Assembly: GCF_009914755.1 (NCBI RefSeq)
Contig: NC_060938.1
Source: the human T2T-CHM13v2.0 reference genome, Homo sapiens
DNA: 64,000 bases
Reading direction: 5' to 3' (one strand)
Shown here: positions 1 to 64,000 of the stretch, one piece after another
How the letters are laid out: the number at the start of each line of letters is the position of its first letter
Numbering within the stretch: position 1 is the stretch's first letter
Translations under genes and position numbers: made by a program
The notes under the pieces: model-generated
The model's database searches: none
What the model saw: only the letters and a program-made list of their open reading frames with translations
Told to the model about the DNA's origin: nothing

Positions 1-60
1 CCACTGTACTCCAGCCTGGATGACACAGCAAGACCCTGTCTTAAAAAAAAAAAAAAAGCA

Positions 61-1530
<1,470 letters not shown>

Positions 1531-3741
1531 GTTTAACAGACCCCACACTTTCTTACTTTCAATAATAGTGCATTTTTATCATCCCTTTTCTTTCAACGAG
1601 TACTGCATGTTGATAATTGTTCACACTATGTAATGGGTACATTTGGGTTCAGTATACTATTCTCTCAACCCTTGATCACACAGTCTTTCCATAAGTATTG
1701 CATGTTGGTTACCCCGAGTGTGAGACTTCATTGCTACCTTCTGTACCCATGATGGCCTGGGCTGATGGGACAAAGGAGGCAAGGGGAGGCTGGGCCCTCA
1801 GCTACCAGACCAGGGCAGGGTTCAATGTCACAGCTCTGTCAAGGGAGAAGGGCTGCAAGGGTGCTGCTCCCAGGTGTGCTGAACAGAGAGGTAGCCAGGT
1901 AAGGCAGATGCCGATGGTGATGACGTAAGTGCTAGGTGTCCATGCTCCTTGCGAGGCTCCATCCCCCCAGCCCCTCTCCTCACTCTCTGGAGCAGTGGCT
2001 GCCATGTGCCTGGATACCAAGGGACCAGTGAAAGTGGTGGAATAGAATCGTGACCCAACCTGTGCAGAGCAGATGGCTCTGGCCCACCCTCCCTTCACCA
2101 ACAGCCCCCCACCCCCAGCCTGTCTGGACAGCTAGATGGGGAGCCCAAGGCTGGGCTCTTGTGGGCAGGACAGAAGGAGAGCCCATCAAGAGCTTGAGAA
2201 GCGATGACCTGGTGGCCCTGCCCCTCCCATAGTGCCAAACCGCTCTCACTGAGGGCCCATCTCCTGAACTCCTCTGGCATTCAGAGCCCAGACGTGCATT
2301 TGTGCTAAATGCCTAACCTCATCTCTAAGCTTCTTCAAGGCAAGGCCCAGCCTTTATAAGCTGCCTAGATTGCCCCAGTAGCCAGCACAATGCTGGGCTG
2401 AGGCTACGTGCTGCTCAAATACCCGAGGGTTGAACTCACGCAGAGGCAACCCTGGAACCGCCCTATCAAGGGCACAGAGATGAAGGTACATCACAAGGCT
2501 GGAGTCCACTGGCACACGCACATATGCATGCAGCATTTGTAGAGTACCCACCACAAGCCAAGCACAGTGCTAGGAGTCCAGTAACAAGTGCACAGACCAG
2601 CCACTGACTCTGTGGGGGCTCCCAGTTGGAAATACTTGCTCACCACCACTCTCTGCACAGAGGTCCCTGGATGGGAAACATGGTCAAGTTGTTGGAAACA
2701 GGGTCCTTCCTCTCCAAAGTCTCCTACAGCCTTGCTGCAGTAGGTATTCGCTGTGGACATGACATTCCTCCTCTTAGCTGGCTGGTCTTGTTGTGGCCTT
2801 TTGGCCCAAAGCTGTTGGCCACTGTCCTTTAGCCCAAGATCTGCCCCTGCCACCCCAGAGCTGTTGATGGCACCAGCAGACAGGAAACAATGAAGCTCTC
2901 AAGCACTGTGCATGGGAGCCATGGGCTGCCGGGCTGCCAGGCTGCCAGCCGGATTCCGGATGAGTGACTGGGGGTGCATGCCCATTGGGTTATTTTTTGA
3001 ATCAGACTTTGCATGGCTCATTCCATACTCCTGGGTTCCTGCAGAAGTAGGCTTTCTGGAGAGAAGGCACACCTCCCTCTATCAGTCTACAGGCTGTCAG
3101 GCTTGTTTTTCTTGATAGGAGGCTTAATCCTTCACCATGTTCAGCACTGGAGTAGAAGGTTTGGGCTCAGATTTCTTAATATTGGATCCTTGATTTTTCT
3201 TCTTCTTCTTCTCTAGCCTTTAATTTACTGGAAAAAATTAATAGCAGAGACCGTGCTACATAATTTTGCCCAGAGCAGGCTGTGGGTATACAAGAGCCCC
3301 ACCCTGCAAAGGACAGCAAAGGAAAACAATCCTAAATGGGGCCTGGCAGTCACAACAGGCCTGCTGGGGCAGCTGGCATCTAGCACAGGGCGCAGGAGGG
3401 GACCTGCTCGGCTGGTTGTGAATTGTCCAAGGCCACCTGCTCGGCATTCTTCTAGACACGCCCATCCTGCTGGGTGTGTTGTGTGTGCGAGCGTGCACAT
3501 GGGATCCAGAGTGAGCTAGAGCATGCGGGCCCCTCGGCCCAGTCATGAGGCTCATCTGCTCCACCTCACCCACCAGGCAGATTCTGCTCAAGGGGTCCCT
3601 GAAGGGGAAGGCTGAAAAACGATGGCTGACCACTGTCATAACCAGCCCTGGGCAAGAAACACGGGGCAGACACCAGATGCACTTGCAGTATCTGCACCTG
3701 GCACAGTGCCTGCCACCCGGCACTGCAGAAATGCAAACTGA

Positions 3742-4314
<573 letters not shown>

Positions 4315-5949
4315 TAACAAAACTAAAAAATGGCTGCACTACCCAGGACATCTGATGGCAGACACATCTAAGATTTGACAGTATTTATTGAGTATTAAAT
4401 GCCAGGAACAATTCATGGGCTTCTCACACTCCTTTAAGCCTCACAATGGCACTTGGTGCTATTATTGTCCTCACATAATGGCACAGGAAGCCAGAGCAAT
4501 GTCACCCCAAAGGTAAGGGTTGTAGCTGGCATGGCAGTCCAGACAGGCGGGCTCAGAGCCCCTAGCCCTACCCGCTCTGGCAGTCATTCTGAAGCTCCCT
4601 GGGCTCCTTCCCAACACCGACCCCAATGAAACACCAAGCAAGGACAACACTTACCAGCAGGGTGATAAGGGTTTGCCAGGAGAGCCTCCAAAACCCATGC
4701 ACAGGCCTGCCTGGTGCAGTCACCCAGTCCTACCTATAGTTAAGCCTGGCTTAGCCAAATTGGTTTTCTCCCTGAGGAAGTTAACTAGAAACTATTTTTT
4801 ATTCCCTTCCCAAGGGAACTTTGGGGATGTATGAGTTAGCCGCTGCCCTAGTAAACCCTAGACACTGAAGGAAATTCTCTATTCGCTATCTAGCAGTGTA
4901 GACATTGACAAACTCTTTTTTCCTACCTGGGTTTCCTCTTCAGGCTAGAGAAACAGTTTTGAAGAAAGGAATGCTCTAGTTTCATGTTCCCAGAGGCTTT
5001 TGAGAATGCATCCTGGTGACCAGGCCTGAGAGAGACCCTTGCTCTGGCTGGATTATAAAACCTGCCTGGGGACCAGAGGCCAGCCTAGGCATGCTACAGA
5101 AATGAGTGCTGCCCCATGTCATTACCCCTGCTTGGGGCTTCTAAAGGGGCTAGTGTAGGCAGCCCTCAGCTTTCTTCCTTCTCAAGTTTAAAAACTGGGT
5201 AGCTCAGCCAGCCCCCTAGAGCATTGGAGGCATGCTGGGAGCACGTAGACTCATCAAGGCAGCTCTAAGGGTTGAACTATTTAACAAGCCCGCCTCCCCC
5301 ACCTTCATCCTGACCTCAGAACCACTTCGCTAATTCAGCTCAGCTGTGCCTAACTTCCCCAACAGCGTCCTTTTGGTTCCCCGGGTTATATTACTGTTGG
5401 GAGTCAAACCTGAGTGACTTGAGGACCACCTGAAAGAGCTTGTTAAACTGACTGGTGAGCCACGGCACACTTTAGATTAGAGGGGTTAGAGCCCAGGAAT
5501 CCTTTTAACAAGCAGCCCTGGGCATGATCCAAGGATCCCACTTTGAGTAACACCACATGGGGCTTCTGAGCAGTTCTGCCTGGGCCTCCAAAAGTGTCCA
5601 AACCTGAGAGATGCCACTGAATCGTGGTGGGAGGGAATGGGCAGAGCCTCACTCGAGTTGACACCAGATCTAATTAATGTACCCACAGGGGCTGCTTTAG
5701 TCTCGAAGAGTTTGTCAGTCCAGTCCTGGTGTCACCTTGCTCTCTTTAGTCACTGTGCCTGGTAAGGATGGGGCACATCTCTGAGGAGTGGGAAGCATTT
5801 GTGATATACCAAGAAGTCAACCCTTACTCACTTTAGGAAAGGTGTCTGGGAGCTGGCTTTTTCCACCTTGCTGAGTCAGCCCTGGTTACATGCTTTGTGT
5901 AGATAATGACAGCAGAGGCACCTCAGTGCTTGCTTGGTCCTGAGGTCAA

Positions 5950-6130
5950 GCACATTATAAGCATTATCTCATTTAAGCCTCATAACCATCTCATGAGGCT
6001 AGTGCTATTATTATCCTCATTTTATAGATAAAGATGCTGAGGCTGGGAGAAGTAACACAGCCACCGAGTGGCAGAGACAGGACTGTGAACCCAGCCAGTC
6101 TGCTTTCAGAGGCCAAGCATAAAACACACA
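5950..6130. mobile_element. MIR fragment
   Basis: Core-like ATTATCCTCATTTTATAGATAAAGATGCTGAGGCT. Confidence 0.7.
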
Positions 6131-7984
6131 TGATACTATCAGAAACAGAATTCTGCTTACTTCAGTCCCAGTTCAGGGCTCTGGCTCCTATTGTCTACTC
6201 AGTCTTGTTTTTTAAACCTGTCTCAGCTAAGATGACAGCTCTGTGAGCTTAGATTCTTTACCTAAGAAGTTGTTGATGTTTTACAATGGGGTTAGCGTAT
6301 CAAGAACTTTAAAAACTGGGCCATTTTAAATACCCTTGCACTTGGGGCAACTGTAAAGGTAGGGAAATAGCACGCTTAACAGACTCCTCAGTGAAGCCAC
6401 CTGCCACAGTGACCAAGCAAATCTACAGCTTATCTGGTTTTGTGTAAGTGAGTGTCCAGAGTAATATAAAAAATAAACCAGAGATTACCATTACTGTGAG
6501 AGAGTAAGCTATGGTCCGACTTTGGTATCCTGAGGGAATACTCACACTCGCTTCCTAGACACACATACCAGAAGGGGCTTGCTTGGCTGTGACTTTGACT
6601 TGGCCTTTTCAGCTGAGCAGTTTCCAGGCGGAGCTCCCCTGCCCTGTGTTCCTGCCCAGGAAGCTGCTTCCAGTGGTACCTCCACCCTGTGCCAAAGTCC
6701 GCTCACCATGTCAATCAGGTGGTTTGGATTTTCCTAGGTGAACCAGCCACCTAGCCACTGTGCCCCTTGTCTGAACTGGTTTACTGAAATCTAGAGAAGC
6801 CTAAACTCAATCCTTTGTCCAGCCAATACACTGGAGCCAGGGACTGGCTCTCAGGGACACCACCTGTCCTCATGCTGGCTTGACTGCCCCTTCCTGTTTG
6901 CTATCTCCCTACTGGGTGCCAGCTTCACATGCCTTCCATCTCTGCATCAACATGGCTTCACCCACAGCTCACTTCTAACACCAATACTAAGCAAACCAAC
7001 TGTATACTTAAGCCCAGATATACAAAGAGATATAGTTAAGGGCAATGAAAAAGAGGAAAGCATGTTAACCTTGAGGGCTTTAGGCAATAAGCTGATTCTC
7101 ATTTCCATTTCTTCCTTACTGCAGTTTCTTTCCTCTATCTTGAAAAGAAGTGCCTTTATAAATGGGATCTTGCTTTCCCAGCATTTTTCTTTTCCTTAAT
7201 GTAATCATGGCCTTTGGAGGCTTGATCATGTTTCAAATTGACAAGACCCATCTGCCCCAGCTCCCATTAAACAAAAAAAGATATTACGGATTTGACATAC
7301 AATTGATAGGAGCCACAGTGCTCTCCACCACTCTAAAGATGGTGACAAATCCAAGAACTGATTTGACTTGACTTCCTCTCTGGGTCTAGGAACAGCAGTA
7401 TTTCCTGTCAGCCAGACAGGAAAACCAACACTGAGCTGCGTTCTGGCCATAATTCCTTTTTCTTCCAAGGTCAAACAAGTTCAGGCTGGTGTTGGGTCCC
7501 AGTCTGAGTAGAGCTAACTCGGTGCAGTTGGAGCCTTCTTGACTTCCAGTCCTTGGCAGCTCTGCTGCCTCCTCTTAATAAACTGGAACTATCTAGAAAC
7601 TGAAAGGTCCTGGAGAACAGCCACCTCTGAACTGGGCACTCATTACCAGGAGAACCTGAACCACAGCTCTGGGCTACCAATTCCCCCAAAGGTCACTTGC
7701 TTAGCAGAAACTAGATCTAGAAATGTTGCCACAGCTAAGGCTACATCCCTGTTGAACCTCAAAAGCCTCATCCAATGAACAAAGCCATCACCACCCATTT
7801 ACTCTCTCAGGCTGAGCTGAGAAAGGGGAAGCAACTCTGGCTTATGGCTGCTCCTGGTTCTGCAAGACCGGGTAAGCCACCTCCACTTCTCACTCAGACT
7901 TACATTGAGGCCCTAACAGCTTCCAGAGGGGTCTCTCATCAACCACCTTGGCCTTAACAAGGGTAAGAAGACACCACCACCAAG

Positions 7985-9333
7985 AAGGATAAAATAAGTT
8001 TTTATTTATAGTCTTATAGTAAAGGGGGAAGCCTTAACTTGCAAGACAATTCTTCGGCAGTATGTACAACATACTTTTTATTTCCATGGAATGGAATCAA
8101 ACACGAACTGAGACTACAGAGTATACACTAGAAATCAGCAAATGCCAGGAACGGAGTAGGAAAAAGACAAAGAAATGAGGCCTAAACACACAAAACCCTT
8201 CACTGGCATCTGCTGACCACAGCCAGAACCAGGGCTGGATCACACAATGGAGACAGGTTCCAGGACAGTAGGAAAGGAAGTGGGATGAGGGCTGGGAAGG
8301 GTCCGCACTGGGGTGCGGGTTTAGTACCAGGTAAATTGCTCTTGGTATTTACATACAAAATCAGTTGGCTCTATTTCTTAGAAATACACACGGGAAGAAA
8401 GAAAGATTTCATCATTACTTTATGAATCTGTCGCTTTGCAAGACCGACATCATCAGAAATAGGTACAATTCACTCAGATTCAAATTTAAGTAGCAGGAAA
8501 TAAATATCAAAACATCATCACTGGCCCTCAATACAAAACCTCTATGCCACCCAAAACACCCTCCCTGTCCCAACCCCAAATGGCCACTCCCTGGTGGCTG
8601 CTGCTTCACTGCTGCCATCTCCCATACATACCACGAGAGTGTCACACGGCCCTCCGTGAGGCTGGCGCCGCAGGCTTAAACAGCTGGCTGAGAGAAGCAG
8701 GAGTGAAACATGCCAGCGACTCTGTGCTGCGAATCTGTCCCCACTTCCTTTTTATACCACAAACTTCTCTAAGGATCTGGTCTTTCAATAGGAGCGATAC
8801 ATAGCTTTTTAGAAAAAGGAAAAAAAAAAAACCCTTAAAAAGGAGGAGGGTTCATTCTGATTACTCCAAACCGGTCATCTTCTCAAAGTAGAGCAGTTCA
8901 GATTCACAAAGTCTATCAGAGGTGAGGGCGGGCCAGGAGGCCACCTGGGCAGGGCAGGCGTCCCCCGGGCATGTGCCCGGCAGGGCTGGAGGAGCTGGTA
9001 GGGTGGGCAGGACACTATGTGCTCAGAGGTCCGGCCGGCCGTCTGTCCTCCACAGAAAAAGCTGCCAAGTTGGGGTGTTTTGGTTTAAAAATTCCTGTTG
9101 GGGACAGGGAATCCCTGAAGGGAATACATTAAAAAATATACAGTGGAAATGGGGAAGGAGAACGAGAGCTGTTGTCCAAGAGCTTCTACGTAAAAATAAA
9201 AATTTAAAAAAAAAAGGGAGAAAGAGAAAAATAAAGAGTCTCTTAAATGGTTCTGAGGGCTCTACCAACGAACTGAAAGGAGGATGAGACGATGGAGACA
9301 GACAGTTTTTATTGCTGGCCTGCCCCGAGTGGC
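7985..9333 (-). other. MAX: MAX 3'UTR (about 1.35 kb)
   Basis: Runs from the stop codon to the distal AATAAA (8001-8006), followed by a GU-rich downstream element; repeat-free. The end coordinate is approximate. Confidence 0.85.
8001..8082 (-). terminator. Distal poly(A) signals AATAAA (8001-8006 and 8077-8082)
   Basis: TTTATT on the + strand at both positions; TGTA elements upstream; GTGGTGGTGTCTTCTT downstream. Confidence 0.85.
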
Positions 9334-9521
9334 TTAGCTGGCCTCCATCCGGAGCTTCTTCCTGCTTTGGGGCTCTTCAGGCTCAGACTCCGAGCTGGAG
9401 TCCGAGCCCCCATCGAAGGCAGAGATGGTGCTGCCCTTGGCGTTGGTGTAGAGGCTGTTGTCTGAGGAGGGGTAGTTGGTCTGCAGTTGGGCACTTGACC
9501 TCGCCTTCTCCAGTGCACGGA
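9334..9521 (-). CDS. MAX: MAX last coding exon ([14 protein letters not shown]...[12 protein letters not shown]), with acidic region and NLS
   Basis: C-terminal part of ORF 9334..9678; TAG acceptor at 9522-9524; TAA stop at 9334-9336. The five exons sum to 483 nt (160 aa plus stop). Confidence 0.99.
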
Positions 9522-10185
9522 CTAAAAGGCAACCAAGGGAGTGTGTTACTGCCTTCTGGAGACTTGGGGAGTAACCGAGTCTCAGACTCAGGGTCCAGCC
9601 TGTTCTTCCTAAGGGCTTGCTTGTTGGCCCCCGAGGCTCAAGATGCTCAGAAGTAGCTCCCTTCGGGTGGCTGTTCACTCACACACTTCATTTCCCTCCC
9701 GCCTTTCCCAGCTGGACCTGGGAGCCAGCAGACACTCTGCAATCCCACCCAACTCTGAAGAGAAGGCTTGTGATGTCACCGTCCTGCCGTGGAAGCCCCG
9801 TGGAGAGACTGGAGCGTGAGCTCCCTGTGGGATTCAGCAGTGCAATAACAGAGGAGAAGCTGGCCCAGGAGCATGAGGCTCCACAAGGTGTGAGGCCACA
9901 CAACAGCAGGAAAGGATGACATAAGACGTATCAGCCAAAGAACAGTTTTGGCTTAGCTCTCGTGTACAAGATCCACTTGGAATGACAAGCTGGACACTTG
10001 GAAGCAAGTCACCAATACACATAAAATACCTGGGCTTTTCAAATAGCCCCTACATGCAGGCTGCCTGGCCCAGTAACCAACCCACTGACACCACCCACTG
10101 CCCATCCCTTGGTTCAGCTCAGCTTGAGCCTGGAAGGTCAACCCATTTAATTTATTTTATTTTATTTTATTTGAGGTTTTCTAAC

Positions 10186-10286
10186 CCAGGTGGTTACTTG
10201 CATTTCCTTTTACTTGCATCTTCCATGAGGGAGGAAGAGAAGTGAATTCCCCAGGAACAAAGAACTTGATCAGCTCTCGCTTTCCC
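10186..10286 (-). CDS. MAX: 101-nt alternative cassette exon giving delta-Max (adds GESES*, 103 aa)
   Basis: Acceptor ...CCACAG at 10287-10288; the frame from exon 4 reads G|GG GAA AGC GAG AGC TGA; donor TGG/GTTAGA at 10185. Matches the known truncated isoform. Confidence 0.92.
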
Positions 10287-10660
10287 CTGTGGTTGTAGGA
10301 AAAGGCGGGTGTGAGCATTGAGAACAGCATGGGCCTAGCCCATAGGCTGCCCTGATTGGACTACCATTGACAATGGGGAGGGCTCACTGTCCCTGAACAC
10401 CTGGAGTCTCTGGTACTTACACAGCACATTCCACTCCAAGGACCTCAAAGCTCTTTTCAGACACCTGATGCCAGGTGTGATCCCTACTGCAGGCAGAGCA
10501 CCTGAGCCCCAAGAAGGGGAGAGGTCAGGCCAGAAAAGATACAAGTCTCCAGATGTCCAACTTCCTAGCTTCCACTGTCTCCTCACTGGCGCCTCAGGTC
10601 CTTCCTCAGGACGGCTCTAACACTCAGTTACTCAGGCCCCAAGAAGCAGGACCAAGCCTG

Positions 10661-10770
10661 CTACTGAGCACATACTCCATGACTGGCTCTGACTCTGCAG
10701 GCCCAGGTGCCAAAGCCTGACCTGGCTGGAGCACAGCAGGGCCAGCTGCCCCACGAGCTCGGGTGCTCAC
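10661..10770 (-). CDS. MAX: Intron-4 read-through C-terminus ([10 protein letters not shown]...HGVCAQ*, 134-aa isoform)
   Basis: ORF 10661..10972 continues in frame past the exon-4 donor. Corresponds to the known intron-retained isoform. Confidence 0.8.
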
Positions 10771-10894
10771 CTTGCTGCTCCAGAAGAGCATTCTGCCGCT
10801 TGAGGTCGTCAATATCTTGCTGGTGTGTGTGGTTTTTCCTTCGCATATACTGGATATATTCTGTGGCTTTGTCTAGGATTTGGGCCCGGGATGC
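10771..10894 (-). CDS. MAX: MAX exon 4, helix 2 and leucine zipper ([41 protein letters not shown])
   Basis: Contained in ORF 10661..10972; CAG acceptor at 10895-10897; AAG/GTGAGC donor; 124 nt. Confidence 0.99.
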
Positions 10895-11045
10895 CTGTGG
10901 CAATATGAGAAAAAGCACAGGGGACAAAATAAAAACCCAATCCAGGCAGTGAGGGAACCTGGCCTGCAGCAACTGCTTGGGTGGCTGGAAACGAGAGGGT
11001 AAGGTGGGAAAAGGCTGAAGAAATACAATAATGGCTACTGTAGGC

Positions 11046-11745
<700 letters not shown>

Positions 11746-14700
11746 TAGTCTCAGAGGTAGCTCTACTAAGAACCCAAGGATCAGAGAAGTACACCGCTTT
11801 ATTCAAAATCACCAGCTGCACAGTAGCATGGCCTGGCTTTAAACTCAGAGCCATCCGACTCCTGAACTGTACTCCTCCCATCTCCTCTGGTTCTTTAGGT
11901 TGCTTTAAAGTCTTTAGCTTGGCTATGTCTGGAAACATTAAAATACTACTTAAATGAAAGCTTTAGGTCACTAATTCTGCTAGGGCCTGGCTTGAGACAG
12001 GAATGGGTACAATGTGTTTCATCAAGACCCAAGATTCCAGCCAAACTCTGAAACCACTGTTAACTATTCCGAACTGAACAATGCTGCTGTGTCACTACTT
12101 CAGCCTTCCTGGCTAAAGAGACTTTCATAAAAAGCTGTCGGTGCTTGATGTCAACACAGGAAGAGCATGAGATTGGGCCATTTCAGGAAACAACCACACC
12201 TCTACAATGGCTGTGGGTTGCCTGGGTACTGCCTTGCTAGAGTAAGTTCGTAAGTCAATAACATGGATGTCATGTTACTGTGCCCCTAGACATCAAACTT
12301 GTCTGGGAGATTCTCTCCAGGCTACAAACATAGTCAGAGTTACTTATGGCCAGGCAGCCAGCCAAACTGGTAGAATAGTACAAAGCCAAGCGAAGCTCAA
12401 GGCGGGGTAGCCTAGTAGCTTAAGTATGGCCTTCCAGCCAGAGACTCCTGAGCAGCCGGAAAGCTTCTTACTCAGGGTAGGGAGTGCTTGACAATTCTGT
12501 ATTACAAGCCCAATGGGTCCTAAACAACCAGAACACAACAGCGGGAGAAAGACAAAGAAAACATGTACACCGTGGCTAGCAAAACCAGATCTACTCATAT
12601 TAAATCCTAACAATCTCAATTTATAGGCCTCAGTTTGGGCTGAGTTTCAGAAAGGTTTGTAAGGCCCGTGCTTATTCATAAGTCCTCACAAGTACTAGAA
12701 TTTCCAGGCTTTCCTCTTTAGCACCCTTAAGGTAATTTCCTCAAGGAAATTGTTCATAATCAACCATTTTTATCAGGTGCAAATTACGTACAAGATACTA
12801 GGCAGATACTGTGGGGAAACAAAATGTATTAGTCATGGCTTCTTTGCCCCAAAGCTTACTTACTATCTAGTTGAGGAGATAAATATGTCTATACATGGAA
12901 ATATCACAGGGCAGTGCTGACAAGCGTAACCTGACTAGCAGAGACTAGAGACACCACGGGAAAGATGGCTTCTGGCTGGGGTGATTACCTACTGTGTGCT
13001 ACGCATTGGCCTTGGTGCTGCATGTGTGCATGCAACACGCTCCTATCTGAAATGGTGAGCCCTGTGTTAGACCAAGGTGGCGTTTGGAATAGCACAGTCA
13101 AGATGGGATGGGGAAAAAGTGAGATGCGTTTCTTTAGTTGAGTCAGTCAGCTTATGCAGAAGGAATGAGAGTTCCTAGCCTAGCAATGGATACTTCAGAC
13201 ACTGTTTCCCATTTCTACAAAGGGACCTTATTAGGGTTTATTAGGTGACAAAATGGGGTGGAAAAAAGGAGCACATAATTAGAAGGGACTAATTAAAATA
13301 CCTTCCTCTCTGGATACTGGAGATGGAATGAAAAATGATTAGTATTGATAAGAGGTGGTAGAGTGGCAAGGAAGAATTTGGGAATTAGAGGACAGAGGAG
13401 TGCTCTGCATGCTTGTCATTAATGGGTTCTGTAGCTGCAGACACATTTCTCACCTTGCCTATTCCTCATCTGACTAGAAATTCTCTAAGACCCCATCTAG
13501 CCCTCCAAAGTCTACCCTTTCCATCACTGATGTAATTTACATCCCTCTATTTAAATTTGCCTATGTAAAAGCTATTTTTTCAACTAATAGTTCCCAGAAG
13601 GCAACATTAGCTCTTAACTACCCATGTGCATCCGGGACAAGGGAAAAAATGCACAATCTCTGAAACCAGAGAGCACTTGCAAATGTTCAGTGATAACTTT
13701 TAATGAATGACCAGACTGAGTAACAGCCTTTTTGCTACCAGTTTCTCCTTCAAATATTTATACATGAAACCAGGGAATTAGGATCAAGAAGTGAAAAGTG
13801 AGCAGTAAGCACAGCAAAACAAGCCAGAAGAGAGAAAAAGATCTGTGAGGGATGGCAGTTTCCATTTCAGGGTAATTTTTGGATGAAGATAAAATTCATA
13901 GATGTTCAGAACATAGTGTCTTGGGAACAACAGGAGTCCAAAGAAGGCTGGATTGGTTTAAACTCAGAACGAGGCCTTCAGAATGCTAAGCACAGCCCTT
14001 CCTCCATCCTCTGCTGAAAGCAGAAGTGCCCCTGGTCACTTAGGGTGCCCTGATCCCTCAGCAAGTCCAAAAGAATGGTTCAGAGTTAACTTTATTTTAC
14101 TCTTCCCAGGGTACCCAACAAGAATTAAGGCCCAACAAGAAAAAAATTTAAAGCACAAAATACAGAAATACCCCAAATTTGCATGTGCATGTAGTCCAGG
14201 AAAGAAAAAGCAAAAGGCTGAAGCTAAAAATGCTAGACTCACCTGCAATCCTCCCCTCCCATCTTTCCACTCCATACAAGATCATGTGGCCAAACACAGG
14301 ATGAAGGTGGGGGCAGGGCCTTCCTTGTCTTTATGAGTTTATAATATGTGACCAGCAAACACGAAACCAGCAAGAAACCCTGGGATTTATGGCATGGACT
14401 ATGGAATAACCCTGGACTTTCAGTTTCTGTTTTCTGAAAATTGCTCTAAGTCAGCTGAGTCAACTGCCTATCTTCATGTGAGTGTGACTGATCAGATAGA
14501 ACTTGGTAAGTCAACATGTCCACAGAGCAAGTGCTGCCTTGGGTACTCAGTAAAAGCCTGAAAATTTTTTTCCTGATAGTTTTTATAATTAGCAGAATCA
14601 TAATTTTGAGTCTGTCTTTGTGAACAGAAATGGCTCTTTAAATGGCTTGGATGGAGCCCTGAGACAGGGTGGATGGTGGCTGAAGGGACTGAAGAGGTAG

Positions 14701-14859
14701 CCAGGCCTCCCATGTAGCCATGTAAGCAAACGCAAAGGGCTCAGCAGGCCTCTCTCTCACCTCTGGGAGCCACACAAAGGGATACTGGGCAGCCTTGCGA
14801 GATCTTGCTCCAAAGCCATGGCTGCACATAGCAACACAAGTGACAATGATGATGGGGGT

Positions 14860-15060
14860 GGTAACAATGGCAGCACTAACACTTACTGAGTACTTACTAA
14901 GTGTCAGGCATCCTCACACAACCTTCTGATGTTTTCCCTATTTTATAAATGAGGAAACCGAGACACAGAGCTGTAATTTACCCAATGTTATGTAAACTAA
15001 TAGGAAGTTGAGTCAGGATTTGAATCCAAGCCTCCAGGACACTCATACTTTGGGAACACA
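14860..15060. mobile_element. MIR fragment
   Basis: CCCTATTTTATAAATGAGGAAACCGAGACACAGAG core. Confidence 0.7.
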
Positions 15061-15339
15061 GGGGAAGCTATGGAACTAATTTAAAAAGATCAATAGAATT
15101 GCAGGGACACTGTTGTCATGGAGGGGAAAGTTGGAGGAGGAAAAGGACTACGAAAGTCACCTGATTTGCCTACAAGGACGTCAAATGGAAGACCCTAGTG
15201 AAGGTGGTTTTCTTGGAGGAGTGACAGCCGAAGCCCAATGGTAAATTGTCTCTGCACCGGTAACAGGCATAAGAATTGAGTTGCAAGTGAGGCAATGATG
15301 AAGACTAGTCTTCAGAATTTGGTTGAAAAGTAAGAAGTA

Positions 15340-15684
<345 letters not shown>

Positions 15685-16619
15685 TTATTTTTCTTTCTAT
15701 TTTAAAGACAGGTGAGAACTAAACAGGCTTCTAGCAGAAACACATTGAAAGGAAAAGCCTCAAGATGCAAGCGAGCTTGAGAGAACTGACCTAACCATCT
15801 GGTCTGGAGGGCAGAAGTGGAAGGTTAGGTGGGGGATGTCAGCTTCCCACAGTACACTGCTGGCTTCATTACCTCTTGGCAGCCCAGAAGGATAAAAGCA
15901 AAATGAATAATGTAGAAGGGACCCAGGGTGTGGCAGAGGGTCTGCCAGGTTCCTGTCCCTCCTACTGTTTATGCTGCAGCTACGTGTCCATTTGCATTCC
16001 CTCCCAAGGCAGTAAGCAGACAGAGGGAAGGCCAACCCTCTCAAGCAGAGGCACCCACTGTCAGACCTCTGCTTTTGAACAGCATCCACCCACCCCACAC
16101 ATCACAGCAAGAACTGACTACATATGTCACAAAAGGCCTCAGACCCAAAAGACTTGGATTCTAAATAGAACCGTTTAAGGCCCCAAATGACTCCTGAAGT
16201 TGTTAGCACTGATGCTTCAGACGAAGTCCAAGGTTATTAAATCTCATTTAAAGCAATGGTTCTCAAAAATTTTCAATGTAAGGCAAGAGTTCCAAATATT
16301 TCTGGAGTTATAAATTTTATCACAGTAACTTGGATTTCTGTAAAACTTCAAGTTGTTTTAGAAAGTGGGTGGGGAGAGGTGAGGAAAAGAATAGTAGTGC
16401 TAGATTGTTAACATTAGGAACACCACTGCCCTTCCCTAGGGTCCCAATGCTGACGTGAGAAACAATAATCTTAACTCTACTGAACACTTTTCCTCTTCAG
16501 TGCCCAAAACAGATGCCAGTGGGCTGATGTTACAGCTGTCTTGTTCCCCTAAGAACCAAAATGCCATATCTGGAGGGATGAAAAAAGAGGTACTGCTGGA
16601 CTCAACAACTGACATCTGT

Positions 16620-16663
16620 TTTATTTTGTACTAGTTATTTTAGAGAAAATGAAACCATTTATT
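16620..16663 (-). terminator. Poly(A) signals for the intron-3 alternative last exon
   Basis: Two AATAAA hexamers about 375-415 nt after the stop at 17038. Confidence 0.65.
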
Positions 16664-17037
16664 TTCTGAAACCTGTGTAAGCTTTTACACATATGAAGGT
16701 AAAGGGAGGGCCCAGGGCTAAACTGGTGTACATTTCCATGTGAATAAGCCATCTTTTGAAAACCAAAACGAAAGAATATGCACAATAAATTTGGATCCAC
16801 ATTAAACTAGTTCATTCAAAAATGGAACCCCATCAATGCCAGCAAAGGAGGCTGGAAGGTTGTAAGGCCAGAGTCAGCACAGACCCATGGCTCCTTGAAG
16901 GCTTCCTGCTGCCAGGGCCTCCCCAGCCACAGGACCATTTTGCTGATTACCAGGGTAAGGCAGAGCTATCAGCCCTCAAGCAGCTTAATTAAAGCCAGGA
17001 GTAAGACATTTGTGTAAGGGGTCAAAACAATCATTTT

Positions 17038-17157
17038 TTAAATCTTGCATTCTTTTTTCTTGTGCACTTGGTAGCTTGAAATGAAGGTGTGGCATTTCTG
17101 CATCAAACTTTGACGATGAAGGACAGGAGTACACAATTTCCAAAAGAGGAAATAGAG
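17038..17157 (-). CDS. MAX: Alternative last exon in intron 3 (LYFLFWKLCTPVLHRQSLMQKCHTFISSYQVHKKKECKI*, 96-aa isoform lacking helix 2 and zipper)
   Basis: Acceptor TTTATTTACTAG at 17158-17169; in frame after exon 3; TAA at 17038-17040; AATAAA downstream at 16658-16663 and 16620-16625. I recognise this C-terminus as a described MAX isoform. Confidence 0.88.
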   Translation of the reverse strand, partial: LYFLFWKLCTPVLHRQSLMQKCHTFISSYQVHKKKECKI

Positions 17158-17864
17158 CTAGTAAATAAACATGTGGAAAAGCAATTAATTTCACAAGTAA
17201 TAAATAGAATACAAAATTACTAACTTTTGTTTACTGAATTAGTTACCCTCTTCCAAAAAAAAAAATTCCAGTGATAATGAAACTGGTACTCTCAAAACAC
17301 TACCAAAAGACTACTCTTTAGAATTTGCTTGAAAAAAAGAAAGAAATGGAAGAAAGAGGATATAAAAACAATCCTCTTGGAAAGCATTTTGGCAACACAC
17401 GGAAAAAGGTCAGATGCTCGCACCCCTCAACCCAGAAATCCAACTTCTTGGAGTCTATGGAAATGGCTACATATACAGAGATGTCCATATTATAATTATA
17501 AATTTTAAATTTTAAAAATTGAATGCAACCCCAATTGCCCAAAAGAAACATGCCTAATGACTAAACATGAGCACACTGTATGACCTAGCGAAAAAATATA
17601 TTATGTAAAAGCAGCAAGCTATAAATAGTACTTTCCCTGTGGGGAGCATGTAGATGAAGAGACCAGGAAGGAATACACAAATTGATAACACTATATTTCC
17701 TTGCTTGTTAGACTCCATCAATAAATCCATGGATTGAACAATAGCAGCTTTTGGGGAGAAAAAAAGGAGGCAGGTTTCTTTTCACATCCACTTTAAGATG
17801 ATGTCTAATTTTAGTCACATTAAATGGGGCAGGGGGGGTACGGAGAGTCTATTTTTGGATTATA

Positions 17865-18160
17865 CTATCTGATCTGATAGTCACTAGCCACATGTGGCTA
17901 ATAAACACTTGAAATGTGAGTACTCTGAATTGAGATGTGCTGTTAAGTTGAATTTAAAGACTTGGTGAATAAATAATTTTAAATATATTGATTACATGTT
18001 GAGATCATACTTACTTTTGAATATTAGGCTAAATAAATTATATTATTCAAATTTTCACCTGTTTAACTTTTTAATTGGTTCTACTCGAAAATTTAATTGT
18101 ATTTAAGTTATATTTAAAATGCAATTGTGACTCATGCTAAATTTCTGTTGGGCAGCATTT
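17865..18160. mobile_element. MER33/MER3-like hAT-Charlie DNA transposon remnant
   Basis: CACTAGCCACATGTGGCTA...CACTTGAAATGTG...AATTGAGATGTGCTG motif; decayed terminal sequence. Confidence 0.65.
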
Positions 18161-18751
18161 GTCATAGCCAAAGGGAAGGCTGTAGTTGTGTTAGAGGAAG
18201 GAGGGATTCATGTTTTTTCTTCTTCCCATTTTTCTAAAGTTTTTGCAATTTTGTTGGAGAAAACAAAAATGCTAAAGGCAAGGCCTAGTAATCAATCTCT
18301 ATCCTTCCGAATCTCAAGATGCGAAAAATGTTAGGTGAAGAGCTCTCTAGTACTCTTGGGGGAGTGAGACCTCTCTCATTCTGTATGACAGTCTCCCAGA
18401 AGGAATAATTAGATTTCTGCCCTACAGGAGCATACCATTTAATTAGGTGATAAGTTAATCACAGAAATTAGGGAGACTGAGGAGAGGTCCCACAAAAGGC
18501 CACAGAGGTTCAAGGGAGAGTTCTAAGGGAGGGGCAGTATTTGATATTGGCCTCTAAGGCAAGGAGCTGGAGACTGAGGGAAGGGGGGAACTCAGGAAAT
18601 AGAGGACAGGCTGCAGGTAGGCCTTGTGAGCAGGGCTCATCAATATGGAACCCCCAAGTCACCTGGGCAGTGTGGCTGGGGTTGGACCTTGAGAAAAGCA
18701 AAGCACTCAGATAAGCTGAGAATGAAATTCCTGGGCAAACAGAAGAGGGGT

Positions 18752-21047
18752 TGATATGGTTTGGCTGTGTCCCTACCCAAATCTCATCTTGAATTTAACT
18801 CCCACAATTCCCATGTGTCGGGGGAGGAACCTAGTGAGCAGTAATTGAATCATGGGGGTTGGTCTTTCCCATGTTGTTCTTGTGATAGGGAATAAATTTC
18901 GTGAGAGCTGATGGTTTTAAAAACAGCAGTTTCCCTGCACAAGTTCTCTTCGCCTGCTGCCATCCATGTAAAACGTGACTTGCTTCTCCTTGCCTTCCAC
19001 CATGATTGTGAGGCCTCCCCAGCCATATGTAACTGTAAGTCATTAAACCTCTTTCTTTTGTAAATTGCCCAGTCTCAGGTATGTCTTTATCAGCAGCATG
19101 AAAATGGACTAAATGCAGTAAATTGGTACCAGTAGAGTAGGGCACTGCTGAAAAGATACCTGAAAATGTGGAAGCAACTTTGGAACTAGGTAACAGGCAG
19201 AGGTTGGAACAATTTGAAGGGCTCAGAAGAAGACAGAAAAATGTGGGAAAGTTTCAAACTTCCTAAGGACTTGTTGAATGGCTTTGCCCAAAATGCTGAT
19301 AATGATATGGACAATAAAGTCCAGGCTGAGGTGGTCTCAGATGGAGATGAGGAACTTGTTGAGAACTAGAGCAAAGGTGACTCCTGTTACGTTTCAGCAA
19401 AGAGATTGGCAGCATTTTGCCCCTACGCTAGAGATAAGTGGAACTTTGAACTTCACAGAGATGATTTAGGGTATCTGGAGGAAGAAATTTCTAAGCAGCA
19501 AAGCATTCAAGAGGTGACTTGGGTGCTGTAAAAGGCATTCAGTTTTATAAGAGAAGCAGAGCATAAAAGTTCAGAAAATTTGTAGCCTGACAATGTGATA
19601 GAAAAGAAAATCCCATTTTCTGAGAAGAAATTCAAGCCAGCTGCAGAGATTTGCATAAGTAATGAGAAGCCGAATGTTAATCCCCAAGACAATGGGGAAA
19701 ATGTCTCCAGGGCATGTCAGAGATCTTCACAGCAGCTGTTCCCATCACAGACCCAGAGGCCTAGGAGGAAAAACTGGTCTTGTGGGCTGGGCCCAGGGTC
19801 CACAGGTTGTATGCAGCCTAGGGACTTGGTGCCCTGCATCCCGGCCACTCCAGTCGTGGCTGAAAGGGCCCAATGCAGAGCTCAGGTTGCGGCTTCAGAG
19901 GGTGCCAGCCCCAAGCCTTGGCAGCTTCCTCATGGTATTGAGCCTGGGAGTGAACAGAAGTCAAGAATTGGGGTTTGGGAACCTCTGCCTAGATTTCAGA
20001 GGATGGAGTATGGAAACACCTGTATGTCCAGGGAGAAGTTTGCTGAAGGGACAGGGCCCTCATGGAGGACCTCTGCTACGGCAGTGCAGACAGGAAATGT
20101 GGGGTCAGAGCCCCCACACAGTCTCTACTGGGGCCCTCTCTAGTGGAGCTGTGAGAAGAGTGCCACCATCCTGCAGACCCCAGAATGGTAGATCCACTGA
20201 CTGACATCTTGCACTGTGCACCTGGAAAAGCTGCAGACACTCAATGCCAGCCTGTGAAAGCAGCCAGGAAGGAGGCTGTACCTTGCAAAGCCACAAGGGT
20301 AGAGCTATGCAAGACCAAAGGAACCCACCTTTTGTATCAGCATGACCTCTATGTGAGACATGGAGTCAAAGGAGATCATTACAGGGCTTTTAGATTTGAC
20401 TGCCCTGCTGGATTTTGGACTTGCATGAGGCCTGTAGCCCCTTTTTTTGACCGATTTCTCCCATTTGGAATGGCTGTGTTTATCCAATGCCTGTACCCCC
20501 ACTCTATCTAGGAAGTAACTAACTTGCTTTTGATTTTACAGGCTCATAGGCAGAAAGGACTTGTCTTGTCCCAGATGAGACTTTGCACTGTGGACTTCTG
20601 AGTTAATGCTGAAATGAGTTAAGACAAGGCACGATTGGTTTTGAAATGTGAGGACATGAGATTTGGGAGGGGCCAGGAGCAGAATAATATAGTTTGGCTG
20701 TGTCTCCACCCAAATCTCATCTTGAATTGTAATTCCCATGTGTTGTGGCAGGAACTCGGTGGGAGGTAATTGAATCACGGGGACAGGTCTTTCCCATGCT
20801 GTTCTCGTGATAGTGAATAAGTCTTGCAAGATCTGATGGTTTTAAAAACAGGAGTTTCCCTGCACAAGCTCTCTCTCTTTGCCTGCTGCCATCCATGTAA
20901 GACATGACTTGCTCCTCCTTGCCTTCGCCATGATTGTGAGGCTTCCTTCCAGCCACGTGGAACTGTAAGTCCACTAAACCTCCTTCTTTTGTAAATTGCC
21001 CAGTCTCAGGTATGTCTTTATCAGCAGCACGAAAACGGACTAATACA
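18752..21047 (+). mobile_element. Full-length THE1B (ERVL-MaLR) provirus: 5'LTR 18752-19117, internal 19118-20684, 3'LTR 20685-21047; antisense to MAX
   Basis: Two similar ~365-bp LTRs (TGATATGGTTTGGCTGTGTC...ACTAATACA); polypurine tract before the 3'LTR; 5-bp TSD GGGGT/AGGGT. Confidence 0.93.
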
Positions 21048-22611
21048 AGGGTGTATAGTAACTGGAAGGTTAATGTCAGGAAGGAGGCGAAAAAGCAGGT
21101 AGGTAAGCTGGGTATCTTATTTACAGAACATGGAATACCAGTCCTTACCTAAATGGGCAATGAAAAGCCCTTGGAGGTTTTCAGCAGCATGCAAATAATT
21201 TATAAGAAATTAAATGCATTTACAATTGCTGAGCCTGGAGCCTAAGGGAGACTTGGGCAACTATGGGCAACAATTTAAGATGTAGAAACTTTAAAAAGAT
21301 AATTGCCCAAGTTGGAGTCTGACTAGCTAATATAACCTTAATGAGTAATGAGGAGAAGTGGATAGGGCTATAGTTTACATTTCATTTAAACGACAATCCC
21401 TCTAGCAGCTCAGATATGCTATAGACATAGGTTACCGAATGAACTGTCAGCCTTAAACGCATCAACAGGAATGAGCCATCTCCCAAAATAATGTGGCCAG
21501 GTTGATGGGGGATTCCTCCCCTCAGTTAATAAATATTCACTATGCTCCCTACTATGTGCAGGCACTGAGGGAAGAAATATAACCAAAAGGAGACATTCTC
21601 CCTGCCTTCACGGTACTTATTGTAGTGTAGTGCCAGCAGACAGTCATTTAATAATCACACAAATATATATAAAACCTCATATATTAAGTATAATATATAA
21701 ATGTGTGTACATAAAAGTATAAATGCTATGAGAGCCTTTATCCTTAAGAATCATGTTCCCTGCCATAAGGGAACTATTATATTTGGTTTCAACATCTACC
21801 TGTTAAGAAAACCAGATTTTAATGGAAATGAAACTGAGATTAACTCAATGTAAAGCTCTTATCTGATGCTCAGCATGTTATCTCATTATTGTTAATTGTT
21901 AGATGTAATCCTCTTTCCCAACAACAGAGCAAGACCCTCAAGGGTAGACACCATCTATTATGTCTTTTAACCTCTACAGCACTCACAAGGTCTTACTTAT
22001 ATAGTTGAGCACATAATATTGACTGTTGCTGTTTTCTTTAATGGCTGAGCAAGCCTGCTGTTTCCTCTGGCTCTCTCTCTCCACCACAATTTACTAACTG
22101 AGAACCTACTATGTGCCAGAATCTGTGATAGGAACTGACAGAGGCAGTGCCCTCAAATTCTCACCTCAAAATCAAGAAATTCTGTTTTTCTTTATTTTCA
22201 TTTGAAGTTATATTCTCTCTCTCCAACACAGCTCTCCCCATAAGGGAGAAATGCAGAGCTCAACTGCCTGAGAGAGCAATGAGTTTGATAACAACAGGCA
22301 CTGAGGGAGAGACTTAAAAGATGAGAAATTACTATAAACCACTGTAGAGCTACAAATGGCAATGATGAAAATAACCTACTGCTAAAGCCATCCATGATAA
22401 AGAGACAGTGTGGTTGGTTATAATCATTCTGGCTCAGGTACTGGGGCTTATGAGATGGAGGACAGAATTATACTCCCATGTAAAGGCTGGCTATCAGGTC
22501 TTGCTCCCCAACATAAGTATGGTGAGCTTAGTGCCAGTGAACCATTGTGTAACACTCCCTAGTACCCAAGCAAGGACACTTAAATAATACTTTCTATAAA
22601 AGTAGCATCTC

Positions 22612-22614
<3 letters not shown>

Positions 22615-22642
<28 letters not shown>
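22615..22642. repeat. A28 mononucleotide run (T28 on the MAX strand), not attached to an Alu
   Basis: Read directly from the sequence. Confidence 0.95.
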
Positions 22643-22644
<2 letters not shown>

Positions 22645-23349
22645 GGGGAGGGGGCCACAGTTGATCTTGCCCTTACTCCATTACTCTGGTTGGCTGGCTG
22701 ATGATTCTAATTCCATCCTATTGTTCCCAGTGGAACAACAGTGGAACTCCACATACAGTTGAGAAACTGCAAGGAACACAAAAGACTCAAACAACAGAGT
22801 TCGAGGGTCTACTTGCTAACTCTGGGACCTATGGCAAAACCCAAATGAACCACCAACTGTAATGGTCTATTTTCTTGAGCTCAGAGCAACTATGTGAACT
22901 CAGAAAGAAATTATAGGCTTTAAATGATCCTTAATACCCTGCATTTCAGTGTTACCTACATACGCCACCTCAGAGGATAGCATTTCTGTAGTAGCCGTGG
23001 TATGACACACTGCCAAGATTAATAGGCCTATCCAGGGGAAGCTCCCAGGACAATGACAAGATACAAGTATTTAAGCAAGATTTCTTTAAAATATCCTTAA
23101 ACTGCTTACACATATGGTATAGGAAAAAGATGGAACTTGCAACTGGCAATCCTGAGTTCTAGCCCCTGTCCTGTTACAGATGGGATAGTGATCTTGAGCC
23201 TGTTAACAACACTGACAGGAGCAACAGCAGTAATAACTAACTGTCAAATAACAGTACCATACCTTATACAACTGCTGTGTGGATTTAATTTTACATTGCA
23301 ATACAATGTCAATTATTACTGATTTTTTTCCTCAAGAAAAAGGTAATTC

Positions 23350-23641
23350 TTATTTTTTATTTTTTTGAGACAGGGTCTCACTCTGTCATCCAGGCTGGAG
23401 CGGTGCCATCACAGCTCACTGCAGCCTGGACCTCCCAGACTCAAGTGATCCTCCCACCACAGCCTCCCAAGTAGCCAGGACTACAGGTAAGCATCACCAC
23501 GCCCAACTAATTTTTGTATTTTTTGTAGAGATGCAGTTTTGCCTTGTTGCTTAGGTTGGTCTCAAACGCCTGGGTTCAAGCGATCCACCTGCCTGTCTCC
23601 CAAAGTGCTGGTATTACAGGCATCAGCCACCATGCCCAGCC
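23350..23641 (-). mobile_element. AluJ
   Basis: Dimeric Alu consensus with poly-T. Confidence 0.9.
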
Positions 23642-24369
23642 AACCATTTTTTAAAATGTTTAATTTATAGTAGAAATACAGAAAACAAAGGGTAAATAGA
23701 GTTTGGGTCCCACATTTAAAGCTTTCTTTCTTTTTTACACAAGTATCCCCTATTATTGGTTAGGATCCAATTCAATTAACATATTGCTTTCTCTTTAAAA
23801 AACAAAAGGCTTAGGACGCATATGACAGATAATCCAAATGCTAAGGGAGAAGTCAGCTGAAACATAAAGATGCTTAAGTCAAAGGAGACTGGAACACAGA
23901 GAGACCCAAATCAAAGGCTTTCCCTTTAAGAATCTAAGTTTCCCAAAACTCACATGGTAAAATAATCATTTCATGATTATTTACATAATGTCATAACCTT
24001 AATTACCACAATCTAAGAATGAGCCTATTTCCTTTAGTTCAAATACCACACTTAAAAAAACGCCAGGTTTAGTGAGAACTGATAAGTCTAAGGGACCAAA
24101 ATATTCTGTTCGACTCACGGCACCTATGAAACAGCGCTGGCAGCTCGCTTTTTAAAGAGGAAGAGGTTGAGAGCTTATAGACATTTCCTTCATTCACTGT
24201 CAGTAGGACATATTTGGATTATAACACAGGATAGGAGGATTCTGAAATTAGAATGGTATCTAGTAAATTCTCAAATTGGGGTTTTGTTGACTGGCTCTAG
24301 AATCTGGTTCCCCTGGACCACTCCTCTCTCCTAGTCCTGCTACTTTTCTGCCAGCATCTCCTGCCACCA

Positions 24370-25140
24370 TCCCTTCACTCATTCCACTCTACCCACTCTG
24401 GCCTCTGTTTTCCCTGCCTGGCCCAGGAATGCTTACAGGTTCCTGTCTCAGTGCTACCACACTTGCATTCCCTCTGCCTGGAATGCTCATTACCAGACAG
24501 ATGCACTACTCTTTGCTTCACTTTGTTCAAAGCTTTGCTAAAATGTCACCTTGCCAGCAACACTCTTCTTCTCTGCCATAATTAAAATTGCAACTCTTCT
24601 TCTCTGTTTTTCTCCATGGTACTTACCTGACATAATACATATATTTTAAATTCTTACTTCATTTTTTAATCATTTCCTCATCAGAGCAAGAGCTCCTGTT
24701 ATTGTCTGTTTTGTTTACTGCTGTACTCCCAGTATCTAGGATAGTGCCTGGCATGTAGCAGACCCTCAGTAAGTATGTGTTGAATGGCATGAATGAGTAA
24801 ATAAATGAGCCACAACAAATGACAGACTATTCCATTTGTAAGACTACCAAATTCAAACCTTTAACTTCCTTGAAGAAAGAAAGGAGAAAATAGGATTTAG
24901 AATAATGTAATTATAAGGACTTAAGGAAGAATGTTATGGCATTGTAAAATAGGCTGGATAAGGAAAAGGTATAGTTGTGATCCTATGACCCACCTCTCCC
25001 AATGTATTCAAACTTAAGAATGCCTAAGAATCATCTGACTGCTTGTTATAAATACAGATTCCCAGGTTTCCATCCAGAAAGGCTGATTCAGTAGTGAATC
25101 GTATGTGGGTGGTCCGCAACTCACCCCTTGAGAAACACTG
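24370..25140. mobile_element. L2 3' fragment (about 24370-24810) and MER5A-like element (about 24995-25140)
   Basis: CCCTCTGCCTGGAATGCTC and GTGCCTGGCATGTAG...TGAATG (L2 end); GAATCATCTG...CAGATTCCCAGG...TTGAGAAACACTG (MER5). Confidence 0.65.
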
Positions 25141-26546
25141 CCCCAGTGCCACTCCTGGTTAGGTGAGACTTAGGAGAAGGCAGCTCTTTTCCATATAGTT
25201 TACCAAAGCAATTTTAATTGATACTATGGTACAGGAATAAGCACCAACTGTCAACAGGTCAAAGAAGCCTAAGAGATAATCTTTGGCATGTGTTTACTTT
25301 GACTAAAGGGGTGAGTCTGTCTCTAGTCATAAAGATTTCCGTGGTACTTAGTGTTGTACCCAGGAAGGTTGTTATTCCAGGTAAGTACCTTGGTTTAAGG
25401 TCATTAAATCAAGTCCACACTAAGTAGGCTTAACCCATGGCAAATTCTGGTTTTGCAATACCAGGTATGTACATGGCCTGTTTTGTTCTTTATAAAGGTC
25501 AGAACTTCTCCATGTTTACGCCACATGGAAAGCCACACCTTAGATAAAGTATAGAGGCCATAACTTACCAGAGTGACAATATAAAAAATGAAAGCATAAG
25601 GGTTCCAAATTTGATCTTGGATAACCAAACAAATCCAGGACCCCCACCACAGAACTAAATCAAAGTGCACCCAAAAGCAAAGATTGTTCTTAACAGAATA
25701 GTTCCTTCTTTATAAAACACTGGATCACTAAAGCAAAAACACAGGTCCTCTTCCCAGCTTGCCAGTTATTCCAATGAATTGCTACAGACAACTACACTCT
25801 CTGTCAAGGATGGAACTAGCCATGCAGATGTTTTCTCCAAATTCCAGGGAGTGACCCTAACCCATAGGCTTTTACTCAAAGCTTCTAATTTTGTTTTTCA
25901 AATGTAGAAACAGCTGGTGCCTAGCCCTCCAGGGAAAACACTAGGTTCCAGAAGGGAGTGGGGAAGAATGGTTATTTTTTTTCTGTTTCACATGAACATG
26001 TCTCTTCACTCAAGTCTTTTGTCCCACAGCTTAAAATGCTCTTTATACGCCTTGGAAATAACAATTATTGGGGCTGGAAAATCAATGGTGCCCAGGTTGT
26101 TTTTCACATACATTACACACATTTCTGCAAGTGCTCATTTACAATAAAGTATTAACTTTGAACCATAGGAAAGGAATTCTCATGGAGGTCTAGGGTATTA
26201 ATGACCTCTGGAATCTTTACTGTTATCCCAAACGAACTCTTGGCCACTCTTTATACTATAGTGTATAGTTATAATTTCTTGAATTTATTACAAATAATAC
26301 AAATTTTAAAAGATAACTCCTACCATTATCTCACAAATAGCTCCATTATATCTGACATATTTTGTTAAGGATAAACTGGAGTACGTAAGGTGTGCAGTGA
26401 TCCTCCAAACAGTCAAAAATAAGGCAACCATGCTACCTGAATATCTCTGACTACATTTCCTTCCCAATAGGTGAGTGCTCTGCTAAGCTCTGCAACAAGT
26501 TCCAAGCTAGTAGTGGCCAGCTACTCAGCTTTCTCAGGAAACTCAC

Positions 26547-26654
26547 CTTCTCTCCTTGGAGTGATGGGACTGAGTCCCGCAAACTGTGAAAGCTGTCTTT
26601 GATGTGGTCCCTACGTTTTCGTTCCAGTGCATTATGATGAGCCCGTTTGTCAGC
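26547..26654 (-). CDS. MAX: MAX exon 3, basic region, helix 1 and loop ([36 protein letters not shown])
   Basis: Manual translation of 108 nt; TAG acceptor at 26655-26657; AAG/GTGAGT donor at 26546. Confidence 0.99.
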
Positions 26655-29600
26655 CTAGAAGAATGGGAGAAAGAACACATTAGGAATGTCACTCCTTTTG
26701 CTTGGTACAAGGTGGGTGGGGTACAGCCTGGAAGTACACGCTGTCAGCACTGTCCCTGGCGAGTGGACTGGGAAGGATTTCTCGAGGTGGGCAGTTAGGA
26801 GTCTCCAGAATTAGGCTCTGCTAAAGGGGGAGAAAGGGGTGAGCAACGCTTGCGACAGGAACATCCAAAGTAGCTCGATGCATCCAGCTCATGCATAAGT
26901 AAAATAAAAGTTATTCAGGGGGACAAAGTGTGACTCTCCTGTAACATCAGTGGTCCCCCCCAACTTGCTTATGTGACAGAAGAGCCACCAGTCTGTGGTT
27001 AGGAAGTGACTAGAGAAAGCTCCAGTGGCCCCTTCTTAAGATGTGATCACCTCCACTGTAAGAGATTCCCCAGATGGGTGTCCAGGGGAAGAAAGAGTTA
27101 AGTCACTGGTGCTTCTTTAATGTGAAACCATCACCATGAGTCCCAAGCCCACTAAAAGGCACTAGTTTAAGACCTTCTCACCAAATCATACAACAGAAGC
27201 TAAAACCTCTATAAAACCTAGATGCATGAATCTGAGATCATTATGACAGAGCTGATAAGATGACAACTGAATTCTGAGTTCCTATTTTTTAAAAGTAGAT
27301 CCAAGGTGCTATCCTGCCAAGGGCTTCCTTGCACACAGGCAGTGCCTGACAGGCAGTTCTTAGAGGGCACAACTTCTGACACCACATACTCAGAATAAAT
27401 TCTCTCAGGTACCTGTGGCAGGTCAGGCTAACTGGCAGTATCTAAATATCCAAGTCAAAGCCTTAGCCTGCTTGGAATCACAAAGAACGGTCAGCTGGAG
27501 ATGGACCAAAACTGCCAACACCAAATCAGGAATGGCAAAATGCTCTGGCTTCAGGCAGAAGAGATAGCGCTGGAGAGCATGATAAGAGCACTTCAGCAGG
27601 TCCCCATCAGAGGGGTCTCCCCTCCAAATGGAACACAAACAACCCAAAGCAAGAAGAACTTCATCACACCTACACTCTAGGAATTACGGAAATTATGCTC
27701 TGAACATTCACCTTGAATGCACAACGTTGCACTGAGCTAATCTAGAGAGCCAGTCTGTACATGGGAAGTTCAGGTAGCTTAAATCTATACAAACAGAGGG
27801 CCAGAAATTCAAAAAATGGAACAAGAGTAAATAACTTGGCTTAGCACAAGAATAATGCTGCCTCACATGAATCCTTGTACTAGAGAAGATGTACAGACAA
27901 AAATCTATCAAGAGTTGTGAAAACGAAAGGACTTGAAATTCTCCTGTTATTTAATCCTAAAAGTCCCAGTCATTACAGAGGAAGAGGAGACTGGGAGCAC
28001 CTGTAGTCATCTGAGTTACTTCCTGGTCTCTTAAACATAATACCTCACCTACAGCTCTGTTGAACTGGACATGTGGTTCCCATGACAACCATGGTTCTCC
28101 ATAGCATATCTCTCTTTTTGGGGCAGATGCCTGGAGCACTTCTAAAGTTGTCCTAATCTTGTTAAGTCTGGATTCACTGTAAAATGAATGTTTACTGAAC
28201 TATAGTGACATGAAATATGAAGCTGAGAGGACAGTCAAGTTTGGAACACCACATAACCTGAGGGTAGAGGTAGGTACTCTGTATCATACAACTTTAGCGC
28301 AAAATTATAGATGCCTTCTAACAGTAGCATGAAATAGTGCGACAGAATTGAACCTATTTAAGTATCTAGTCCTTTTGAACTTACTGTTGTTCCCTCTGAT
28401 CATCTACATAAAGATAAGTTGGGCTGCGACTATACCTAAGGAGCTTAAAGGCCAAGAGACAATATTTGGCATGTGTCTGCGGCTCCTGTTTGCTATATAC
28501 TACCTAAGGTGGTTTATTTACATGCAAATTAATTGCCCATCTTTGGTCTCCAGAGCAGCCCAAGATACTCCTGTCTACTAAATCACCCTGATTCTTGGCC
28601 CTCCTCCCAGCTAAGAGCTGTGCACCAGAATTACCCACAATCCCTCTTGTTGATACAAATAAAATTCTAATTGTCTGTTTTCTTTCTGGGAGAGCCCTGC
28701 AAATCTCAAACAGCTAGAATGAAGTTGCACTTGGTTTCACGTGGACCTGCACTAAAGGGGTGGAGCTAAGTATAATCTAACACCAAAATCATCCCCACAA
28801 TGCACTACCCCCTCCCATTCACTGAGCTCTGAAAGGACTCAAATGGACAAGTCTCTCGGTTGGAGGATTGTAAGTGAACTTGGCTGTAGATCATGAGCAG
28901 AAATCTTGGCTTCTCATCTGGGGAGCCAGCCAAGTTTGAGAAGTTGGCTCAACAAGGAAAGGCAGCAGTCCACTGCCTGGTAGAAAGCCTGGGCTGGGGA
29001 CTGTTGTTCTCAAAGTAGTGGATGGAATTTCTGTAGTGGTTCCAGGCCCAATTTAACTAGCAGAAGAGTGGAATCTTACACCAATCCCTGCTGCCATGTC
29101 CATCCCTGAGCTACTAGTGGAGTCAATTTTAAATCTCTCAGAGACAATGGCAAGGATGTATTTTTCTCTTCCCCAAGCTTGATTTGAAAGAACAAGTTAA
29201 AAACATGCAGAACTAACAAGCCTAATTCCAGGCAACTGTGAATTAAATGTTATCACTAATGTTTTGAAAGAGCACATGAAAAACAGAAAAACCTTTACAC
29301 AAGGCTGAGAATTCTCTGTGGGAAACATTTCCAAACCACAGATCCACCCAGACCGATAACACTGCCCGCGCCTCATCCCCACCCCCATTGGAGGACTAGT
29401 TTGCAGGCTTTATCACTGCCTTGTTAACTGTCTTTGCTTGCTGGCAACCCTTTTTGAGAGGGCCAAGATTTCAGAGTTGAAGAAGAAAAACTGGGTGAAG
29501 ACTCCCAGTGTAAGGCATCTAATATCCTCCCCCAAATGCAAAACTGGTTTTAAAAAACAAGCCCAAACAATTGTCTTGAACAAATAAAACTCTACTCAGA

Positions 29601-32600
29601 TGAGCCTGTACTGAGAATGATGTTCAGTAATGAAAACAAATGGTACGGAAAACCCCCTTGTGGAATTAATTAGGCCCTATTCTAGGAGACCACAGAGGTA
29701 TTCTTGGACTGTACAGCAGGCTCCCAAACATCTCCCCTACACATCCTATGGTTACAGTGGCTGGATGCTGCCCACTCTTCTAGTACGCTGGATTTGTACG
29801 TCTGGATGTCTGCCAGAAAACCCTTCCTCCAGGGCATCCCTAACAGAAATACTAAGGGGCTATGCAGTGGTCCACAGATGCTCAACAGAAACTCCCGCAC
29901 CAAATCACTTCCAGCTTTGACATCTCTGCCAAAGTTTTTATTCAGCCTCTCAGTTATATTTCTACCCAACTTTCCACACTGGTAGACAGAATAAAAATCT
30001 TCACCTACAATTTGTCCATCTTTGACACTACCAAGCACGTGTATCTTAAGTGTTGTTAGATGTTGAAGACAAACATTATTTTGTTAGCCAAGAAGTTGCT
30101 ATGTTGGCAAGAAGTCATCTAGGCTAAGGAGGTCTGTTCAAAATTGAGGGAAATCTCTTAAAATTATTTCCTTCCAACTTACTGCAGAGAGACTGCATCT
30201 TTGTTCAAGGCATCACATCAGTCAGTAATCTTATTTCCTCCAAGTTCTAGGCAAATAGCACGGGGAAATAAATGCTTCATTATTCCAGGATGCACAAGGT
30301 TCTCCAGAACAATGCCATGTCTTACAGGCTACCTGACAGCTAACCCCACCTATAAGGGGAACCATCTCAATTCTAATACAGAAAATTCTCAGCATATAGG
30401 GAATTAGTTGCCCACTCAATATTTACTACCTTTACAAAATGTGAAGGTTGTATTTTAGAGGGAAGCTTGTGTTGCTTATGATTCTTATCAAGCTATTCTT
30501 ATTAGAGACTAAGGACACGAGAATACACAGACCCAAAAATCTCATCCGAAAAGATCTATTTCTTACTTCTGATAGATAAGAACAAGATAGGATAAAGCTC
30601 AATTTCTAAGCAACTTAAAATATTCATTTTAATCAACCCAAAAATTATAACATAAAATAATAGGCAGGTAGGATGGGATAAACTCACCAAGCTCCCTAAG
30701 AGAAAGACATGGATTTCAATTTTCCAATACCTGTCCTGCTTGTAGCTGATTGCCTGGTATACATTTCCAACATTATCTAATGTATGTATTTGTTTTCAAA
30801 CTTTTTTCTTTTGGTGCCTAAAATAACTGGCAAATGCTATAATCCAAACAGGGCCTCATACTATAGCCATTTCAGAGAAGGATGCCTTGGTCAGGAAATT
30901 TTAATTAAAAACCAAGCTGAATTCTTTGACCAACTATTTCACCGTTACTGGCATCTTGGAAAAATTCTTTTAGACATAAGAACAACTTTTACCCTAACAC
31001 AGGCACATTTAGGAACTAACTCTGGCATTTGTTATCACTGTAAGCATCACTGTCAACACTCTAAGCAGAGAAAAAGTACATGCATTGTGCAGCACTTTTG
31101 CCATGCAACTGACTGCAGGTAAAACAGACAGTAGTTTCCTGAGTGAATTCCAATCTCGGAGGCTACCAAGCTCGTTCTCTTCTGAATATTCCTAAAGAAG
31201 CAAAGAGCTCTGAGAAGTTAAAAATATTTCATGCCAGAAAGGTCCAGAAGTGGAATTGCACAAATCTGTTTTCAAACCCCTCACAAGTATACTGCAACTG
31301 CAACTCAGTCAGGTGCCATCAAGGATGGTCACTGGAAAAAAAATTGCATTTCCTGACCAACACACTAACCCATACATTTCCTGTATACTTACACTCTTTC
31401 CTAAAGAAATTTCCCAAACAGAAATAAAGCAAAAGGAAGCCCTTGCAATATAATATACCTGTCCCACAAATTTATCTTTAAAATGCAACCTCTTCCCTCC
31501 AAAATATAATAAAAATAACATCAGTGGGATTTTGCGATGTACTGAATTTAGTAGTAAGAATACTCTTTGGGGTTACTTCCTTTAACAAAGCTTACTGGCC
31601 ATTGGAGAAGCTGTTTTCCGTTTGTACTGAAGCAATAGAAAAAAATATTTGCCAAATCAGTTTCACTTTCTGTTAGAGTTAGCCTAACTTCCTAACTCTC
31701 TTCTCAGTATCTTACATTTCTCATGTAGTAAGGCCTATATATTGTAGTGACATTATAAAACATACATGAATGTTTTTATATTAGGATCCACAGAACCCTT
31801 TTCAAATAACTTTTTCAACATCTTCTGTAGTCCTGAATACCTAAGTATTTGGTTGTTCACAGTCCACATCTTTTTTTAAACCTTTTTTCTAAGGCAAAAC
31901 TTAAGAATAGCTCCCTCTTAAATTTTAAAAAATATATTTATTATCCATATTAAATATTGAGAAGTAAGCAGATGCATTCACAGAGGGGAAAAAATGGAAT
32001 CCTTTTTACCCTACACAGTCACAATAGTTGTTTGATATACTATAAAATTTGTTTATAACATATCTGCTTTTTCTCTCCATGCTGTTGTAATTACATTGTG
32101 CAGAGTAATATTTAGAAATATCAACAAATAGATGTGTTAAATTAAAAACAAAGTGTCAAACCAACTTCCTTTGCCTACCCCCAAAATCAAAAGGAAAAAT
32201 CCTAGGCACCTTAACAGCAAACTAAAAACATCTAGACAAAACAATGAGATTAGCATTCCAGGAAAGCAGAAACATTATAATAATTTAATAACAAATTTAT
32301 ATCAACGATCATATGGATGAAAATTTTGAAAAGCAGAAAGCTTTCAAGAACTGCGAGCCAAAATTTCACCAAAAAAACAAACAAACAAACAAACAAACAA
32401 AAAAAACACAACTTTCTCTTACTGGGAAGTCAGTATAATTTCAATTCAAAGGATAATTCTGCAAAGGAAGGCTAAACGATCCTTACCCTCCAGCTCTGAT
32501 CAAGCCCTAGCACAGATTTTACAACTGGAGACTTGCAGGGAAAAAAAAAGTTTTCAACAGACTAGGCCCCAAACATGAAGGATAAAAGTAAATGTGAAAA

Positions 32601-33008
32601 AGGAATTCAATTTTCAAATATATGCATAAGTATATGAGAATACTTCAAGGATAAATAAAATAAAACAAATTATCTTTAATGACTATTACCCAGGGATAAT
32701 TTTTAAGACTTTTGGAACAACTACATCCCCGGATTTTATGGAAATATCAGCTCTCAATAAATAAGTTTTCTTAATGCCTATCTGCTTAGACAACCTGCAC
32801 AATCTTTGCTTGCTCTAATGAAGAGCAGGTATAACTGAGATGGCTTGCCTTTACCCTGTGGTTATCAAGTTCTTATACCAGAGGTATCAAAGTGACATCC
32901 TGCAAATTCTAACAAGCCCCCAAACAGTTGTTCCACACATCATTTTAAAAATCAGAAAAATAACATAAAGTTTTAGATTTCTAATCTTTCTTAAAAAATA
33001 GGAAGATC

Positions 33009-33443
<435 letters not shown>

Positions 33444-34384
33444 TTATGGCCCTCATGGGCATTTGAACTTTTTACCCCCATTCTATACATTTCTTACTGC
33501 TCCCAACTATCAAATATTAGACACTCTGATATACTTATTTCTCTTCCCCTCGCTGATTCTGATTTATTCTGTGTGTATTCTTTTTTCCCTCAAATCTATT
33601 CATGAAACATCCATATTACTGTCTCAGACTCCAAAGACATGGAATTAGTGCTTATCTAAATCCACAGAACCATCTACTGAGAACATTAATATCAAAACCC
33701 TAAGAAATTATTGATAACACTCTATGGTCTCATCCATCACCTTTCAGCAAAGCTGTCTCTGCAATGCCACTTTTCTTCAGCTATTTTTTAATTTTCTTTA
33801 TACCTTTTCTTCAAATACAGAGAATCAGACCATAATAACTTTATGTGACACTTTGATGATGTAACGTTTGGCTCCTCTACATTTCCAATTTTTGCATTAG
33901 AATACCATGTTGTGCTAGATTCTACGGGTCTATAGCAGTCACATGACTTGGTTAAAGGCGATTACCGCATGTGGCTTCAGCTTCACACAATTATACAGAT
34001 ATGGTTTAAAACCTACTTGTTCCTAAATAAATCTTCTGACCACTTTGCCCTGAAATAATACTACCAGACCAGAATGCTGCATTTCTCATTTCCACTTACA
34101 TAGTGGCATCTGGATCCCCTATCTGAAAACTACAGAACAATTCAATTCTTTGCATACAGCTCCTCTTACTCACCTAGAATCACTGAACTTATCACCTGAG
34201 AATCTAGAATAATGGGATTTGCAACCCCCCCACCCTCCAGAACCAGGCCCCACCTCACCTTAGTGGTTAACATTAGAGTTTACTACAATATTAAAAGTAA
34301 TAGTACGATCTCTTTTTCTCTCTGACCCCAAAAAGGAATAGAACTGAACGGAAATAAAAATGAAATGGAGAGTAGGAGACGTAC

Positions 34385-34411
34385 CGCAGATTGAAACCTC
34401 GGTTGCTCTTC
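34385..34411 (-). CDS. MAX: MAX exon 2, 27-nt cassette (EEQPRFQSA), which distinguishes the p22 and p21 isoforms
   Basis: Long pyrimidine tract plus CAG acceptor at 34412-34413; donor GTACGT; phase 0-0; the peptide is visible inside ORF 34283..34564. Confidence 0.98.
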
Positions 34412-35142
34412 CTGGAATAAGAGAGAAAAAAAAAAATAGAAAATATAGAAGTTATTTTTACACTTAACATTCAATAATAAGAAAGAAAATGCCGGCGGCA
34501 GAGGAAGCGGAGGGTGGGGAGTCAGCCCGACACCCCTTCCTCCCTCCCCACCCCTTGCCCCCACCCTTCCACCCTCGGCGGGATCCGGTAGCAGGGTAGA
34601 GGGGTCCCGAGCGCCGCCCCTCCTTCCGGGATCCGACCTGGGCCAGAGGGGTCCCGAGCACTGTCTCCTCCCTGCAGACCCAGCTCGGGCATCTAGGCAC
34701 CCCCAACCCCTCTCCGCCCTTCCCCGGCCCCCAGGATCCGCGGGTCACGGGAGGAGAGGATCGCAGTCCGAAGGGGCAGGTCCTGAACGCCGTCCCCTTC
34801 CCCTGGATCCGGACAATGGGATCCCGGGCGCCCCCCATCCTTGTCCCCCGGATCCTGAGCCGGGGAAGGTGGGAGCGGGAGGCCGCAGCACCCTCCCGCA
34901 AGGGAGGAGGTGGGGGTCCCAGAAGCCGCGTGTCTTCCCCCAACCTCCAGTCCCAGGAGGCCGCTCCGGCCAGGAGCCGGAGGGGAGCGAACCGGGAACG
35001 CGACGGAGGCACTCCTGGCCCCGAGGGGAAGGGGAAGGAGGCGGCGGCAGCCCGGCCCCCTCCCGCCGTCGCCCCGCTAAGAGCCCCGGCCGCTGTCCCC
35101 GCCTGACAACCCGCACGGGAAGGAAGAAGCCCCAGGACTCAC

Positions 35143-35178
35143 GTCGCTCTCCACCTCGATGTCATCGTTATCGCTCAT
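35143..35178 (-). CDS. MAX: MAX coding exon 1 (MSDNDDIEVESD)
   Basis: The reverse complement reads ATGAGCGATAACGATGACATCGAGGTGGAGAGCGAC followed by the donor GTGAGT. This matches the MAX N-terminus, with CK2 sites S2 and S11. Confidence 0.99.
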
Positions 35179-35276
35179 TTCCTACGGCCCAGGGAGCGGC
35201 CACTGCAGCGGCGGCGGGGAGGGGAAGGGGTGAAGGGGAGGGGGAAGTCACCGACAACAACAAGCCGAGTCCCCCC

Positions 35277-35330
35277 CACACACACACTCACTCACTCACT
35301 CACTCGCTCTCTCACTCACACACACACACA
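35277..35330 (-). repeat. Compound (TG)n/(TGAG)n microsatellite in the MAX 5'UTR region
   Basis: The + strand reads (CA)n-(CTCA)4-CTCGCTCTCT-CACT-(CA)n. Confidence 0.9.
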
Positions 35331-35431
35331 ACACGGGCAAGAACCACCTCCTCACTGCAGCACCGGATCAACGGCGGCACGCACGCCCGGTCGGCCCCCG
35401 CCACGTGACCAGGCTCGCAGCGCTGGGGCAG

Positions 35432-35635
35432 CCGAGACTTGTAGTTCTTGTCCCTCTAACAGACGGCCCGGGTAGCTCCAGAAAAACTACAAATCCCGGA
35501 AGAAACCGCATCCAGGCGACGCCAGCCCGGCTTGTTGACGGAGCCCAAGGCGCCTGCGCGTCCCGGGGAGGGGGGGGGGGGGCGGGGGGGGGGCGGGGAG
35601 AGCCGCGGCGCGGCGCCTCCTGGGAGTCGTAGTCC
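35432..35635. promoter_or_regulatory. Three ZNF143/THAP11-type ACTAYRnnnCCCR motifs, one overlapping an ETS site
   Basis: ACTACAAATCCCGGAAG (+, 35486-35502); GGACTACGACTCCCA (-, 35621-35635); variant GAACTACAAGTCTCGG (-, 35432-35447). Confidence 0.75.
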
Positions 35636-36728
35636 GCAGACCGCGAGTTGTCAGGAGATTTTCCTCCCGAGGCGGCAGAGGAGGCTGCTGGGAAGACAGG
35701 ACACGTGGAGGGAGCTGGAACTCCTGGAGCCGGGCACCGTCTGCGCGCTGGACGCCGGGCCCAGGGGACTGGGTGGAGTCTCTGGGGGAGTAGCCGGCTG
35801 TCTAAATAATGCTGCCTCTCTTTGGTGTGACTGGTTATACTTTGTCTTCTTCATACGGAGTGGTTCCGTTTTGCGCCTAGGGGCGTAACCCGCCCGGGAG
35901 GGAATCTGGCTGCGGCGGACCAGGGGGCGCGGCTCGGGATGCCTGCGCGAACCCTCGGGGGCTGGTGGGGAGGTGTCAGTGGCAGGTGTTTCGTGGTGCT
36001 ACCGGACAGGCAGAATGACCGACCTCGCCGGGCGACCGCTCCCAGCCGCGAGAATCCTGTATTCGTTTATCTGGGAGTGACCATCCTCGCTACTCAGCTA
36101 CTCACGTGAGGCTCCAGCGTTCACACAACGCGAACCCTCAACCACTATGGACGTGGAAGTAAAAGCCCCTTCAGAGTTTGTTGTAGCCCAGACAGTTTAG
36201 GCAATATCCCAGCTCAGAGTACCATAATTAAGATTGCAAAAAGGATCAATATGGGAAACTTTTGCAGTTCCCTGTCCAGTTAAAATCATATTTATATACT
36301 GTGGCATGAAGTGTAATCACATGCATTCCACCGATATTTATTGAACACCTAACTTGCCACAAGGGGATGCCATAACGGATAAGACCAAAACCATCCCTGC
36401 CTTCATGCAGCTCACAGCTGTGCAAGCAAGCGTGCCGGTCCTGCCGCCATTGTAAGAGTGTGCAACAAGTCCCATGGGAAGGAAGAAAACCATAACAGAC
36501 ACTTTCCACCCTGAGACAAAGTACCCATACTACTCCTTTACATCTGGTCTCCAAAGTGAATGACATCTTGAGCTTTTCCCATGAGTTACTGATTCCCGGA
36601 TGAATACCATATTATCCCTGACTTTTGAATGTGGAAATTTGGGGATATGTCACACACAATTCTTGTGACACACATTCCTCAACGTGAGCATGTCATCTAT
36701 GCTGAAAAGACAAATGTAAATGTGGTAA

Positions 36729-37089
<361 letters not shown>

Positions 37090-37989
37090 AATATCTGTTG
37101 TATTTCTTATTCAGTGATCCAGTCCTACTAAGTCTGCACATCTTTGCAAGTGAACTTACCTTTTCTACATGCTTTTGTCTCATAGTGTTCCTTTCCTGCT
37201 GAGTTGGGGAGACAGATATAAGCAGACCATTATGTGATAAGAGCTGATGGGCTATTGGGGAGACAGACGGCCACTTTTGAGTGAGTTAATTAACTGGATA
37301 CTAGAAGTTAAAGCTAATTGATGATTACAACAGACAGTTCTTGGGTGCCTGCTATGAACAGAGCACTCTAGGGCAACCCCGGCTACAAGTTAAAATCATC
37401 CTAGGAGCTTAAAAAAGTTCCCATCCCCAGGCCACACCCCAAACCAATTAAGCCAGAACCTCTGAAGGGGAGATCCAGACTGAAGGATTTTTTTTTCCAG
37501 ACTGAAGGATTTTTTAAAGCTCTTCCAGTAATTCCAGTGTGCACCCAAGACTGAGAACCACAGCTATAGACGATGCCAGAATAAATAAGATAGTTTCCCA
37601 TTGAACTGTATGCTTTTAAAGAGTGAATTTTATGGTATGTCAATAACTATATTCCAATAAAACTGTTATAAAAGAAAAATAAGATAATCTTTACCCATGT
37701 GGAATTTAAAACCTGACAGGAGTAAATTATCAACTCAAATAATTGTGATGAAGACAAATTATGTAAGTGTCAAATTGTTTGTATAGACAGTGAATGCTGT
37801 AAGAGCTCAGAGGAGGAAGAAGGAGTGCCAGGTATGAGGTGGGGTTGGGGAGGTGTTGGTGACCAGGGAAGTCTTCTGAGGTTGTCAGTTGCATTAGGGT
37901 AAGGGCTGGGTCTGCAAAGGCCACGTAACATTTTGCTTATCGTGAATAACGTGGACTGAGGTGAGGAGGAAAGGCTTTCCTGGTAGGGA

Positions 37990-38900
<911 letters not shown>

Positions 38901-39702
38901 CCCAAATGTAGGGATTTTCATGAGTGAGGCACATACACACAGGAAAGAACGAGGCAGATGAGAAGTTTCCTTAGTGTTCCTTTTCAGTGTTTCTCTGAGG
39001 TGCATCTAGGACCGCAAGAATTCATTTTCATCCACACTTGAGTGTCTTTGGTAAAACCCCAGGTGAGCTTATCGGGGCTGCACTGCAAACACATCACAAG
39101 GAAGCTGGTAAGAAATACAGAACCTCAGTCCCCACCCAGACCTACTAAATCAGATCTACATGATAACATTAGGCCCAGGTAATTCATATGCACATTGGAG
39201 TCTGAGAGCTGTGATGAAGAGGGAGTGGAGTAGCGGTGGTGTGAGCAGGTGGATTCCTTCCATTATCTCTTTAGCTCTTTTACAATTTGGCTCCCACACT
39301 ACCACTTGACTAAAATCACTCTTCCAGGCCACTAGCTACCACTTTGTTGCCAAATCCAAAGCCTTTATCTTATTTGACCTGATGTTGGCCATCTACGCTG
39401 TTGGCCGCCCCTCTCTTGAAGGCCAAGAATTCCTGTGCTTTTCTCCTTCCCACCATCACTGTTTGCGTTCCAGGGACCTTTTGGTTGGCACTTGCCTCTC
39501 TGTCTTCCACCCTCTGCCTGCTAGGACCCTCTACCTCCTGAGGCTTTGGTGACCAGCTCTCTGATGGTGACCCCAAGACCACACCTCTCTTTTTAATTCT
39601 AGATTGTTATATGCAATTTACTTCTGGACACATTTACTTGAATTATTCCACAGGAAACTCAAAACACAAGGCTTATGGATGAGTGAGAGAAAGCAAGGTT
39701 TT

Positions 39703-39770
39703 CTTTTTTTTCTTTCTTTTTTTATTTCCTGTGACACAGCCCTCAAGAGATCCTGAGAACATGTGTGCCA
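39703..39770 (-). mobile_element. ~43-nt ERV1 (MER4/MER41-group) LTR fragment with poly(A) tail and TSD
   Basis: TGGCACACATGTTCTCAGGATCTCTTGAGGGCTGTGTCACAGG plus an A tail; TSD AAAGCA(A)GGTTTT at 39690-39702 and 39771-39782. Confidence 0.75.
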
Positions 39771-39889
39771 AAAGCAGGTTTTGATACAGCATTTAGAGTG
39801 TGACTCATTCATGTAAAATCGAGTATATCTGTAGGAGCATATATGTGTAGAGAAATATGTAGAATAGTATTAATCAAAAACTTTAATAG

Positions 39890-40005
39890 CTGGTTGAGCA
39901 TAGTAGCTCATGCCTATAATCCCAGCACTTTGGAGGCTGAGGTAGGAGGATTGCTTGAGGCCAGGACTTAGAAATCAGCCTGGGCAACATAAGGAGATCT
40001 TCATC

Positions 40006-40053
<48 letters not shown>
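39890..40053 (+). repeat. Alu monomer (FLAM-like) ending in a perfect (CA)23 microsatellite (40008-40053)
   Basis: Read directly from the sequence. Confidence 0.9.
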
Positions 40054-40055
<2 letters not shown>

Positions 40056-40289
40056 GAGAAAACATTTTAATAGTGTTTGTTTCCGAGAGGTGGGATTTTC
40101 AATGATTTTTTTTTAACTGAGTAGCATCATTCTCACCAAAATAGTAGAGCTATTAAAAGACAACTGCTATCTCAATAAGCCCACTATCTTTCCTGAGCAG
40201 CAAACTTCTCAAGCCATAACCCACAGGAAGACAGTCCTAATCATTTCCCATGTCAGTTGTGCTTGCTTTCTCTTTATCTGGGGGAAGGA

Positions 40290-40780
40290 GTGTGACTATC
40301 AAGGTTTCCCACAGGAACCAGCTGACACACTCAAATTAGGATTGTTTGAGTTTTTAATAAAGAGGTTGTTTGCAAATATGTGGGCAGGCTCTAAAGAAAC
40401 TTCAAGGGATTGCACAGTACCATTGGGAATCTGTTCTCACCCCGAGGCCTACAGGGGAGAGGGGACAGAGTGGTGACCAGAACTGGGGGGTTGGGGGACT
40501 GTGTGTGTGGAGAGAGCCCAAGAACAAGAACTTAGACCCATGGCCCAGAGTGGTTGGATCTAGAAGGCCAAATGGAAGATCTCTAAGCACAGTGAGGGAC
40601 CCTTTCCTCCTCTTCTCGCATTTTTAGAGAAGGCTGAGAACTTCCAATCTACTCTACAGGAAAGGGAAAATATGGGAGGAATACTTCTGGCCTCTCTGCC
40701 CTCTCCTTCATTTCCCATTGGTGGGTGAGTGACTGAATCATCAACTTGGTGAGTTGCAAGGAGAAACTGGTCCCATGTGG
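40290..40780 (-). mobile_element. Old ERVL LTR (LTR33-like), degraded
   Basis: CAGGAACCAGCTGACACACTCAAAT...TTTAATAAAG...TGTGGGCAGG resembles LTR33 from memory; boundaries approximate. Confidence 0.45.
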
Positions 40781-40927
40781 CTCAGCCCTCTCTCCCTGAG
40801 CTGTAGGGAGCTGTCCTTGGGGAAGAGGCTCCCCTCTTCTGTGGGGGGCTGTCCTTGGGGAGGGGGCTCATGTTTGCCCAGTTTTGCTATGACTGTGTGG
40901 GTACAGTTAATTCAAGAAATATTAAGG

Positions 40928-41745
40928 AGGCTGGGCACAGTGGTATACACCTGTAGTCCCAGCTACTTGGCTGAGGCAGGAGGATAGTTTGAGCCTAGGA
41001 GTTGAAGGCCAGCCTGGGCAACATAGTGAGACCCTGCCTCAAAACAAAAACAAAGACAAAACTAAAACAAAAAAAAGGTTAGAAAAAAAAAAAAGAGGCC
41101 GGGTGCAGTGGCTCACACCTATAATCCCAGCACTTTGGGAGGCCGAGCCGGGCAGATCACCTGAGGTTAGGAGTTCGAGACCAGCCTGGCCAATATGGCG
41201 AAACCCCGTCTCTACTAAAAGTACAAAAATCAGCTGGGTGTGGTGGTGGGCGCCTGAAATCCCAGCTACATGGGAGGCTAAGGCAGGAGAATTGCTTGAA
41301 CCCAGGAGGCAGAGGTTGTGCAGTGAGCCAAGATCACACCGCTGCACTCCAGCCTGGGTGACAAGACCAAGACTGTCTCAAAAAAAAAAAACAAGAAAGA
41401 AGAAAAAACAAAAAGAAGGCCGGGCGCAGTGGCTCACACCTGTAGTCCCAGCACTTTGGGAGGCCAAGTTGGGTGGATCACCTGAGGTCAGGAGTTGGAG
41501 ACCAGACTGACCAACATGGAGAAACCCTGTCTCTACTAAAAATACAAAAATTAGCCAGGCGTAGTGGCACATGCCTGTAGTCCCAGCTACTTGGAAGGCT
41601 GGGGCAGGAGAATGACGTGAATCCGGGAGGCCGAGTTTGCAGTGAGCTGACATTGTGCTACTGCACTCCAGCTTGGGCAACACAGCGAGACTCCATCTCA
41701 AAAAATAAAATAAAATAAAATAATAAAAATAAATAATAAAAAAAG
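40928..41745 (+). mobile_element. Tandem cluster: FLAM plus two AluS
   Basis: Three consecutive GGC(C/T)GGG-starting Alu units separated by A-rich tails. Confidence 0.93.
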
Positions 41746-42079
41746 AAATGTCAGGGAAGCCACACAGGCTGAACCTTGTTCTCCAATTAAGCCTTATCAA
41801 TAATGAAGCTACTACTTTTGTTTCCATCTGTCTGACTGTGTCTCTGTCTGAACTGGTTCCAAATTCGGGGTAGGAGACCTGGATGCTATTTATTGGCCCT
41901 CTTCAACCTCAAAATCCCTCCCTCACCTACCAATCCCTCATCTAGTCACTCAGCAAGCCTGCTATGTCCCAGGCCTTTCACACCCCTTGTTTCCACTGCA
42001 GATCCTGTCTCATTCAGGCCTCCGCCATCTCTCGTGGGCCACAGCCCCCTGGTGAGTCTCCATGCCACCTGCCATTCTC

Positions 42080-43680
42080 CACCAGTAGCCACAGTGATCT
42101 GTGCAGAATGAAGTATCTTCACTGAGTCGATAAAATGTTTCACTCCCTCCCAGTGACCTGGGGATAAGCCTAGCCTCCTTAGTCTGGCACTTAAGGACCT
42201 CCATGATTTGACTCCTGTGCCAACCTCATCTTTCAGCTCCTGCTCTCTCATCCTCCACACTCCAGCCATGTAGAATTTCTTGCCTTTCCCTCAAAGGACC
42301 ATGTTTTCTTTTGCTTGCAGGAATTTCCACGTGCTGCGCTCTCTGCCTTGAGTGTTATCTCCCCCAAACTCCTCCTACTTATCTCCATTTTATTCTCATC
42401 CTTGGGGCTTATCCATCACCTCTTCCTGGCAGTCCTCCGGGATTCTCCAAGGCTGGATTAGGTGCCCATGTATTGTTCCCATTGCACCTGGTGCGTTCCT
42501 TCTCATAGGACTATTTTTGTTTTGTGACTTCCTGTTTGCATGTCTCTCTCCTGCACTAGATTGACTGTAAGCTCCTCAAAGTTAGTCCCTCTGCATCCTG
42601 GGGTGTCTTTATTCAGGTATACAAGGCTTTGCACTCAGTGGTTTTACTCTTATCTCACTGCCACGTTTGCTGACTCTTCTACCTGATTGGTTGCTGGAGA
42701 TATTTGGGGTTCAGTTCTTTCCTCTAGATGTTCATGTCCACTGTCATGTATATGTTGATGGTCTTCTAGCTCAGACCTTCCTTGAAGCCCTCCATTCATC
42801 CATAGCACTTGATATCTCCTGTTAGGAGATATCATCTCAGACTACCTCTGAGGCAGTAACTATCTCCTGTTAGGAGATAGCACCTCAGACTTACCTCTTC
42901 AAAACAACTTTTTTTTTTTTTAAGATATGGGGTCTTGCCCATGTGGCCCAGGCTGGTCTCTACTCAGGCAATCCTCCCACCTCGGCCTCCCAAAGTGCTG
43001 GAATTACAGGCGTGGGCCACCACGTCTGACCCTGAAACAATTCTTGCATCCTCCCACCCCTCCCTGACCTGGTTTTCCACCTCTTTCCCAAGATGGTGCC
43101 ACCATCCTCTCAGTTACCAAAACCAGAAACCTGGGAGTGAAATTCTGCTTTTTCTCTCTGCAGTGTCCCTGAATTCTCACTATGAGCGGGTCCTGTTGGC
43201 TTTCCCTCCAGAACAGAGCTCACTCTCTTTATTCATTTTCTTCCTTTTCTACCATCCCACATTAGTCAAGGAGCCTAGCATGTAGTAGGAATTTAATAAA
43301 AAGTTTTTGAATTAATAAAAAGTTGGTTTCCTACTTCTGTACTTTCTCCCATTTTAATCTGTTCTCCACTCAAACAGCCAGCATGATTATTTACAAAGGG
43401 AAATCAGATCATGTCGCTCCGTGCTTAACCTTCAATGACCTTGACATCACCTTTTTACCAGCCTGTGAGGTCCTGTGTGATCTGGCCCCTGCCTACCTCT
43501 CTGACCTCAGCTGTCACCGCCCCCACCTCGTCACTACCCCCAGGTCTGCCCTGGCCTCCCTTCAACTCCTTCCAGTCAGGGTCTTTGTGCTTGCAGCTCC
43601 CCCTGGCTGGATGCTTGTCACCCTGGCTTTGGAGTGGTCTGCTCACTTTTAGCTGCTCCAAGAGGGCTTCTTACCTTGTC
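42080..43680. mobile_element. L2 fragments with an Alu monomer (about 42910-43030)
   Basis: L2-like text (CTCTCTGCCTTGAGTG, GACTGTAAGCTCC, AAATCAGATCATGTCGCTCC, TGATCTGGCCCCTGCCTACCTCTCTGACCTCA). Confidence 0.65.
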
Positions 43681-43705
43681 AGGTAGGCTGCATTTATTGC
43701 CATAG

Positions 43706-44490
43706 TTTTATTTGTTTGTCTGTTTGTTTGTTTTGAGACGGAGTCTCGCTCTGTTGCCAGGCCAGGCTGGAGTGCACTGGTGCGATCTCGGCTCACTGCA
43801 ACCTCCAACTCCCCAGGTTCAACCAATTCCCCTGCCTCAGCTTCCTGAGTAACTGATACTATAGGCACGTGCCACCACACCCGGCTAATTTTTTGTATTT
43901 TTAGTCGAGATGGGGTTTCACCATGTTGGCCAGGATGGTCTCGATCTCCTGACTTCGTGATCCGCTGGCCTCAGCCTCCCAAAGCACCGGGATTATAGGC
44001 GTGAGCCACCGCGCCCGGACGACATCGATTATTATTTGGTGTTTGTTTATTTATTGGCTGCTGCCTTATTAGACCACGAAGAATAGATGGGATAAGTGCC
44101 CTTATAAAAGAGGCACAAGGAGCCAGGCGCGGTGGCTCATGTCTGTAATCCCAGCACTTTGGGAGGCCAATATGGGAAGATTGCTTGAGCCCAGGAGTTT
44201 GAGACCAGCCTGGGTGACAGAGCAAGACCCTGTCTGTATAAAAAAAGTAAAATAAAAAAGAATAATAAAAGAGGCACAAGGAAGCTCATCTGCCCTTTCC
44301 ACTATGTGAGGATGCAGTGAGAAGGTGGTGTTCATGAGGAATGCATTGTCACCAGATACTGAATCTGTTGGTGACTTGATCTTAGACTTCTCAGCCTCCA
44401 GAGCTGAAAGAAATAAATGTTTGTTGTTTATATGCCACCTGGTTTATGGTATTTTGTCATATAGCAGCCTGAATGTTCTAAGACAATACT
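43706..44490. mobile_element. Alu (-, 43706-44020) followed by an MLT1-type LTR interrupted by a FLAM (44122-44264)
   Basis: MLT1 motifs CTTCTCAGCCTCCAGAGCTGAAAGAAATAAATG...GTTTATGGTATTTTGTCATATAGCAGCC; FLAM TSD ATAAAAGAGGCACAAGG at 44104-44120 and 44265-44281. Confidence 0.8.
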
Positions 44491-45590
44491 TGGGGACTGA
44501 ACCTCACAAATGTTTATTTTAATTTCATCATATTTTACAGACTGCATAAATGTTAATTCACACCTAGAAGTACCTGGAAACAAATCATGAAGATTGTTTC
44601 ACCTTTGCCAGGGAGCTAAGAAGAGCTTCCCTACCTGGAGGTAAGAGCAACCCATCCTGGGGTTGATGGATAACAAAGAAGCTGTTGGTTCAGGTCCTGT
44701 TCCACACAGTGTGCTTGGCAGGGCAGTCCCTGCTAATGATGGCTAGCTTTGAATTATTCTCCAAATGTGTTTACACAATCCTGAGGACTTAGGGGTCATG
44801 GTGGAGAGAAGGAGATTAATGTCAAGGGCTGATCTGTGCTTAGTCTATACCTTACTTGAAGTCCTTGAATTAATTTGACTCCTTTGTCAGAAAACCAAAG
44901 GCATTTGTTCACAGCCTTTGTAAGAAAAAGCCAGCAGAGGATGTTTTGTTAACACCAGGGTTAGTTCCCTAATATGCATTGTAAGTTTGTTGATGGAAGT
45001 CGATCGATCACTTTGGCTACTGTTAATAATATACAATAGATTTTATATGATACAGGATAAATTTTAATATAATGGAATAATATTGCACCCATTATAATAT
45101 GTCCCATGCTATAGTCAAAGCCCAACTTACAAAGAACAAACAAACAAAAAATCACAGATCTTTAATGGAGATGTTTGAGGTTGAACAATAACTTCTTTTT
45201 TTTTTTTGAGACGGAGTTTCACTCTTCTTGCCCAGGCTGGAGTAAAATGGCACGATCTCTCGGCTCACTGCGACCTCTGCCTCCCGGGTTCAAGCAATTC
45301 TCCTGCCTCAGCCTCCCTAGTAGCTGGGACTACAGGTGCGCGCCACCGCACCCAGCTAACTTTTTGTATTTTTAGTAGAGACAGGGTTTCACCATGTTGG
45401 CTAGGCTGGTCTTGAAACTCCTCACCTCAGGTGATCCACTTGCCTTGGCCTCCCAGAGTGCTGGGATTAAAAGCGTGAGCCACCGTGCCCAGCCCAGAAC
45501 AATAACTTCTGTTTAAAATATAATTATGTCAGGGTCTCCTTTCTGATGCTCTCCAAATTGCAAAATGTAGTTCAACAGACAGTTTAGAAG

Positions 45591-46041
45591 TGTTAACAGA
45601 AAAAATTATTCAATAACACTTGTTAAAGCACAGTAAGGAAGACTTTATTCAGGACCACCAAGTATGGGGACCACTGCAACCGGGTCTTGCAGAGGGGTAG
45701 AGAGATTGGGCTCAATGGGAGTTTGTAGCCAAGGAGCACTATAGGGATCAGTGGGTAGAAAATTACCAAGAAGAAACATCAGAGGTAAGGGAGATTCTGG
45801 CCAAACATACCTAATAGGATTCTTGCTGAAGACAGGCCAGGGTGATTAAACATTGCCTGGGGAATAATGGAGGATGAGGAACCTGATCAGATATTGAAGA
45901 TGATATTGAGGATAGGACCTTCTTGATAAACGGACTTAGGGTTCTTTGCTAAAACCGGATTTTACAAGGAAGTGCACAGATGGGCCTAGCAGAAAATTCA
46001 GAAGCCTGAAAAAGGTATGGCCAAGCAAAGAATCTTTGTCA
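45591..46041 (-). mobile_element. Solo ERV1 LTR (MER67/MER31-like)
   Basis: TG...CA termini; 4-bp TSD GAAG (45587-45590 and 46042-46045); minus-strand start TGACAAAGATTCTTTGCTTGGCC; AATAAA on the minus strand. Confidence 0.7.
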
Positions 46042-47589
46042 GAAGTCACTGCTGAGAAGTGTGACAGATTGCCCAGCTTTGACCCTGCTTTTTTCTTATC
46101 AAACCAAGAATATTTTGCCTACAAACTCCAAGTTCCTTTTATTTCAGAGTAACATGCCTGGGGCAGTTGGTTCCTCCAAACAGGTATTCCTTGTCTCCTC
46201 CCTGTGACAAAACTTGGGACTTTGAAAGGAGGTGGCTCTCTGGAGCTTTGCAGAATTCAGACACCCATTGCCAAACCTTTTTTTTTTTTTTTTTGACAGG
46301 ATCTCACTCTCCCACCTCCTGGGCTCAAGCGATCCTTTCACCTCAGCCTCTTGTGGCTGGGACCACCGGCATGCGCCACCACACTGAGCTAATTTTAAAA
46401 TTGTTTATAGAAATGGGGTTCCACTATGTTGCCCACACTGGTCTCTTGAACTTCTGGGTTCAAGGGATCTACCCACTTCAGCCTCCCAGAGTGCTGGGAT
46501 TACAAGTGTGAGCCACACCACACCTGGCCCAAATTTTTAGTTAACAAATTAATTTATCAATTATTGGTGTTATTTAGACTGATGACTTAAAACATTGGAT
46601 ATTCATGGGAAAGAGAGGGTGGGAGAGAGAAGTAACTCCAGGGGCTAAAGTCTTGGAGGCCTCACCAAATCAGAATGTAAATAGCTCCAGGCAAGGGGCC
46701 AGGGTCCCAAAGCCACTTGAGTTCCACTCCCCTCCACCAGCCTTACCTTCCCCCAGCACAAAGCAGAGAATCTGCCCTAGATGATAGAGATATGGGGATA
46801 AAATGAGATCAGATATGTGGCAGGATTTTGTTTTACTTTTCTTTTAATTGGGGCATAATTTACATAAAGTAAAATTTAGGGTGCAGCTCTGCCAGTTTTG
46901 ACAAACAAATACAGTTATGCAAACTAGCACAATGAGGATACAGAACAGTTCCATCAACCCCTAAAATCCAGGTATGTTGGAATCCAGACAATGGACCCTT
47001 ATAACATGTCCCCTCTGCCAGCCTACTGGCCTTTAGCTACTGATAGTTACTAGTTACTAACACTCTTCAGATTGCACCTTCTGCTTTTCCTTGCACACAA
47101 GAACTGGACCAAGAACATTGGGCAGAACTAAGGCTTTTTGCTAGGCAGCCCTGAGCCCTTGTGCTGCTGCTCTCTCATGGGGCTTCTCTTCTAGGCGCAG
47201 TCCTGGGCTCTCGACCTTACTGGCTTCCTCAGAACCATGCCATAAATTACATATCATTATCTTTAGAGATATTCTGGGAAGAAAGCCTCTTGTCAATCTA
47301 ACTGTATGTGAGAAAGGGGTGTGGAATGACCATCCTTTCCTAGTTTGAGAAGGACTGAAAATGTTGTGCCAAGATACAGACTCCCTCTCCACTTTTTGCA
47401 TTGATGTGGGTCCATTCTCACATTCACATGGAGGCACAATTTTAGGGAGATAATGTTGAGTGCTTCAGAAAACCTTAGAACCCTAACATCCACAGAGACA
47501 TTGCTTGTCACTGACAGGGACCCTGGAGATCACATAGTCTCATCCCTTGTATCCACTAAAATAGATCACTGCTGTGCTGCAGTCCTGAC

Positions 47590-50475
<2,886 letters not shown>

Positions 50476-51849
50476 TAGACTGAAATAAATCACCATTGAA
50501 ATAGCATCAACATGAACCTGCCCATCCCACTGAAGTTCCAAAATGTTTCATCATGTATAATTTCCATGTCTCTCTTTGATAACAATCTAATGATATCTAA
50601 ACTAATGACAAAAAAAAAAAAAAGAAAAATAATGTGAAAGGCCCTGAGAAACCCCAAACCACAGCTTTCGATCAACCACAGCATAGTGGCTGCGACCTCT
50701 CCAGTTCTGTCAGCTCCTCGCCGACTCCAGTTTGTAGAACAGTGATATGGAGAACTCCAGCATGTTAATTCCTTATGTGGATTGAGAGCGTTTTGTGGTC
50801 AGCACAGTCTGAAGCTGCCATGTACTTCACCAAGACAGGTGTTCCGGGGTGTCAGGGGAGAGAAGAGCAGCGGTCTGTGAACGAGAACCTGGGGGTCTAG
50901 AGCACTCAGGTGCTCTTTCTAGGGGTGAGTGGGCAAACACCACCCACACTGTCATGTAAGTTTCCACAATCCAGTTGTCACTTCCAGCTGCCAATGCTGA
51001 ACTTCATGCTCCTGTCATTCCACTTTGGGCTTGGTAGAGATAGCAGCCCCTGGAGCAGGCTGTCTTGGCTGAATACATCTTACCCTCTCCTTCTGATCAC
51101 TGCCAGTCGCTTGTGTGACCTTGAAAAGGTCTCTCAAGCATTAGTAGAACTGTTTAAGCTCGAAGTATATTGATTAAAATAATAGGAATTATAATGTGTG
51201 AACGAACAGTTGCTCGGTATTTATAGAAATATTTTCTTCTAGGGCACAGTCCTCCCTTTCTCCCCAGATCCTGTAGTGAAACTACAGGTCAAATGCTGTG
51301 GCAATTCAAGAGGATGAGAGGAAATATGCTTTGAAATAGGAGGAGAAACTGACCTGGCTGGTTTGGTAAGAGGTCCAAGGAACACAGTGTCCTTTGGACG
51401 CTGACAGCTGCTGGAAGATGTCTGTTCTTCTAGTCGGTCAGGCCGACCCTCTCTGGCTAGCTGACCTATGGCAAGCAGAAGTGGTCAACATAATGGAAAG
51501 CCCATTCCATCCTTGACAGTGAGATGTGCTGATGTGGGAGAGGAGAGAGATTTTAATCTTCTGATAAAAGAGGAAAAGATGTCCAGAATGAAAAGTAATA
51601 TGAATGAGGCAGGTTACAAAACAATATGTACTGTGGTATCATATTTACATATTTTTACAAATATAAATGAGTATATAAAAATAATCTGGAATAATAGTTA
51701 CAAACTGTTAATAGAGCTAGGATTGAAAATGGCAAAGAGGAAATTTTTTTTAATTTTGTATATTTTTATATTCTTTGAGTTCTTTCTAAAGATAATGCAT
51801 TACTTCCCCCCACCCCTAAAATATTTTTTGGTACTTATTATATTATTTT

Positions 51850-56420
<4,571 letters not shown>

Positions 56421-56479
56421 TTTTTTAGTTTGAATATGTCTATCTTATTTGAATTTTTTCTAAATAAAGTGCAATACTT

Positions 56480-56534
56480 TAAAAATATTTTTTTACATGA
56501 CACAGCCCTAAGGAGATCCTGGGAACATGTGCCC
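56480..56534 (-). mobile_element. Second ~40-nt copy of the same LTR fragment with an A tail and TSD
   Basis: GGGCACATGTTCCCAGGATCTCCTTAGGGCTGTGTCATGT plus A7; TSD AAA(G/A)TGCAATACTT at 56466-56479 and 56535-56548. Confidence 0.7.
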
Positions 56535-56886
56535 AAAATGCAATACTTAAAAAAAAAAATTCTACTTTGAAATAATGTTGTACTTACAGAAAGGTTACAG
56601 AAATCCTGTCAAGTCTTCCTATATACCTTTCACCTAGATTGCCTTAATAGTAACATCTTACGTAATCATAGTAGAATGATCAACATCATAAAATTAACAT
56701 TGACATAACATTATTAACTAATAATAACATTAGTAGTAGTAGTAGTAGTAGTATGCCTTATTCCAGTTTCATCATTGTCTCACTAATGTTCTTTTCAGGC
56801 CCAAGATTCCACATTGCATTTAGTTGTCCTGTCTCCTTAGTCTCCTTCTTCTTTTTTTGTTTTTTCATTAAAATTTGTATTTTTTC

Positions 56887-57188
<302 letters not shown>

Positions 57189-57197
57189 TCAAGGTTT

Positions 57198-57385
57198 GGG
57201 TGCACTGTTCCTGGAAGTACTGCAATATCAGGTCAATGTGTGGAGTGGATGTAGCAAGCTCCTATTCCATCTCCTGTTTCCAAAAATCCATTTAATATAT
57301 TGTCCTTGGATAGAGGACATATCAGATATGAAACTGATAAAAACAGATACTATACTTGATCTTAGCCAAAAGACCAAGAAGTGAT
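57198..57385 (-). pseudogene. RNU2-14P: Full-length U2 snRNA retropseudogene (188 nt)
   Basis: The reverse complement ATCACTTCTTGGTCTTTTGGCTAAGATCAAGTATAGTATCTG...GGAACAGTGCACCC aligns end to end with U2. It shows CpG decay, an A-rich tail and a 15-bp TSD. The symbol is from memory of the locus. Confidence 0.95.
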
Positions 57386-57469
57386 CCTTAGTTTCCTTCT
57401 AAGAGAGTTTCTTAGTCTTTCTTTATTGTTCATGATATTTGCATTAATTTTTTAATTAAAAAATAATCA

Positions 57470-57607
<138 letters not shown>

Positions 57608-57635
57608 TTAGCTGGGCTGTAATCCTAGCTACTCA

Positions 57636-57740
<105 letters not shown>

Positions 57741-57896
57741 TCAAAAAAAAAAAAAAAAAAAAAATCAGGGAAATGTTTCCCTCTCTTCTTTATTTGTTTC
57801 CTTTGAATATTTTAGTCTAAAGCCATTAGGTTGGGTTGAACAAAATCTGCATCAGTGGGGCATGTTGTAGTGGCATTTTGGGGGCCTGTCATGGGG

Positions 57897-58599
57897 TGCA
57901 TTAGTCTGTTCTCACATTGCAATAAAAAATACCTGAGGTAGCAGGGCACAGTAGCTCATGCCTGTAATCCCAGCACTTTGGGAGGCTGAGGCAGGAGGAT
58001 TGCTTGAGGTCAGGAGTTCAAGACCAGCCTTGCCAATATGGTGAAACTCCATCTCTACTAAAAATGCAAAAATTAGCTGGGCGTTTTGGGTGCCTGTAAT
58101 CCCAGCTACTTGGGAGGCTGAGGCACGAGAATCACTTGAACCTCGGAGGCGGAGGTTGCAGTCAGCCAAGATTGAGATAGCGCCACTGCACTCCAGCCTG
58201 GGCAACAGAGCAAGACTGCCTCAAAAAACAAAAACAAACAAACAAAAAAAACCTGAGGCTTAATTGGCTCACGGTTCTGCAAGCTGTACAGGACACGTGA
58301 TGCTGGCATCTGCTGGGCTTCTGGAGAGGCCTCAGGAAACACAATCATAGTGGAAGGCAAAGGAGGAGGAGGCACATCGCATAGCCAGAGCTGGAGCAAG
58401 GGAGAGAGGGGGAAGGTGCCACACACTTTTAAACAACCAGAACTCACTATCATGAGGGTAGCACCAAGGGAATGGTATTAAACATTCATGAGAAGTCCAC
58501 CCTCATGATCCAATCACCTTCCACCAAGCTCTGCCTCCAATACTGAGGATTACAATTCAGCATGAGATTTGGGTGAAGACAAATATCTAAACTATATCA
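57897..58599 (-). mobile_element. MST (MaLR) solo LTR interrupted by an Alu (about 57940-58250)
   Basis: TG(C)ATTAGTCTGTTCTCAC...AACTATATCA termini; TSD TGGGG/TAGGG; Alu TSD AAAA(T/A)ACCTGAGG. Confidence 0.85.
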
Positions 58600-58779
58600 T
58601 AGGGTATAAGAGCCCAAGTGGAGTGAGGCGGCCTCTGTGAATGGGGGGTGGTGATAGCCTGATAACATTGTCAGGGTCTGAGTGGAGGGAAGAGGACACC
58701 TGTGCCAGTGCAGGGGTGAGGATGGGCCATCTGCACAGATGAGGGAAGCTGTGCAGGGGCATGATGGCAGAAACAGAAG

Positions 58780-60560
<1,781 letters not shown>

Positions 60561-60669
60561 AATAATCAGGGAAAATAAACTACTATTTATACACCCAAGA
60601 CCTGCTATTTCTCTGGTATTCTGCTCCTTCCTTTTTCCCTCTCTCCCTCCTTCCTCGCTTCCTCGCTTC

Positions 60670-62969
<2,300 letters not shown>

Positions 62970-63254
62970 TCAAAGCCCAGCTTTGCAGGCATCTGGGCTT
63001 CTTATGCTCCCGGCTCCTGTGCCTGCCTCTCAGCGATGTGGCCTCTGGGTGTAATATTGCTTCCTAGTCCAGGGAACCTGGTCCAACAGACACATCTCAT
63101 TCCACGTAAGGCCAAACTCCAGCTCCACTAAAACTCAACCTTCTGGAACTTCTAGAAGCCTGTCTTTCTCATCTAGTACAGTTAGTATAAGAGTATACCT
63201 AGTCCACAGCTGAGCTGTGAGCTGTATGTGTCCATACAGATGGATATCTTTAAG

Positions 63255-64000
<746 letters not shown>

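What the first reader, a model, noticed from the sequence alone, without database searches (positions are those of the whole stretch)
56466..56548. Independent second insertion of the same LTR hairpin fragment
Seen: GGGCACATGTTCCCAGGATCTCCTTAGGGCTGTGTCATGT plus a degraded A tail, flanked by its own TSD AAA(G/A)TGCAATACTT. It starts and ends within a few nucleotides of the copy at 39.7 kb but has unrelated flanks, so it is not a local duplication. Inference: two copies in 64 kb suggest a high genome-wide copy number and a defined RNA template.
Basis: partly seen in the sequence, partly recalled or inferred. Interest (0 to 1): 0.7.

Follow-up and report, generated by a model that had tools for sequence, protein, structure and literature searches.

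The report
Retrocopy of an LTR leader hairpin
A 40-base piece of RNA made at the promoter of an ancient endogenous retrovirus was copied back into the DNA here by the LINE-1 machinery; it is one of at least 39 such copies in this genome, and they suggest this retrovirus made short, hairpin-ended transcripts.

Summary
Window 56495-56534 (sense on the - strand) is a 40-nt body, followed by a decayed 15-nt A-tail. A 14-bp target-site duplication (TSD; 13 of 14 identical) brackets the two. The copy at 39728-39769 has its own tail and TSD, and its flanks are unrelated.

The body matches only positions about 506-552 of a ~620-bp endogenous-retrovirus (ERV) LTR. That LTR family has at least 1,333 copies in this genome. 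In the LTR the body starts 30 nt after the first T of a TATAAA box. This makes it the first ~40 nt of R, which folds into a 15-bp hairpin.

Genome-wide I examined 39 short copies. All start within about 3 nt of that site, end at +29 to +47 (mostly +38 to +46), carry A-tails of up to ~29 A, and lack U3. Twenty have a flanking repeat of 10 nt or more, and insertion sites read T(T/C)|AA.

They are therefore LINE-1 (L1)-made retrocopies of a short LTR-initiated hairpin RNA, not LTR remnants. How that RNA acquired its 3' end and its A-tail is inferred, not shown. I found no description in print. The LTR family is unnamed here, and the insertions are undated because no primate genomes were available.

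The parts
56535..56548 (-). Upstream target-site duplication (sense orientation), AAGTATTGCATTTT. It is preceded on the sense strand by an 11-T run, giving the insertion site TT|AAGT.
56495..56534 (-). Body of the retrocopy. It equals R +1 to about +40 of the ERV LTR (the leader hairpin). Compared with the commonest natural form it carries T13C and G25T, both of which weaken the stem.
56480..56494 (-). Decayed poly(A) tail, AAAAAAATATTTTTA on the sense strand.
56466..56479 (-). Downstream target-site duplication, AAGTATTGCACTTT on the sense strand. It matches the upstream copy at 13 of 14 positions.
39770..39782 (-). Sister copy: upstream TSD, AAAACCTGCTTTT on the sense strand. The insertion site reads TC|AAAA.
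39728..39769 (-). Sister copy: body GGCACACATG...GTGTCACAGG, equal to R about +2 to +41. Its hairpin folds at -18.7 kcal/mol.
39703..39727 (-). Sister copy: decayed poly(A) tail, AAATAAAAAAAGAAAGAAAAAAAAG on the sense strand.
39690..39702 (-). Sister copy: downstream TSD, AAAACCTTGCTTT on the sense strand. It differs from the upstream copy by one indel.

Best explanation
The element is a dead-on-arrival retrocopy made by the LINE-1 (L1) machinery from a short RNA of about 40-46 nt. That RNA started at the transcription start site of an ERV LTR (the U3/R border) and ended a few bases past a stable 5' hairpin in R. What is shown: the body is R +1 to about +40; every short copy examined begins at that start site and lacks U3; the 3' ends fall in a narrow range just past the hairpin; an A-tail follows directly; TSDs bracket body plus tail; and insertion sites look like L1 endonuclease sites. 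What is inferred: the RNA was a capped RNA polymerase II (Pol II) transcript that terminated, or was cut, close to the promoter. It was then trimmed back to the base of the hairpin, as is described for HIV-1 TAR short transcripts. Its A-tail came either from a non-canonical poly(A) polymerase or from the L1 reverse transcriptase switching template from another RNA's poly(A) onto the short RNA's 3' end. The copy carries no promoter and has most likely been inert since insertion.
For: Source and start site. Of 30 loci fetched by similarity, 24 carry the 40-mer inside an LTR, downstream of a TATAAA box and upstream of AATAAA and the LTR end. The other 6, including the window's own copy, are short forms. 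In the natural copy L014 the first T of TATAAA lies 30 nt before G+1.

Census. Pattern 1 gave 33 distinct places (reversed-pattern control 1), of which 25 carry the core. Pattern 2 gave 25 places (control 0), of which 24 are short forms and 1 lies inside an LTR. Ten copies are shared, so the union is 39.

Ends. In all 39, homology to the LTR begins at -1 to +3, apart from 5 A-rich chance extensions. It ends at +29 to +47, mostly +38 to +46. A natural LTR matches the window only over its positions 506-552.

Insertion marks. A flanking repeat of 10 nt or more with at most 2 mismatches was found in 20 of 39. Of 19 insertion sites read, 12 are T(T/C)|AA and all 19 begin with A.

Independent check of the start site. 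L094 is a retrocopy of the whole of R. It starts at the same site, ends about 19 nt after AATAAA, and has an A17 tail and a 16-bp TSD.

Hairpin. The commonest natural form folds at -22.5 kcal/mol. The mean z-score against shuffles is -3.6 for the 39 short copies and -4.4 for 29 LTR copies.

More than one source. The variants T19C (15 copies) and deletion of A26 (9 copies) both occur in LTR copies as well.

Discrete 3' class. The search for copies whose A-run begins between about +45 and +74 turned up none.
Against: No RNA was observed; everything is read from DNA copies. The short RNA contains no AAUAAA-like signal, so the origin of its tail is open. Both census patterns required an A6 run close to the body and an exact 11- or 16-mer, so the set is biased towards well-kept copies. 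The script found no TSD of 7 nt or more in 4 of 39 copies (L036, L057, L067, L088), and 3 of the 20 long repeats are low-complexity or far from the tail (L039, L043, L068). The extra 5' G is ambiguous: 19 of 39 short copies have 4 or more G where 25 of 28 LTR copies have 3, but in 5 of 9 copies with a clear TSD the extra G can be read as the last base of the TSD. The hairpin of the copy under study is weak after two substitutions (-14 kcal/mol, z -1.2). The search for intermediate-length copies was unspecific (11 hits against 25 for the control). The insertion was not dated, because no outgroup genome was available.
Confidence: 0.75

Rival explanations
1. The fragment is a remnant of a solo LTR or provirus, left after deletions removed the rest.
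For: RepeatMasker-type annotation would label it an LTR fragment. LTR copies of this family are very numerous (1,333 exact junction 16-mers).
Against: There is no other LTR homology anywhere in the 64 kb. A TSD of 13-14 bp brackets body plus A-tail exactly. All 39 short copies share the same two borders, which independent deletions would not produce.
Confidence: 0.01
2. These are 5'-truncated L1 retrocopies of long ERV transcripts that were polyadenylated around +42 of the 3' LTR. In this reading the U3 TATAAA acts as a poly(A) signal brought close to the cleavage site by the hairpin.
For: TATAAA is a known weak variant of the poly(A) signal (recalled, not tested). The hairpin would shorten the effective distance between signal and site. 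This family did produce processed 3' ends: L098 and L100 end in R plus poly(A) and are truncated at their 5' ends.
Against: 5' truncation is random, yet 39 of 39 copies start within a few bases of +1 and none retains U3. The truncated processed copies that do exist use the canonical site after AATAAA, not +42.
Confidence: 0.04
3. Master-locus model. One or a few LTR loci had R interrupted at about +40-45 by a genome-encoded A-rich tract. These loci acted like a Pol II-driven SINE, and their transcripts were primed by L1 on the encoded A-tract.
For: The 3' ends fall into a few recurring classes...GGGC...TGG...GGCC and ...GGCCAT.
Against: No locus with U3 upstream and poly(A) at about +42 was found. 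The only LTR-embedded hit, L079, has no A-tail there. The short copies carry several source variants that are also common among ordinary LTR copies.
Confidence: 0.08
4. The short hairpin RNA is the same, but it was not adenylated. The L1 reverse transcriptase started on the poly(A) of an L1 or Alu RNA and then switched template to the 3' end of the hairpin RNA, in the way U6-L1 chimeras form.
For: The RNA has no poly(A) signal. Template switching onto small nuclear RNAs is established for L1 (recalled). Four of 39 copies are followed by a sense Alu within about 10-35 nt of the tail.
Against: No copy shows L1 3'-UTR sequence between body and tail. In L057 the Alu has its own A-rich flanking repeat, which fits a later insertion into the tail. 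The census patterns required an A-run directly after the body, so chimeras would have been missed.
Confidence: 0.12

Closest known systems
HERV-W processed pseudogenes (L1-made retrocopies of ERV transcripts, R-U5...U3-R-poly(A))
   Same: The transcript starts at the 5' end of R of an LTR. It is copied by L1, carries a poly(A) tail and long TSDs, and lacks U3 at its 5' end.
   Different: Only the first ~40 nt of R is copied, and the RNA did not end at the LTR's own poly(A) site. The LTR family is different. The abstract of PMC5537654, seen only as its opening lines in the listing, calls HERV-W the sole HERV group mobilised by L1. L094 and L098-L100 suggest that this family was mobilised too.
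HIV-1 TAR short transcripts (promoter-proximal RNAs ending at the base of the 5' hairpin); recalled, not tested here
   Same: A stable hairpin begins at +1 or +2 of R, and the inferred RNA 3' ends lie a few bases past the stem.
   Different: This is an ancient endogenous element with a 15-bp stem rather than TAR. No Tat-like factor is known for it. Here the RNAs carry A-tails and were retroposed. The RNA itself was not observed.
Small-RNA retropseudogenes (U6, U2, Y RNA, tRNA-derived), for example RNU2-14P at window 57198-57385 (hub annotation)
   Same: A short non-coding RNA copied by L1, with an A-rich tail and TSDs, and inert after insertion.
   Different: The template is inferred to be a Pol II leader fragment of a retroviral LTR, not a stable small RNA gene product. 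At about 40 nt it is shorter than most such templates.
R-region stem-loop of gammaretroviruses (MLV/SNV type); recalled, not tested here
   Same: A hairpin at the very 5' end of R in an LTR with a TATA box at -30, AATAAA inside R and a short U5.
   Different: There is no sequence match to any Rfam family. The class of this ERV was not established, because no retroviral Pfam domain was found.

Membership tests
L1-mediated processed retrocopy (retropseudogene) | A poly(A) tail directly follows the copied RNA. | tested here: met
   Window copy: 15-nt decayed tail. Sister copy: 25-nt tail. Other copies have up to about 29 A.
L1-mediated processed retrocopy (retropseudogene) | A target-site duplication of about 7-20 bp brackets body plus tail. 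| tested here: met
   13 of 14 positions match at 56466-79 and 56535-48. A repeat of 10 nt or more was found in 20 of 39 copies and none of 7 nt or more in 4 of 39.
L1-mediated processed retrocopy (retropseudogene) | Insertion site resembles the L1 endonuclease site (TT|AAAA in this orientation; the consensus is recalled). | tested here: met
   12 of 19 sites read T(T/C)|AA. The window copies read TT|AAGT and TC|AAAA.
L1-mediated processed retrocopy (retropseudogene) | It starts at or downstream of the source's transcription start and carries no promoter sequence. | tested here: met
   Homology begins at -1 to +3 in the 39 copies, and there is no U3. The TATA box lies at -30 in the LTR.
Solo LTR or LTR remnant | LTR sequence extends beyond the fragment, TG...CA termini, and a 4-6-bp TSD. 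| tested here: not met
   Only LTR positions 506-552 of about 620 are present. The TSD is 13-14 bp and encloses an A-tail.
HERV-W-type processed ERV pseudogene | The transcript ends at the LTR's own poly(A) site, 15-25 nt after AATAAA in R. | tested here: not met
   Short copies end at +29 to +47, about 25 nt before AATAAA. The feature is met by L094 and L098-L100 instead.
SINE | An internal promoter, so that copies can themselves be transcribed and give rise to further copies. | tested here: inconclusive
   The copies lack U3 and the TATA box, and their variants mirror those of the LTR copies. I made no search for Pol III box motifs.
TAR-like promoter-proximal short transcript | A stable hairpin starts at the 5' end of the RNA, and the RNA 3' ends lie at its base. 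| tested here: met
   The hairpin spans +2 to +36 and folds at -22.5 kcal/mol in the commonest natural form. The 3' ends of the copies lie mostly at +38 to +46.
TAR-like promoter-proximal short transcript | The short capped RNA is detected in cells. | not testable with these tools

The most novel reading that the evidence does not exclude
These copies may be a DNA fossil record of promoter-proximal attenuation in an ancient retrovirus. In this reading the LTR's 5' hairpin made Pol II transcripts end at about +40-46. The RNAs were trimmed to the base of the hairpin, A-tailed in the nucleus, and were abundant enough in the germ line to be retroposed by L1 dozens of times. That is far more often than the full R transcript, of which I found one retrocopy. 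The clustering of copies (8 pairs within 3 Mb against 1.4 expected) might then mean that nuclear-retained RNAs were retroposed near their source loci.
Probability: 0.3. Interest if true: 0.7.

Novelty: new variant of a known kind. Interest (0 to 1): 0.5.

Why it matters
The finding matters in four ways.

- **Start site.** It fixes, to the base, the transcription start, the R borders and the 5' hairpin of a very abundant extinct ERV LTR, using DNA alone.
- **L1 substrates.** It extends the known templates of L1 trans-mobilisation to a ~40-nt leader fragment inferred to be a Pol II transcript, and to an ERV family other than HERV-W.
- **Testable prediction.** It predicts that LTR copies that are still active make short capped hairpin RNAs ending at +38 to +46, possibly with non-templated A-tails. 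This can be checked in existing short-capped-RNA and exosome- or Integrator-depletion data.
- **Annotation.** Such pieces are labelled as LTR fragments and could be misread as decayed LTR insertions when dating or counting ERV integrations.

Tried and rejected
**Naming the ERV.**
- The proviral copies measure about 8-9 kb from LTR to LTR.
- No retroviral Pfam domain appeared in three X-read frames of 8.4 kb of L075, in 8 of its ORFs, or in 72 ORFs of 55 aa or more from L095-L097. The only hits there were a piece of L1 ORF1 and a sub-threshold F-box match.
- The class and family name therefore stay open.
- A stretch 6 nt after the LTR end looks like a CpG-decayed primer-binding site for tRNA-Lys. 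That reading rests on recall and was not tested.

**RNA families.** Rfam gave nothing for the body or for R of a natural LTR copy.

**Literature.** Six full-text searches found no description of such copies.
- Searches returned 0 papers.
- Searches returned listings only.
- I read passages of PMC7692494, and they are not relevant.
- Subscription journals and Repbase/Dfam notes were not searchable.

**A-variant start site.** I asked whether an LTR variant with A in place of T before GGGCAC explains the A that precedes the G-run in 27 of 39 short copies. It does not: 13 such LTR junctions against 1,333 with T.

**Hairpin-Alu chimeras.** L057 fits a later Alu insertion into the tail. The other three cases were not resolved.

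Full report
**1. The observation**

Read on the - strand, the locus consists of four parts:
- An upstream TSD, AAGTATTGCATTTT (56548-56535).
- A 40-nt body, GGGCACATGTTCCCAGGATCTCCTTAGGGCTGTGTCATGT (56534-56495).
- A decayed tail, AAAAAAATATTTTTA (56494-56480).
- A downstream TSD, AAGTATTGCACTTT (56479-56466).

The copy near 39.7 kb has a body at 39728-39769, a 25-nt A-rich tail, and a 13-nt TSD whose two copies differ by one indel.

Three checks put this beyond chance and show the two copies are not a local duplication:
- A 33-nt core pattern with up to 3 mismatches hits only these two places. None of 100 shuffles gave a hit.
- An alignment with 200-nt flanks shows similarity only across the body.
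- A natural full-length LTR copy compared with the whole 64 kb matches only LTR positions 506-546 and 511-552, at these two places.

So homology does not extend into the flanks, and the window holds no other piece of this LTR.

**2. Where the 40-mer comes from**

A similarity search of the window's own assembly gave 402 first-look candidates, of which 40 were scored. Of the 30 loci returned, 24 carry the 40-mer inside a longer repeat. The other 6, including the window's own, are short forms.

The longer repeat is an LTR of about 620 bp. Copies are roughly 73-88% identical to the natural copy L014. Its layout in L014 is as follows:
- A TATAAA box whose first T lies 30 nt before the first G of GGGCAC.
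- The 40-mer itself.
- AATAAA about 70 nt after the start.
- The end of the LTR (...CGACA) about 45 nt later.

The 40-mer is therefore the first ~40 nt of R.

The family is large. The exact 16-mer across the U3/R junction occurs 1,333 times (reversed-pattern control 0). An exact 15-mer in the body followed by 19 free bases and a final A or T occurs 573 times.

Four proviral copies measure about 8-9 kb from LTR to LTR. I found no retroviral Pfam domain in them. The ERV class and the family name are therefore not established here.

**3. A family of short copies**

Two independent patterns were run over the genome.
- Pattern 1 (3' 11-mer, a gap of 2-9 bases, then A6) gave 59 overlapping matches at 33 distinct places, with a reversed-pattern control of 1. 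Of these places, 25 carry the core and 8 are chance matches.
- Pattern 2 (5' 16-mer, a gap of 18-32 bases, then A6) gave 50 matches at 25 places, with a control of 0. Of these, 24 are short forms and 1 (L079) lies inside an LTR.

Ten copies are shared between the two sets. The union is 39 short copies. A Lincoln-Petersen estimate (25 x 24 / 10) gives about 60 copies that still keep an A6 run next to the body.

Two more candidates were seen only as matched strings and were not examined at their 5' side: C1:158404322 and C4:82141616.

Among the first 100 of the 573 15-mer matches, 93 continue as LTR, 4 continue as poly(A), and 3 are unclear.

**4. Anatomy of the 39 copies**

I aligned each copy locally to a natural LTR copy that included 40 nt of U3.
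- *5' ends.* Homology starts at -1 to +3. In five copies A-rich flanks extend the alignment by chance.
- *3' ends.* Homology ends at +29 to +47, mostly +38 to +46. By eye the commonest ends are ...GGGC (+42) and ...TGG (+40).
- *U3.* None of the 39 has U3.
- *Tails.* A-tails reach about 29 A (L031, L070).
- *TSDs.* A flanking repeat of 10 nt or more with at most 2 mismatches was found in 20 of 39. Three of these are low-complexity or lie far from the tail. In 4 of 39 no repeat of 7 nt or more was found.
- *Insertion sites.* At 19 sites with a readable TSD, 12 read T(T/C)|AA and all begin with A. This fits the L1 endonuclease preference, which I recall rather than tested.

A search for copies whose A-run begins between about +45 and +74 turned up none. 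That pattern was unspecific, with 11 hits against 25 for the control.

**5. An independent check of the start site**

A pattern for the LTR's AATAAA followed by A7 found 4 places.
- L094 is a retrocopy of R alone. It starts at the same site (TAGGCATATG...), ends about 19 nt after AATAAA, and has an A17 tail and a 16-bp TSD.
- L098 and L100 are 5'-truncated copies that end in R plus poly(A).
- L099 is an LTR from its first base that ends in R plus poly(A).

So transcripts of this family were retroposed in other forms too. The truncated ones have scattered 5' ends, in contrast with the uniform 5' end of the short copies.

**6. The hairpin**

The commonest natural 38-mer folds as a 15-bp stem with one bulge and a 4-nt loop, spanning +2 to +36, at -22.5 kcal/mol.
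- The 39 short copies have a mean of -17.3 kcal/mol (mean z against shuffles -3.6).
- The 29 LTR copies have a mean of -19.4 kcal/mol (mean z -4.4).

The LTR loci were selected by similarity to the query, so these values are not from an unbiased sample.

The copy under study carries T13C and G25T, which open the stem (-14 kcal/mol, z -1.2). The sister copy folds at -18.7 kcal/mol (z -4.3).

The 3' ends of the copies lie 2-10 nt past the stem.

**7. Mechanism**

The features shown are those of L1 target-primed reverse transcription of a short RNA. That RNA began at the LTR start site and ended just past the hairpin.

How the RNA acquired its 3' end and its tail is inference. R +1 to +46 contains no AAUAAA-like signal, so ordinary cleavage and polyadenylation is unlikely. 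Two routes remain open:
- Promoter-proximal termination or cleavage, trimming back to the hairpin, and A-tailing by a non-canonical polymerase.
- Template switching by the L1 enzyme from another RNA's poly(A) onto the short RNA.

The extra 5' G is suggestive but ambiguous. Nineteen of 39 short copies have 4 or more G, whereas 25 of 28 LTR copies have 3 (binomial P = 5.5e-5 at p = 0.2). An extra G could come from reverse transcription of the cap. However, in 5 of 9 copies with a clear TSD that G can equally be read as the last base of the TSD, which would point to microhomology at the junction.

**8. Sources and age**

The recurrent variants T19C (15 copies) and deletion of A26 (9 copies) also occur among LTR copies. 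More than one LTR variant therefore fed the short copies.

I measured divergence from the commonest natural form only over positions that the ascertaining pattern did not fix. It is 7.8% (45 of 575) for pattern-1 copies and 11.4% (52 of 456) for pattern-2 copies, source variants included. At a recalled neutral rate of about 2e-9 per site per year this points to tens of millions of years. It is not a date.

The two window copies are typical of the set, with 1-2 private changes each.

**9. Comparison with what is known**

The closest described case is the HERV-W processed pseudogene. It shares the machinery and the start at R, but it covers the whole transcript and uses the LTR's own poly(A) site.

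In how it works, the closest analogue is the HIV-1 TAR short transcript (recalled).

As a retroposed small RNA it resembles snRNA pseudogenes such as RNU2-14P, which lies 650 bp away according to the hub annotation.

Six literature searches found no description of LTR leader-hairpin retrocopies. I saw search listings, plus passages of one paper. Subscription journals and repeat-database notes were out of reach, so prior description cannot be excluded.

**10. Verdict**

The element itself is most likely inert. The interest lies in the family: a discrete class of ~40-nt leader retrocopies from a very abundant LTR. I rate it a new variant of a known kind, with interest 0.5.

Noticed in passing
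Genome-wide (39 short copies); window pair at 39728-39769 and 56495-56534: The short copies cluster. There are 3 pairs within 1 Mb (0.48 expected if spread uniformly) and 8 pairs within 3 Mb (1.43 expected). Flank GC is 41.5%, which is genome-like, so a simple GC bias does not explain it.
   Followed up: partly
5' junctions of the 39 short copies (loci L002-L090): The base before the G-run is A in 27 of 39 short copies but T in 25 of 28 LTR copies. An A-variant LTR junction is rare, at 13 against 1,333. The A is therefore a property of the insertion junction, and I have no explanation for it.
   Followed up: partly
L094 (C9:26162150-26162560); L098, L099, L100: The same LTR family also left other retrocopies: one of R alone that ends at the canonical poly(A) site, and several U3-R-poly(A) 3' ends, two of them 5'-truncated. 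This family was therefore L1-mobilised in the way HERV-W was.
   Followed up: partly
L057, L068, L081, L088: Four of 39 short copies are followed within about 10-35 nt of their tail by the 5' end of a sense-oriented Alu. L057 fits a later Alu insertion into the A-rich tail. The other three were not resolved.
   Followed up: partly
L075, L095, L096, L097 (proviral copies): The elements are about 8-9 kb from LTR to LTR but have no detectable gag, pol or env Pfam domain. A CpG-decayed stretch 6 nt after the 5' LTR resembles a tRNA-Lys primer-binding site. That reading is recalled and untested.
   Followed up: partly
R positions +38/+39 in LTR and short copies: This dinucleotide reads CG, TG or CA across copies. 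That is the pattern expected from decay of an original CpG.
   Followed up: no
Window 57198-57385 (-): RNU2-14P, a U2 snRNA pseudogene in the hub annotation, lies 650 bp from the finding and on the same strand. It is another small-RNA-derived copy.
   Followed up: no
Window 56731-56753; 40008-40054; about 39885-40000: The window also holds a (TAG)n microsatellite, a (CA)n microsatellite, and an Alu-like stretch beside the sister copy.
   Followed up: no
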